Assembly: GCA_050260455.1 (NCBI GenBank)
Contig: JBLNCF010000014.1
Span: forward strand, 1 to 37,147
Origin: Bacillota bacterium
Lineage (GTDB): Bacteria; Patescibacteriota; Minisyncoccia; Phycocordibacterales; Phycocordibacteraceae
DNA: 37,147 nucleotides
Reading direction: 5' to 3'
Numbering within the stretch: the stretch's first letter is position 1; each line of letters begins with the position of its first letter. Of this stretch, positions 1 to 37,147 are shown piece by piece. The notes beneath the pieces were generated by a model. The model did no database searches. It saw only the letters and a program-made list of their open reading frames with translations, and was not told where the DNA came from. The position numbers were made by a program, and so were the translations under genes.

Positions 1-143
1 TCGCTTACTTTATCTCCGAGCTTCGCCTGAACGCCATTAATAAATACCTGACCTTTCTCAATCAGAGTATCTGCCTCGCGACGGGTGGCGTGGCCGTGAT
101 GGGCGAGGAACTTATTGATACGCATGGGGAAGTCAGAAGTCAT
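1..143 (-). CDS. Pseudouridine synthase (RsuA/RluB/RluF family), N-terminal S4 domain; runs off the window edge
   Basis: Not in the ORF track. Hand translation of the minus strand gives MTSDFPMRINKFLAHHGHATRREADTLIEKGQVFINGVQAKLGDKVS, the classic R-I-N-K-F-L-A...RREAD..I..G.V.ING S4 motif. Confidence 0.82.
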   Translation of the reverse strand, partial: MTSDFPMRINKFLAHHGHATRREADTLIEKGQVFINGVQAKLGDKVS

Positions 144-178
144 GCGCAGACTGTAGCATGTATGTCATACTGCTGCGC

Positions 179-778
179 ATGAATCAGGTACTCGCGATCC
201 ATGGGGGTAATTCCTTCGCCAGCTATGAAGAATTCATCGCCGACCTCTTACAGAAAGTGGTACGGCTTGAATTCCCTAGTCAGCTGGGATGGCGGTCGAA
301 TCTCCCTGCGGTGCTGGGAGAAGAGTACGAAGTGATTCTGCCTCGCATGCCGAACGGGGAATACGCGAAGTATCTGGAATGGAAGATATGGTTCGAAAAG
401 CACATTCCGTACCTGCGAGACGGAGTCGTACTCGTCGGGCACTCTCTGGGCGCAGTATTCCTCGCTAAGTATCTCTCTGAAGAAGCGCCGCTTCCGATGC
501 ATATCGGCTCGGTGCATCTGGTCGCCCCACCGTTCGATTCAGATGATGGCCGGCGTCTGGTGGAATTCGACATCACAAACGACCTTGTCGGTTTGTCTGT
601 ACAGGTAGAGCGTATTTTCCTCTATCACAGCAGCGATGATCCGGTCGTTCCATTTGCGGAGCTCGAGAAGTTTCGTGCATTACTACCGCACGCAACCGTG
701 CGTACGTTTACCGATCGACAGCATTTCAATCAGCCCGAGTTCCCAGAACTCGTGGATGATATACGTTCACTTCGCTGA
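179..778 (+). CDS. RBBP9/YdeN-family alpha/beta hydrolase
   Basis: HGG oxyanion motif, GHSLG nucleophile elbow, HSSDDPVVP and a C-terminal HF. Start moved to ATG 179 (MNQVLAIHGG), 7 nt after a CATACT -10-like hexamer. Confidence 0.88.
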   Translation: MNQVLAIHGGNSFASYEEFIADLLQKVVRLEFPSQLGWRSNLPAVLGEEYEVILPRMPNGEYAKYLEWKIWFEKHIPYLRDGVVLVGHSLGAVFLAKYLSEEAPLPMHIGSVHLVAPPFDSDDGRRLVEFDITNDLVGLSVQVERIFLYHSSDDPVVPFAELEKFRALLPHATVRTFTDRQHFNQPEFPELVDDIRSLR

Positions 779-840
779 TTTCCTACAGCGCCTACGAGTG
801 CTATAACCTTCGATAGAAGTTCCAACCGGAGGCTGGGGGC

Positions 841-1383
841 ATGAGCGAGCCATACGTAATCTCTACCGAAATACAGGAGCGGGGTACCCCTCTCGAATTC
901 CTCTACCAACTCCCGATCCATTTTCAGGGGTTCACGCTCACTAGGGTTAAGCGGATCAAGAAGGGCATGTACCTCCTTACGCTCTATCACGGTGAGCTGC
1001 CGCCCAATCAGGTCCACCGTAGGCCGGAAATGGAGTCCAGTCTTTTCGTCGGCTGGACCAGAGAAGATTGTCTGCTTACGCTTAACTTTCGGGTAGAAAC
1101 AGGCGTTCCCAAGGAGGCGTTTGGCTGGCTAGTTACGGAGGTGAATCTGTATGCCGAAATGGGGGTACAGATGATCAGCCGTATGCACGTGGAGCCGCCC
1201 GACTACAAAACCAACCCGAAGAATCCGCTGTTCCTGCAGTTCACGTGGACCATGCCGTGTGAAGGACCCCCTTCATCTGACGCAGTGAAGATGTTTCGAG
1301 ACGTGATGGACTGGCTGTACCAGGAAGTGCGGGTGGTTATGATCGAAATAAACGCCGACTGGCATAAAGCCGGCAAAGGGTAA
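841..1383 (+). CDS. Hypothetical protein (ORFan), 180 aa
   Basis: Open frame with GGAGG SD at 828-832 and a terminator-like hairpin downstream; no recognisable motif. Confidence 0.65.
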   Translation: MSEPYVISTEIQERGTPLEFLYQLPIHFQGFTLTRVKRIKKGMYLLTLYHGELPPNQVHRRPEMESSLFVGWTREDCLLTLNFRVETGVPKEAFGWLVTEVNLYAEMGVQMISRMHVEPPDYKTNPKNPLFLQFTWTMPCEGPPSSDAVKMFRDVMDWLYQEVRVVMIEINADWHKAGKG

Positions 1384-1406
1384 AACAAAATAGGAAACGC
1401 ACAGAA

Positions 1407-1428
1407 GGGTCGTCCGAAAGGGCGGCCC
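1407..1428. terminator. Hairpin between convergent genes
   Basis: GGGTCGTCC-GAAA-GGGCGGCCC: 9-bp stem with G-U pairs and a GNRA loop. Confidence 0.6.
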
Positions 1429-1435
1429 GATTCCT

Positions 1436-1705
1436 TTATGACACTTTCAGGAAGCGCAGCGTAGACTTCCCCTCATGCTCGACGGTTGCGCACCAGCTTT
1501 CGAGCGGACGAATGAAGGTAATGCCTTCTCCGTAGAGGCCTTTATATATGACAGAGACGCCTTCATCGGCTTCCTGGATACCGAGACCAATCACCTCGTA
1601 TTCTTTCGTAGGGTCTTTGAAATGGGTGTAGCGTCCTCCTACTTCGACCATCGATGCGGCGTTCGCAAGTGTCGCTGCGAGCTCTTCTTGGGTTCTGTGG
1701 GCCAT
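1436..1705 (-). CDS. DUF1653-like SH3-fold protein
   Basis: G-RY-HFK...Y-VIG...E....VIYK-LYG.....RPL--W...V......RF pattern. Confidence 0.8.
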   Translation of the reverse strand: MAHRTQEELAATLANAASMVEVGGRYTHFKDPTKEYEVIGLGIQEADEGVSVIYKGLYGEGITFIRPLESWCATVEHEGKSTLRFLKVS

Positions 1706-1784
1706 ATAGGCGAGTATACCCTGTGGAAAACAGCGCTTCGGCGATTGCGCAGGTCTCGTAGCGCGCTACCATGGACGTACCGAT

Positions 1785-2063
1785 ATGAGCGAGTTCCTCA
1801 AGATGGACATCTTCTTCGTCGTGACCACGATTGCCGTGGTCGTGGTGACGGTTCTACTTGTGCTGCTCATCATGCGGGTACTGCGCATCCTGAAACACGT
1901 TGAGGATATTTCCGAGATGGTGGAAGAGGAGGGTGAGAAGCTTCGCCAGGACATCGCTGACGTTCGTGCGAAGGTCAAGGAAGAAGGTCTTCGTGCCACG
2001 CATATCCTCCAGTTCCTCGGCGTCGCCGGGCGGAAGAAGCGCTCGAAGAAATCAGACTCATAA
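1785..2063 (+). CDS. Small single-TM coiled-coil membrane protein (YoxC/DUF948-like)
   Basis: N-terminal hydrophobic helix followed by a charged amphipathic helix. Confidence 0.65.
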   Translation: MSEFLKMDIFFVVTTIAVVVVTVLLVLLIMRVLRILKHVEDISEMVEEEGEKLRQDIADVRAKVKEEGLRATHILQFLGVAGRKKRSKKSDS

Positions 2064-2074
2064 CATTTTGATAT

Positions 2075-2533
2075 ATGGCTACTAAGAAAACCGCGAACAC
2101 AAGTAAGAAGAAGACAGGTGCAGCAGTAGCTGCAGGCGCTGCTCTTGCTGCTGCAGCTGCAGCAGGTGCTGGCTACTACTTCTACGGCACGAAGAATGCA
2201 AAAAAGCACCGTCAGGCAGCAAGTACCTGGGCTAAGGGCCTTAAGAAGGACGTTGAGAAAGGGGTGAAGAACTTGAAGAAGGTGGACGCCAAGACCGTGG
2301 CACGGCTGGTTGATGATGCTGCTGCGGCATACCAGGGTGTCCGTGGTGTCGCTGCGGCCGATGTACGTATGGCCGCTCGCGAACTCAAGTCCAACTGGAA
2401 TCGCATCTCGCGTGAGATGGCCCCGTCTGCAAGCGTTAAGAAGGCGGTGAAGAAGGCCACCAAGGTAACGAAGAAGGTGATAAAGAAGTCCGCACCGAAG
2501 AAAGCGGCAAAGAAAACGAAGCGCGTTCGCTAA
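2075..2533 (+). CDS. YtxH-like membrane-anchored protein with Lys/Ala-rich tail
   Basis: Ala-rich hydrophobic segment ending AAGAGYYFYG, helical middle, and a KKAVKKATK...KKAAKK tail. Confidence 0.65.
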   Translation: MATKKTANTSKKKTGAAVAAGAALAAAAAAGAGYYFYGTKNAKKHRQAASTWAKGLKKDVEKGVKNLKKVDAKTVARLVDDAAAAYQGVRGVAAADVRMAARELKSNWNRISREMAPSASVKKAVKKATKVTKKVIKKSAPKKAAKKTKRVR

Positions 2534-2550
2534 CACCTAGCGAAGGAAAC

Positions 2551-2577
2551 GAACCCTCGAGCGATCGAGGGTTCTTT
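2551..2577 (+). terminator. Intrinsic terminator
   Basis: GAACCCTCGA-GCGA-TCGAGGGTTC perfect 10-bp stem followed by TTT. Confidence 0.7.
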
Positions 2578-2618
2578 CGTTAATGAGTGCTTCACTGACG
2601 AGGGAGTACAAGTGCCGT

Positions 2619-3251
2619 ATGTTCCGCAATCCTGTCTATGACCTCATCATCGTCGTCCCGGCGCTCCTTATTGCTGCGCTCTTGGGCTTCTTGGTCATGA
2701 CGAGTGCAGCGCGGGCTGCGGAGACTGACCTTCCTGCCACGACCGCCACCAGTACACCAGGTGGTCGCGCCATCATTGCTTCGACGAGCGGCAATACACT
2801 CCCTGATCTTAACCAGAAGGTAATCGTTGTGACACAAGCGGAGGCAAAGGTTAATGATGCCTGGGACACTGCAGCGATTACCGCGCTTTCGGTACGTTCA
2901 GCCGGAGAGCTCGAAGCCTATGCACGTCAAACACTCCGTGAGGATCCATATATTGAATCCATCACTCTCTCGGGACGAGGGATCGTGGTGGCGTACCAGA
3001 AGAACGGACGACTCCTTGGACTCGTACCGGTCGCGGTTCCGACCAAAGCAGTGGTGCGTACGGACGGAAACGTCTCGTTTTCCGAACCTTGGTACGGCGC
3101 CGTCACGCTTGCCGAGCGTGATCACATGAAGACGGCGCTTGAGGTACGGGTGCACGCGCTCCTTACTTCCGAGGGATATCTCGCATCTATGCAGCTCGCT
3201 CCTGTCACCCAGGCAGAGATACTCGATATCATTCGCGAATTAGTGGGATAA
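2619..3251 (+). CDS. Secreted or membrane-anchored hypothetical protein
   Basis: N-terminal hydrophobic segment ending A-R-A-A, then a Thr-rich linker. Start could alternatively be 2583. Confidence 0.65.
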   Translation: MFRNPVYDLIIVVPALLIAALLGFLVMTSAARAAETDLPATTATSTPGGRAIIASTSGNTLPDLNQKVIVVTQAEAKVNDAWDTAAITALSVRSAGELEAYARQTLREDPYIESITLSGRGIVVAYQKNGRLLGLVPVAVPTKAVVRTDGNVSFSEPWYGAVTLAERDHMKTALEVRVHALLTSEGYLASMQLAPVTQAEILDIIRELVG

Positions 3252-3346
3252 AGTCGCGTAGAAGCCACACGTTTGTTAGCATGGAATGCATCACGTCCGT
3301 GCGGTTTGGACGTGGTAAGAGTCTTTGCGCTCACCCGTCATACCCC

Positions 3347-3853
3347 ATGGACCACGACGAGATACACGACCATTTCCTAGCGGTCTATGACCGGTATGCT
3401 GATGACATATTCCGGTTCTGTGCGCTCAAGGTAAGCGGGAGGGAAACCGCGCAGGACATCGCCCAGGAGGTTTTTATGCGCTACTGGCAGCAGTTGCGAA
3501 CGGGAACCGACATCGGTAGCGACCGCGCGCTCCTTTACACCATCGCACGCAATCTTGTCATCGACTGGTATCGCAAGCGGAAGGAGCAATCACTCGACAC
3601 GCTTATGGATGCCGGATTCGAATTCGCATCCGATGATCACCGGAGCATTGCTACTCACGCTGAAATTCGTGAAGTCATTGAGGTCATTAATGAGCTCGAT
3701 GAGCCTTCGCGTGAAGCGCTCACACTTCGTTTCGTCGAAGGGTTTGCTCCCAAGGAGATTGCGGATATAACAGGCGAGACCGCGAACGCTATCTCGGTGC
3801 GCATCAATCGTGCGCTCAAAAAGGTCCAAGACCATTTGCATATCCATGACTGA
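3347..3853 (+). CDS. ECF-family RNA polymerase sigma-70 factor
   Basis: Region 2 (AQDIAQEVF..W, LYTIARNLVIDWYRK) and region 4 (REALTLRFVEGF..KEIA.I.G.T.NAISVRINRA). Confidence 0.93.
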   Translation: MDHDEIHDHFLAVYDRYADDIFRFCALKVSGRETAQDIAQEVFMRYWQQLRTGTDIGSDRALLYTIARNLVIDWYRKRKEQSLDTLMDAGFEFASDDHRSIATHAEIREVIEVINELDEPSREALTLRFVEGFAPKEIADITGETANAISVRINRALKKVQDHLHIHD

Positions 3854-4829
3854 TCCAACGATCACATTTCTAAAACGCCTTCGGGGAGTCACCCTCTCCG
3901 ATAACGAGCGGCTGGCCATGCGCGAGCGCCTTGCGGCGTACGCAGACATGCACCCCGTCCTCGCACCTGCAGCAACTCCTGCTGCCGGCTTTTTCGGCAT
4001 CTTCTCGTCACGCTCGATGAGTGTATATGCCACTGCACTCGCCCTCTTCTTGATTGTGGGGAGTGGAGTGACCTTTGCTGCCGAAGGAAGCGTACCGGGT
4101 GATTCCCTGTACGCGCTCAAGATTCATGTGAACGAGCCAGTTATGTCAGCGCTCGCGCCAACGGCAGCAGGGCAGGCGCGCCTTGCCGCAACACTCGCGA
4201 CGCGTCGCGTGAACGAAGCGGTGACGCTTGCCTCACGCGGTACGCTCACACCTGCACGCCAGACCTACCTCAAGGAAGAGTTTGCAGAAGGTGTCACACT
4301 CGCTTCAAAGAAGGCCGATGTTCTGGCCTCAAGGGGTAATGTGGAGGCTGCTGATACGGTGCGTGCTAATTTCGCGGCAAGTCTCGCCGGTCAGGCACAA
4401 GCACTCGGTGCTGTGACCACCAAAGATCCTGCAGCAACCGCAGACCTGCTTTCGACCGTAGTGTCGACGAGTGAGGACATCGCAGAGGATGCCGATCCGG
4501 GATCGGTACTCGCCGTAGTTGAAACGGAAGAGACAGAGCCGGAGGCAACGGCCACGCTCGTGATTGCTGAAGCTCCTGCCGAAGAAGCACACCCGGCTCT
4601 TATGTCAGCGAAGCTTGCTCCCGCTGCGACTCTGGCTCCTACCACCACCCCGGTAGCTACGACCTCCGCAACCACGACCCCTAAAGAGCGTAAGTTCATC
4701 CCGTTCTCTCGTCAGCTCCATGTTTCGGCCGAGGCGTTTGCGCACCGCTTTGCTTCCACCACCTTCGGGCAAATGCCCATCCTGCTTCCCAAACTCGATA
4801 GCGCGGTTCCGCAAGACGACGACCGATAG
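3846..4829 (+). CDS. Putative anti-sigma factor, DUF5667-like
   Basis: Overlaps the sigma stop. One TM helix followed by AAEGSVPGDSLYALKIHVNE...RRVNEA (PG-D-LY-K...RL-E motif) and a Thr/Ala-rich tail. Confidence 0.75.
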   Translation: MTDPTITFLKRLRGVTLSDNERLAMRERLAAYADMHPVLAPAATPAAGFFGIFSSRSMSVYATALALFLIVGSGVTFAAEGSVPGDSLYALKIHVNEPVMSALAPTAAGQARLAATLATRRVNEAVTLASRGTLTPARQTYLKEEFAEGVTLASKKADVLASRGNVEAADTVRANFAASLAGQAQALGAVTTKDPAATADLLSTVVSTSEDIAEDADPGSVLAVVETEETEPEATATLVIAEAPAEEAHPALMSAKLAPAATLAPTTTPVATTSATTTPKERKFIPFSRQLHVSAEAFAHRFASTTFGQMPILLPKLDSAVPQDDDR

Positions 4830-4843
4830 ACCTATACCCATGC

Positions 4844-4875
4844 ACGCCCGCTAGGTGCTAACCGGGCGGGCGTTT
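4844..4875 (+). terminator. Probable terminator hairpin
   Basis: ACGCCCGC...GCGGGCGT stem followed by TT. Confidence 0.5.
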
Positions 4876-4892
4876 GCTACTATCGAACGTAC

Positions 4893-6362
4893 ATGGCTTC
4901 CACATTCGAAGAACTGATGGCCGAGCGCATGCGCAAGCTCGAGCGACTGAAAGGAGCAGGGATGGATCCCTATCCAGCGCATGTGGAGCGCACCCATTCC
5001 ATTGGGGGGTTCCTCGAAGGATTTGCATCACTTGAACGAGAAGGCACCCCAGTCACTCTTGATGGTCGCGTTCTGTCGGTTCGACTTCACGGTGCACTTG
5101 CGTTCCTCGATCTGTCGGATGGAACCGGTATCGTCCAGGTATTTGCGAAGCAAAATGACCTCGCTCAGTTCGACCTGCTGGTGGACACGGTCGATATGGG
5201 AGACTTCATCGAAGTTTCCGGCACTGCGATTGTCACGAAGACGGGACAGCACAGCATTGCGGCATCCTCATGGCGCATGCTCGCCAAGAGCTTGCGCCCG
5301 CTTCCGGATGCCTGGTACGGGCTCAAGGATGAAGAGGAACGATATCGCCGCCGCTATGTCGACATTCTCCTAAACGAAGAGGTGAGTGAACGCATCAAGA
5401 AGCGCTCGCTCTTCTGGAACACGATTAGAGAATATCTCCTCACCCGGGGTTTCATTGAGGTGGAAACACCTGTGCTTGAGAACACGACCGGGGGTGCGGA
5501 TGCGCGTCCATTTGTGACGCATCACAACGCGCTTGATATGGATGTGTATCTCCGCATTTCTGCAGGAGAGTTGTGGCAGAAGAAATTGTTGGTAGGCGGC
5601 TTGCCTCGTGTTTTTGAGATTGGACGCATCTTCCGCAACGAGGGTATGTCCCGTGAGCACCTGCAGGATTACACCCAGCTCGAGTTCTACATGGCCTACG
5701 CCGATTACCGTGTCGGTATGGAGATGATCAAAGAACTCTATCGACTCATTGCAGAGAAGCTCTTTGGTTCTCAAACATTCACCATCTTCGAGCACACGGT
5801 AGATCTCTCGGGGGACTGGCCTATTTATGATTTTGGTACGGTTCTGCGGGAGCATTATGGTATCGACCCGCTTGCAACGACTGTTGAGGAGGTTCGGGCA
5901 GCACTTATCAAGCACGGTATTGAATTTGATACCGCGACGCTCAATGTCGAGCGCGGTGTCGATCTTCTCTGGAAGAAGGTACGCAAGACCCTCTCTGGTC
6001 CTGGTTTCTTGATTGGTATACCGGTATACCTTGAGCCGCTCGCAAAACGTTCGCGTGATGACCATCGAGTGGTAGAGCGTTTCCAGGTGATTCTTGCAGG
6101 AAGCGAGATGGGCAAAGGATTTAGTGAACTCAATGATCCGGTAGATCAACGCGAACGGTTTGCCCACCAACAGAAACTGCGCGAAGCAGGTGACGATGAA
6201 GCACACATGCCGGATATGGATTTCGTCGAAGCGCTTGAATACGGCATGCCTCCGGCATTCGGTTTCGGTGCCTCCGAACGTCTCTTCAGTTTCCTTATGG
6301 GTGTCGATGTGCGCGAAGGACAGACCTTCCCTTTGATGCGGCCTCGCTCGGAGGAGTCATAA
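4893..6362 (+). CDS. lysS: Lysine--tRNA ligase (class II)
   Basis: OB-fold N-terminus, RYRRRYVD, FIEVETP..GGADARPF-THHNALD, FEIGRIFRNEG, FSELNDP and ALEYGMPP motifs. Confidence 0.97.
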   Translation: MASTFEELMAERMRKLERLKGAGMDPYPAHVERTHSIGGFLEGFASLEREGTPVTLDGRVLSVRLHGALAFLDLSDGTGIVQVFAKQNDLAQFDLLVDTVDMGDFIEVSGTAIVTKTGQHSIAASSWRMLAKSLRPLPDAWYGLKDEEERYRRRYVDILLNEEVSERIKKRSLFWNTIREYLLTRGFIEVETPVLENTTGGADARPFVTHHNALDMDVYLRISAGELWQKKLLVGGLPRVFEIGRIFRNEGMSREHLQDYTQLEFYMAYADYRVGMEMIKELYRLIAEKLFGSQTFTIFEHTVDLSGDWPIYDFGTVLREHYGIDPLATTVEEVRAALIKHGIEFDTATLNVERGVDLLWKKVRKTLSGPGFLIGIPVYLEPLAKRSRDDHRVVERFQVILAGSEMGKGFSELNDPVDQRERFAHQQKLREAGDDEAHMPDMDFVEALEYGMPPAFGFGASERLFSFLMGVDVREGQTFPLMRPRSEES

Positions 6363-6399
6363 TTCACCCTTCAGCTGGGGTAGGCGTATACTGAAAGCT

Positions 6400-7071
6400 A
6401 TGCGTCGTACTCTTCTCATTCTCATCGCGCTCATTATTGTCATTGGCGGGGGAGTTGCGTTTCTTATGGTGGTTTCGCAACGTGCCGCATTTCATCCAAA
6501 CACTGCAAGCTCCACCCCAAACCTTGCGGGACAAGCCATTTTCACTGACGGCGAGTACGGCTTTACTATTCGGTATCCGCAAACCTACACTACCGATTAC
6601 GATTTCGCTTCTTTCTATCATCTGCCGGCGAATTGGCGGAGTAATGCACTACCGGATGCCACCGGTACTCCCATCATTGCAATCGTGGGCTACCGCACGG
6701 CTTCTGATCATTCGTATCCACGCTATTTCGATGCCGAAGTACGTATAGGGGCATCGAAGGATCCGAAAGAGATCGACCGCTGTGAAGTCGCAGCGACAGA
6801 TCAAGCCGAACGACAACTCCCCGACACTAATTTGGGTGGTGTTATGTTCAAGACCTTCGCATTCGAAGGTGCGGGTATGATGCAGTACGTCAAAGGGGTG
6901 AGCTATCGTGTGGTGCGTAATGACACCTGCATTGCTATTGAAAAGCTTGAGACGGGTTCGAGCTATCGCGATGATCCACCGAGTGCGGAGGACATCCCTC
7001 AAGCAACCCTCGACCAGGCATACCAGGCGCTCGATAAAGTAGTGGAGAGTATAACGTTCGTTGGCTCCTAG
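6400..7071 (+). CDS. Membrane-anchored extracytoplasmic protein (possibly PsbP/Mog1-like fold)
   Basis: N-terminal TM helix, YGFTIRYP motif, two Cys and a C-terminal ..VVESITF. Confidence 0.65.
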   Translation: MRRTLLILIALIIVIGGGVAFLMVVSQRAAFHPNTASSTPNLAGQAIFTDGEYGFTIRYPQTYTTDYDFASFYHLPANWRSNALPDATGTPIIAIVGYRTASDHSYPRYFDAEVRIGASKDPKEIDRCEVAATDQAERQLPDTNLGGVMFKTFAFEGAGMMQYVKGVSYRVVRNDTCIAIEKLETGSSYRDDPPSAEDIPQATLDQAYQALDKVVESITFVGS

Positions 7072-7086
7072 TCTTGTTATACTAAG

Positions 7087-8145
7087 GTGGTGGAAATCAT
7101 TTTTGCTCTGCTTCTCCTTCTCACGCCGCTCGCGATAGCGGCGGAATTGATGCATGCGCCGGCCCTTGCCATTTTTCTTCTCTCGGCGGCAGCAATTATC
7201 CCGCTTGCTAAATACATTGGAGATGCCACCGAGGATCTTGCACTGCGTACTAATCCAGCAATAGGTGGCCTGATGAACGCCACCTTCGGTAATGCGACAG
7301 AGCTCATTGTGAGTATCTTCGCGCTCCAGGCGGGACTCGTCGAAGTTGCTAAAGCAAGTATCACCGGTGCCATCATCGGCAACCTGCTTCTGGTGCTCGG
7401 TACCGCAATGCTTCTTGGTGGACGCACGCGCGAGCGCCAGCATTTCAACGCGACCGCTGCCAAAGCCGCCTGCTCTATGCTCGTACTTGCGACCACGGCA
7501 TTGGTGGTGCCGGCGATATTCCTCGCTACTGCCGGTGTTGCTCACCTGCATGACGTAGGCACGCTCTCCATCATTGTGTCCTTCCTCATGATTGCGGCGT
7601 ACGCGGCCAATCTTCTCTTTACGCTCCATACGCACAAGCATCTCTATAAGGGAGAGGAGGCTGATGAGCGAGCCATCGCTCCGAAATGGAGCATGAAGAA
7701 GGCCGTGGTGGTGCTCTTCTTTTCTACGGTTGCCGTTGCTTTCCTCTCTGAGATGCTGGTTGATGCTATTCGTCCAGTGGTAGAGCAGTTCGGATGGACC
7801 GAGCTCTTCATCGGCGTCATTGTGGTCGCCATTGTGGGTAACGTTGCCGAACATCTCTCGGCGGTCACTGCCGCGTTGAAGAATAAGATGGATCTATCTC
7901 TCCAGATCTCTATTGGCTCGGCAACCCAGATTGTGATGTTTGTGGCACCGGTCTTGGTGCTCGTGAGCCTTCTCATTGGTCAGCCGATGAACCTTGTCTT
8001 TAATACCTTCGAGCTCGTCACCATTATTTTCTCGGTATTTGTTACGAATGCGGTGGTGGAGGACGGGGAGAGCACGTGGTTTGAAGGATTCCAGCTCGTG
8101 GTGGCGTACGTCATCATTGCCGTTGCGTTCTTCCTCCATCCTTAG
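7087..8145 (+). CDS. cax: Calcium/proton exchanger (CAX/ChaA family)
   Basis: Alpha repeats GGLMNATFGNATELI and IVGNVAEH, IGSATQI, about 11 TM helices. GTG start at 7087 or 7090. Confidence 0.93.
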   Translation: MVEIIFALLLLLTPLAIAAELMHAPALAIFLLSAAAIIPLAKYIGDATEDLALRTNPAIGGLMNATFGNATELIVSIFALQAGLVEVAKASITGAIIGNLLLVLGTAMLLGGRTRERQHFNATAAKAACSMLVLATTALVVPAIFLATAGVAHLHDVGTLSIIVSFLMIAAYAANLLFTLHTHKHLYKGEEADERAIAPKWSMKKAVVVLFFSTVAVAFLSEMLVDAIRPVVEQFGWTELFIGVIVVAIVGNVAEHLSAVTAALKNKMDLSLQISIGSATQIVMFVAPVLVLVSLLIGQPMNLVFNTFELVTIIFSVFVTNAVVEDGESTWFEGFQLVVAYVIIAVAFFLHP

Positions 8146-8220
8146 AGGTTTCTGCACATCCTTCACTCTTGCCTCCGAGAACGGAGCTATACTGGATAGG
8201 TTATCCCTTAGCGTCTATCC

Positions 8221-8559
8221 ATGACTTTGATTCATTGGCTCGTATCGGCTATCGCCATTCTCATCGCTGCCTATCTGGTGCCGGGAGTATCGGTGACGTT
8301 AGTCGGCGCGCTTGTGCTTGCGATAGTGCTCGGCATCATCAATGTATTCTTCAAGCCGATCATTACTCTGCTTACCCTTCCGCTCAATATCGTGACCTTG
8401 GGTCTATTCTCGCTCGTCGTGAATGCGCTCCTCGTCATGCTCGCGAGCATGCTCGTGCCGGGCTTCCATGTGAACGGATTCTGGGCGGCGTTCTTCTTCT
8501 CCATTGTTGTGTCGCTCGTCACTGCGCTCTTTGGCGTGATGTCGAAGAAGCCGGCGTAG
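8221..8559 (+). CDS. YvlD-like 4-TM membrane protein (phage holin superfamily IV annotation)
   Basis: KPIITLLTLPLNIVTLGLFSLVVNAL...VPGF-V-GFW-A signature. Confidence 0.88.
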   Translation: MTLIHWLVSAIAILIAAYLVPGVSVTLVGALVLAIVLGIINVFFKPIITLLTLPLNIVTLGLFSLVVNALLVMLASMLVPGFHVNGFWAAFFFSIVVSLVTALFGVMSKKPA

Positions 8560-8582
8560 CTATCCCTAGAACGGAGTGGTAT

Positions 8583-8615
8583 AGTCCCGCCGGACTTCTG
8601 TTCCGGCGGGACTTT
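8583..8615. terminator. Perfect 12-bp inverted repeat upstream of purE (terminator or regulatory hairpin)
   Basis: AGTCCCGCCGGA-CTTCTGT-TCCGGCGGGACT then TT. It overlaps a TGGTATAGT extended -10-like sequence. Confidence 0.55.
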
Positions 8616-8649
8616 CCCGTTCAAACCCTTACCATGAGGAGAGACCCCT

Positions 8650-9141
8650 ATGGCATCGAAACAAGCGCATGTCGCCATCGTCATGGGCAGCCGCTCTGAC
8701 TGGCCCACGATGAAACTCGCAGCCGAAATGCTCGATATCCTTGGCGTCGATTACGAAGCCAAGATCGTCTCGGCACACCGGACTCCCGACCGCCTCTACC
8801 AATTCGCGAAAGAGGCGAAGGAAAATGGATATCGGGTGATCATCGCGGGGGCCGGAGGGGCAGCGCATCTTCCCGGCATGGCTGCGGCTTTGACCGCGCT
8901 TCCCGTTCTTGGTGTGCCCGTGCGGAGCCAAACATTCTCGGGCATGGATAGTTTGCTTTCCATTGTCCAGATGCCGGGTGGTATACCAGTGGGGACGCTC
9001 GCTGTGGGAGAGGCAGGCGCCAAGAACGCCGCTCTTCTTGCCGCACGCATCCTTGCACTAGGAGATTCTGAACTTGCCGAACGTCTTGAGGCGTTCACCC
9101 AGCAACAGACCGACTCTGTCAAAGAAACGGTCGAAGACTAG
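8650..9141 (+). CDS. purE: N5-CAIR mutase (class I PurE)
   Basis: [27 protein letters not shown] and [17 protein letters not shown] motifs; SD GAGGAG upstream. Confidence 0.96.
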
Positions 9142-9150
9142 GAGAGTGAA

Positions 9151-10092
9151 ATGAATGTAGAAATCCCTGAGGGCAAAACGAAGCGAATCGAACCGTACGA
9201 TCATCCCTTCGAACCGCGTCGATGTCGTCCTCGCAACAAGGATGATACGACAGCAGGGGATGGCGCTCGGCACGATGTCATTGCCGGCAAGGCCGCGATA
9301 TCGACCCGCACGACGGTGAACATCTTTCGTTTATTGAAGGCGTGCGGCTTCCCGATTGCCTTTGATGGCGAGGAAACCGATCGTTCTGGCGACGAGACCT
9401 CGTTCATCGCCTATGAACTCGACATGATCATGCTTGAGGTGGTGACGCGCGGTCTGGCGTACGGCTCGTATCTTGAGCGGAACCCCCACGCAAAGAAAGG
9501 GGATCCGTTCGAAACTCCGCTCGTCGAGTTCTTCCTCAAGACCAAGGGTCGGCTGTGGCCTGTTCCAAAGGGGGTCATCAGCCTTCGATGCGACGACCCA
9601 CTGATGGAGATCGTTAATGACGGCGTGTACCTGCATCACGCACACGAGACGTTCGTGCGGGGCGGTCACTTCACGCGCCTGACATTGGACGAAGCGTTTC
9701 CCGTCCCCGGCACGCGTGAATTGCTTCCGGTGATGGCCAGCATTAATGCGGCCATATATCACACGTTGCGATACGCATTCTTGTTGGTGGGCGGAGCAGA
9801 GGGGCTCGATATAACGTTCCCCGACATGAAAATCGAGTACGGATTCGATTCCCTCCGTCGATTGTGGGTGGGTGACGTTATCGACGCCGAGTCCTGTCGG
9901 CTGCTCGTCAATGGTGAGCATGCAAGCAAACAAGGATTCCGCGAAGGTGCGCCTCCCGAGCTTGCAAAACTTCAGCTGGCACGTGCAGCGGACATCACCG
10001 ATCGTTTCCCGCAGGTCACTCCGCGGGTCCAGGAATGGGTGAATCAACACTTCGCGTTCGTTGCGAGTGAACACATACCCATTCTTTGTTAA
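9151..10092 (+). CDS. purC: SAICAR synthetase (PAICS/Ade5-type PurC domain, divergent)
   Basis: EGKTK, KDD-TAGDG, GKAAIS, EVVTR..A-GSYL-RNP, DMKIEYG, DVID..S-RL and KQ-FR motifs; follows purE. Confidence 0.82.
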   Translation: MNVEIPEGKTKRIEPYDHPFEPRRCRPRNKDDTTAGDGARHDVIAGKAAISTRTTVNIFRLLKACGFPIAFDGEETDRSGDETSFIAYELDMIMLEVVTRGLAYGSYLERNPHAKKGDPFETPLVEFFLKTKGRLWPVPKGVISLRCDDPLMEIVNDGVYLHHAHETFVRGGHFTRLTLDEAFPVPGTRELLPVMASINAAIYHTLRYAFLLVGGAEGLDITFPDMKIEYGFDSLRRLWVGDVIDAESCRLLVNGEHASKQGFREGAPPELAKLQLARAADITDRFPQVTPRVQEWVNQHFAFVASEHIPILC

Positions 10093-10117
10093 CACAGGTT
10101 TCATCGAGTCAACTTTG

Positions 10118-10149
10118 GGCGGCCATGGGAACGTGGCCGCCTTTCTTTT
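10118..10149 (+). terminator. Intrinsic terminator of purE-purC
   Basis: GGCGGCCATG-GGAA-CGTGGCCGCC followed by TTTCTTTT. Confidence 0.75.
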
Positions 10150-10199
10150 ATCCTCGTCATTAAAAACCACAGGTGCGTGCATACCGTATACTTTGAGTA

Positions 10200-12923
10200 A
10201 TGGAGGGGCCCATACGACCGCTCGCTAATCCCGAGGATGAGCTCGCATATCTGCGTGCAGAGATTGCACGTAAGGAAGCTGAACTCGCCATGATGCGCGA
10301 AGGAGCACCGCGAGAAGAGGTGGCGCATGAACGTATCTTGAGTCACCGCAATGCGCCAACGGCAGTGCTTGCTCCCGAGTACCGTCTTGACGACAGTGCC
10401 GTTCATGAACTTGCTCGTGGACTCGATCCAGAGCAGAACGACGAGACGATGAGAGAACTAAAAAGCATCATGGAGGAAAAGGGCGTGAAGAATGCCTTTG
10501 CGGTTCTTGAGAAACTCGGCAACCCACACCTTGATGATGATTTTCATCGGTTCCTGGTTCAGTACGTGGTGTCAGGTATGACGGTATCGGGACTGCCAGA
10601 AGGAGCGCCCACCTGGAAGGCACTGCATATGTCCCTTTACGAGATTGCACTCCCAGAATCTAAGGAGGAAGAGGCAAATAATCGCGTGAAGCCGCTTAAG
10701 GAACTTATCTCGGCGATGGAGCAGTTCTATGCCGGCATGCTGGGAGTCGAACATGGCGACAAGAATGAACCGACTTACTTCACGCTTGAACTCGCCGTCC
10801 GGGTCAATGCACCCACACTGCAGTTCTATGCATCGGTCCCTAATAGCAAACGCGATTTATTTGAGAAACAATTGCTCGCGATTTTCCCGAACGCCCGCGT
10901 GGCGCTTCAGCCGAATGACTACAACGTATTCGTTGAGGACGGTGTGTCTGTTGGCTCGTTCGCTACCCTCAAGGATCGCCCAATGCTTCCACTCAAGGAC
11001 TATTCCGAATTCGACTACGATCCTCTTAACTCCATTCTGAATGCGTTTGCCAAGATTGATTCAGAGAATGAGGGTGCGGCGCTCCAAATACTCATCAAAC
11101 CAGCCGGGGCACATTACACGGATCACTATCGCCGCATTCTCGCGCAGTTACGGAAGGGTGAGACTCGCGATCGTGCATTCCGGCTTCCGGAGACCCTCGT
11201 TGGTGATCTCGCTCGAGAAGCAGTTGGCATGTTCGGTTCACCACGCAAACTCGATCCGTCCAAAGCCGACAAGGTTGCGATCGAGCAAATGGAAAAGAAG
11301 ATTGCGGCCCCCATCGTCGACACCAATATTCGTATTGTCGTTTCCTCTCGAGACGCCAGCAAAGCTGACGCGATTCGCATGGAGCTTGAGGCAGCGTTCA
11401 ACCAGTTTGAGAATACTGTTGGCAACCGCATCTCGTTCAAGACGATCGCAAAGGGCAATGCAAAGAAGCTTTTCCATAACTTTACGTTCAGATTGTTCTC
11501 GAAAGGAAGCATACTCCCGCTTTCACTGCGTGAACTCACGACGTTGTATCACTTCCCACCGAAGGGTATCGAATCATCACCGCATCTCGTGCAGTCACGT
11601 GCAGCCTCGGCTGCCGCTCCAGCAGAACTGCCGTCAGAAGGTCTGGTGATCGGTACGAATCAATACCGAGGACAGACCACGACGGTGCGCTTGGCGCCTG
11701 AAGACCGTCTTCGCCATCTCTATGTCATCGGTCAGACCGGTACCGGTAAGACGTCGTTCATGAAGACGCTTATCGCGCAGGATATTAAGGCAGGGAATGG
11801 GGTCTGCTTTATCGATCCTCATGGCAATGACATCCTGGATGTACTCTCGTGCATTCCGCCTGAACGATATGAAGATGTTATCTACTTCGATCCAGCCGAG
11901 TTGTCGCGCCCGTTCGGTTTGAATCTTCTAGAATACGATCCTGCGCACCCGGAACAAAAGACATTCATAGTGAACGAGTTGCTTGCCATCTTCCGCCGGC
12001 TATACGGCGATGTCCCGGAGTCGATGGGACCTGCCTTCGAGCAGTACTTCCGCAATGCGACCTTACTTGTGATGGAGGATCCTGAATCCGGCTCGACGCT
12101 CATGGACATCGGTCGCGTCCTTTCAAACAAAGCCTTCCGTGACCTGAAGCTTTCCAAGAGCCGTAATCCAATCGTGAATCAGTTCTGGACCGAGATAGCG
12201 ACCCAGGCGGGCGGCGAGGCATCTCTCGAAAACATCGTTCCCTACATCACCAACAAGTTCGATGACTTCACCGCAAACGATTTCATGCGCCCCATCATCG
12301 GACAACAAGAATCGTCGTTCCGGTTCCGTGAACTTATTGATAACAAGAAGATTCTCCTCGTGAATCTCTCGAAGGGACGTTTGGGTGAACGTAATGCAAA
12401 CCTCCTCGGTCTTATCTTGGTTGGCAAGCTTTTCATGGCGGCGCTCTCTCGTGCCGATGACCCCCGCGGTATCTTCCCGCCGTTCTATCTGTATATAGAC
12501 GAATTCCAGAACATCACCACCGATTCCATTCCCGGTATCTTATCGGAAGCGCGCAAGTACAAGCTCTCACTTACCATTGCACATCAGTTCCTGGCGCAGG
12601 TGGATGAGAAGATTCGTGATGCGGTCTTCGGCAACGTGGGTTCCATGGCAGTGTTCCGTGTGGGTCAGGAGGACGGGGAGTTCTTTGAGAAGCAGTTCGC
12701 ACCGGTCTTCAAAGCAGGTGACTTCACCTCCATTGAGAACTATCACGCCTATGTAAAGCTGCTTGCTCGTGGCGTGCCGCAGAAGCCGTTCGACATCGCG
12801 TCCTTGCCGCCGGTGCAGGGTGAGGAGGCGCAGGTGAATGATCTACGTCAGCTTTCGTACCTTACCTACGGACGCGATCGTGCTACCGTGGAAGCCACCA
12901 TACAGGCTCGCTATCTTTCGTAA
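10200..12923 (+). CDS. VirD4/TraG/HerA-like (type IV coupling-protein-like) P-loop ATPase
   Basis: DRLRHLYVIGQTGTGKT (Walker A), FIDPHG, LYIDEFQ (Walker B), SEARKY...AHQF..Q; long N-terminal extension. Confidence 0.88.
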   Translation: MEGPIRPLANPEDELAYLRAEIARKEAELAMMREGAPREEVAHERILSHRNAPTAVLAPEYRLDDSAVHELARGLDPEQNDETMRELKSIMEEKGVKNAFAVLEKLGNPHLDDDFHRFLVQYVVSGMTVSGLPEGAPTWKALHMSLYEIALPESKEEEANNRVKPLKELISAMEQFYAGMLGVEHGDKNEPTYFTLELAVRVNAPTLQFYASVPNSKRDLFEKQLLAIFPNARVALQPNDYNVFVEDGVSVGSFATLKDRPMLPLKDYSEFDYDPLNSILNAFAKIDSENEGAALQILIKPAGAHYTDHYRRILAQLRKGETRDRAFRLPETLVGDLAREAVGMFGSPRKLDPSKADKVAIEQMEKKIAAPIVDTNIRIVVSSRDASKADAIRMELEAAFNQFENTVGNRISFKTIAKGNAKKLFHNFTFRLFSKGSILPLSLRELTTLYHFPPKGIESSPHLVQSRAASAAAPAELPSEGLVIGTNQYRGQTTTVRLAPEDRLRHLYVIGQTGTGKTSFMKTLIAQDIKAGNGVCFIDPHGNDILDVLSCIPPERYEDVIYFDPAELSRPFGLNLLEYDPAHPEQKTFIVNELLAIFRRLYGDVPESMGPAFEQYFRNATLLVMEDPESGSTLMDIGRVLSNKAFRDLKLSKSRNPIVNQFWTEIATQAGGEASLENIVPYITNKFDDFTANDFMRPIIGQQESSFRFRELIDNKKILLVNLSKGRLGERNANLLGLILVGKLFMAALSRADDPRGIFPPFYLYIDEFQNITTDSIPGILSEARKYKLSLTIAHQFLAQVDEKIRDAVFGNVGSMAVFRVGQEDGEFFEKQFAPVFKAGDFTSIENYHAYVKLLARGVPQKPFDIASLPPVQGEEAQVNDLRQLSYLTYGRDRATVEATIQARYLS

Positions 12924-12925
12924 CT

Positions 12926-15900
12926 ATGGCTAGATCACCAGGCGAAGGAATCTCCAAACAATCACGCGAAGTAACAAAGCCGCTTGATGCGCAGAGCGAG
13001 CGTACTGCACTCGCTGATGCGTTCTTTAAACGCACAAAAGCGGGTGTGCCTTCGTCGGTATATTACGAAACCCTGCAGGCACTCGATGCCTACGAGGCGG
13101 CGAAAGGAACACCCGAAGCGAATGAGCGTATGCGCGAATACGAAGCACTGAAGTCTGGCTTTCTGGGTGTCCAGGCTCCATCCAAGGATGTGATAGTTCA
13201 AGAAGACAAATCGCAGTCTGAAAAACAACCAGCCACTTCTCGAAAGAAGCAGCTTCAACCGCGTACGGTGTCTACCGAAGATCAACTTATGGACGCACTG
13301 GTCGCCTCCCAAGCGGCCGAGAAAGATCTCTATGACATGCGTGGATATGAACGTCTTGATGCGTTGCAGACCGAGGCTCACCGAGAGAATTACGCCCGAA
13401 CGCTTGAAGCAGAGTATGCTGCGTCCGATAGGCTTGAAGAAAACGTACGTACAAAGCTACCGGAGGCACTAGGAAAATTGGCGGAAAGTGCCCAGGCCAG
13501 AAAACAACGCGAGGAGTGGCAGCGCCTTGCTGCGTACTATCGAGAGAAGGCAGGAAGCACATATTCCTGGGATGAACGCATGGCTGCAATTCGTAATGCG
13601 GAATCATTTGAGCGGTTGATCGCACAGGATGAGCAACGAAGGAAGCCTCCTACTCCTGAACCTACCGTCATTGAATCTTCGCCAGCGGTGGAAGAGAAGC
13701 AAGAGAAAGTGGAAATCGAACAGCAAGAAGAGCTTCCCGAGCCTGATATCATAAAAGACGAATCTGTAGCTATGGAATCTGAACCCGTTCGCGAATCAAA
13801 GACTGAACCCAAAGTCACTCCAGAGCGGGAGAGTGATCATGAGGTGCTGCAGGAAACACCTGTAGAGGATCTGACCAAGAAGGAAACGAAGACAAAACTC
13901 GAGTCTCTCGTTAATCAGTACGGCCAGGGTGTAGGGAACTCTATCCTTACCGGCGGTAATATTCCGCTTGGCACTAGTAAGCCGAAGTTTTCCATTCCAA
14001 ATAATCTGGAAGGGAATTTCAAGTACGAAGGAAAGGGAGGGTACGAGTTTTCAATACCGGTGCCTAAGGTCGAAGCAACAAAGACTCCAGAAGAAGGTGC
14101 AACAGAAGCGTCTCCTAAAACAGCTGCAGAAGCCCTTGATCGTGCAAAGAACCGCGCAGGCAAGATTGAAGCAACTAAAGTTTTCGAGTCTGGTTTGGAA
14201 AAGCAGCGAGCCAATGTCAAAGAGAAGGAAATGTACTACTTCTCCATGCTGCGTCGCCATCAGCATGAGCGTGGGTTCTGGGACGCAACGTTGATGCGTC
14301 TTGGTGCCCGGAAGAGTAATAGAGACCGACTTCCCCTCCATCTACAGGAATTGCGTCAGGGAGTCATGAAGGCACGTGCTGAAGAAGCACAGTACCTACT
14401 CGGTTCCATTGAGGCACGTCGAGAAGGTCGTGGTGCGAAACGTGACATGGACAAGGTGATCGAGCAGGGACCAAATAAGGGCAAGACCCACGGTGAAGTT
14501 CTGCGTGAGCGCTATAAACGGATGTTTGTTACGAAAGAGGTGGTGTTCGGATTTGAGAACGCTGAACAGAAGGCACGTATGGATGGATTGCGCTCCCGTG
14601 ATCGCACTCTCGTGGAGCGGGGTTGGAAGTGGTACAACAACCTTCCTCCGAAACAAAAGATACTGATGAGCGCACCATTCATTGCGACATTTGGTACAGC
14701 TGCGCTTATGGGCGGCGCAGTGCCGGCAGCCTTGGTGACTGGTCTCGGTATAGGAGCTGCTCGCTTGCGTTGGGTGGCCGAGAATCGTCGTGAGCAGGCA
14801 GCCGTGCATCGAAACCTGGCTCGAGATGCTCGGGAAGCCAAGATGCATTCTCTTGCGAACGGGCAGGATGCTCTGGCTGCGGGTCATGAACGTGTCGCAG
14901 GACGCTACAGTGGTGTCGCCAAGTGGCTTACCCCCGCTGGGTGGGGTCTCATGATAGGGGGAGGACTTACGCGCTTTATGCATCGCGACAAGATGGCAAA
15001 AGCAGGTGAAGGACTTGCGACCATGGAAGCTGGTCCTAATGGTGGCCGTAACTATCGTACGGGCGATGTAACTAATCCAGAGGCGCTCGGAAGCATGACT
15101 GCTGAACGCTCGGATGCTGCAGCTAAGGTAGGTAAGTACGAGAACCGAACAGATACCGCACGTGCTCTAAGTGCCCTTGCAGGAGGAGCGATCGGTGGCG
15201 CTGCTATCGGTGGTGCGTTCCATCACGTTGGTCCACATCCGGTACCTGGTGAACATGCGGGTACGGTCGGTACAGGAGGTCAGGGAGGAGGCGTAGAAGG
15301 CACACCCTCCGCCGCCGACCCTGTTGCTGCGGCTCACCATGGCTTTACCGCAGAAATCAATCACCGCGGAGAAGGTGCTGACCTACTGTATAAGGATCTG
15401 CGAGGTCAGTTGGAACAAGCATACGCAGGTCATACACCACCACCCGTTGTAGCAAAGCTTCTCTCGTACAAGAGTCTCGATCAGCTTTCACACGACACAG
15501 GATTCGAGAATTTCCCCAACAGTGCGGTCATGCATATGCACGATAAGTTTGTGATCTCGCCAGACGGACACTCCCTCTCCTTTGTGGATGCGAAGGGCAC
15601 TGAACATATGCTTATGCAGGAGACGCCCCAGCATGAGGTGACCACTATATCGCAGCCGGAAGGATGGCTACCTATGAAAGACTATACGCATCACCCTGCT
15701 GTAGCTCATGAGACAACGCCTACGCGAGGAGACGCTGCTGGTGATGCGCAGGTGGCGAACCTTAATGCTGCGGAAGCCGCAAGTCATTCGTCCCCCACCG
15801 AGTCAGTACCAGCGGGATCAGCGCCCGCTCCCGAACAGACACCCCAGGCCATCCCAGCTGGCGTTGATGCACACATCGATCGTATGCTTGCTTCTCCTGC

Positions 15901-16324
15901 CTGGAATATGAATCACGGATCAGGTGCCTGGGCAGCGGCAACCACCCCGATCAATGACCCGGTCGGAGCCATCTTCCGTGGCGATCTTCTCGATGTCATT
16001 CGTGATGCGGGCATCGCACCACATAAGGGTGAGGCTATCGATCAGTTCCTTAGTCGTGCAGCCGATACTATCCGACAGCATCCTTCAGGTGAGCATCCGG
16101 GAGTGTACCAATCTCAAGACACCTTGATTGCTCGAGGTGGTGAATATGATGCACGTCTCTTAATTGCTCAAGAATATGTGCGTACGAACCCGGGTGCCCA
16201 TGTTCTTGTCGCGACGGAGGACGGTAATGCGATTATGCTCCCCGGTTCTCTCAATGTGGACGTTGCCCAGTACGCCACGACCAAACTTCCGGAGGTTCCG
16301 GTGAACGCGAAGTTAATCTTCTAG
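12926..16324 (+). CDS. Giant hypothetical protein, 1132 aa (coiled-coil, acidic linker, central Gly-rich hydrophobic segments)
   Basis: Long uninterrupted ORF starting 2 nt after the ATPase stop, with coding-like composition. Confidence 0.85.
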   Translation: MARSPGEGISKQSREVTKPLDAQSERTALADAFFKRTKAGVPSSVYYETLQALDAYEAAKGTPEANERMREYEALKSGFLGVQAPSKDVIVQEDKSQSEKQPATSRKKQLQPRTVSTEDQLMDALVASQAAEKDLYDMRGYERLDALQTEAHRENYARTLEAEYAASDRLEENVRTKLPEALGKLAESAQARKQREEWQRLAAYYREKAGSTYSWDERMAAIRNAESFERLIAQDEQRRKPPTPEPTVIESSPAVEEKQEKVEIEQQEELPEPDIIKDESVAMESEPVRESKTEPKVTPERESDHEVLQETPVEDLTKKETKTKLESLVNQYGQGVGNSILTGGNIPLGTSKPKFSIPNNLEGNFKYEGKGGYEFSIPVPKVEATKTPEEGATEASPKTAAEALDRAKNRAGKIEATKVFESGLEKQRANVKEKEMYYFSMLRRHQHERGFWDATLMRLGARKSNRDRLPLHLQELRQGVMKARAEEAQYLLGSIEARREGRGAKRDMDKVIEQGPNKGKTHGEVLRERYKRMFVTKEVVFGFENAEQKARMDGLRSRDRTLVERGWKWYNNLPPKQKILMSAPFIATFGTAALMGGAVPAALVTGLGIGAARLRWVAENRREQAAVHRNLARDAREAKMHSLANGQDALAAGHERVAGRYSGVAKWLTPAGWGLMIGGGLTRFMHRDKMAKAGEGLATMEAGPNGGRNYRTGDVTNPEALGSMTAERSDAAAKVGKYENRTDTARALSALAGGAIGGAAIGGAFHHVGPHPVPGEHAGTVGTGGQGGGVEGTPSAADPVAAAHHGFTAEINHRGEGADLLYKDLRGQLEQAYAGHTPPPVVAKLLSYKSLDQLSHDTGFENFPNSAVMHMHDKFVISPDGHSLSFVDAKGTEHMLMQETPQHEVTTISQPEGWLPMKDYTHHPAVAHETTPTRGDAAGDAQVANLNAAEAASHSSPTESVPAGSAPAPEQTPQAIPAGVDAHIDRMLASPAWNMNHGSGAWAAATTPINDPVGAIFRGDLLDVIRDAGIAPHKGEAIDQFLSRAADTIRQHPSGEHPGVYQSQDTLIARGGEYDARLLIAQEYVRTNPGAHVLVATEDGNAIMLPGSLNVDVAQYATTKLPEVPVNAKLIF

Positions 16325-16327
16325 TCT

Positions 16328-16633
16328 ATGGCTACGACGCAAGCAGCATTTGATTCGATACTCAAAGCGGTGGAATTCGAAGAACTTCCGCAGGAAGAGC
16401 AGGATGCATTTCTGGAAGAACTGAATTCCATTGTATTTCGTGGTGCCGTATTACGGACCGTGGAGCGCATGGACGAACGCACTCGTGACGCCTGGTATCA
16501 CCTTATTGAAAGTGGGGCTTCAGATGAAAAAATGCAGCAATTCCTAGCCAAACGAGCGCCTCATGCAGAGCTTGCCTTAGCCGAGACCGTAGAGATGCTC
16601 GCGGATGATATACTTGCAGTTACTAACAACTAA
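16328..16633 (+). CDS. Small acidic helical protein (DUF5663-like)
   Basis: EELPQEEQDAFLEEL...R.VERMDE pattern; tightly spaced in the operon. Confidence 0.65.
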   Translation: MATTQAAFDSILKAVEFEELPQEEQDAFLEELNSIVFRGAVLRTVERMDERTRDAWYHLIESGASDEKMQQFLAKRAPHAELALAETVEMLADDILAVTNN

Positions 16634-16638
16634 TACGT

Positions 16639-17142
16639 ATGAATATCACTGCAACCGTTGTCGCCGTCTCGCTCGCCGTGGTCGTCGCTCTAGGATTCCT
16701 TTTCCTAGGACCGAACCTCTTCCGGCCATTCCAGGCTGGACCGGCTACCGAGCAGTCGCAAACCGTTATGGCCACTACATCTTCAGAAGGAGCACCACAG
16801 ATTCCGAACGAACTTCCCACCACTCTCACGGCAACCGATGACGTCGTTGGTACCGGTGATACTGCGAAAGCCGGTGACACGGTCACGGTGAATTACGTTG
16901 GTGCGCTCCCAGATGGAACGGTATTCGATGCATCCGCAAATCATGGCCAGTCATTTACCTTCACCCTCGGTGCAGGTCAGGTGATTCCTGGTTGGGACCA
17001 GGGCATTGTGGGTATGAAGGTGGGTGGCAAACGCCGTCTTATCATCCCGCCTGACATGGCATACGGCTCACGCGATCTTGGCGTTATTCCGCCGAACTCC
17101 ACGCTCATCTTCGAAGTCGAGCTCGTGAAGATCGGACAGTAA
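16639..17142 (+). CDS. Membrane-anchored FKBP-type peptidyl-prolyl isomerase
   Basis: GD-VTVNYVG-L-DG-VFD-S, GQVIPGWDQG..GMKVGGKR-L-IPP..AYG and IPPNSTLIFEVEL motifs; N-terminal TM helix. Confidence 0.95.
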   Translation: MNITATVVAVSLAVVVALGFLFLGPNLFRPFQAGPATEQSQTVMATTSSEGAPQIPNELPTTLTATDDVVGTGDTAKAGDTVTVNYVGALPDGTVFDASANHGQSFTFTLGAGQVIPGWDQGIVGMKVGGKRRLIIPPDMAYGSRDLGVIPPNSTLIFEVELVKIGQ

Positions 17143-17158
17143 GAATTATAAAGGGTGT

Positions 17159-17196
17159 AAAAAAGAAGACGCCTTCGGATCAGATCCGAAGGCGTC
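17159..17196. terminator. Terminator between convergent FKBP and lipoprotein genes
   Basis: GACGCCTTCGGAT-CAG-ATCCGAAGGCGTC 13-bp stem; the A-run at 17159-17167 gives a U-tail on the minus strand. Confidence 0.75.
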
Positions 17197-17221
17197 GCTC
17201 TTTATCGCCGAGCAGGCGAGG

Positions 17222-17890
17222 CTATTGTCCGGCAGGAGGCCAGAACGGCTGGCCGTACTGACTGGACTGCTGTTCGTTCGTTTGCCCTTGCGGCTGGCGG
17301 TCTTGGGGGGGTTGTTGGGGCGCCCCGCCGTAGACCGGTGCCTGATAGGTCGCCGCGCCCTGGAAGGCCGCGGTGACCCGGGGATCACCAGCTTCGCTCG
17401 GTGCGTACCAGACGATGGCCTGACCGTTGGTGGCGCCTTCGCCGTCACGAACACACGTGAGGACAAGGTTGCCGTTCTGATCACGGTAGTTGATCGCCTG
17501 GGTAGGAAAGCCGTAGACGGCGTTCAGGCTGCCGTAAAGCGCGGCCATGGGCCCGACCGCCATCTTTCCGGCAGTACCGACCGCATTCCACGCTTCTGAA
17601 CCTGCAGCGCCGCCGGCTGCACCCGTAGGGCCGCCGATCAGAATACCGCGACGGATACCGGCCTGAACCGGAGTCCCGCGGGTCTTCTCGACCACGTCAT
17701 TGCAGCGGACGACGATCTGCTGGTGCAGATAGAGGTCCTGCTGGGTGGGTGGGCCGGCCGAAAGCGGCTTCATGAGGGGGATCTCATCAGGTCTGATGGG
17801 ACCCCACTCGTGATTCCCGCCGACGGCGGCGCAGCCGGAAAGCATAACTAACGCGAGGGCAGCCCCCGCGCCCAATCCTATCTTGGTCAT
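17222..17890 (-). CDS. Putative lipoprotein with glycine-zipper-like segment and Q/P-rich tail
   Basis: Signal peptide ending in lipobox LSGC; GILIGGPTGAAGGAAG segment; SD GGAGG upstream. Confidence 0.7.
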   Translation of the reverse strand: MTKIGLGAGAALALVMLSGCAAVGGNHEWGPIRPDEIPLMKPLSAGPPTQQDLYLHQQIVVRCNDVVEKTRGTPVQAGIRRGILIGGPTGAAGGAAGSEAWNAVGTAGKMAVGPMAALYGSLNAVYGFPTQAINYRDQNGNLVLTCVRDGEGATNGQAIVWYAPSEAGDPRVTAAFQGAATYQAPVYGGAPQQPPQDRQPQGQTNEQQSSQYGQPFWPPAGQ

Positions 17891-17965
17891 GGAGGTACCC
17901 TCCGTTGGAGTTTTGACGAGCGTCTGATGTCCTGCCCGAATAGCCTGGGAAGAACACCTAGCACC

Positions 17966-17996
17966 ATTATATAACTGTACTTTTCTATAATGTCAA
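17966..17996 (-). promoter_or_regulatory. Sigma70-type promoter for the lipoprotein gene
   Basis: Minus strand TTGACA (17996-17991), N19, TATAAT (17971-17966). Both hexamers are perfect but the spacer is long. Confidence 0.55.
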
Positions 17997-18055
17997 GCGG
18001 GACGGTGGAGAGGATGTATTGCTTGCGAGCATAGATGCGGCTACCTTAAGGGAAC

Positions 18056-19270
18056 ATGAAGCCTCTTACGTTTGATATACATGCTCGACATGGTCGCGCT
18101 CGCGCCGGTACCCTTACCACCCTGCACGGCAGTATCGAGACTCCAGCGTTCGTACCAGTCGGTACCAAGGCTGGTGTGAAGGGCATTCTTCCTGAAATGC
18201 TTCAGAAAATTGGCGCCCAAGTGGTTCTCGCTAATACCTACCATCTCTATCTACAACCCGGTTCAGATGTCGTGAAAGAAGCTGGCGGACTGGGGAAGTT
18301 TATGGACTGGAAAGGCCCCACCATGACTGACTCGGGTGGCTTTCAGGTGTTCTCACTGGGTGCTGCTTTCGGTCGCACCATTACGAAGATTGCAAAAGGC
18401 GAGGAGAATGCACGCGATCAAGGAGTGACGGTGTACGACGAAGACGTGCAGAGTAAGCATGGCCAGCTCGCGGTGATTGACGACGAAGGAGTTACGTTTA
18501 CCTCGCATCTCGATGGCTCACTTCATCGCTTTACGCCAGAGCGTTCTATTGAAATCCAGCATGCATTGGGCGCGGACATGTTCTTCGCTTTTGATGAGTG
18601 CACTTCACCGACCGAGCCGTACGAGTATCAACGTGAGGCCATGTACCGTACGCATCGCTGGGCAGATCGATCTCTTAAAGCGCATCGTCAGAATATCGAG
18701 GCTAACCGCACCCAGGCGATCTTCGGTATTGTGCAGGGCGGACGCCATGAAGATCTGCGGCGCGAAAGTGCTCGCGAGATAGCAAGCATGGATTTTGATG
18801 GATACGGCATTGGCGGATCCTTTAGTAAGGAGGATATGGAAGGAGCGCTCCAGGCTGCGATACCCGAATTGCCGGAAGAGAAGCCGCGCCACTTCCTTGG
18901 TATCGGTGAGCCAGGCGATGTACTCACAGGTATTGCAGAAGGCATGGATCTATTTGACTGTGTTGCACCCACACGGCTTGGTCGTCATGGCCGTATCTAT
19001 ACGAAGCGCGGCACCATCAACCTTCTCAATGAGAAATATAAGAACGACTTTGGACCGCTTGATTCGGAAACGGTTGTTCCAGGCACAGAAGGATTTACGC
19101 GGGCATACGTCGCACATCAGTTACGCGCCGGCGAGATGCTTGGGCAGATGATTGCCTCGATGCATAATCTCGGTTTCCTTATACAGCTGGTAGATGGGGC
19201 ACGTGAAGCGCTTCAGGCAGGGAAGTTCGATGAATACCGAGCGGAGTTCGCGAGGAATTACTACGCATAA
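18056..19270 (+). CDS. tgt: tRNA-guanine(34) transglycosylase
   Basis: TPAFVPVGT, LANTYHL, TDSGGFQVFSL, FDEC, FGIVQGG, KPRHFLGIG and DLFDCVAPTR motifs. Confidence 0.95.
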   Translation: MKPLTFDIHARHGRARAGTLTTLHGSIETPAFVPVGTKAGVKGILPEMLQKIGAQVVLANTYHLYLQPGSDVVKEAGGLGKFMDWKGPTMTDSGGFQVFSLGAAFGRTITKIAKGEENARDQGVTVYDEDVQSKHGQLAVIDDEGVTFTSHLDGSLHRFTPERSIEIQHALGADMFFAFDECTSPTEPYEYQREAMYRTHRWADRSLKAHRQNIEANRTQAIFGIVQGGRHEDLRRESAREIASMDFDGYGIGGSFSKEDMEGALQAAIPELPEEKPRHFLGIGEPGDVLTGIAEGMDLFDCVAPTRLGRHGRIYTKRGTINLLNEKYKNDFGPLDSETVVPGTEGFTRAYVAHQLRAGEMLGQMIASMHNLGFLIQLVDGAREALQAGKFDEYRAEFARNYYA

Positions 19271-19277
19271 CAAGCTA

Positions 19278-19297
19278 GGGACGACCGAGGTCGTCCC
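19278..19297. terminator. Hairpin between convergent tgt and ORFan
   Basis: GGGACGAC-CGAG-GTCGTCCC stem-loop. Confidence 0.55.
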
Positions 19298-19305
19298 ATA
19301 GCACG

Positions 19306-19737
19306 TTACGCCGTACCGCACCCGAGATAGCTCTGCGACCAGAGCGTCTCTGAGCGAGTAAAGAGCGAGAAGGTTAGAACAAGTCCATTTGGATTTTCTG
19401 GATCATAATTCCCTTCAGGCTCAATCGTCTCGAACCCAAGTTCAGCAAGCGATGCTGCGATCTCGCAGAGCCGGTCATGGGAAGGTTTGGCGAACACCGG
19501 CTGTCTTACGTGCAGCACGACGTGGGTGGCAGTGGGTTCCATGGCTGCGGCAACCAAGCACCAGATGACATCATCTACCGTCAGGTTGTCGTAGAAGACG
19601 GGAAGCCATATCCTGAACGGAATCTGCGTCTTGGTGTGCCCAAAGCCGTGGTGTCGCGCGAACCAGGATTGGTTCAAGGTGAGTCCGTGATCCCGGGTTT
19701 CAGCCAAGTGGAGGCCGAACGAGAGATGCTCGCTCAT
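19306..19737 (-). CDS. Hypothetical protein (ORFan), 143 aa
   Basis: SD GGAGG 8 nt before the ATG; fills the gap between tgt and the true uvrB start. Confidence 0.6.
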   Translation of the reverse strand: MSEHLSFGLHLAETRDHGLTLNQSWFARHHGFGHTKTQIPFRIWLPVFYDNLTVDDVIWCLVAAAMEPTATHVVLHVRQPVFAKPSHDRLCEIAASLAELGFETIEPEGNYDPENPNGLVLTFSLFTRSETLWSQSYLGCGTA

Positions 19738-19788
19738 AGTATTTCCTCCGAAAGTGCCAAGTTACTCATTTCACTATACACTGCCTCT

Positions 19789-21852
19789 ATGTCGGCATTC
19801 AGGATGCATCAGCCGTTCCCTCCGGCAGGCGATCAACCGAAGGCTATTAAGAAACTGACGGAGGGTATTGAAAAGGGTCTTCATCACCAGACCCTTCTTG
19901 GCGTTACCGGTTCGGGCAAGACCTACACCATCGCAAATGTCATTCAAAACGTAGGGAAGCCCACGCTCGTACTTGCGCATAATAAGACGCTTGCTGCACA
20001 GCTTGCGCAGGAGTATCGAGAGTTCTTTCCAGAGCATGCGGTGCACTATTTTGTCTCGTACTACGACTATTACCAGCCGGAAGCGTACATTGCGCATTCA
20101 GATACCTACATCGAAAAGGAAGCGCAAATTAATGCGGAGATCGACCGCTTGCGTCATGCGGCAACGCAGGCGCTTCTGACACGCAAGGATGTCATTATCG
20201 TCGCATCTGTTTCTGCTATTTACGGTCTCGGTTCGCCTGAACGATACGAGAAGGTACACGTGAAGCTCGTGAAGGGAGGTGAGGGAGATCGTGCGTCGTT
20301 CATTCGTAAGCTGGTGGGAATCTATTTTGAGCGTACGAATGCGGATCTGGAGCCAGGGAAGTTCCGTGCGGTCGGAAACGCGGTGGAGCTTATGCCGGTC
20401 AACGAGCGCGCCATCTACAAAGTAAGTTTCGATGGAGATACCATCGCGCACATCGACGCGCTTGATCCGGTCTCGCGGGCAAAAACAGGGGAGCCGGATT
20501 CCCTCTTCGTCTTCCCTGCTAAGCACTTCGTTACGGACGAAGATGAGCGCACTCGCGCACTCGAAGATATCCGCAGGGAACTCGACGAGCGACTTGAGCA
20601 GCTGAAGCGAGAAGAGAAACCGCTCGAAGCAGAGCGTCTGAAGCGTCGTACGCTTCACGATCTCGCGATGATACGCGAAGTCGGGTATACCAACGGCATT
20701 GAGAATTACTCCCGACACTTCGATGGGCGAGCGCCAGGGGAGCCGCCGCATACGCTCTTGTCCTACTTTCCTCATACGAAAGATGGTTCTGCAGATTTCC
20801 TCACGGTTATTGATGAGTCGCATGTAACCGTGAGTCAGATTGGTGGCATGTATGCAGGCGATCGTTCCCGCAAAGATGTGCTCATTGAACATGGATTCCG
20901 ACTTCCCTCTGCGCGTGATAATCGTCCTCTTACGTTTGAGGAATTCGAAGAACGCATAGGGCAGGTCATCTACACCTCGGCTACACCCGGTAATTACGAA
21001 AAGGAGCATTCCGTACCACCCGACGGCCAGATAGCAGAGCAGATTATTCGTCCTACTGGTCTCGTAGATCCTGAACTCACCGTGCGACCCATTACCGAGA
21101 CTGATGACTTCCCTGGTCAGATTGCTGATTTTATTGAAGAGGCGGACACGGTCATCAAACGCGGCGGTCGAGCACTTGCCACCACGCTCACCAAACAAAT
21201 GGCTGAAGATCTGGCCGAGTTCCTGCGCGCTCGCGGAATAAAAGCCGAATATCTCCATTCGGATGTGAAGACCATCGATCGCATCACCCTCCTTACCGAG
21301 TTTCGTAAGGGTACCTTCGACATCCTGGTGGGTGTGAATCTCTTGCGCGAAGGGCTCGATCTTCCGGAAGTGGAGCTCGTGGGTATTTTGGATGCCGATA
21401 AAGAAGGATTCCTACGCAGTGAGACCTCGCTCATCCAGACTATTGGGCGTGCTGCTCGTAACGTGCTTGGTCGCGTCATTTTGTATGCCGACCAGATGAC
21501 CGGGTCGCTTGAACGAGCGATAAGCGAGACCAACCGTCGTCGTGAGCTGCAGCTTGCATACAACAAAGAGCATGGCATCACGCCGGCAACCGTGAAAAAA
21601 GAGATTCGCGATATCGCCGAATCGCTCCGTACGGAGCACCAGCGTACGGTGGAGGAACTACTTACGCTTGACGCGAAGCTCTACAAAGAAGATCCGGACG
21701 CATTCCTCAAGGAAAAGCGTCGCCAGATGAGCGAAGCGGTGGAGAACCTTGATTTCGAGACTGCCGCGATACTGCGAGACGAAATCTACGTACTTGAAGG
21801 GAAGGAACCCAAGTCAGCTCCGCCTGCGCGAGCCCGCAAACGAAAGCGCTAG
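19789..21852 (+). CDS. uvrB: Excinuclease ABC subunit B
   Basis: PAGDQP, LLGVTGSGKT, HNKTLAAQL, FVSYYDYYQPEAY, DESH and QTIGRAARN motifs plus a C-terminal UVR domain. True start MSAFRM at 19789. Confidence 0.97.
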   Translation: MSAFRMHQPFPPAGDQPKAIKKLTEGIEKGLHHQTLLGVTGSGKTYTIANVIQNVGKPTLVLAHNKTLAAQLAQEYREFFPEHAVHYFVSYYDYYQPEAYIAHSDTYIEKEAQINAEIDRLRHAATQALLTRKDVIIVASVSAIYGLGSPERYEKVHVKLVKGGEGDRASFIRKLVGIYFERTNADLEPGKFRAVGNAVELMPVNERAIYKVSFDGDTIAHIDALDPVSRAKTGEPDSLFVFPAKHFVTDEDERTRALEDIRRELDERLEQLKREEKPLEAERLKRRTLHDLAMIREVGYTNGIENYSRHFDGRAPGEPPHTLLSYFPHTKDGSADFLTVIDESHVTVSQIGGMYAGDRSRKDVLIEHGFRLPSARDNRPLTFEEFEERIGQVIYTSATPGNYEKEHSVPPDGQIAEQIIRPTGLVDPELTVRPITETDDFPGQIADFIEEADTVIKRGGRALATTLTKQMAEDLAEFLRARGIKAEYLHSDVKTIDRITLLTEFRKGTFDILVGVNLLREGLDLPEVELVGILDADKEGFLRSETSLIQTIGRAARNVLGRVILYADQMTGSLERAISETNRRRELQLAYNKEHGITPATVKKEIRDIAESLRTEHQRTVEELLTLDAKLYKEDPDAFLKEKRRQMSEAVENLDFETAAILRDEIYVLEGKEPKSAPPARARKRKR

Positions 21853-21869
21853 GGTGCTAGAATTCGGGC

Positions 21870-22967
21870 ATGAGCATTCGCGCGCTCCTGTCTCTGCTGT
21901 TCATCGGCTCGCTTGCGATTATTCTCGGGTTCATCGCCCTGTCGCTGCGCATACTCTGGCTCTTATTGAGCGACGTACTCCCGCCGGCCATCACGGTTGG
22001 TACGTACACGCTTCCTACCACTTGGGCACTGCTGCTGGTGGGATTCCTCCTGTTCGCTCTTATCGTATTCCTGTTCTCGTTTTTATATCTCCTGGTAGAT
22101 CGCATGATTGTGCAGCCGATGAAGTACATCGCCAACGCGATGCATGAGTTTGCGGTCCACAGTCACCAGGAGCCTTTGCCTCCGTTCTCCCGTACCACCA
22201 ATGAGGTGCGATGGTTTGCCGATGTATTCGTCGAGTTCACGGACAGTGTGGAGCGGGTGCACAAGCGAGATATGGAAGTGTCACGGGTGAAGTCTGACTT
22301 CATCTCGACCGCGGCGCACCAGTTGCGCACCCCTATGACGGGTATTCGCTGGGCACTTGAGGCGCTTCAGAAGACGGAGCTTACGCCCGACCAGCAGGCA
22401 CTCATCGATAGCGCGGTAGGGAAAAGTCATGACCTGGTTTCCATTATCGGAACACTGCTTGATATCTCTTCCATCGAATCTGGTAAATACAATTATCGAT
22501 TCGAGGCGGTGGACATGGACGCCATGCTCGAAGATATTGCTCGGGATTTCTCGCCCATGGCCCAGCAGCAGAAGATCTCGCTCTATTACGAGAGATCGGA
22601 AGTGCCGCCGGGGAAGGTGCGTGCGGATCGTGAGCGCATCAAATGGGTGCTCAACAACCTGGTGGAGAATGCCATCCGCTATACACCCGAGGGCGGCACA
22701 GTGCACCTTTCTCTTGAGGTGGCACCGGGACGGCTGCTCGTTCGCGTGAAGGACTCGGGTATTGGTATCGCCGATGCGGATCGTGGCAATATCTTCGAGC
22801 GCTTCTATCGTGCACCGAACGCCATCCAGAAACAGAATTCGGGTAACGGTCTCGGTCTCTACATTGCACGCACGATCGCGACCGATCATGGCGGGGATCT
22901 CAATTTCGAGGCCAATGCGGCTGGTCCCGGCACCACATTTGCGCTCTCACTGCCCCTTGCTGGATAG
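21870..22967 (+). CDS. HAMP-domain sensor histidine kinase
   Basis: Two TM helices, H-box AAHQLRTP, N-box NLVENAIRY, G1 DSGIG, F box FERFYR and G2 GNGLGL. Confidence 0.93.
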   Translation: MSIRALLSLLFIGSLAIILGFIALSLRILWLLLSDVLPPAITVGTYTLPTTWALLLVGFLLFALIVFLFSFLYLLVDRMIVQPMKYIANAMHEFAVHSHQEPLPPFSRTTNEVRWFADVFVEFTDSVERVHKRDMEVSRVKSDFISTAAHQLRTPMTGIRWALEALQKTELTPDQQALIDSAVGKSHDLVSIIGTLLDISSIESGKYNYRFEAVDMDAMLEDIARDFSPMAQQQKISLYYERSEVPPGKVRADRERIKWVLNNLVENAIRYTPEGGTVHLSLEVAPGRLLVRVKDSGIGIADADRGNIFERFYRAPNAIQKQNSGNGLGLYIARTIATDHGGDLNFEANAAGPGTTFALSLPLAG

Positions 22968-22993
22968 GTGAGGCAGGGTGCTAGACTAGTGAT

Positions 22994-23383
22994 ATGGCAG
23001 AAACCAAATTCATCCTGGTGGTCGAGGACGATCCGATTCTAAAGAATCTCCTCGGCCATACGCTCGCTGGGAAGTATCAAACGCTCTATGCCAACGATGG
23101 CAATGAAGCGATCAGCCTCTTCGAGCAGTACAAACCTACGCTCGTCCTCCTCGATCTCATGCTCCCGACCATGGATGGATTCGCGGTCCTTGAATCTATT
23201 CGGAAACGTACTGATGAACTTGCGAAAGTACCCATCATTGTAGTTTCGAATCTCGGCCAGCAGAAGGATATTGACCGAGCTAAATCTCTCGGTGCGACTG
23301 ACTATCTCATCAAAGCTGAAGTGCCGATTGAGGACATTGTGAAGAAGATAGAGAGTACGCTTGGCGCTTCGCCTGTAGCATGA
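22994..23383 (+). CDS. Single-domain response regulator
   Basis: ILVVEDD, LLDLMLP..DG, VVSN and GATDYLIK motifs; no output domain. Confidence 0.93.
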   Translation: MAETKFILVVEDDPILKNLLGHTLAGKYQTLYANDGNEAISLFEQYKPTLVLLDLMLPTMDGFAVLESIRKRTDELAKVPIIVVSNLGQQKDIDRAKSLGATDYLIKAEVPIEDIVKKIESTLGASPVA

Positions 23384-24135
23384 CCCGGGAACGCGCTCCT
23401 CGTATCCCCTCACCTTCACCGGAAGAACGGGAACGATCTCGGCGCGCGTATCAAGAAGCCGATCCGACCACGTATTCTGAACTACGTCTCCAAGGTCATA
23501 CCAAGGATCTCGGTACGGTTGCCGAACGTGGTGAGGATTACTTCCGCGAGAATCAGGTGATAGGGAATCGTGGTGAGCAGTTTTATGAACTCGATAAGAT
23601 ACCGATGAGTCAGCAAGTGGCGGCACGACTCCTGAAAGGAATCATCAACGTGTCGGACGTGGTTTCAGATGGTGATCCGTACTGGCCTAAGATGTATTCA
23701 AAACGCATGCCACTCTCCAAGGTAGCGGAAACACTCGACCCAGAGGAGGTGGTTGCTGATACAGAGCTCATCAATCTCATACTGGGTGATATCGATCACA
23801 TCGCACCGATGCATAACGTGCGTGTCGAGGAGGGAAAGGCTGCATATTTCGACTTCGGCGGTGCAGAATTCAAAACAGGGCCGATGAGCTTGCGAAATAG
23901 CCTTTCCGAACGTTCCCTGACGCGTCTGGCTGATCACGTTCAGGAACTCAAGAAGCGTTACCTCTCTGCCGAGGGGAAGGAATTCGCCCGTGCCATATAC
24001 GCGCAGGGAGAGCAGTATCCTGATACGGACATTCAGCAATCATTCGATGATTTTTATGCCGTTCTTTCTGACCGTATCCTCAAAGCGGAGGAATTGGTAG
24101 AACGACGTCTCGGATCCCGGAAACGAGCTGCATAA
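23380..24135 (+). CDS. Hypothetical protein, possible atypical (HipA/PI3K-like) kinase fold
   Basis: ATGA overlap with the response regulator stop; LILGDIDH....HNV......YFDFG resembles a catalytic loop plus DFG. Confidence 0.55.
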   Translation: MTRERAPRIPSPSPEERERSRRAYQEADPTTYSELRLQGHTKDLGTVAERGEDYFRENQVIGNRGEQFYELDKIPMSQQVAARLLKGIINVSDVVSDGDPYWPKMYSKRMPLSKVAETLDPEEVVADTELINLILGDIDHIAPMHNVRVEEGKAAYFDFGGAEFKTGPMSLRNSLSERSLTRLADHVQELKKRYLSAEGKEFARAIYAQGEQYPDTDIQQSFDDFYAVLSDRILKAEELVERRLGSRKRAA

Positions 24136-24189
24136 AGCTGCTGTGCTATACTCCTCCCGTACCGGTCCCGCCACGGACTGGCGATTTCC

Positions 24190-26835
24190 ATGGCTAGCAA
24201 GAAACCAGCAAAGCACGAAACGGCGCACGGGGAGGAATGGATCCGCGTGAAGGGTGCGCGTACTCATAACCTCAAGAACATCAATACGGAGTTCCCGCGG
24301 GGTGCCATGACGGTGGTTACGGGTCTTTCTGGATCAGGGAAATCCTCCTTTGCGTTCGATACGATTTTTGCCGAGGGGCAGCGACGATATGTGGAATCGC
24401 TTTCGGCGTACGCGCGCCAGTTCTTGAACCAGATGCAGAAGCCGGATGTGGATGAGATCGCTGGACTCTCACCGGCCATTTCCATAGATCAGAAGTCTCG
24501 ATCAAATAACCCGCGCTCCACCGTGGCGACGGTTACCGAGATCTATGACTATCTTCGCGTGCTCTATGCCCGTGCAGGTCAGCCGTATTGTCTTGATCAC
24601 GATGTGCCTATCGCTAAGCTTTCTAAGGAGGAGATGATTCGCCTGGTCCTTGAGCGTATTCGTATCAAATCGGGCGCCAAAGAAGGCGAGGTAATGGGTG
24701 TACCGCTCGACCGGAGCGCCGTTACGATCTACTCGCCCGTGGTGGTTGGTCGCAAGGGTGAGTACTACCAGCTTCTCTACGATCTTCTCGGGAAGGGATA
24801 TGAAAAGGCAGTTATTGATGGGAAGCTCCATTCGCTTCGTGAGAAGGTCGTGCTCGATCGTAACAAGCGTCATGACATTGATGCGCAGGTCGATTCGATC
24901 TTTGTGTCAGAGTTCGTCCGTACGCCTGATGCTGCGCGCGAGCGTCTTTCTGAAGCACTAGAACTCGCACTCAAGGAGGCGGATGGGTTGGTGAAGATAC
25001 AGCATGCTGACGGAACATTTGAGACGCTGTCTTCGAAGTTCATTTGTCCGGACGATGGCACATCGTTCCCCGAGGTAGAGCCACGCCTCTTTTCCTTTAA
25101 TAGTCCATACGGTGCATGCCCAGCTTGTAACGGTCTTGGTACCAAGTCACTCTTTTCGGAAGAGATGTGTCCGGTGTGTGAGGGGAAACGCCTTCGCCCT
25201 GAAGCGCTCCGGGTATATCTGTCCGGTAAGAAGAATCCGAAGATAAACAACGGTCTGGGTATCAATGTGGTTGATTTCACTAATTTCTCCATACGGGAGG
25301 CCAAGGAATTCATGGATCACTTGGAACTCTCTGAAATGCGTGCAGAGATCGCCTATCCCATCATTCGTGAGATCACGAGTCGCCTTGATTTTATGCTGAA
25401 TGTCGGCCTCGATTACCTGACGCTCAATCGTTCGGCGGCGACACTCTCCGGTGGAGAAGCGCAGCGTATTCGACTCGCCTCCCAGCTTGGTACCGGACTT
25501 GTGGGTGCGCTCTATGTGCTCGATGAGCCGACCATCGGTCTCCATCAGCGCGATAACGATCGTCTTATCCAAACGCTCCTCTCACTAAAGGAGCTCGGTA
25601 ACACCATTCTCGTGGTTGAGCATGATGAGGACACGATTTATGCATCCGATTACATCATCGACATCGGACCTGGCGCCGGTACACACGGGGGTAAGGTGGT
25701 TGCTTCTGGTTGGCTCGATGATCTCCTCACTGCGACCAAGAATGAGAGTGGCAGCAAAACGCTCGCATATCTGCGCGAGGAGGACGCGATACCAGTTCCC
25801 GAGGAACGACGTACGAGCGAAAAAGGCTCAATAAAAATCCGTGGAGCAACCCTGCACAATCTTAAGAATCAGAATGTGGATGTGCCGCTTGGTAAGCTGG
25901 TGTGCATCACGGGCGTGTCAGGATCAGGCAAGTCGACCTTCCTCTACGACATCTTGCATCGCAATGTGGCGGCACGCATGGCAAAACGCGAAGCGAAGCC
26001 CGAACACGTGGCAAGTATTACTGGCACCGAATATATCGGTCGCACCGTGCTTATAGACCAGTCTCCCATTGGCCGTACCCCACGCTCTAATCCCGCTACC
26101 TACACAGGCGCCTTTACCCATATCCGTGATTTGTTCGCCGCATCGCCTGAAGCGCGAGCTCGTGGTTGGAAACCGGGCCGCTTCTCATTCAATGTTGCTG
26201 GCGGTCGTTGTGAAGCGTGTCAGGGTAACGGACAAATCGCAGTCGAAATGCACTTCCTACCTACAGTGTATGTCACCTGTGATGTGTGTAATGGAACCCG
26301 ATTCATGCGGGAGACGCTTGAAGTTACCTACCGCGGAAAGAATATCTACGAGGTGCTGCAGATGACTATTGAAGAAGCCGAAGAGTTCTTTAAGGATATT
26401 CCAGCTATTGCTGATCGCCTCGAGACTCTTAATTCGACCGGTCTTCAGTACCTCACGCTCGGACAATCTGCAACCACACTCTCCGGCGGTGAGGCACAGC
26501 GCGTGAAGATAGCGAGCGAACTGTATCGGCCCATCACGATGAAGACACTGTATCTCTTGGACGAACCAACGGTCGGTCTCCATTACGAAGATGTCCGCAA
26601 ACTGATCGACATCCTCCAGGAGTTGGTACGGCGGGGTAATACGGTGGTGGTCATTGAACACAACCTTGATGTCATTAAGTCTGCAGACTATCTCATCGAC
26701 TTTGGTCCTGAAGGCGGTGTCGGCGGCGGCAAGGTCATTGCTAAGGGAACCCCCGAAGAGATTGCTAAGGATGAGGATTCTCACACGGGTCGCTATCTCG
26801 CCAAGATGCTGAAAAAAGCAAAATCCAAGAAATAG
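24190..26835 (+). CDS. uvrA: Excinuclease ABC subunit A
   Basis: [26 protein letters not shown], two LSGGEAQR signatures, GVSGSGKS and Zn-finger motifs. Confidence 0.97.
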
Positions 26836-26892
26836 CGGGTGGTATACTAAGGCTTTAGAGTGCGTCTAGTTGGTTAGAAAAGGGGAAAGAGG

Positions 26893-27378
26893 ATGCCGGC
26901 AACCTGGTACGACTGTACTCGTCTGCGCCAGCGTCCTCGTTGGGACGCCGACGCTGGTCTCTGGTATACGGCGCAGACCCTTTCTAAGGATGGGTCTCCG
27001 ACGCCGATGCATCGGCACAAACCGCACGTGCGTGATATCTGCGGTCCGCTCATGGGCACGTCCATTCGCAGGGAGGGAGTAACCGTAGGAGTGAAATATC
27101 CCTGTCTGGACGATCGGCTGCGTATCTACCGCGAAGGTCTTGAGCTCGTCTATGTGTTTCGGGAGTACAAAGATCTGCTCGATCTTGCGGTGTATCGTAG
27201 GCAGGTGACCCGGCGGGGTGGTATTCCGCTCGACCGGCTCTTCTATGAGCTCGCGTGTGCTGCGGAGTTTCTCCCTACGGCCTGGGCCATGCTCGCACAG
27301 CGGATGCCTGATCGGGCTCCGATACGCGACATGTGCCTACGCCATGCAGTGGCTCCTGAAGTCCTGGCGGCGGAGTAA
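26893..27378 (+). CDS. Hypothetical protein (ORFan), 161 aa
   Basis: Purine-rich RBS upstream, TGGTATACT promoter-like motif at about 26840, terminator downstream. Confidence 0.55.
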   Translation: MPATWYDCTRLRQRPRWDADAGLWYTAQTLSKDGSPTPMHRHKPHVRDICGPLMGTSIRREGVTVGVKYPCLDDRLRIYREGLELVYVFREYKDLLDLAVYRRQVTRRGGIPLDRLFYELACAAEFLPTAWAMLAQRMPDRAPIRDMCLRHAVAPEVLAAE

Positions 27379-27388
27379 TGCGTCGGAG

Positions 27389-27421
27389 AGGCTCGGACGA
27401 ATGTCCGGGCCTTTTCCTTTT
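27389..27421 (+). terminator. Intrinsic terminator
   Basis: AGGCTCGGAC-GAAT-GTCCGGGCCT followed by TTTCCTTTT. Confidence 0.7.
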
Positions 27422-27446
27422 ATCCAGCCTGCGGCACACTGGCTTC

Positions 27447-28733
27447 ATGCAACGGTCTGATCTGAAGCGATTCGACCTCCCGGACTGCCCTGGTGTGTAT
27501 CTCTTCACTAAGGGTAGAGGGAGGGACAAGAAGATCCTATACGTGGGGAAGGCGACTTCCCTACGTGACCGAGTACGCTCGTATTTTGATGACGACCTGA
27601 TTGCGACGCGTGGACCGCGTATCGTGGATATGGTGACCCGTGCTGATGGTCTTCTGCACGAGACGACACCGACCGTTCTTGAGGCACTGGTGCGTGAATC
27701 AGCACTTATACGTGAGCACCATCCGCCTGCGAATGCGATGGGCAAGGACGACAAGACATTTCTTTATGCCTGCATTACGGAGGAGGAAATACCCCGAGTA
27801 CTCGCTATTCGCGGGAAGGATATTGATTTCAAGAAATGCGTATCCGGAACGCTGAAGCTCAAGGCTATTCATGGCCCATTTCCGTCTGGGTATCAGCTTA
27901 AAGAAGCACTTCGTCTTATACGACGTATCTTTCCCTTCTATGACACGCCTCGTCCTATCGTTCCGGATGGAAGTCGTGCACGGGTGGATGGAAATAAGCA
28001 TCTGCAGGCAAAAGTGGAGTTCAATCGACAGATTGGCCACTACCCACGCAATATGGATCGGGCCGAATATCTGCGTTCCATTCATAATGTCTCACTCTTC
28101 TTGTCAGGCCAGGTAAAGAAACTGCGTGCTCAATTGACTCGTGATATGCAGAAGGCAGCGAAAGAAGAACGGTTTGAGGAAGCCGGGGTTATAAAGCGTC
28201 AGTTGTTCTCTTTGGATCATGTGCAGGATGTATCGCTCATTAAAGACGAAGCTCGCAGGGAATCCGGTGAGGATATCGGTCCACGTATTGAGGCATACGA
28301 TACGGCACACCTAGGGGGCACGAATGCTATCGGGGTTATGACGGTGGTTGAAAATGGACTGCCGACAAAGGCCGAATATCGCACGTTCCGTATACGAGGG
28401 TATGGGGGCAAGTCACTGAACGACGATATCGCCTCGCTCAAAGAAATACTTTCTCGACGTCTGGGTCACACCGAGTGGCCGCTGCCGCGTGCCTTTGTGG
28501 TGGATGGTGGAAAGACGCACAAGAAGGCAGCGGAAGAACTACTTAAAGAGCTTGGTATCGGTATTCCGGTTGTGGCGGTTGTAAAAGATGATCGTCATCG
28601 CCCAAGAGAAGTGCTGGGTGGCAGGCGCGCAGGCATTACCGATGCCGATGCGGTACTTGCGAACTCCGAAGCGCATCGTTTCTCACTTTCCAAACATCGC
28701 CAGGCCCGCTCGCGTGCACTTAAACAGAAGTGA
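27447..28733 (+). CDS. uvrC: Excinuclease ABC subunit C (shortened)
   Basis: GIY-YIG (PGVYLF...LYVGKA-SLRDRVRSYF), UVR (M..AA.EERFEEA), RNase H-like domain (RIEAYD-AH, VDGG, EAHRF). Start MQRSDL at 27447. Confidence 0.9.
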   Translation: MQRSDLKRFDLPDCPGVYLFTKGRGRDKKILYVGKATSLRDRVRSYFDDDLIATRGPRIVDMVTRADGLLHETTPTVLEALVRESALIREHHPPANAMGKDDKTFLYACITEEEIPRVLAIRGKDIDFKKCVSGTLKLKAIHGPFPSGYQLKEALRLIRRIFPFYDTPRPIVPDGSRARVDGNKHLQAKVEFNRQIGHYPRNMDRAEYLRSIHNVSLFLSGQVKKLRAQLTRDMQKAAKEERFEEAGVIKRQLFSLDHVQDVSLIKDEARRESGEDIGPRIEAYDTAHLGGTNAIGVMTVVENGLPTKAEYRTFRIRGYGGKSLNDDIASLKEILSRRLGHTEWPLPRAFVVDGGKTHKKAAEELLKELGIGIPVVAVVKDDRHRPREVLGGRRAGITDADAVLANSEAHRFSLSKHRQARSRALKQK

Positions 28734-28741
28734 ATAGCATC

Positions 28742-29121
28742 GGTTGCTAAATCCAAGGGCCGTGCTAGCTTTGTTTCTTGTGGGCCTTGGTCCACCGTTC
28801 AAACGGAAGAGGAGGGCGTATGCGCTACCTCGAGTGTGGCGCCGTCAAGGCCGCACGCCGGGAGCACCCGCCTTAGCGAGGCTGCAACCAGAACATCAGG
28901 GAAACGAACAGGAGGGGGAGGCAGAATGGTTACGAAGGATGTACAGGGCTGCCCGGAGCGGGTAAGCATTGTTAACGAGGCTAACGCCTTCGTGCTACAC
29001 ACCACAATCTAGAGACCTTTCGCGGAGGTAATTCTCCGAACAGCTTGCGAGCAGAGCTCGCTTGCGCAATAACACCCGGGCCGGAACAGAGCATCGCTCT
29101 GATTCCGGCCCACTTATTTTT
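28742..29121 (+). ncRNA. Candidate large structured non-coding RNA (unidentified family)
   Basis: About 380-nt intergenic stretch with roughly 11 helices and a 10-bp pseudoknot; G-U pairs and the U-rich terminator tail point to the + strand. See findings. Confidence 0.6.
29078..29121 (+). terminator. Terminator closing the structured RNA
   Basis: GGGCCGGAA-CAGAGC-ATC-GCTCTG-A-TTCCGGCCC followed by ACTTATTTTT. Confidence 0.7.
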
Positions 29122-29158
29122 ATACCGATATGCCACGAGTGCTTGGTATACTCTTCCT

Positions 29159-30133
29159 ATGCGCGGAACTGTTGTGGGGGTGCTGCGAGGAGGTCCATCA
29201 AGCGAGCATACGGTCTCGCTCAAAACAGGGCATGCCATTCTTACGCATCTTCCCCAGGATCGTTACACCGCTCGTGATATCTACATTGATCGGCAAGGAG
29301 TCTGGCACGAGCATGGCGTGGCTACCGCTCCCGAGCGAGTTCTTCCTATGCTCGATGCCGTCATTATTGGTCTCCATGGCGAGTATGGCGAGGACGGTCG
29401 TGTACAACGCCTCCTAGAGCAGTACGGAGTCCCCTATACGGGTGCTGATTCATTTGCTTCAGCAGTTGCTATGCATAAAGTCCTTACCAAAGAGAAGGCA
29501 AAGGAGGTGGGGTTACTTACGCCCAAGTACCACTTTATTGGTCCCGAGGATGATATAGAGACTGCCGCCATTACGATCACGCGCACCTTTCCACAGCCGG
29601 TGGTGGTGAAGCCCGTGGCGCTTGGGTCGTCGGTAGGAGTATCAGTGGTGGGTGGGTACTTGCCCGTACGCAAAGCAATAGAAGCACTCATGCAGGATTC
29701 AATGGGTGTGCTCGTAGAGGAGCTTATTCGCGGCAGGGAAGCCACGGCGGGTATTGTGGAGCATCTCCGGGGCGATGAGTACTACCAGCTCCCGCCGGTA
29801 GAGATCATTCCCCCACCCTCGGCTACGTTTTTTGATAACGAAGTGAAATACAATGGGGAATCACAGGAGATCGTGCCGGGACGTTTCTCAAAACAGGAAA
29901 GCATTGAGCTCATGAATCAGGCCCGCCTCATGCATCAATCACTCGGTCTTCGGCACTATTCCCGCAGCGACTTCATTGTCTCGCCGCGTGGCATCTATTT
30001 CCTTGAGACGAATACCCTTCCGGGCCTCACAAGTGAGTCGCTTCTCCCGAAGTCGCTGGCTGCGGTGGGGGTGAAGTTTCCTGACTTCCTATCGCATCTG
30101 GTTGAGCTTTCACTTGGCCATAAACCTGACTAG
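29159..30133 (+). CDS. ddl: D-alanine--D-alanine ligase
   Basis: GGPSSEH-VSL-TG, HGEYGEDG, PVVVKP...GSSVG, EE-I-GRE, KY, SRSDF and LETNTLPGLT..S..P motifs. Confidence 0.95.
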   Translation: MRGTVVGVLRGGPSSEHTVSLKTGHAILTHLPQDRYTARDIYIDRQGVWHEHGVATAPERVLPMLDAVIIGLHGEYGEDGRVQRLLEQYGVPYTGADSFASAVAMHKVLTKEKAKEVGLLTPKYHFIGPEDDIETAAITITRTFPQPVVVKPVALGSSVGVSVVGGYLPVRKAIEALMQDSMGVLVEELIRGREATAGIVEHLRGDEYYQLPPVEIIPPPSATFFDNEVKYNGESQEIVPGRFSKQESIELMNQARLMHQSLGLRHYSRSDFIVSPRGIYFLETNTLPGLTSESLLPKSLAAVGVKFPDFLSHLVELSLGHKPD

Positions 30134-30134
30134 C

Positions 30135-30467
30135 ATGACCGATCTTGCGAGTAAGAAATGCGTGCCGTGCGAGAACGATGGCTTTCCACCGCTTACTAAG
30201 GAGCAGGCGAATGACTTTATGCAGCATGTGCCGCTCTGGAGTGTGAATGAAGAGGCAACCGAGATCTTCCGCACGTTCCGCTTCCCAGATTTCAAACAAG
30301 CACTCGAGTTTACGAATAAGATTGGTGCACTCGCGGAGGAAGAAGGCCATCATCCAGATATCCAGCTCGGCTGGGGAAAGGTAGGTGTCACCCTTACCAC
30401 CCACAGCGTTAAGGGTCTGTCCGAGAATGACTTTGTGCTTGCTGCCAAGATAGACTTGCTGACATAG
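30135..30467 (+). CDS. phhB: Pterin-4-alpha-carbinolamine dehydratase
   Basis: CVPC N-terminus, AEEEGHHPDI...W..V...THSV-GLSENDF-LAAKID. Confidence 0.92.
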   Translation: MTDLASKKCVPCENDGFPPLTKEQANDFMQHVPLWSVNEEATEIFRTFRFPDFKQALEFTNKIGALAEEEGHHPDIQLGWGKVGVTLTTHSVKGLSENDFVLAAKIDLLT

Positions 30468-30496
30468 GAAAAGGGGTGTGCTATAAATATCCGGAC

Positions 30497-30569
30497 GGGC
30501 CGTTAGCTCAGTTGGTAGAGCACCTCTTTTGCAAAGAGGGGGTCGCAGGTTCGAATCCTGTACGGTCCA
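30497..30569 (+). tRNA. tRNA-Ala(TGC), CCA not encoded
   Basis: Cloverleaf with GGGCCGT/ACGGTCC acceptor stem (G3:U70), anticodon TGC at 30530-30532 and GGTTCGAATCC T-arm. Confidence 0.96.
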
Positions 30570-30628
30570 CATCCTTCAAAATTTGGCTTGAAATCTGTGG
30601 ACCCGACACGAGTCGGGTCCGAGCCATT

Positions 30629-30820
30629 TTAATAGCTCAGGTCACCTGCACGGCTGCCGTACATGATCTGGTTCACGTACTCCTCAAGTTCAAGGAGTTC
30701 GTCTTCCATATCGTCGAGCGCTTCATATGCTTCACAGAAGGCTCGGTACAGCATCCCTACAAGGCGCTCCCGCTCCTCAAGGGAGAGGAGCGAGACCAGT
30801 CCTCCGTATGGAATGTGCAT
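30629..30820 (-). CDS. Possible small acidic helical protein
   Basis: 63-aa ORF with amphipathic acidic composition; no clear RBS. Confidence 0.35.
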   Translation of the reverse strand: MHIPYGGLVSLLSLEERERLVGMLYRAFCEAYEALDDMEDELLELEEYVNQIMYGSRAGDLSY

Positions 30821-30986
30821 ACGCGTTTGTTAGGGCGGCTAACGGGCTGCGCAGCCTTGGGCATGATCTATCGGGGTGGAGAGGAGTGCACGGCGTGATC
30901 TTGAGCGCTTAGCGCTTATTTGGGGCCTGAAAAAGGGCATTGTGCATCACGCTACCATCACCTGAATGTGGGTATATAATATCCAC

Positions 30987-31172
30987 ATGCGCGACATTGA
31001 CCTGACAGGTGTCATAAAAAAGGAACACGAAAAGAAATGGGTGGCCTTAACTAGAGATAATAAGCGGGTGGTAGCTTATAGCGATGATTTAGTTCAATTA
31101 GACAAGGAGGTAGGGGGGCAAGATGTAGTTTTTATGAGAGTGCCACCTTTTGAGCCTTACCTTAGCTTTTAA
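30987..31172 (+). CDS. Small protein, DUF5678-like
   Basis: KWVAL......VVAYSDDL..L........VVFMRVP pattern. ATG 30987 lies 6 nt after TATAAT. Confidence 0.7.
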   Translation: MRDIDLTGVIKKEHEKKWVALTRDNKRVVAYSDDLVQLDKEVGGQDVVFMRVPPFEPYLSF

Positions 31173-31175
31173 GCA

Positions 31176-31610
31176 ATGTCGGCCAAATGGTTCCCTTATC
31201 ATGGGTACACTCGCCCGGGAGAACTGAATTACACCCGTCGTCCTTTAATTGATGTTGAAATAGGAGTAGAAGATCGCACAAGGGTATTCAAGGCGCTTAT
31301 AGATTCGGGCACAGAGATTACCGTAATGGATAGTGGGATAGGGACATTGCTCGGCCTTAACCCTGAAAATTATCCTACTGGGCGCTTATCCGGTATCGAA
31401 GATTGGAAAGAAGGATACGTTGCGCCAATCTCATTCAGGATAGATGGATTCGATGATATGTTTACATTTCGAGTCTTATTTATCGAAGGTGTAGGCAAGA
31501 ATTTTGACATCCTCCTAGGACAACAGGATTTCTTCAGAAATTTTCGAGTGGTTTTCGAGCGCTCAGAGAAGAGGTTCTCCTTGGAGAGAGTTCCCGAGCA
31601 GGATGACTAA
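31176..31610 (+). CDS. Retropepsin-like (clan AA) single-domain aspartyl protease
   Basis: RPLIDV...ALIDSGTE catalytic motif and ILLGQQDFF flap-distal motif. Confidence 0.85.
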   Translation: MSAKWFPYHGYTRPGELNYTRRPLIDVEIGVEDRTRVFKALIDSGTEITVMDSGIGTLLGLNPENYPTGRLSGIEDWKEGYVAPISFRIDGFDDMFTFRVLFIEGVGKNFDILLGQQDFFRNFRVVFERSEKRFSLERVPEQDD

Positions 31611-31644
31611 TCTAATTTTCCATCCATTTCTGCAAATTCTGAAC

Positions 31645-31824
31645 ATGATTTACTCCAAAGATGGCAAGTGTCCGCACTGCGGCAGCGAAAAGGTCAGTGA
31701 TACTCGCGATCGCGCTTCTGGTCATGCTGCCACAATCAGCACGGTAAGAGGGACATACCCGGAACCGTACATCCCCATAATCAAGTGTCACGACTGCGAA
31801 GAAAGGTTTACCATAGATCCATGA
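31645..31824 (+). CDS. Small zinc-ribbon protein
   Basis: CPHCGS ... CHDCEERF (two CxxC pairs). Alternative start at 31603. Confidence 0.6.
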   Translation: MIYSKDGKCPHCGSEKVSDTRDRASGHAATISTVRGTYPEPYIPIIKCHDCEERFTIDP

Positions 31825-31978
31825 GGGGCAAACCAATCGCCTCCGCTCAGGATGCCAACGGTTCATTCTCATGGACTTGGGGGACTTGAGGGACTTCGTA
31901 TGACATCTCCTCCTGCACCAATTGCTCATACCACTCACGTAAAGTTCGAGGTTGGACACAGCGCGGTCCACCGTATCA

Positions 31979-32013
31979 GACAAGAGACGCCCAGCGGCGT
32001 CTCTTGTCCTTTT
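31979..32013 (+). terminator. Intrinsic terminator
   Basis: GACAAGAGACGCC-CAGC-GGCGTCTCTTGTC followed by CTTTT. Confidence 0.75.
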
Positions 32014-32074
32014 ATCTGCTATTCTAGATAAATAGAACCGCCTAAGCGGAAGAGAACATTCAAGGGAGGCTATC

Positions 32075-32458
32075 TTGCTCCAGAAACCAAAAGTGGTGGA
32101 AGCCGATACGGATGTGATACGGCTCTACAGTCCTGCATCTGACACGTATGTTTCCGTATCATTCGAATTTGGAACGGTACATGGACACGATCGGTTCCTG
32201 CAGTCACGCCGCACGTTCCTTGATTTCGTTAACTGCGGCGGTAAGGTAGTTATCGAGGTTCCCCATCATATCTACGACGAGGACATCCAACGCGAGAAGG
32301 AATTTGGTCTTCGTGCCATCCGCGAGAGCGCAAGTATCAAAGGTGTTACCGAGCGTCAGAGTATGACGGAAGAAGAGATGGAGGCAGTGTGCGAGAGAGC
32401 CGTGGAAGCTTATATCGCATCTGTTCAGTCTCGAGTACATAAAAGACGTCGACGATAA
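32075..32458 (+). CDS. Hypothetical protein (ORFan), TTG start
   Basis: GGGAGG SD 5 nt upstream; hairpin CCCTAGC/GCTAGGG downstream. Confidence 0.6.
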   Translation: MLQKPKVVEADTDVIRLYSPASDTYVSVSFEFGTVHGHDRFLQSRRTFLDFVNCGGKVVIEVPHHIYDEDIQREKEFGLRAIRESASIKGVTERQSMTEEEMEAVCERAVEAYIASVQSRVHKRRRR

Positions 32459-32557
32459 AGTCCCTAGCCTTGCGCTAGGGGCACGTCTTTTTATGTGAGT
32501 TGCTGTACTCGCCTGGCAGGAGTACCCTTTATTCAGAACCTAACAAGGGAGGCCGCG

Positions 32558-33133
32558 ATGGCTCCGTTACCGAAACGCACCGAACACACCACGTGGAAGA
32601 ACCCGGAACCGTACACCGACATTCATGCTGTCCTGCAGCTGCTGGACGAGCAATCCAAGACCTACGAGCCTTTCCACCTCGACCAGTGTCGCCGTGAAGG
32701 GTGCGAGTGGGAAATAACGGTCCCGTGGTACACCCATGGTGACAGCGGCGGCGATCGTTCGGGTCACGATTATTACCAGATTGATCCCGCGCTCGCGGAA
32801 CAGCTGGTGAAGGACGGCCTGGTTATAAAGCGCAGCATTCCGCATATGGGGTATACCGAGACTCGTGAACACGAGTTCGTCATTTCCCGCCGCGGCAAAG
32901 TCATGCTCAAAACGTACCTCGACGAGATGCGTGAGAAGGCGGAAGCGCTACTGGTCCCTGGCGTGCATACCGACCTGACCGGTGAACCGGCATCTCAAGG
33001 GTATGACCGAGAGCACTGGCGGTACGGCGACCTGTACTTCATGTTCAAGTTACCGACTGGTGGAAGTTGCAAGGTGTATCCGGAACAGGGAAAGCTCGTA
33101 TTACCTGGGTCGGAGGATGCACAAGCTGCATAG
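32558..33133 (+). CDS. Hypothetical protein (ORFan), 191 aa
   Basis: GGGAGG SD before ATG 32558; hairpin CCCCGTGGAG/CTCCGCGGGG immediately after the stop. Confidence 0.65.
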   Translation: MAPLPKRTEHTTWKNPEPYTDIHAVLQLLDEQSKTYEPFHLDQCRREGCEWEITVPWYTHGDSGGDRSGHDYYQIDPALAEQLVKDGLVIKRSIPHMGYTETREHEFVISRRGKVMLKTYLDEMREKAEALLVPGVHTDLTGEPASQGYDREHWRYGDLYFMFKLPTGGSCKVYPEQGKLVLPGSEDAQAA

Positions 33134-33176
33134 CCCCGTGGAGAGCCTCGCGCCCTCCGCGGGGTTCTTCACTTCC

Positions 33177-33215
33177 AAATGAAAAGAGACCTCGCGAAGA
33201 GGTCTCTTTTCATTT
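33177..33215. terminator. Bidirectional terminator
   Basis: AAATGAAAAGAGACCTC-GCGAA-GAGGTCTCTTTTCATTT, a 17-bp perfect stem between an ORFan and the tRNA pair. Confidence 0.8.
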
Positions 33216-33288
33216 GGTCGGGCCGCCGAGAATCGAACTCGGGTTATACGCACCCGAAGCGTACGTAATACCACTATACCACGGCCCG
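33215..33288 (-). tRNA. tRNA-Pro(CGG), CCA encoded
   Basis: CGGGCCG/CGGCCCG acceptor stem, TACGC-TT-CGG-GT-GCGTA anticodon arm, GTTCGATTC T-loop and ACCA end. Confidence 0.93.
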
Positions 33289-33289
33289 G

Positions 33290-33362
33290 TGGACGATAGA
33301 GGATTCGAACCTCTGACCCCACCCGTGTGAAGGGTGTGCTCTACCAACTGAGCTAATCGTCC
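33290..33362 (-). tRNA. tRNA-Val(CAC)
   Basis: GGACGAT/ATCGTCC acceptor stem, CACCC-TT-CAC-AC-GGGTG anticodon arm and GGTTCGAATCC T-arm. Confidence 0.94.
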
Positions 33363-33411
33363 GGTAATCCGCACAATACCAAATCTATAGCCCGAATGCT
33401 ACGCTTATCCC

Positions 33412-33993
33412 ATGATTGAGCGGCCAGAAAGCTTGCAGCCTATTCCACCGCATGCGATTCGAGTGTTCGAGGGCAAGATATTCGAGATCTATCAGTGGGA
33501 GCAGGAGCTTTTCGACGGCACGACTACCATTTTTGAGAAAGCCAAGCGCACACACGATAGTGTCGTTGCGATACCGATACTTCCTGATGGAAAGCTTCTC
33601 ATCACTGAAGACGAACAGCCGGGGCGAGCAAAGTTAGTGACATTCCCCGGAGGCCAGATGGATACCGACGAGGATCCGCAGGCTGCTGTGCTCCGTGAGC
33701 TTGAAGAAGAGACTGGCTATACAAGCTCTGATATCTCGTATTGGTTCGGATTTCAGCCAGAAGCAAAGGTGGATTATGCGGTCTATTTCTTTATCGCTCG
33801 CAACTGCGTACCGGATGGAGAAATTCATCACGACGCAGGTGAACGCATTAAGGTGCGTACGGTAACGCTTGATGAACTCATTGAGCTGTCGGACGAACCA
33901 CGATTCCAAAACACCGCGCTTGCACCGCTTCTTATAAGTGCTCGGTACAATGCTGACGCGAAGGCGAAGCTCGCTCATCAACTTGGACTATGA
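33412..33993 (+). CDS. Nudix hydrolase (ADP-ribose pyrophosphatase-like)
   Basis: Nudix box GGQMDTDEDPQAAVLRELEEETGY and downstream DAGE-I-V. Confidence 0.88.
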   Translation: MIERPESLQPIPPHAIRVFEGKIFEIYQWEQELFDGTTTIFEKAKRTHDSVVAIPILPDGKLLITEDEQPGRAKLVTFPGGQMDTDEDPQAAVLRELEEETGYTSSDISYWFGFQPEAKVDYAVYFFIARNCVPDGEIHHDAGERIKVRTVTLDELIELSDEPRFQNTALAPLLISARYNADAKAKLAHQLGL

Positions 33994-34460
33994 AATACAA
34001 ACAAATACTTCCATTCCTGATTTGTATTGGTCTGGCATTTCTAGCGGGAGCCATCGGCTCGTTCTATACGTTCCCGAACATTGCGAGTTGGTATGCCGGA
34101 CTCGTGCACCCGTCTTGGACGCCACCTAACTGGGTCTTCGGTCCGGTATGGACCACCCTCTACATTCTTATGGGCATGGCTGCGGCACTGATTTGGCGAA
34201 GTGGAAGGAAAGGTACATTGCTTCCACTTGCTCTGTATTTCGTACAGCTGACGGTGAATGCTTCGTGGTCCATCGTATTCTTCGGCATGCATAACCTCAT
34301 CGGAGGACTGGTGATCATCAAGGTTCTCTGGCTCATGATCGCCGCCCTTATGGCCCTCTCGTGGCGTTATTCGCGTACTGCGACGTACCTTCTTATTCCG
34401 TATCTGCTGTGGGTGACCTACGCAGCGACACTCAACCTCGGAATCTTTCTCCTCAACTAA
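33990..34460 (+). CDS. tspO: TspO/MBR tryptophan-rich sensory protein
   Basis: WY..L..PSWTPPNWVFGPVWTTLY-LMG, WS-VFFG and LLIPYLLWVTYAA-LN motifs. Confidence 0.93.
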   Translation: MKYKQILPFLICIGLAFLAGAIGSFYTFPNIASWYAGLVHPSWTPPNWVFGPVWTTLYILMGMAAALIWRSGRKGTLLPLALYFVQLTVNASWSIVFFGMHNLIGGLVIIKVLWLMIAALMALSWRYSRTATYLLIPYLLWVTYAATLNLGIFLLN

Positions 34461-34499
34461 ACTTACGTAGCGAACTGTGCTATGAATCTGTAGTACAAA

Positions 34500-34573
34500 C
34501 GGGCCGTAGTATACCGGTAGTACGCGTCCATGGGGTGGATGTAGACCGGGTTCGATTCCCGGCGGCCCGACCA
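34500..34573 (+). tRNA. tRNA-Pro(GGG), CCA encoded
   Basis: CGGGCCG/CGGCCCG acceptor stem, CGTCC-AT-GGG-GT-GGATG anticodon arm, GGTTCGATTCC T-arm and ACCA end. Confidence 0.93.
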
Positions 34574-34575
34574 AC

Positions 34576-35640
34576 TTACTTACCCTGCCCGTAATACTTC
34601 TTGAGTAGTTTTACGTGCTCGGCGTATGTAGCAGAGCAGTGGAAGGTGCCGTATTTGTCGTGAAAATAGAAGAGGCAGTCCGTCTGCTTGGGATTAAGTG
34701 CGGCAATGACTGCAGCGACTGACGGATTGGCGATAGGAGTTGGAGGCAGACCCGGATGAGCGTACGTGTTGTACGCCGATTTGATGTATTTGTCGGCGGG
34801 TTTTACCACGGGCCACCAGCTACTCGTCGTGGGAGCCTTGGCGTACTGCAAGGTCGCATCGATCTGAAGATTCATGTTGGTGAAAAGGCGATTCCAGATG
34901 ATGCCGGAGATCATGCGCATATCGTCGGTACCGCCTGTTTCTCGCTCGATAAGTGAGGCGATCTTAAGTGCATCGCTCAAGGGTACTTGGGCTGCCGTGG
35001 TGGTGCTGTAGCGATCGAGGATGTCCTCTGTGAACCGGTCGTTCAGAAGATTCTGCACATCTGCAGGAGTCATCGCTCCATGGACTTCATAGGTGCCGGG
35101 TACGAACTCACCCTCGGTAAGAGTCGGCGGGACTGATTTTACGGACGCAAGGAATGTTTGTCGTTCCTTTGCAGTCCAGCCTAGCTCTTTGCCAAAGGCA
35201 GTAGCAACTTCTTCCTGTCGATAGCCAGGCTGAATAGTAACGAAATGAATATCTGTACCAGCAAGTTGCTGATACACCGGCAGCGAAGCGATCATTGTTG
35301 CGAGAGAGGCAAAGAACGCGCGAGCTTGGAATGCGGCAGCAGAGAGTGTGGGATTTCCACCGCTCTCGTTGAGGAGTGCATCAACGTTCGTGTTTGGATT
35401 CTCAACAATAAGTTTATGTGCAGGATCTACGGAGATAGGAAAGGGAGGCTTTGGTCGTGCCGCGTTCTGAATGTCGAGCGAGAGGATGGAGGGCAGGGAG
35501 AAAAGCGCGATGGCTATCACTAAGGCAGATCCAACAATTGGACCAATGGAAACAAGCGCCTTCTTCACCGGCGAGCTCGGCTTCTTCTTTGCGGGCCCCG
35601 CAGGATGGGGCATAAGCGAACGATATGTGGGCCCCGGCAT
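34576..35640 (-). CDS. mltG: Endolytic transglycosylase MltG
   Basis: EG-F-P-TY, ASLIERE, I-NRL...M-LQIDAT-QY, SAYNTY-HPGLPPTPIANP, YF and F..TY-EH motifs. Start placed at ATG 35640. Confidence 0.9.
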   Translation of the reverse strand: MPGPTYRSLMPHPAGPAKKKPSSPVKKALVSIGPIVGSALVIAIALFSLPSILSLDIQNAARPKPPFPISVDPAHKLIVENPNTNVDALLNESGGNPTLSAAAFQARAFFASLATMIASLPVYQQLAGTDIHFVTIQPGYRQEEVATAFGKELGWTAKERQTFLASVKSVPPTLTEGEFVPGTYEVHGAMTPADVQNLLNDRFTEDILDRYSTTTAAQVPLSDALKIASLIERETGGTDDMRMISGIIWNRLFTNMNLQIDATLQYAKAPTTSSWWPVVKPADKYIKSAYNTYAHPGLPPTPIANPSVAAVIAALNPKQTDCLFYFHDKYGTFHCSATYAEHVKLLKKYYGQGK

Positions 35641-35733
35641 TGCTGACATAGTAGCGAATTTCGCGCTGAATTGAAATGCAATCCACGCATGCATGAATGG
35701 ACAAACAAGAAGACGCGAGCTACGGTGCGAAGT

Positions 35734-36246
35734 ATGAAGCAGCCACGCGTACAAACGCTCATCGAGCGGGCAATCAACGCCATTGGTTCAGTACCATCGC
35801 TCATCATTCACACGATCTGGTTCGTGGTGTGTTTCGCATTGTCCATGCTCGGCCTTGTGAAGTGGGAGACCATGCTGCTTGTGCTCACGACCATCGTTTC
35901 TCTCGAAGCAATCTATCTTGCACTTTTCATTCAGATCACAGTGAACGAGAACACTCGCGCACTTCGTGAGGTGGAGGAAGATATCGATGAGATTCAGGAA
36001 GACGTCGAAGAGCTCGGAGAAGATGTCGAAGACATTCAAGAGGACATCGAGGAGATTTCGGAGGACATCGATGAGATTCAAGAGGATGTGGAGGAAATGT
36101 CTGACGAGGGCGAGCACCTAGTACGCGAACGTGCTCCGAAAACGGTCAAGAAGCCGCAGGTCTCGCAGGAAGACGCACTTAATCAGCTCACAAAGGATGT
36201 GCAGCGCGTCCTCGCTGACCTTGAAGCACTAAAGAAGGGGAAGTAG
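35734..36246 (+). CDS. DUF1003-like membrane protein with acidic heptad coiled coil
   Basis: Two TM helices (GSV-SLIIHT.W; LTTIVSLEAIYLALFIQ) followed by EDIDEIQ-type repeats. Confidence 0.75.
   Translation: MKQPRVQTLIERAINAIGSVPSLIIHTIWFVVCFALSMLGLVKWETMLLVLTTIVSLEAIYLALFIQITVNENTRALREVEEDIDEIQEDVEELGEDVEDIQEDIEEISEDIDEIQEDVEEMSDEGEHLVRERAPKTVKKPQVSQEDALNQLTKDVQRVLADLEALKKGK
35977..36102 (+). repeat. Six imperfect 21-nt tandem repeats (coding)
   Basis: EDIDEIQ EDVEELG EDVEDIQ EDIEEIS EDIDEIQ EDVEEMS. Confidence 0.85.
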
Positions 36247-36258
36247 TATCCGGATATT

Positions 36259-36331
36259 GGGCCCTTAGCTCATCTGGTAGAGCGCATCCATGGCATGGAT
36301 GAGGTGAGGGGTTCGAGTCCCCTAGGGTCCA
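36259..36331 (+). tRNA. tRNA-Ala(GGC), CCA not encoded
   Basis: GGGCCCT/AGGGTCC acceptor stem (G3:U70), CATCC-AT-GGC-AT-GGATG anticodon arm and GGTTCGAGTCC T-arm. Confidence 0.96.
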
Positions 36332-36344
36332 CACACGAAACGAA

Positions 36345-36370
36345 AAAGAACCCCGTAAGGGGTTCTTTTC
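36345..36370 (+). terminator. tRNA terminator
   Basis: AAGAACCCC-GTAA-GGGGTTCTT followed by TT. Confidence 0.75.
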
Positions 36371-36373
36371 GTG

Positions 36374-36533
36374 TGTGGGACCGTAAGCAGAGTGAAGCTC
36401 TGCGTCAGGATTCGAAAGCCGCAGTGATGTTTCGTCAGCGGACGAAACCACGAGGCGGGGGCGCGGCCGAGCCGAGTGTCGACGAGGCGAGAGCTGTGGC
36501 CGAAAGTGTAATCACGCCCCTGTACGGTCCACA
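36374..36533. repeat. Structured element bounded by inverted copies of the tRNA-Ala(TGC) 3' end
   Basis: Right end CCTGTACGGTCCACA is identical to 30557-30571. Left end TGTGGGACCGTA...CAGGATTCGAA is an interrupted antisense copy of the same tRNA end. Confidence 0.6.
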
Positions 36534-36550
36534 AATCCCAAATAGTATTG

Positions 36551-36591
36551 AAAGCTCAAGACCCCACACGATTTGTGGGGTCTTGAGCTTT
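36551..36591. terminator. Perfect 18-bp inverted repeat
   Basis: AAAGCTCAAGACCCCACA-CGATT-TGTGGGGTCTTGAGCTTT. Confidence 0.7.
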
Positions 36592-36724
36592 AGCGAGAAC
36601 CAGGAGAGAGTTCGAACTTCTGTGTGAGTATCTCCTCTACAACGTCCCCAACGTCCGCTATGTCCTCTTTGGCATCCCCACGCTGCACTTACGTCTTTAT
36701 AAACAGCGATGTAGTCTTGATCTT

Positions 36725-37147
36725 ATGAGACAGTCTACTCGATTGTTTTTTACCTTTGCTTACCTCTTGACCCTCATTGGTCTGGCGCGATTTATAACAG
36801 GTGAATGGTTTGTGCTTCCCTCAGGAGACCAAAGCCTTTGGTTTCAGGCGGGTCTATTGATGGTGGTTCTGGGCTCTTTTTTTATAGAGCAACATTTCAC
36901 TAAACCGGTGGATGTTGTAACAAACGTGGCGGCCGGGGTTATTACTTTATTAGCTTTAGAACATCGGAGCGCGTTTTTATATTGGGGTGTTGCATTGGCA
37001 GGAATGCTAATCATTGGAAGCGCAGCCTTTATTTCGATGGCTATTCAGACCTTTGCTTCGTCTGCTCGTGTTCTGAAGCTGGGAGAAATACTATTTATAT
37101 TCAGCACTTTCTTTGGATCAGCTAAACGTCTATTTTCAGCTGTACTA
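36725..37147 (+). CDS. AT-rich polytopic membrane protein, N-terminal part only (runs off the window)
   Basis: Not in the ORF track. Hand translation is open to the end: MRQSTRLFFTFAYLLTLIGLARFITGEWFVLPSGDQSLWFQAGLLMVVLGSFFIEQHFTKPVDVVTNVAAG... Confidence 0.75.
   Translation, partial: MRQSTRLFFTFAYLLTLIGLARFITGEWFVLPSGDQSLWFQAGLLMVVLGSFFIEQHFTKPVDVVTNVAAGVITLLALEHRSAFLYWGVALAGMLIIGSAAFISMAIQTFASSARVLKLGEILFIFSTFFGSAKRLFSAVL

Follow-up and report, generated by a model that had tools for sequence, protein, structure and literature searches.

The stretch of DNA analysed here (the window, 37,147 nt) is contig C14 of G000, a genome of 690,381 bases in 18 contigs that is 98% complete and belongs to the candidate phyla radiation (CPR, Patescibacteria). 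On its plus strand uvrC, with its stop codon at 28731-28733, is followed by ddl, whose ATG lies at 29159. The two genes are separated by a gap of 425 nt (28734-29158; ~56% G+C), most of which had been described in a sequence-only reading as a free-standing, highly structured RNA of about 380 nt, ribozyme-like and possibly of a new class. The features of the locus are:

27378-28733, plus strand: uvrC (451 aa, short form; Pfam UvrC RNase H endonuclease domain, 1.5e-28, and UVR motif)
28742-28889, plus strand: 'Domain 1', a GC-rich run of hairpins specific to G000 (folding z = -1.01; no alignable counterpart in related units)
28744-28771, plus strand: putative weak promoter, read by eye (-35 TTGCTA at 28744-49, 16-nt spacer, TGn-extended -10 TGCTAGCTT at 28763-71)
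28916-28940, plus strand: conserved core (GGGAGG, CAGA spacer, AUG, one free codon, ACG AAG GAU)
28926-29012, plus strand: mini-ORF of 28 codons (MVTKDVQGCPERVSIVNEANAFVLHTTI), with GGGAGG 4 nt before its ATG; the enclosing 58-aa ORF has no Pfam match
28927-29004, plus strand: local hairpin over the start codon (UGGU 28927-30/ACCA 29001-04; ACGAAGG 28932-38/CCUUCGU 28987-93)
29078-29121, plus strand: intrinsic terminator (15-bp stem at 29078-29111, one bulged A, 3-nt loop, U-rich tract ACUUAUUUUUAU)
29144-29152, plus strand: ddl promoter, an extended -10 element TGGTATACT that ends 6 nt before the ATG
29159-30133, plus strand: ddl (D-Ala-D-Ala ligase, 324 aa; Pfam Dala_Dala_lig_C, 4.8e-35, and Dala_Dala_lig_N, 3.7e-22)

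As earlier noted, the gap holds no credible long ORF: the frames of 73, 58, 68 and 85 aa that it contains gave no Pfam match. The long ORFs also have no paralogue in the genome, and no translated similarity to other gaps held up. One tblastx match on contig C10 (E = 7.7e-4) proved to be an arginine-rich junk frame with an internal stop, and a minus-strand gene opposite the core was dismissed, as the frames there are not consistently open. With regard to the flanking genes, UvrC (451 aa) matches only the UVR and RNase H-like domains in Pfam, with no GIY-YIG or helix-hairpin-helix match. A 161-aa ORF without Pfam match abuts the start of uvrC with a 1-nt overlap at 27378 (window 26893-28733). 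Downstream of ddl lies tRNA-Ala(UGC) (30497-30569), as it does in several congeners.

The base pairs that had been named for the gap are accurate. Eight helices were scored by script and all eight were fully complementary, namely the closing helix (6/6 pairs), H1 (6/6), H2 (4/4), H4 (7/7), H5 (4/4), H6 (3/3), the Domain 2 stem (7/7) and the 10-bp 'pseudoknot' with its three G-U pairs. Four more named hairpins, H3 (28809-31), GCCCG/CGGGU and those at 29023-38 and 29047-61, were viewed only in the printed sequence or in folds. Folding beyond chance was not confirmed. The region 28737-29125 folds at -151.1 kcal/mol on the plus strand (z = -2.94; minus strand z = -1.69), and in a part-by-part test with 60 dinucleotide shuffles per stretch the whole of 28742-29121 scored z = -3.03. 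When the terminator was removed (28742-29070) the score fell to -0.56, so that the signal is that of the 15-bp terminator hairpin at 29078-29111. Domain 1 alone and 28890-29070 scored -1.01 and -1.57, respectively, and the inferred RNA body of G000 -0.64. Without its terminator the stretch thus folds no better than its shuffles, and the remaining hairpins are what chance is expected to produce in a sequence of ~56% G+C.

The absence of a match to known RNA families was borne out. At the gathering thresholds of Rfam 15 the whole window yielded only five tRNAs; the region 28650-29200, searched at E <= 10, gave two chance-level matches to archaeal snoRNAs (E = 1.1 and 6), and fifteen related loci searched at E <= 1 gave only tRNAs and sub-threshold matches. 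ARAGORN detected no tmRNA in the window. RNase P RNA and tmRNA are encoded elsewhere in the genome (C12:122888-123213, 138 bits, and C12:11300-11698, 86 bits, respectively). The large and housekeeping RNAs of Rfam (RNase P, tmRNA, SRP, 6S and the OLE/GOLLD/ROOL type) resemble the stretch in size range and in their location between genes; however, no model reaches E = 1 here, and structure is not conserved in the gap. The element is present in just 7 of 222 congeners and therefore cannot be an essential RNA. A CsrA/RsmA-binding RNA or CsrA decoy was rejected as well, since the genome has no CsrA gene; its best PF02599 match (19.3 bits against a cut-off of 27 bits) sits within a 445-aa frame. 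As a side observation, SRP RNA (RF00169 and RF01854; small and large models) and 6S RNA (RF00013) were detected nowhere in the genome at E <= 0.001, the assembly being 98% complete.

Homologues of the insert were sought by blastn with 389 nt in 61 genomes (36 congeners, 24 other genomes of the order and G000), and G000 alone was recovered. Ddl was detected in 94 of the 101 genus genomes sampled, and the region upstream of ddl was read in 91 loci: 78 carried uvrC and ddl on one strand, five cut-outs missed ddl and eight lacked uvrC. The two genes are neighbours across the genus, with a gap of 2-1131 nt in the 78 loci (2-66 nt in 41, 76-198 nt in 9 and 215-1131 nt in 28). In the sister genome G025 (SH-aLRT 96 in a quick UvrC tree) the gap is 30 nt and holds no insert. 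Where inserts are present they are mostly unrelated to each other, comprising protein genes in some genomes and non-coding-looking stretches in others. The uvrC-ddl junction is a hot spot of gene turnover. Among its occupants are ndk (in G067 and the L087 genome), small membrane proteins in other congeners, and a protein of 126-133 aa with four conserved cysteines, zinc-ribbon-like by eye, in G089 (L017), G072 (L071) and G083 (L105). We considered whether the G000 insert is a relic of the gene for this four-cysteine protein and rejected it: tblastn of the three proteins against the gaps gave nothing below E = 0.1, and a VTKD...RVS..NE likeness seen by eye is not significant. In an all-against-all comparison of the gaps (blastn and tblastx) G000 was linked to other genomes only via a core of 25-32 nt (~28914-28940). 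Neither Domain 1 nor the pseudoknot nor the 3' hairpins can be aligned to any part of the six related units, and hence covariation cannot support them. The variable loops of the related units could not be aligned by MAFFT.

The 25-nt core at 28916-28940 is the only conserved part of the 425-nt gap, and it had not been mentioned in the sequence-only reading. Exact matches to the pattern GGGAGGCAGAATG-N6-A-N-GGAT were found in 5 of 222 genus genomes, one per genome (G000, G022, G124, G073 and G227); with two mismatches the pattern gave four matches against six for a reversed-pattern control. A relaxed pattern (GGAGG, 4 nt, RTG, codons 4-6) was found exactly in six of the 222 genomes, with no control matches. 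It brings in the diverged copies of G065 and G220 and misses G000, in which codon 6 differs. In total the core is carried by 7 of 222 genomes, every copy lies between uvrC and ddl, and in G000 the core is single-copy. A search of 401 genomes of the order recovered nothing beyond G000 and a single two-mismatch match, the latter equal to the control count. The exact-pattern scan of all species representatives returned three known congeners and three chance matches at the starts of longer ORFs, and that of metagenome contigs three chance matches with neither uvrC nor ddl nearby (L050 is almost ORF-free).

Within the core, GGGAGGCAGAAUG is invariant over 13 nt in five genomes. This exceeds what a Shine-Dalgarno (SD) sequence requires and hints at recognition at the RNA level. 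The core is matched exactly in five genomes although the Ddl proteins of the other carriers are only 61-70% identical to that of G000. In the quick UvrC tree, which is weakly supported and does not include G220 (found later), six carriers fall into one branch of 31 rows (SH-aLRT 88), with none among the other 41 rows. Within the tree carriers are interspersed with non-carriers, implying at least five changes, and this distribution fits an old element that was lost many times. Neither the sister genome nor 215 of the 222 congeners have the element, which is thus dispensable.

Downstream of the SD-like GGAGG, seven of the nine units found in the carrier genomes contain an ORF of six codons with the pattern M-x-(T/N/S)-(K/M/E)-D-(Y/N)-stop. 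The frames read:

G022: MGTKDY-stop
G124: MDTMDY-stop
G073, unit B: MTNKDN-stop
G220, unit B: MANKDN-stop
G065: MVNKDN-stop, with a GUG start
G073 and G220, units A: MTSEDY-stop
G227: MTTKDYS-stop (7 codons)
G000 (window): 28-codon frame starting MVTKDV

The G000 copy is atypical, as the stop after codon 6 is absent and the frame reads on to 28 codons. Codon 2 is free to vary, as is the spacer in the diverged copies of G065 and G220. Several of the changes in codons 3 and 6 and in the start and stop codons are of the synonymous type (ACG/ACA, AAC/AAU, UAC/UAU, AAU/AAC, AUG/GUG and UAG/UAA; only ~11 informative substitutions, counted by eye), which would favour translation. In G000, GGAGG is enriched upstream of 442 crude gene starts that have no nearby -10 box (27 occurrences at -20 to -3 against 10 at -60 to -43), and reading the core as an SD sequence is therefore reasonable. 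The mini-ORF is probably translated. In G073 (L058) and G220 (L125) two six-codon mini-ORF units lie in tandem, and a promoter-like box and a terminator accompany each of them. A second small frame is present in unit B (MWRIRLRRS-stop in G073); part of this frame, AUCCGAUUGCGA, recurs in G102.

The pairing of the start region (AUG plus four codons against the next 70 nt) beats shuffles in G000 (p = 0.016) and in G073 unit A (p = 0.008) and is not significant in the other seven units; with two of nine units at p < 0.05 the combined p is 0.03-0.06. A conserved hairpin over the start codon was thus rejected as not beyond chance across the nine units, and the Domain 2 stem is real in the G000 sequence without being a conserved feature. 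One apparent compensatory change in G124 is anecdotal. Folding of the RNA bodies, which were delimited by eye, gave z = -2.05 for G022, -2.39 for G227, -3.48 for G220 unit B, -3.85 for G073 unit B and -4.25 for G065, next to +1.38 for G124, where the slice cuts a hairpin. A 5' domain of ~75 nt is common to G073 unit B, G220 unit B and G065 (L058, L125 and L064). It consists of an ACGCC/GGCGU helix, a hairpin with a GNRA cap and, around a CGACAU-N-AGAA loop, a helix in which compensatory changes are seen. G227 has part of this domain and G000 cannot be aligned to it. The G073/G220/G065 clade may possess a genuinely structured RNA, to which the G000 copy has lost its likeness.

A transcript of the insert could be driven by the TGn-extended -10 box at 28763-71, a candidate promoter that has three of six -10 consensus bases and was not picked up by the consensus scan, in which the plus strand had no promoter at all. 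Similar elements (TTGnnn/TAnnnT or TGn-TAnnnT) lie behind the uvrC stop codon in related units, where a terminator ahead of the ddl promoter recurs as well. If this promoter is used, transcription would start near 28778 and the closing helix and the 5' arms of H1 and of the pseudoknot would be excluded from the RNA. The stretch could equally be the 3' UTR of uvrC instead of a unit of its own. At the other end, termination within the gap, as had been proposed, is plausible: the 15-bp stem at 29078-29111 followed by ACUUAUUUUUAU has the make-up of a Rho-independent terminator. A simple scan missed it, probably owing to the bulged A. The stem words GGCCGGA/TCCGGCC are common to four of six related units.

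The earlier caution that the stretch is not obviously a ddl leader found support. At every locus inspected across the genus (28 of 28) a -10 box belonging to ddl ends 6-8 nt before the ATG; it is a TAnnnT element (mostly TATACT, often with TGn in front) that is present with or without an insert. The position of this box implies a leaderless ddl mRNA. Over the whole genome, a TAnnnT box falls between -16 and -6 at 207 of 649 crude gene starts and peaks sharply at -12; leaderless initiation seems to be common in the G000 lineage. A literature search on leaderless starts, small or noncoding RNAs and the anti-Shine-Dalgarno sequence in Saccharibacteria, Patescibacteria and CPR returned nothing relevant.

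Dual-function sRNAs and leader peptides are the known systems closest to such an arrangement. Known dual-function sRNAs, small RNAs with small ORFs that derive from intergenic regions or 3' UTRs, combine peptides of tens of residues with base-pairing seeds. They share with the uvrC-ddl unit a promoter-like element and terminator of their own, a length of a few hundred nt, a lineage-restricted occurrence and fast evolution outside a short core. Unlike them, the uvrC-ddl unit has a conserved ORF of only six codons and no known seed or target. Among leader peptides, those of cat and cmlA offer a parallel. From a leader-peptide attenuator the locus has the SD sequence and the start codon, but neither a regulated gene in the same transcript nor a conserved alternative pairing. 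The most similar layout is that of MsrDL (MYLIFM), the hexapeptide leader of msrD in macrolide resistance. Most of its residues reportedly matter, it stalls with erythromycin at the stop codon, and the stalled ribosome blocks an intrinsic terminator and so controls msrD in the same transcript (Nat Commun 2023, PMC10314930). In both MsrDL and the mini-ORF units a strong ribosome-binding site precedes an ORF of six codons, and a Rho-independent terminator comes after it; the mini-ORF differs in its unrelated sequence, in the lack of a regulated gene in the transcript and in its variable distance to the terminator. Likewise, toiL is a short sensory upstream ORF of E. coli topAI that lies upstream of the ribosome-binding site of its target and whose translation status is read out via RNA structure (eLife 2025, PMC12121999). 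The mini-ORF is similarly short; the uvrC-ddl insert differs in that no such target and no conserved alternative pairing were found at it. The likeness to both systems is architectural only.

Taking the evidence together, we tentatively favour a reading in which the uvrC-ddl gap of G000 holds a fast-evolving, lineage-restricted insert that forms a separate unit and in which selection acts on a ribosome-binding site and a mini-ORF, the latter probably translated; this is a possible rather than an established interpretation. The insert would most likely be a small transcription unit of ~340 nt that runs from the TGn-extended -10 box at 28763-71 to the terminator at 29078-29121. Its sole selected element would be the translation-initiation region, that is GGGAGG, the 4-nt spacer, the AUG and the mini-ORF. 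The conserved codons (Lys/Met/Glu, Asp as GAU, Tyr/Asn and stop) suggest a leader-peptide-like, cis-acting sensor of the ribosome instead of a peptide product. The anatomy of the insert, the pattern of its conservation and the absence of folding beyond chance are direct observations; its transcription, its translation and any regulatory role are what we infer from them. It is tempting to speculate further that the six-codon ORF acts, in an ultra-small symbiont, as a new kind of stand-alone sensor of its nascent peptide or codons, in which a pause at GAU plus NAY or at the stop codon responds to a host molecule or tRNA modification and sets the fate of the small RNA. We regard this extension as a rather long shot. 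Potentially, such pausing might also affect transcription into the leaderless ddl promoter. The NAY codons are decoded by tRNAs that carry queuosine, and the window includes a tgt gene. If the mini-ORF is indeed a sensor, it would be among the very few regulatory elements proposed for CPR bacteria.

The large ribozyme-like RNA that was originally proposed is the least credible of the explanations considered and very improbable. Its eight checked helices are present, no Rfam family matches and the region as a whole reaches z = -2.9 to -3.0, and to this extent both the observation and parts of its interpretation (no known family, no obvious ddl leader, a plausible terminator) were sound. However, the z-score is due to the terminator alone and the rest folds at shuffle level; blastn found no homologue in the 60 other genomes searched, Domain 1 and the pseudoknot cannot be aligned to anything that would allow covariation, the sister genome lacks the insert, and a start near 28778 would remove three of the proposed 5' arms. 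As a corrective result, this shows how a hairpin-rich, ORF-poor gap in a small G+C-rich genome resembled a new large RNA. What remains is a core kept letter-perfect in five genomes, always at one turnover hot spot. Only slightly better placed, and still very unlikely in our view, is a ddl leader or attenuator in which translation of the mini-ORF sets terminator read-through into ddl. The succession of a hexapeptide ORF, an intrinsic terminator and a gene behind it does reproduce the layout of MsrDL (PMC10314930). In addition, the stop codon in G124 lies 13 nt from the terminator stem (counted from the sequence), and in G073 unit A pairing is possible between the start region and the 5' arm of the terminator (p = 0.008). 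This pairing is not kept in the near-copy G220 unit A (p = 0.43), the distance from ORF to terminator varies from 13 to ~230 nt (counted from the printed sequences), and ddl has a promoter in leaderless position at all 28 loci, whether or not an insert is present. A read-through transcript would moreover hold the ddl AUG internally with no SD sequence before it.

Two further explanations are unlikely but carry more weight than either of these, and we rate them alike. The core might bind a protein or another RNA within a non-coding small RNA, its likeness to an SD sequence and an ORF being incidental. Such a role is in line with the thirteen invariant bases, spacer included, in five genomes, with the use of GAU and never GAC in nine of nine units, with an ORF length that is not kept in two of nine units and with the recurrence of CAGAA beyond the core in five of six RNAs. 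It also agrees with the RNAs of G073, G220 and G065, which beat shuffles (z -3.5 to -4.3) and have a 5' domain with compensatory changes. Yet G065 and G220 keep the peptide pattern while the spacer and even the start codon change, pairing around the core is not conserved, the genome has no CsrA gene (19.3 bits against 27), and a search for complementarity partners, which was not systematic, found none. Alternatively, the G000 insert may be without function and in decay, left over from the small-RNA unit or from an older gene, so that only the terminator and the ddl promoter still matter. The turnover at the junction (gaps of 2-1131 nt with unrelated cargo), the 30-nt gap of the sister genome, the missing sixth-codon stop and a body z of -0.64, where five of six relatives reach -2.05 to -4.25 (G124, with its cut hairpin, +1.38), are all in line with such a remnant. 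Against it stands the letter-perfect 25-nt core of G000 despite the 61-70% Ddl identity to the other carriers, and for an older gene of the four-cysteine type the tblastn comparison with the gaps gave no match better than E = 0.1.

A canonical 16S tail has a CCUCC core. In G000 the 16S gene (L130; G000:C15, 26841-28300, minus strand) reads GGAACAUAUCCAAUCGGAAC after helix 45, and the tail is identical in G000, G227 and G124 (L130, L131 and L132). The idea that the core is the complement of this unusual tail was discarded, as tail-complementary words are not enriched before gene starts. Mimicry of a conserved 16S segment was likewise rejected: a 12-nt 16S motif is absent from the genome. An 11-nt word of three family members, absent from the core of G000 itself, occurs once in the genome. 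A CUCCU/CCUCCU word lies ~200 nt past the 16S tail, after partly conserved sequence, and there may be an insertion near the 16S 3' end. Together with the widespread leaderless starts, this unusual 3' end may help in annotating CPR genomes.
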